NCBI GenBank assembly: GCA_048940925.1
Contig: JBHLOC010000073.1
Location: 1-13,269 of the forward strand
DNA length: 13,269 nucleotides
Origin: Promethearchaeota archaeon
GTDB lineage: Archaea; Asgardarchaeota; Lokiarchaeia; Sigyniarchaeales; SOKP01
Direction of reading: 5' to 3'
Made by a program: the position numbers and the translations under genes. Under the pieces are notes generated by a model. The model was not told where the DNA came from. It ran no database searches and saw only the letters and a list, made by a program, of their open reading frames with translations. This document shows positions 1 to 13,269 of this stretch, in pieces (within the stretch, counting starts at the first letter, position 1; each line of letters opens with the position of its first letter).

Positions 1-374
1 TCAACTTTTATAGACAATCCTGGACTTGCTAGTGTTAAATCCGGCATCACTTCACTGATCTGTTCTTCCATCTTTTTAACAGCTTTTTCAAAATCAGCGG
101 TTATGTAGGTATCAAATACAGCATACGCATTTACCTTTAATTGAGATTGCGGAAGTTTATTGATAAATTTCTTTATCGACCCTACATGCTTTCCAAAATG
201 GTTCGGAGATCCTATTAAAATTAAGTCATAGGAAGCTTCCTCCTTAAGTTTTATATCTTTTACATTATTAACTATTACTTCATTATCCCCAGTAGAAGTG
301 ATTCCTTCTGCTATTAATTTGGCTACTTTTTCGGTATTTCCATACTTTGTAGCATACACTATTAGAACTTGCAT
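1..374 (-). CDS. Flavodoxin-domain protein (3' end runs off the window; absent from the ORF track)
   Basis: Manual translation from ATG at 374-372 gives MQVLIVYATKYGNTEKVAKLIAEGI...YDLILIGSPNHFG...YAVFDTY... This includes the FMN phosphate loop (T-x-Y-G-N-T) and the IGSP motif of flavodoxins. The frame is open to the window edge, and there is a GAGGTG SD upstream. Confidence 0.9.
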   Translation of the reverse strand, partial: MQVLIVYATKYGNTEKVAKLIAEGITSTGDNEVIVNNVKDIKLKEEASYDLILIGSPNHFGKHVGSIKKFINKLPQSQLKVNAYAVFDTYITADFEKAVKKMEEQISEVMPDLTLASPGLSIKV

Positions 375-381
375 TTTGATA

Positions 382-387
382 CACCTC
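382..387 (-). promoter_or_regulatory. Shine-Dalgarno site GAGGTG for the flavodoxin
   Basis: CACCTC on the + strand, 7 nt from the ATG at 374. Confidence 0.7.
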
Positions 388-581
388 GTTTAATATTATT
401 ATTTGAACTTACTATTCCTAATTAACCTTAATTTAAATATGACATCAAAATTTTCGAATTTTTGCCCTTATATCTTAAAATAGAAATATAAAACTATGTT
501 CGATAAAGTAATGGTCCGCTGATTTTATTTATCATTACTACCTAGTGTGTTGCGTTTTTACTTTAAACTTCAACTTTAATC

Positions 582-1745
582 CTATAAAGAAGAATATACA
601 GCTTTGATCAACCGTTCTCCCCGGGGATCTCCTATAATTTTGAAACCTTGTTTATTCATTACATAAGCGAGACTCATTTTTTCATCCAAGTCTGCAATAA
701 TTAATGAACCTCCATAGCCCCCCCAATAGAGTGTGCGCGGATTAGGACAAATTTTGCTCATTAATCCACCAGCATTATTGATCCCAAATCCTAACCCGAA
801 TTTAATAGGCATGTTAAGAACTAGATCTTTCCCTTCAGTTCTACTCTCAAGAGTTTTTTCAATTATTTCATGAGATAAAAACCGAACTCCATTTAATTCT
901 CCCCCGTTAGCTAATATGGCTCCAACTTTTGCAACAGCACGGGCATTTCCATGACCATTTGCTGCGGGAATTTCAGCAGATTGCCATTCTTTTGTCATTA
1001 CAGCTTCATGTGTCATGTCATATGGATTTGTAAAAACTTTTTGAAACAATGTTTTACGCATTATAAGCCCCATCATCCACATCATAATTTTCCCCTTAAT
1101 TCCTTCCATTTTTGGCGGAATCAATTCTGCTACCCTCGGTCGTTCTAAATCGCTGAGTCCTATATGAAAATCAATATCCAGGGGTCCTGTTATTTCTTCT
1201 TTCAAAAATCGACCGAGACTTTTCTTTGAAACTCTTTTCACAACTTCACCTAAAAGAAAGCCAAAAGTATATGCATGATAACCGCTCCTTTGTCTATCAT
1301 CCCACCAAGGTTTTTGACGACTAAGAGCTTCTGTGACCTTTTTCCAGTTATAAAAATCTTTTAGCTCTATTTTTTCATCAAAACCGGCTAACCCTGCTGT
1401 ATGAGATAATAAATGCCCAACTGTTATTTTTTCCTTTCCCGATTGCGCAAATTCAGGCCAATAATCAGCTACAGGAGCGTCTACATCAATATTTTTTTTA
1501 TCAGCGAGCATCAACACACAAATTGCAGTCGCAACTTTGGATGTAGAATAAACATTCACAATCGTGTCTTTTTGCCATGGTTTCGTTTTTGCTGCATCTG
1601 CATAACCCCCCCATAAATCTATTACTGTTTTTCCTTCAATGGTTACTGAAAATGATGCACCGCATTCCTTTCCGGTATTCAAGTTTTTCTCAAATGCTTT
1701 TTTCACTTTGCCAAATTTTTCTTCACAATATCCTGAAATCTCCAT
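582..1745 (-). CDS. Serine hydrolase, class C beta-lactamase / family VIII esterase-like
   Basis: SxxK motif (VYSTSK), LLSHTAGL, catalytic Tyr in GYHA, and C-terminal WGGYGGS; 387 aa, no signal peptide. Confidence 0.93.
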   Translation of the reverse strand: MEISGYCEEKFGKVKKAFEKNLNTGKECGASFSVTIEGKTVIDLWGGYADAAKTKPWQKDTIVNVYSTSKVATAICVLMLADKKNIDVDAPVADYWPEFAQSGKEKITVGHLLSHTAGLAGFDEKIELKDFYNWKKVTEALSRQKPWWDDRQRSGYHAYTFGFLLGEVVKRVSKKSLGRFLKEEITGPLDIDFHIGLSDLERPRVAELIPPKMEGIKGKIMMWMMGLIMRKTLFQKVFTNPYDMTHEAVMTKEWQSAEIPAANGHGNARAVAKVGAILANGGELNGVRFLSHEIIEKTLESRTEGKDLVLNMPIKFGLGFGINNAGGLMSKICPNPRTLYWGGYGGSLIIADLDEKMSLAYVMNKQGFKIIGDPRGERLIKAVYSSL

Positions 1746-1869
1746 TTGTTATCACTTCTGTTTAACCTTACAATTTTTGGTATTTTTAATAGTTACTTGT
1801 TTTTATCACTACAACGTGAGGTTCCAGTTTTTTTAAATTTTGTCCCAATTTTCTATGAAAAATTGAAGA

Positions 1870-1912
1870 AAAAGTAAATTCAAAGTCTGATTTCAATGAA
1901 AATTTAGTGAAA
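1870..1912 (+). repeat. Dispersed ~44-bp palindromic intergenic element, copy 1
   Basis: AAAAGTAAATTCAAAGTCTGATTTCAATGAAAATTTAGTGAAA; 33/36 identical to 4619-4654. Confidence 0.9.
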
Positions 1913-1950
1913 TATAGTGGATAGCTAACAATAATTCTTCTTAAGCAATT

Positions 1951-1963
1951 GAAAGTTTTATAA
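1951..1963 (+). promoter_or_regulatory. Putative archaeal BRE-TATA promoter (GAAAG-TTTTATAA)
   Basis: Purine-rich BRE directly followed by TTTTATAA, about 245 nt upstream of the ferredoxin ATG. AT-rich background limits certainty. Confidence 0.4.
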
Positions 1964-2206
1964 TGCTTGAAGATAGACAAGTCGACGCATGTTTGGGTTT
2001 TTGATAAGGGTTCCAATACTTTTAAAGAATTGGATTTTATCTCTAAATAACTTTCTCTTCAAACTTAAATAATTTTAAACAGGATTTGTGGTAAATATAC
2101 ACTTCTACACATCATTAGATATGTATTCTCTCATCGTGTATAAGCTTATTACAAATAAGAGAATAATTAATAACAAATGACCATTTACAAATAGTGTGAT
2201 ATTGAT

Positions 2207-2743
2207 ATGGAAAACGTAAGTAATCTGTGGATAAAAAGAAATTATGAAAAATGCAGCGGTTGCAGAAGATGTGAAATTGCCTGTTCTCTACATCACGAAG
2301 GGAAAATTTGGCCGGAAGCTTCAAGGGTTAGAGTTTTCATGTTTGTTCCAGGAGTTGAAATACCTCATCTCTGCTTCCAGTGTAATGATTACCCTTGTGT
2401 TGAGGCATGTCCCGAGGAAGCTCTATCAGTAGATGATCATACAGGAGCCGTAATCACTGATAAATCGAAATGTACCGCATGTGGAGCGTGTATTGATGCC
2501 TGTCCTGGAAGAGTGCCACATCTCCATCCTCAAGATGATTATATAGTGATTTGCGATTTATGTGGTGGAAATCCGAAATGTACAGTTAGTTGTCAGGAGG
2601 GTAAGTGGGATACTTTGATTCTCTTAGAGAGTCAAGATGCAGAAATGAAAAAAATACCAGCTAACATTCCTAAGAAACTCGCATATGAAACTGCGAGAAA
2701 AATTTTGGGTGAAAAGGCAACTGAAGAGGTGTATGAATGGTGA
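2207..2743 (+). CDS. wor5S: Four-cluster [4Fe-4S] polyferredoxin subunit of a WOR5-type tungsten oxidoreductase
   Basis: 16 Cys in four groups: CSGCRRCEIAC, CFQCNDYPCVEAC, CTACGACIDAC, CDLCGGNPKCTVSC. The HEGxIWPEASRxRVF segment matches my recollection of the P. furiosus WOR5 small subunit. The stop overlaps the next ATG. Confidence 0.88.
   Translation: MENVSNLWIKRNYEKCSGCRRCEIACSLHHEGKIWPEASRVRVFMFVPGVEIPHLCFQCNDYPCVEACPEEALSVDDHTGAVITDKSKCTACGACIDACPGRVPHLHPQDDYIVICDLCGGNPKCTVSCQEGKWDTLILLESQDAEMKKIPANIPKKLAYETARKILGEKATEEVYEW
2726..2731 (+). promoter_or_regulatory. Shine-Dalgarno site GAGGTG for the oxidoreductase large subunit
   Basis: GAGGTG 5 nt before ATG 2737, inside the upstream gene, consistent with translational coupling. 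Confidence 0.75.
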
Positions 2744-4614
2744 ATGGATATGCGGGAAAATTTCTGGAAATAGATCTGACAAATAAGAAAACTGAAGAAA
2801 TTACATTTTCAGATAAAGTTCTTCAGGATTATATGGGAGGAAGGGGTCTAGGAGTAAAAATATTATGGGATAGGCTTGGAAATAAGTGGGAGACGATTGA
2901 TCCTCTAGGTCCCGAAAACATTTTACTAATGCTTACTGGCCCTTTTACAGGATATTTTCCTGGTGCAAGAAGTTGTGTAACCGGAAAATCCCCTCAGGGT
3001 AATGGAATAGTAGGTTCCACAGTCGCGGGAGAGTTTGGTGTGGAATTAAAATGTGCCGGTTATGACGGAATAATTTTTACGGGAAAGGCTGAAAAACCGA
3101 GTTATGTATTCATTTGTGATAATAACATAGAGATTAAAGATGCTTCACATATATGGGGAAAAACTGGCAGAGAATCTATGCGTTATCTCATAAGGGATTC
3201 GATTAATGATATCAAAAAGATTCATCCTAATTATGGGGAGTTTAAGGAACCTTCAGTTCTTTATATAGGTCCTGCTGGAGAAAACAAATCCAGAGTAGCA
3301 GCCGTAATAGCAAAATATACACATGCTGCTGGTTATGGAGGATATGGGGGTGTAATGGGATCTAAAAATTTGAAAGCTGTGGTTGTAAAAGGTTTTGGTC
3401 CCTTACCAGATGTGTTTGATCAGGATAAAATGCTCGAGCTTTCGCAAAAATTTTCAAATAATTGTTTTACGATAGAATTTTTTAGACGTTGGGGTACAGG
3501 ATCGGGAGGTTACACATTTGGTGCTGAGTCAAGTTCAGAACCAGTTAAAAATTGGCAGGAAGAATGGCATAATGAGGAGAGTTATAAAGGTGAAGAATTT
3601 GATAAACTTTGGGTAAAAAAATACTGGGGAGATTTTGGTTGTCCTGTTACATGCCTAAAATTAGCAGTGTTAAGAGATGGAAAATATGCTGGGGCTATTT
3701 GTGATAATCCTGATTACGAGCTTGAGGCATTCCTAGGGCCAAATTTGGGTATTTTTTCACCAGAACAGAACATTTATCTATCTTACGTAATAGAAGGATT
3801 AGGATTTTGTGGAATTCAAGGTGGTGCAATTTTAGGTTTTACAGGAGAATTATTCCAAAGAGGTATTGTTACAAAAGAAGATTTAGGAGGAATTGATCTT
3901 AGATGGGGTAACGTTGATGCATTTGCAGAATTAGCCAGAAAAATTGCTTTTAGAGAAGGTATTGGGGATATATTAGCAGAAGGTATATATCGAGCGGCTT
4001 TGAAACTTGAAGAAATGAAAAAAACCGAAGTTCTTAAATATGCAATTCATCTTAAGGGCATGGCAATCGGAGCACACGGCCTTAGAAGCGGTAAGGACAT
4101 GGTTACAACTACTCCAATTGGATATAGTGTGTCAGTTCAAGCAGGAGACCATACATCATCAGCTGCTCTTCCTATTGATGGTCGTGGAAGTGAGATGCGT
4201 TCAATTATGAGTGATTCTGGAGTAATTTGTTTCTTTACCACCTTTACTTTAGCCTTTGATGAAATTGCGAGTTTCTATCAAGCAGTTACAGGTTGGGAAT
4301 TAACAAAAGAAAATTGGTTCAGTGAAAAAGGTTTAAGAATTTTGCAATTACAGAGAACTGTGGCACTGCTTGGAGGACCGGATGCTGAGTGGAGATCAAA
4401 ACATGATGATACTCTGCCGTCTAGATTTTGGGAACCTCTCCCATCGGGACCGTTTAAAGGAGTATCAATAGATAAAAATACATTCGAGAAATTAAAATCC
4501 GAATATTACACAACAGTGGGGTGGAATGATGAAGGTGTACCCTCTTCTGAAATATTACAAAAGCTGGATTTAAATGATGTTGAATTGAAGCTTAAAAAAG
4601 AGGAGTTGTTATAA
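2737..4614 (+). CDS. wor5L: Tungsten-containing aldehyde:ferredoxin oxidoreductase family catalytic subunit, WOR5 clade
   Basis: AOR-family motifs GGRGLG, KSP, LKCAGYDGIIFTGKA, IGPAGEN, GVMGSKNLKAV, PDYE. WOR5-like motifs HAAGYGGYG, SSEPVKNWQEE, YWGDFGCPVTC (Asp at the first cluster-Cys position), GAHGLRS, SVQAGDH, LLGGPD. Confidence 0.92.
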   Translation: MVNGYAGKFLEIDLTNKKTEEITFSDKVLQDYMGGRGLGVKILWDRLGNKWETIDPLGPENILLMLTGPFTGYFPGARSCVTGKSPQGNGIVGSTVAGEFGVELKCAGYDGIIFTGKAEKPSYVFICDNNIEIKDASHIWGKTGRESMRYLIRDSINDIKKIHPNYGEFKEPSVLYIGPAGENKSRVAAVIAKYTHAAGYGGYGGVMGSKNLKAVVVKGFGPLPDVFDQDKMLELSQKFSNNCFTIEFFRRWGTGSGGYTFGAESSSEPVKNWQEEWHNEESYKGEEFDKLWVKKYWGDFGCPVTCLKLAVLRDGKYAGAICDNPDYELEAFLGPNLGIFSPEQNIYLSYVIEGLGFCGIQGGAILGFTGELFQRGIVTKEDLGGIDLRWGNVDAFAELARKIAFREGIGDILAEGIYRAALKLEEMKKTEVLKYAIHLKGMAIGAHGLRSGKDMVTTTPIGYSVSVQAGDHTSSAALPIDGRGSEMRSIMSDSGVICFFTTFTLAFDEIASFYQAVTGWELTKENWFSEKGLRILQLQRTVALLGGPDAEWRSKHDDTLPSRFWEPLPSGPFKGVSIDKNTFEKLKSEYYTTVGWNDEGVPSSEILQKLDLNDVELKLKKEELL

Positions 4615-4618
4615 TTCC

Positions 4619-4662
4619 AAAAGTAAATTCAGAGTCTAATTCCAATGAAAATTTCATTGAAA
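4619..4662 (+). repeat. Dispersed ~44-bp palindromic intergenic element, copy 2
   Basis: AAAAGTAAATTCAGAGTCTAATTCCAATGAAAATTTCATTGAAA; starts 4 nt after the oxidoreductase stop, between convergent genes. Confidence 0.9.
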
Positions 4663-4695
4663 AAGTCCGATAAGAATTATTTAAATGGGACTTAA

Positions 4696-5529
4696 CTATT
4701 TTTTATTATTTTTTTTTGTATCATCTTTAAAATCACGTGTCAGGTTTTTATATCCATAATTTAGCAAAATCAGTATTACAAAGATGAAAATGATAATATT
4801 GCTGAGTATTCTGATTTGAACATCAAATGAAAATAATTGTCCAAAAAAATTTATGCAAAAATGAAATAACATCGCTGATAAAATACTTCTATTAGTGTTA
4901 TTAAATATTAAGGTGTAAATGATGGAATGAGGAAAGAGCATTATAAAAAACATCCAAAATTCTATAGATAACAAACCAAGACTTTCCTGATATGTCCCAT
5001 TGATAAAAAATAATGGTATATGCCATATTCCCCAAAATAAACCAATAATTATACTTGAAATAAAAGCATTGTATTTACTTTGGAGTGGATCTAGGACATA
5101 GCCACGCCAGCCGAATTCTTCTGCTATAACTCCAATAATTAAAAAAATTACAGAAACTAATAAACTAGATAAAAAATTAGGATCAAATGTTATCCCACTA
5201 CCATTGAATAGAATGGACAATCCTCCTGCCATTAAAAGCGGAGTTAGTGACAATATTACGATTGCTCCGTACCATTGAAAGTTGATACGTTTAAAATCTC
5301 GAGATCTGTACCAAAAGTCTTTTACCTCGTCTTTACTCTTAGTTAAATATGTTAATGAAATACCAATTAATGAAGGACCAAACCCTCCAAGAGCATAAAA
5401 GATTATTGTTGGAAAGGAGGTATAAGTTTGATTTAAATAAACTGCTATACTCCAAAAAAGCCATGAAAACACGAAGGTTAATAAGAAAAAAATCCATGGA
5501 TTAGCAAGGTACAATTTCGTTTTGTTCAT
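4696..5529 (-). CDS. CPBP family (CAAX protease/Abi) intramembrane glutamic protease
   Basis: EExxxR (AEEFGWRG), FxxxH (FWGIWH) and HxxxN (HFCIN) motifs; about 8 hydrophobic helices. Confidence 0.93.
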   Translation of the reverse strand: MNKTKLYLANPWIFFLLTFVFSWLFWSIAVYLNQTYTSFPTIIFYALGGFGPSLIGISLTYLTKSKDEVKDFWYRSRDFKRINFQWYGAIVILSLTPLLMAGGLSILFNGSGITFDPNFLSSLLVSVIFLIIGVIAEEFGWRGYVLDPLQSKYNAFISSIIIGLFWGIWHIPLFFINGTYQESLGLLSIEFWMFFIMLFPHSIIYTLIFNNTNRSILSAMLFHFCINFFGQLFSFDVQIRILSNIIIFIFVILILLNYGYKNLTRDFKDDTKKNNKK

Positions 5530-5821
5530 AAGAGGTTTCTATCTTTTTTTTAATTTAAATGCTTGTAGAGCTAGAGCATTTCATAATAAAAATCTTCGTG
5601 AAATGGTTACTGAACTATATGCTATTCTTAAAATATTTAATTATTGAAAATTAAAAGCTGAGTTTTTCATAAATTTATTCTAAGACCATTAAAGTTCAGG
5701 AGATAACGACTGTGAGATTCGTTTTGTAGAAATACATGAAATAACCATAGGGTTCTTTTCTAATTTTTTCTTCACTTTTTTTAACTTCACGATAAAAATC
5801 CATAATTAATGGACTATAAAA

Positions 5822-5838
5822 GAAAGATATTTATATAA
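5822..5838 (+). promoter_or_regulatory. Putative BRE-TATA promoter of the 5888 gene
   Basis: GAAAGATA-TTTATATAA about 50 nt upstream of ATG 5888. It is flanked by palindromes TCCAT-AATTA-ATGGA (5799-5813) and TCACGTGA (5847-5854). Confidence 0.55.
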
Positions 5839-5887
5839 GATTAAATTCACGTGATTCAAAAAAATAATTAATAAAAGAGAAAATAAC

Positions 5888-6658
5888 ATGGAAAAATCGA
5901 ATTTTGCTCGACAATTTGAAGAATTTGGCATAAAGATGTATGTTCTGGCGATACTTTCTATAATAAGTATTTTTACCAGTGGAATTATCTCATTGGTAAT
6001 GTTTATTGTTATGCTTTTATCGCTAGGGGACATCAAAGACGCAAATGTAGAATTGAAAAACGAAGAGCTAGATAAGTTTCGAAAATATATCATATATGCG
6101 GTAGTCGTTGGGATTGTTGGAGCCATAATAATTATCGGTATTGCCCTTATCGTAGCATTTCTTTTTATTTCAGCACTCCCTGGATTTACATATAGCGCAC
6201 CTATGACAGTAGAGGAATTTAAACAAATAGCGCCATTAATTCAGATTCTTTTGTTAGTAATGTTGGGAGGTTTTCCTATTGGGGCTGTTTCTTTATGGCT
6301 TCTTATGATTGCATGGAAAAATTTCCAGATGTTCTTAGACAGGAATTCTGGATTATTCCCAAATATTGATAGTGCGAAAGTTATAGATGGTTCTGGAAAG
6401 ATGAAAAAGTCGTATCTGTATCTTTTTATTTCACTAATAATTGGAGCAGTTTTAGTTCTGATTGCGTTTTTTACATTTCCTCAAATCAAAACATTGATTA
6501 TTGACTACATCGAAGGGACTGAACCCTCAATGGCTTTACTTGGAGGTATGACAGCAGCTTTTGCCATACCAGGTGCTGCGATAGCAATTCTTGGAATAAT
6601 AAGCTTCATTTTAATGATAATTGGCTACTTCAAGGTCTCAGAATTAAGACACCTTTAA
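5888..6658 (+). CDS. Hypothetical polytopic membrane protein (about 6 TM helices)
   Basis: 256-aa ORF with six long hydrophobic segments, an upstream TATA box and a downstream T-tract. Confidence 0.85.
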   Translation: MEKSNFARQFEEFGIKMYVLAILSIISIFTSGIISLVMFIVMLLSLGDIKDANVELKNEELDKFRKYIIYAVVVGIVGAIIIIGIALIVAFLFISALPGFTYSAPMTVEEFKQIAPLIQILLLVMLGGFPIGAVSLWLLMIAWKNFQMFLDRNSGLFPNIDSAKVIDGSGKMKKSYLYLFISLIIGAVLVLIAFFTFPQIKTLIIDYIEGTEPSMALLGGMTAAFAIPGAAIAILGIISFILMIIGYFKVSELRHL

Positions 6659-6670
6659 TTTTAAAATATC

Positions 6671-6688
6671 TTTTTTTTTTTTCTTTTC
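6671..6688 (+). terminator. Archaeal-type oligo-T terminator
   Basis: T12-CTTTTC beginning 13 nt after the stop at 6658. Confidence 0.55.
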
Positions 6689-6889
6689 ATATATAAATTT
6701 TTTGCAGCAGCACTCATTGCTCGATATTTGAATCCTTGATCTCCTTTAGAGTCTTTCTGAAATTTTCATTAATCTTTACTAAATGGATATTTATTGATAT
6801 CCAATAATCATTCTAAATCAAATGTAGATTTTTAAAACAATAAAAATCTGAAACAAAAGAAAATTTGTTTTTTAAAAATGTTAGTTAAA

Positions 6890-7297
6890 TTATAAATTAA
6901 AATATGGTCTAAATATTTTTCTCATCCAACTGAAATCAAATGTGAGAAGAGAATGAGTTACACATTGATTATTATCAAAATTTGTCTCAAATTTAAAATG
7001 TATTTCTATAATGCCAGTTTTTTCAACTCTATGATACCCTTTTGGAATTTTGGGTAAAACAAAACCCTTTAAATTTGTGATATCAATTATATCATTATAA
7101 TTTAGTTGGATAAAAGTCAATATATCTTCTAAAACTCTCTGAATTTTTTGATTAAATTCTAAGGGTGTTATTCCAAATTTGTTTTTAATCATCTTAAAAT
7201 ATTCATGTCTCTTTCTTAAAGATCCTTTTTGATAAGTTTCTAAAGTATACCATTTATCTGCTGCCAATAAGAACTGTTTTGGTATAAAATATTCCAA
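6890..7297 (-). CDS. Hypothetical protein (135 aa, TTG start)
   Basis: 408-nt open frame in very AT-rich DNA, not overlapping other genes, with soluble-protein-like composition; no recognisable motif. Confidence 0.6.
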   Translation of the reverse strand: MEYFIPKQFLLAADKWYTLETYQKGSLRKRHEYFKMIKNKFGITPLEFNQKIQRVLEDILTFIQLNYNDIIDITNLKGFVLPKIPKGYHRVEKTGIIEIHFKFETNFDNNQCVTHSLLTFDFSWMRKIFRPYFNL

Positions 7298-7402
7298 AAA
7301 ATTATTTAATATTAAATTAAAACTAATAGGAATATTAAGGCACTGAAAGCTTTTTGGAAATTGATACTTTTTTAGTATTATAGCGGTTAATGTTCATAAA
7401 TA

Positions 7403-9604
7403 CTAAAAAGCAATAGAACCTTTTGATATTTGAAGTGAAAGTCTAGCAAGCAAATAAGAAATTGATGATTCAGCCCCTTGATTCATGTTTAGAGAATACT
7501 TCCCAATACCATCGTGGCAACCACCAGTTAAATTGTTGTAAACTTCTTGATTCAGAGAATTTTTTCCAAGGAACCAAGTAAATGCTTCGATTGCAAGTTT
7601 CATATACCTATTCTCTTTAGTAGTATCATATGCAACGCACAATGTTTGTACCATTGAAGCAACATCAACTGGTTGTTGGTCATAACTAGCTTTATGGCCA
7701 TTTTTAAGATACCATCCGTTCTGACCAATAGGAGCAAATTTTCCGTCTTTAAACGAAATAGAAATGAGGAAGTCTAAAGATTCTTTGGCAATTATTAAAT
7801 ATTTGTCATCTTTAGTTGTTTTATAGCAAAAAAAAAGAGCCTCAGGTAATTTACTATTTGAATAAGTAAGGTAATTTTCGAACCAGTTCCATTTCTCACT
7901 ATTACAATCCTTATAGAGCTGGGCTAGATAATCGGCTAATTTTTTAATTCTAATGACTTCAGAATTTTTTATTACATTATAGAAATAGAGTCCTATTAAA
8001 ATAAAAGAAATTGCTCTTGGAGATCTAATCTTGTCGACAGCTTTTTTTGCATTTTCAAAAATCAGTTCTGCCTCTACTCTTAATTCAATTGGAATATTTG
8101 TTGTAGCAATTAAATGACCAAGAGCCATCATTGCTCTTCCATGGGCGTCCTCGCTCCATTGCTCGAGATTTACAATCTTTTTGTAATTAACAAAATTATA
8201 CAACTTATTTTCATTTTTGTGGACATACTTTATAAAATTCAGATAAATTTTCATCATTTTCAATTTAGTATTATCTTTAAATAACTTATAATATAGAGTA
8301 CAAGCTAACAAGGCTCGAGCATTGTCATCTAGAGTATATCCAGATAATTTATCTGGTTTTGCATAATTTGCAAATTGCATTATCCCAAAATCATCCGTAA
8401 GATTCTTGATATGATCAAACTTGATTTCTGGATATGACATTCCACATTTTTCTAAATCAGGAATAACTCGCTTGAAAACATTATAATATGATATTGCTAC
8501 ATTTGGCCAGGTCATGCACCTAGAAAATGAATAATTATTTCTTTCCATTTCTTCTCTTAAGAGGGGATTTGATAATATTTTTATTAGAGCATTAGTATAT
8601 GAATTAGGATCTCTGAACTTTACTAAAAGACCTCTTTCAGGTGTAATAATATCTTTAGCATAAATGAAGGGTGTAGAGATAATCGCTCTACCGCAAGATA
8701 TTGCATATGCTAAAGTGCCACTAACAATCTGATTAGGATTCAGATTTGAAGAAATATAGATATCTGTTGCTAGTAGAAATTTTACTATTTCTTCTAGAGT
8801 CATATACCTATTATAGAATTCTACATTTTTTTCAAGGTCAAATTCCTTCACTTTTTCCTCGAGAAAATTTCTATACTTTTCTCCTTCTTTTTTCCTTACT
8901 TTGGGATGAGTCTTACCAATTATTAAATATAAAATATTAGAATATTTTTTAACAACCTCAGTTAACGACTCAATTACATATTCATAACCTTTCCCAGAGT
9001 TAATCAGGCCAAAAGACGATAAAACAATTTTATCATCAATGCCTATTACTGTTTTTTCTTTTATACTGTCATCAAATGACACTGTTGGCGTTCCATGAGG
9101 TATTACGAATATCTCTTTTTTAATATCATAATCTTTTCTTAAAATTTCGATCCCCTTGTTAGTCATAACAACTAAATAAGAGGATTTTTTTGCTAGCTTG
9201 CGAACGATTTTTTTTAATTTATCCTCTGGATTTGGGATGACTGTATGGAAGGATATGACGACTGGTTTTTTCACAATTTCTAAAAATTTTATTAAATAAT
9301 TTCCATATTCTCCACCAAAAATACCAAATTCGTGTTGTATATTTATTAACTTTATAGAATTTATCTCATTTACTCTTTTCGCTGCCTTTTTATATGCTGA
9401 AATATCATTATCGGCAATATCAAATAAAACATCTTTAATATTTTCATAATTATTATCGTTATTATTATTCATAACGAGGATTTTTGATTTTATAAAAGGA
9501 GAAAATTTCTTATCCATTGCTGTTCTTAAATCTTTTGTAAAAGTAGCAATCCCACACTTTCTGGGAGGATATGTGGCCATATAAAGGATCCAATTAGATT
9601 CCAT
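7403..9604 (-). CDS. GT4 (GT-B) glycosyltransferase fused to a C-terminal (alpha/alpha)6 six-hairpin-glycosidase-like domain
   Basis: N-terminal half: TYPPRKCGIATFT, IQHEFGIFGG, IPHG, SFGLINSGKG, QIVSGTLAYA. C-terminal half: GYTLDDNARAL, SEDAHGRA, WNWFENYLTY, DQQPVD, TGGCHDG, NQGAES. Confidence 0.9.
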   Translation of the reverse strand: MESNWILYMATYPPRKCGIATFTKDLRTAMDKKFSPFIKSKILVMNNNNDNNYENIKDVLFDIADNDISAYKKAAKRVNEINSIKLINIQHEFGIFGGEYGNYLIKFLEIVKKPVVISFHTVIPNPEDKLKKIVRKLAKKSSYLVVMTNKGIEILRKDYDIKKEIFVIPHGTPTVSFDDSIKEKTVIGIDDKIVLSSFGLINSGKGYEYVIESLTEVVKKYSNILYLIIGKTHPKVRKKEGEKYRNFLEEKVKEFDLEKNVEFYNRYMTLEEIVKFLLATDIYISSNLNPNQIVSGTLAYAISCGRAIISTPFIYAKDIITPERGLLVKFRDPNSYTNALIKILSNPLLREEMERNNYSFSRCMTWPNVAISYYNVFKRVIPDLEKCGMSYPEIKFDHIKNLTDDFGIMQFANYAKPDKLSGYTLDDNARALLACTLYYKLFKDNTKLKMMKIYLNFIKYVHKNENKLYNFVNYKKIVNLEQWSEDAHGRAMMALGHLIATTNIPIELRVEAELIFENAKKAVDKIRSPRAISFILIGLYFYNVIKNSEVIRIKKLADYLAQLYKDCNSEKWNWFENYLTYSNSKLPEALFFCYKTTKDDKYLIIAKESLDFLISISFKDGKFAPIGQNGWYLKNGHKASYDQQPVDVASMVQTLCVAYDTTKENRYMKLAIEAFTWFLGKNSLNQEVYNNLTGGCHDGIGKYSLNMNQGAESSISYLLARLSLQISKGSIAF

Positions 9605-9902
9605 TCTAAATCACATTTAAAAGATGAATATATCTAACAAAAAAAATAGGTTTTGCTTTTTTCATTAGAGATAAAGCAATTAAGTTAGAATCTTACCACT
9701 TTTAAATTTTTAGATGTTATTTATCCCAATTTTACTAGATAAGGCTCTGCTTTTTTGATTACAATGATAAAAAATGTCTGATCTTTAAAAAAACAGAAAA
9801 TTAAATTCCACAATATAAATTTCAATAAATTAATTTTAAAAAAAGACAAAAACATTAAAAAATTTAAGATCTTTAATATTTGAACTATTTTATTATTAAT
9901 TG

Positions 9903-11117
9903 TTATTCTATTGATCTAATGAATAATTCGTCTGAATCAAATCTACACAGAACTTTGTTTTCCCTTGCTAACCAACCAATTGCCATCAGTAAAACTTTTT
10001 CGTTTTGATGCAATAAATTCTTAAGGTGAGTTAAACTTTTTTCTTCTGTAAATGTAAGATTAAAAATCTGTCCTGCTAAAAAGCCAATCCCAACTTCTAG
10101 TTCAGACGCCAAGAGTTCGTGAAGAAGTTTATGCAGATTTACCGATACTACGGCTATTCTCTTATCGGCGGCACCATAATAAATATAAAGCCTTTCACCA
10201 AATATTGCAGTGCCTGTAGGGAAAACAACATTATTTATATCTCCAATTTTTTCATAATCTTCGGTTGGCGAAAAAAGAGGTTCTTTAAGTCGTCCTATTA
10301 CTTTAAGCGGATTTTGTTTATCAAGGAGGGCGACACTTGCGTGATACACCTTACCTTTATTAGAATCCTCTACAGAATGATATAACATAAGCCAACCTCT
10401 TTCAGTTTCTATTAATGGTGCTCCAGCACCGATATTTCTTGATTCGTATCCAAATTTTGGCTCCATTAAAACATAATCGCCTAATTTTTTTAGATAATCC
10501 TTCCAGAAATCGATTGTCAAATCTTTAAAATCATCGAAACAAACAATTTGAATATCAGGTAATATTCTATGGAACAGTACAAACTTATTGTTGTATTTTT
10601 TTGGAAAAATGAATGAATCTTTTTCCCATAGGAGTACATCTTCGGCCACGACATCCTTATAATATGATATAAAGAAGTGATACTTTTCTTTTAACTTTGA
10701 TAAACGGAAAAATTGCCCTGCTTCATCATATCTCATTTTAGCTGAAAGTATTCCATGTTTTTCCCACGTTTTTAAGTCTTTACTAGTTGCGTATGCTACT
10801 AACGCATTTTTTCCATCATAGGCCGTGTAAAACAGATAATAAGTACCATCAAGTAAAACGATTCTAGGATCTTCTGTACCATGTGTTTCATAATCATGTT
10901 CAGGAAACAATACAGGACTTTCTCTCCTTTCTACGATATTCAATGGCCCTTCCAATTTACAATAACCAATACTTGAATAATTTCCTTCTTTTACAGCCCG
11001 ATAGAATAAATGTAATGTATCTCCTTGCTGGACCACTGTAGGGTTTAATACAGCCTGATTTTCAAACTCATTCTCCGTTGCTTCCAAGAGAACTCCTTCT
11101 CTTCGTACTAGCACCAT
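9903..11117 (-). CDS. GH130 beta-mannoside phosphorylase/mannosidase-like enzyme with a C-terminal DUF2582-like winged-helix domain
   Basis: GH130 motifs VLNP, FYRA, EDPR, YTAYDG, EKD, HR, IGAG, LYH, NVVFPTG, YYGAAD. The tail reads GIGFLAGQIF...MAIGWLARENKV. I prefer the start at ATG 11117 (MVLVRREG) over the track's TTG at 11165. Confidence 0.88.
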   Translation of the reverse strand: MVLVRREGVLLEATENEFENQAVLNPTVVQQGDTLHLFYRAVKEGNYSSIGYCKLEGPLNIVERRESPVLFPEHDYETHGTEDPRIVLLDGTYYLFYTAYDGKNALVAYATSKDLKTWEKHGILSAKMRYDEAGQFFRLSKLKEKYHFFISYYKDVVAEDVLLWEKDSFIFPKKYNNKFVLFHRILPDIQIVCFDDFKDLTIDFWKDYLKKLGDYVLMEPKFGYESRNIGAGAPLIETERGWLMLYHSVEDSNKGKVYHASVALLDKQNPLKVIGRLKEPLFSPTEDYEKIGDINNVVFPTGTAIFGERLYIYYGAADKRIAVVSVNLHKLLHELLASELEVGIGFLAGQIFNLTFTEEKSLTHLKNLLHQNEKVLLMAIGWLARENKVLCRFDSDELFIRSIE

Positions 11118-11202
11118 AATTAGGTATAACGATTTCTTTCTTATTAATTCATGGATGGTATCCAATATTCTTGATTATAAGGGAGAGGGTGTTTCTTAAT
11201 AA

Positions 11203-11211
11203 TATATAAAA
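11203..11211 (-). promoter_or_regulatory. Putative TATA box for the GH130 gene
   Basis: TTTTATATA on the - strand about 90 nt upstream of ATG 11117. Confidence 0.4.
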
Positions 11212-11239
11212 GAATAGCTAATTAAATCGAATCGTAAGA

Positions 11240-11652
11240 ATGACTTTTATCAACTATTAATGAAAGATGTAATATTTGGTTAAAATGCTCATAAAAGTGT
11301 TTTGTATATTGCGACAAAACTCAGCAATATGAAACTCTGGCAGGTTTCTGGTATTATTGTCGTTCCTCTGATAATTCCCTTCACTATCACCTTGATAGGA
11401 TATATTAAGGAAAAGGAGGAAAAAAAGATTATAATATCTCTAGTAATTATCCGATTCTATCTCTTTTTGGAAGTATTATTAGACTACATCCCCTTAACTC
11501 CATTCAGAGAAATACACACACTTCATATCCTTTATCTTATAGTATTTTATATTGCTGAATTCGCCATGATAAGCGTGACTTTCAAAAAAAAGAAAATGAG
11601 ATAATTGGTTCTTGAAACATTCGATGTATTGATAGGATGTTTGATTTAGTAA
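11240..11652 (+). pseudogene. Probable decayed small membrane-protein gene
   Basis: The 11302-11604 frame continues with plausible protein on both sides of in-frame TAA stops: YQLLMKDVIFG*NAHKSVLYIATK... (stop 11281) and ...KKMR*LVLETFDVLIGCLI** (stop 11602). ATG 11240 is out of frame by one base at a T run. Charged residues or Pro occur inside TM-like segments (VIIRFYL, YIPLTP). Confidence 0.6.
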
Positions 11653-11748
11653 ACTAAATTAATGTAAAAATGCATTAAAATTCTATGAAAAGTGTTTAAA
11701 ACATAGATTATAACAAATTTCGATCTTTTTATGAAATATTAAACGAAA

Positions 11749-12309
11749 TTAAGTCGAGTTCTTGTTTTTTTCGAATAACCTTGGTAAAAAATTGACTAAT
11801 TCACCCATCTCTTCTTTGTTATGCTTACGTAGCCCTTCGATAAACTGTTTTGGAACTCTGGCAGGTAATCGAAACGTTGTGCGTAACTTTGTTCCCTTTT
11901 CAATTGATTCATATTCATGTAAAGCCCAACTTGTTGGATTGTCATTGTGATCAAGCATACTCCCTACTAATGCATGGTCATACTCAATTGGTATTGGTGA
12001 AGTACTCGGATCTTCCCATCGGATTCTTAACGTACTGGAGACTCCACCAATATTTTCATCAACCTTATGAACCGCCCCAATATGACCTTTTTCAGGCGAA
12101 ACTTCCCACTGAAAAGATTGATGGTCTTTCGGGTGCCATAATTTATAACGCTCGGTTGTATCTATATTATCCCACCACCAATCTATCATTTCTGGTGTAA
12201 CTCCATGTAATATATGATCGACTACTACATCGATCGTTTGACCTTTTGACATCTTAAGCATTTGTTCCATAATTTTATTCGATTCGTTACTCAGAGGCTC
12301 TTTTGACAT
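11749..12309 (-). CDS. DAPG (2,4-diacetylphloroglucinol) hydrolase PhlG-like protein
   Basis: Motifs GVTPEMIDWWW, RYKLWHPKDH, HxVDENIGG and HNKEEMGELxxFLP are typical of the family. The start is placed at ATG 12309 because a GGAG SD lies at 12323-12320. Confidence 0.85.
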   Translation of the reverse strand: MSKEPLSNESNKIMEQMLKMSKGQTIDVVVDHILHGVTPEMIDWWWDNIDTTERYKLWHPKDHQSFQWEVSPEKGHIGAVHKVDENIGGVSSTLRIRWEDPSTSPIPIEYDHALVGSMLDHNDNPTSWALHEYESIEKGTKLRTTFRLPARVPKQFIEGLRKHNKEEMGELVNFLPRLFEKNKNST

Positions 12310-12447
12310 ATTTTTTAATCTCCATTTCAATAAAAACAACTTCTTAATAAAAGCTAATGATTAGTTGTTTTTAAACTCACAATTTTCCAATTTAAAATTC
12401 TTTAAGGAAGCTATGAATCATTAAGAAAGGAAAACCGGAATTTCGTT

Positions 12448-12490
12448 AAAGGTCAATTCAGAGTCTGATTTCAATGTAAATCATTTGAAA
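12448..12490 (+). repeat. Dispersed ~44-bp palindromic intergenic element, copy 3
   Basis: AAAGGTCAATTCAGAGTCTGATTTCAATGTAAATCATTTGAAA; 31/34 match to the three-copy consensus over its first 34 nt. Confidence 0.88.
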
Positions 12491-12543
12491 TTTACTCATC
12501 TTTTCTCCTCTTCTAAATATATAATAACACGGTTGTAAGGATA

Positions 12544-12720
12544 TTATGTGTCATAATCTGATTCGTGGAATTCGTCTCCTTTTTCTCCCATTTCCTCATC
12601 CTCATCATTTTTTTCATTCCAGTCCCGGTCTTCTTCTTTTGTTTTGGCTTCCTCGCGATTTCTACTTATCTCATTCCATTTATCAAATTTAAATTGCTTT
12701 TTACCTTTATTTCTTTTCAT
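12544..12720 (-). CDS. Small highly charged protein (58 aa), basic N-terminus and acidic C-terminus; below the ORF-track cutoff
   Basis: ATG 12720 to TAA 12546-12544 encodes MKRNKGKKQFKFDKWNEISRNREEAKTKEEDRDWNEKNDEDEEMGEKGDEFHESDYDT. The coding strand is purine-rich and higher in GC than the flanks, with an AT-rich TATA-like region upstream. Confidence 0.65.
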   Translation of the reverse strand: MKRNKGKKQFKFDKWNEISRNREEAKTKEEDRDWNEKNDEDEEMGEKGDEFHESDYDT

Positions 12721-13269
12721 AATTGTCTTTCTTAAGTATTTGTTCTAATATGCATAACAAATTTTTATTTATAATTTTAAGTATGAAAAGTTTAAATTAT
12801 AAGATTTCTAAAACTGTTAATTACTCTGATCCAAGAATAATTTTAATAGAGTACACTTTATATTTATCCTAACACGTTATAAATGCAATAGAAATATATC
12901 TTTTTCTAATTTCTTTCCTAAATTTAGTATCTCCCTCCCCCGTGGTGCCCCCTCCTAATAATAGGAAATAAAAGAACTTATTAATAACAATTTATCTTTA
13001 AAACTGTCTTTATGGTTTAATTTCTATTTTTAAACCTAAATTTTATACATATATATAAGGTTTAACGTGAAATACCCGAATTTAATCTGGTTTGATTAGT
13101 GCAAATAAACAAGGTTATTATAATGGCTATCTTTTCTTTTTTAATTTTTTCTTTTGAAAATAAAAAAATTATAGAAAAAGCTAAAAAGAAGTCATTATTA
13201 TCATATTAGATTATAAAGATATGTTTTGAATTTAACTGAATCCTAGATTTTCAAATCGCACATTGAGTT

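What the first reader, a model, noticed from the sequence alone, without database searches (positions are those of the whole stretch)
1870..12490. Unannotated ~44-bp doubly palindromic element repeated three times, always in the same orientation
Seen in sequence: copies at 1870-1912, 4619-4662 and 12448-12490 share the consensus AAAAGTAAATTCAGAGTCTGATTTCAATGAAAATTTCATTGAAA (copy 1 vs 2: 33/36; copy 3 vs consensus: 31/34). The consensus has two adjacent dyads, TCAGA-G-TCTGA and TTTCAATGAAA-A-TTTCATTGAAA. All copies are intergenic and on the + strand, but in different contexts: divergent, convergent and tandem genes. The convergent copy argues against a simple promoter operator. Inference: a REP-like/MITE-like family, a chromosome-organising protein site, or recombination sites separating functionally unrelated gene modules as in a cassette array. 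No recombinase or transposase is present in the window.
Basis: partly seen in the sequence, partly recalled or inferred. Interest (0 to 1): 0.8.

Follow-up and report, generated by a model that had tools for sequence, protein, structure and literature searches.

The report
Integrase docking site joining Asgard cassettes
The repeated 44-base motif is real. It is most likely the docking site of a small mobile-element integrase in Loki-type Asgard archaea: in this window it joins swappable packets of metabolic genes, and in relatives the same site lies inside giant toxin-like genes, where it appears to be the point at which new tips are plugged in.

Summary
Confirmed. The three copies belong to a family of 31 intergenic sites in this Lokiarchaeia genome, clustered and co-oriented. 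The site occurs in 101 of 134 genomes of the family and in 0 of 19 from other families. Homology between loci switches inside the site (108 pairs share only the upstream flank, 67 only the downstream, 0 both). The window's ferredoxin-AOR unit recurs in 15 genomes with other neighbours. In relatives the site sits exactly 81 bp from an RHH + 302-aa tyrosine-integrase module, and it bounds 5-9 kb elements as direct repeats. This genome lacks that integrase but keeps relics of the element end (window 1819-1869; contig C60). The site also reads in frame inside toxin-like genes, one of at least 11,793 aa, just before a peptidase-like domain and a variable tip; displaced tips lie downstream. Best reading: an att site of a tycheposon-like element family that builds both toxin-tip stacks and metabolic cassette arrays. 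No biochemistry, no proven circle, no empty chromosomal allele. I found no paper describing it; this scan noted the same system earlier on other DNA (e1-5591010, e1-5561159, e1-2367583).

The parts
1819..1869 (+). Relic of the integrase-proximal end ('tail') of the autonomous element, abutting site 1
   Evidence: Aligns with the tail of intact element L193. In run X5 a contig that matches from 1819 continues upstream into the intact element tail (table 7). 71 of 303 sites carry such relics, 20 to over 160 nt long.
1870..1913 (+). Site copy 1 (att-like recombination site; core = positions 1-35, crossover probably near positions 12-19)
1870..4662 (+). Ferredoxin + aldehyde:ferredoxin oxidoreductase cassette, 2749 bp from site to site
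   Evidence: Found in 15 other genomes of the genus at 87-93% identity, with other neighbours on both sides. Homology always ends at 4614-4664.
2207..2743 (+). 4Fe-4S polyferredoxin, cargo
   Evidence: Pfam Fer4 families
2737..4614 (+). AFOR-family aldehyde:ferredoxin oxidoreductase, cargo; its stop codon lies 4 bp before site 2
   Evidence: PF02730 + PF01314
4619..4662 (+). Site copy 2 (no tail relic)
4663..12447 (.). 7.8-kb accessory interval between sites 2 and 3 (CAAX protease, 256-aa membrane protein, GT4-family glycosyltransferase, GH130 phosphorylase, DAPG-hydrolase-like gene and small ORFs); a composite, not shown to move as one unit
   Evidence: Parts of it occur separately elsewhere (5793-6693 in G067; 11712-11929 on G000 C43).
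12448..12491 (+). Site copy 3 (no tail relic)
12492..12813 (.). Head of the next cassette, with a 58-aa acidic ORF (12544-12720, minus strand)
   Evidence: 94% identical to the DNA after a site in G018 (L004/L446), which has a different upstream flank
582..1745 (-). Beta-lactamase-family serine hydrolase, last gene of the cassette that ends at the tail and site 1
   Evidence: PF00144. Its cassette status is inferred from the tail relic.

Best explanation
The motif is the attachment (recombination) site of a family of small integrative elements of Loki-type Asgard archaea. In site orientation an intact element reads: site, cargo (often a toxin-like tip plus a partner gene), small genes, a helicase/ATPase-like gene, a 302-aa tyrosine integrase and a 172-aa RHH protein (both reversed), an 81-bp tail, site. 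SHOWN: this layout, the fixed spacing, the direct repeats, the homology switch inside the site, and the in-frame position of the site in giant genes. INFERRED: the integrase recombines double-stranded sites near positions 12-19 (centre of the TCAG-x-CTGA dyad). Each insertion duplicates the site and pushes older cargo downstream, which gives co-oriented arrays. Where the target site lies in a giant membrane-anchored gene, insertion fuses a new peptidase-like domain plus tip to the body and strands the old tip. Elements decay by internal deletion and gene capture into integrase-less cassettes such as the window's ferredoxin-AOR unit, which stay mobile when an element supplies the integrase in trans. 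About 0.8 for 'att site of this integrase family', 0.65 for integrase-driven tip exchange, 0.5 that the site began as coding sequence of the giant gene.
For: 26 of 31 sites have a neighbour within 10 kb (random mean 3.3) and 147 of 148 adjacent pairs are co-oriented (128/128). Flank test: 108 upstream-only, 67 downstream-only, 0 both; positions up to 0 follow the upstream flank, 36 and above the downstream flank. Site exactly 595 nt before the integrase (81 before the RHH gene) in 7 of 15 close-clade integrases with enough flank, plus 3 variant or shifted sites, against 0 of 28 distant relatives and 0 of 15 XerA genes. A diverged site pair sits beside 68-71% identical integrases in G103 and in no other genome searched. 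Catalytic R151, K175, R245, Y278 invariant, H242 and H268 at least 90% conserved. Five cassette ends keep only positions 1 to 14-17. RHH-gene relic 81 nt from a site on G000 C60. L351 shows body, site, new tip, partner, element, tail, site, old tip. G014 giant ORF: site at residue 11,766 of at least 11,793, about 7 N-terminal TM-like helices, LamG domains. Tips share a domain with invariant Ser and His that reaches the TIGR02228 cut-off in one copy.
Against: No biochemical test. G000 lacks the integrase, which is rare (16 of 134 family genomes, counting distant relatives) while sites are common, so action in trans is inferred. 5 of 15 close-clade integrases have no intact site at the expected place. 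No empty chromosomal allele was found and no circle is proven (one search is ambiguous). Core variants are private, so the crossover is mapped only roughly. Only 11 of 296 sites are followed by the peptidase-like domain, and toxin-domain hits are below Pfam cut-offs. Pair counts are not independent and come from MAGs.
Confidence: 0.8

Rival explanations
1. The sites are dif-like and are recombined by the host XerA, as with Acinetobacter pdif modules; the element's integrase is only a passenger, or XerA does the work in genomes that lack it.
For: XerA is the only PF00589 protein in G000 and is present in nearly all genomes of the genus. The integrase is XerA-like (best PDB hit 5hxy).
Against: dif sites are 11+6+11 bp inverted repeats, essentially one per chromosome (PMC2958812; PMC6449649); this core is 35 bp with weak arms (6 of 9 match) and about 30 copies. 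The site keeps a fixed distance to one integrase clade and co-varies with it. XerA would not explain that spacing. An auxiliary role of XerA is not excluded.
Confidence: 0.1
2. The sites are passive scars of past element insertions; cassettes are exchanged later by host homologous or microhomology recombination at the 35-bp identity, as proposed for Rhs tips.
For: Many tail relics are decayed; one cassette occurs with and without its tail, joined at a short repeat; the integrase is missing from most genomes.
Against: The core stays near consensus across at least two large genera while cargo diverges 10-15%; half-site ends cluster at positions 14-17; the tail-less AOR cassette lies in many unrelated contexts with its end fixed at the site.
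Confidence: 0.07
3. The motif is a protein-binding site (transcription factor or chromosome organiser) or a REP/MITE-like repeat.
For: Intergenic in 31 of 31 cases in G000; contains short dyads.
Against: No bias in the orientation of flanking genes (downstream gene same strand 12, opposite 17); it marks homology breaks; no Y1/RAYT gene; hairpin z-scores -0.02 to -1.7; it occurs in frame inside coding genes.
Confidence: 0.03

Closest known systems
Tycheposons and their islands in Prochlorococcus (bioRxiv 10.1101/2020.12.28.424599)
   Same: Small transient elements with a tyrosine integrase, a helicase/primase-like gene and cargo; tandem integration at one att site of about 40 nt pushes older material along; remnants and non-element cargo dominate the islands.
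   Different: The target is not a tRNA. The site is protein-coding in giant genes and is reused at 13 or more places per genome; it stays intact between cassettes; an RHH partner gene is present; the host is archaeal.
Integrons and CALINs, including archaeal ones (PMC9668308)
   Same: Co-oriented recombination sites between 1-3-gene cassettes; arrays without an integrase gene; newest cassette first.
   Different: No attC-like hairpin; the site is conserved in sequence; cassette genes lie in either orientation with their own upstream regions; the integrase is far below the IntI cut-off and travels inside a cassette.
Rhs / CDI / Vibrio T6SS C-terminal displacement (PMC2935791; PMC5361080; PMC3482391)
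   Same: Constant body, variable tip, adjacent partner gene (LRR and small proteins), displaced orphan tips downstream.
   Different: Those papers invoke homologous or illegitimate recombination and say that no integrase is known to take part; here a fixed in-frame site and a linked integrase are present. Toxin activity is not shown.
pdif / dif modules of Acinetobacter plasmids and archaeal XerA/dif (PMC6449649, PMC2958812)
   Same: Short tyrosine-recombinase-type sites that bracket accessory gene modules without a recombinase nearby.
   Different: Not a 28-bp 11+6+11 site; direct rather than inverted flanking; chromosomal; has its own integrase clade.
Aloposons of Heimdallarchaeum (PMC8813620)
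   Same: Asgard mobile elements linked to giant proteins.
   Different: Aloposons carry tandem giant genes and integrate at tRNAs; here a small element targets a site inside a giant gene.

Membership tests
Tyrosine-integrase att site (integrative element) | Direct repeats of the site bound an element that carries an integrase | tested here: met
   L191 5.1 kb, L193 6.3 kb, L164 9.1 kb, L351 6.9 kb
Tyrosine-integrase att site (integrative element) | Integrase with intact R-K-H-R-H-Y catalytic residues | tested here: met
   PF00589 above cut-off
Tyrosine-integrase att site (integrative element) | Homology between loci breaks within the site | tested here: met
   108 / 67 / 0 pairs; half-sites end at positions 14-17
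Tyrosine-integrase att site (integrative element) | Excised circle or empty target allele observed | tested here: inconclusive
   One contig joint 4628 to 1885 with only 32 nt on the short side; no empty chromosomal allele
Tyrosine-integrase att site (integrative element) | The integrase recombines the site | not testable with these tools
   needs an in vitro or heterologous assay
Tycheposon | Integration at tRNA/tmRNA genes with partial tRNA repeats | tested here: not met
   No Rfam hit in the window or in 10 array loci; 1 of 313 sites has a tRNA within 600 nt; multi-intron tRNAs could be missed
Tycheposon | Integrase + replication-like gene + cargo in a small element | tested here: inconclusive
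   Integrase and cargo present; the 410-505-aa P-loop genes give only weak Pfam hits
Integron / CALIN | attC folds as a single-stranded hairpin | tested here: not met
   z from -0.02 to -1.67 on the 44-mers
Integron / CALIN | IntI-type integrase | tested here: not met
   TIGR02249 51 bits against a cut-off of 265
Integron / CALIN | Cassette genes mostly in one orientation | tested here: not met
   downstream gene same strand 12, opposite 17
Integron / CALIN | Co-oriented sites clustered within a few kb | tested here: met
dif / pdif (Xer) | 28-bp site, 11-bp inverted arms around a 6-bp spacer | tested here: not met
   35-bp core, best arms 9 bp with 6 matches; criteria
dif / pdif (Xer) | Recombined by the host Xer protein | not testable with these tools
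   The element integrase is not XerA (96 bits against 220); XerA binding untested
REP / MITE | Stable stem-loop and RAYT/HUH transposase, or terminal inverted repeats with free orientation | tested here: not met
Polymorphic toxin system (relatives only, not the window) | Constant body, variable C-terminal tip, adjacent partner gene, orphan tips | tested here: met
Polymorphic toxin system (relatives only, not the window) | Tips are recognised toxin domains and are toxic; partners neutralise them | tested here: inconclusive
   Three tips hit PF14424 below cut-off; activity untested

The most novel reading that the evidence does not exclude
A dedicated integrase element uses a site written in the reading frame of giant Asgard toxin-like genes to exchange toxin tips, and the same site has spread into a family-wide, integron-like but mechanistically separate gene-cassette platform that shuffles metabolic genes with the integrase supplied in trans.
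Probability: 0.55. Interest if true: 0.85.

Novelty: new variant of a known kind. Interest (0 to 1): 0.72.

Why it matters
It would name a concrete route of gene flow in Asgard archaea: a defined site, a defined integrase and dozens of bounded cassettes per genome, found across a whole Lokiarchaeia family. Papers on Rhs and T6SS arrays say that no integrase is known to drive toxin-tip displacement; this system is a directly testable case. A 35-bp site with a 302-aa integrase is also a candidate tool for a lineage without genetics, and the site can be used to mine Asgard accessory genes from metagenomes.

Tried and rejected
Rfam: nothing in the window or arrays. Viral contigs: no site and no close integrase. 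Association with XerA: no site within 1.5 kb of 30 xerA loci. The 400-450-aa integrases of the genus have no site at a fixed distance; one site lies 3 kb from such a gene in G008. Serine recombinase: one broken copy on C79, a contig without sites. Y1/RAYT: none. Giant-gene body and tips: not found in G000 with these queries. Mapping the crossover by shared core variants failed because core variants are private. The search for empty chromosomal alleles gave none. Read laying: the joint 4628 to 1885 in run X1 could be a circle of the AOR cassette or just another site; summed contig depth was not used. Foldseek on the tip domain gave only weak hits (E 4e-3) to signal peptidases, mixed with chromodomains. 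An ORB-like origin reading was considered from memory and dropped: about 30 copies at 13 or more places mark cassette joints. Literature searches found no description, but the library is incomplete.
Full report
Observation. The window is a whole contig (C15) of a 4.8-Mb, 29.6% GC genome. Exact matches of the motif in GTDB genomes come almost entirely from records named Promethearchaeota/Lokiarchaeia or other Asgard-labelled or unnamed archaeal MAGs. A PWM finds 31 copies in this genome and none in three shuffled controls. None lies inside an ORF of 75 aa or more; 26 have a neighbour within 10 kb (random mean 3.3, maximum 14 in 5000 draws); 147 of 148 adjacent pairs across all loci are co-oriented. 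The site is found in 101 of 134 genomes of the family, mainly in two genera (51/53 and 38/42), and in none of 19 genomes of other families searched. L193:7078-7121:- is a near-consensus copy.

The site is a synteny breakpoint. Among 313 distinct sites, 108 pairs share only the upstream flank, 67 only the downstream flank, and none both (the pairs are not independent). Bases up to position 0 follow the upstream flank, bases from 36 on follow the downstream flank. Position 15 follows neither, as expected (inference) of a base inside a strand-exchange region. Five cassette ends keep only positions 1 to 14-17 and then run into foreign DNA; three of them are ends of the window's own AOR cassette. 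These could partly be later deletions, so the crossover is placed only roughly at 12-19, the centre of the first dyad. The window's ferredoxin-AOR unit occurs in 15 other genomes of the genus at 87-93% identity, with other neighbours on both sides and usually a site on one or both sides; its homology always ends at 4614-4664. The DNA after site 3 follows a site in G018 with another upstream flank. The 7.8 kb between sites 2 and 3 is a composite and is not shown to move as a unit.

The recombinase. G000 has a single PF00589 protein, the XerA-like gene on C41, about 100 kb from the nearest site. Some relatives carry a second kind: a 172-aa NikA-like RHH protein followed by a 302-aa tyrosine recombinase with intact catalytic residues, below the XerA, XerC/D and IntI cut-offs. 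The site lies on the opposite strand exactly 81 bp before the RHH gene: 7 of 15 close-clade integrases with enough flank, plus 3 variant or shifted sites, against 0 of 28 distant relatives and 0 of 15 XerA genes. Elements of 5-9 kb are bounded by direct copies. In G103 two integrases of 68-71% identity each sit beside the same diverged site, changed mostly at positions 12-16 and 22-24 and found in no other genome searched. This fits co-variation of site and enzyme, but it is one genome. Relics tie the integrase-less arrays to these elements: 71 of 303 sites carry 20 to over 160 nt of the element end. Window copy 1 carries about 50 nt, and on G000 contig C60 the first 25 codons of the RHH gene survive 81 nt from a site. 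In run X5, a sediment metagenome that holds much of the window's AOR region, a contig matching from 1819 continues into the intact element end, so such elements are present in a community with related strains.

The site as coding sequence. One reading frame is open through the core in 230 of 267 sites and gives the peptide KVNS(E/A)SDFNENS. In L002, L021, L023, L067 and L192 a long ORF runs through the site, as it does in L351. In G014 the site is at residue 11,766 of an ORF of at least 11,793 aa with about seven N-terminal TM-like helices and LamG domains. After the site many tips share about 140 aa and then diverge. That domain has an invariant Ser and His, passes the archaeal signal peptidase I cut-off in one copy and lacks a membrane anchor, so a self-cleaving release domain is a reasonable inference. 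Three tips hit a toxin deaminase family below cut-off, and LRR or small genes follow the tips. L351 shows the order that an insertion predicts: body, site, new tip, partner, helicase-like gene, integrase, RHH, tail, site, old tip and partner. Only 11 of 296 sites are followed by this domain, and G000 has neither body nor tips by these queries. The window's copies are therefore the metabolic, non-autonomous end of the system. Related giant genes in other genomes lack the site.

Mechanism and limits. Shown: layout, spacing, breakpoints, relics, in-frame position. Inferred: that the integrase acts on the site, that it acts in trans on tail-less cassettes, that tips are toxic, and that the site began in the giant gene. 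Not obtained: an empty chromosomal allele or a proven circle. Rivals are XerA acting on the sites (0.10), passive scars with host recombination (0.07) and a protein-binding repeat (0.03).

Comparison. It works like tycheposon islands but has no tRNA target. It looks like an integron array but fails the attC, IntI and gene-orientation tests. It resembles Rhs/T6SS tip displacement, for which the papers read report no integrase. It is not a dif/pdif site by form. I found no paper on it. Earlier AI notes of this scan reached the same reading on other DNA. e1-5591010 (cassette joints, missing integrase, tycheposon comparison) was seen, before I found the integrase, and gave that lead. e1-5561159 and e1-2367583 (tip swapping) were seen, after I had found the in-frame toxin link. 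They are not independent support. Verdict: real, a new variant of integrative-element att arrays, interest 0.72.

Noticed in passing
G000:C72:13580-13745 (L479:1081-1245, +): GC-rich multibranch structure closed by a 7-bp acceptor-like stem, about 90 bp upstream of a two-site array; z -2.6, no ARAGORN or Rfam hit. Possibly a multi-intron tRNA or an unknown RNA.
   Followed up: partly
window 12544-12720 (-): 58-aa very acidic ORF at the head of a cassette; related DNA in L004, L016, L406, L450 at 82-94% identity. Function unknown.
   Followed up: partly
L432 (G067:C86) near 9525 vs window 6620-6700: In G067 the window's 256-aa membrane gene is joined straight to the AOR cassette through a half-site; the window has the same gene end without a site. 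Either a secondary-site insertion or a microhomology deletion.
   Followed up: partly
L037:1761 vs L110: The same cassette with and without a 136-nt element tail, joined at a short repeat: a snapshot of tail loss.
   Followed up: partly
L187, L188 (integrase at 10001): Distant relatives (50-55%) of the RHH-integrase module lack the site; one heads a provirus-like region with a portal-like gene, both lie near the PCNA-TFS gene block, and another (L176) sits by a tRNA-like sequence.
   Followed up: no
L378:12340-14058 and many element loci: Runs of small paralogous genes beginning with a 'K-x-R-x-I-I-I-K-x-P-x-L-R-x-I-R' motif follow giant genes and tips and also stand alone: a likely partner (immunity) family.
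   Followed up: no
G000:C41:157981-158424: A two-site array with an 83-aa ORF interrupts an mvhD/hdrA gene cluster.
   Followed up: no
window 7403-11165 (-): GT4-family glycosyltransferase with a C-terminal extension plus GH130 phosphorylase pair; a similar pair stands upstream of the giant gene in G014 (L378:3144-8670).
   Followed up: no
G061:C135, G049:C3, G003:C7: Giant ORFs of 12,456-14,833 aa related to the G014 body but without a recognisable site.
   Followed up: partly
L401:11388 and 14848: The only adjacent pair of sites in opposite orientation among 148.
   Followed up: no
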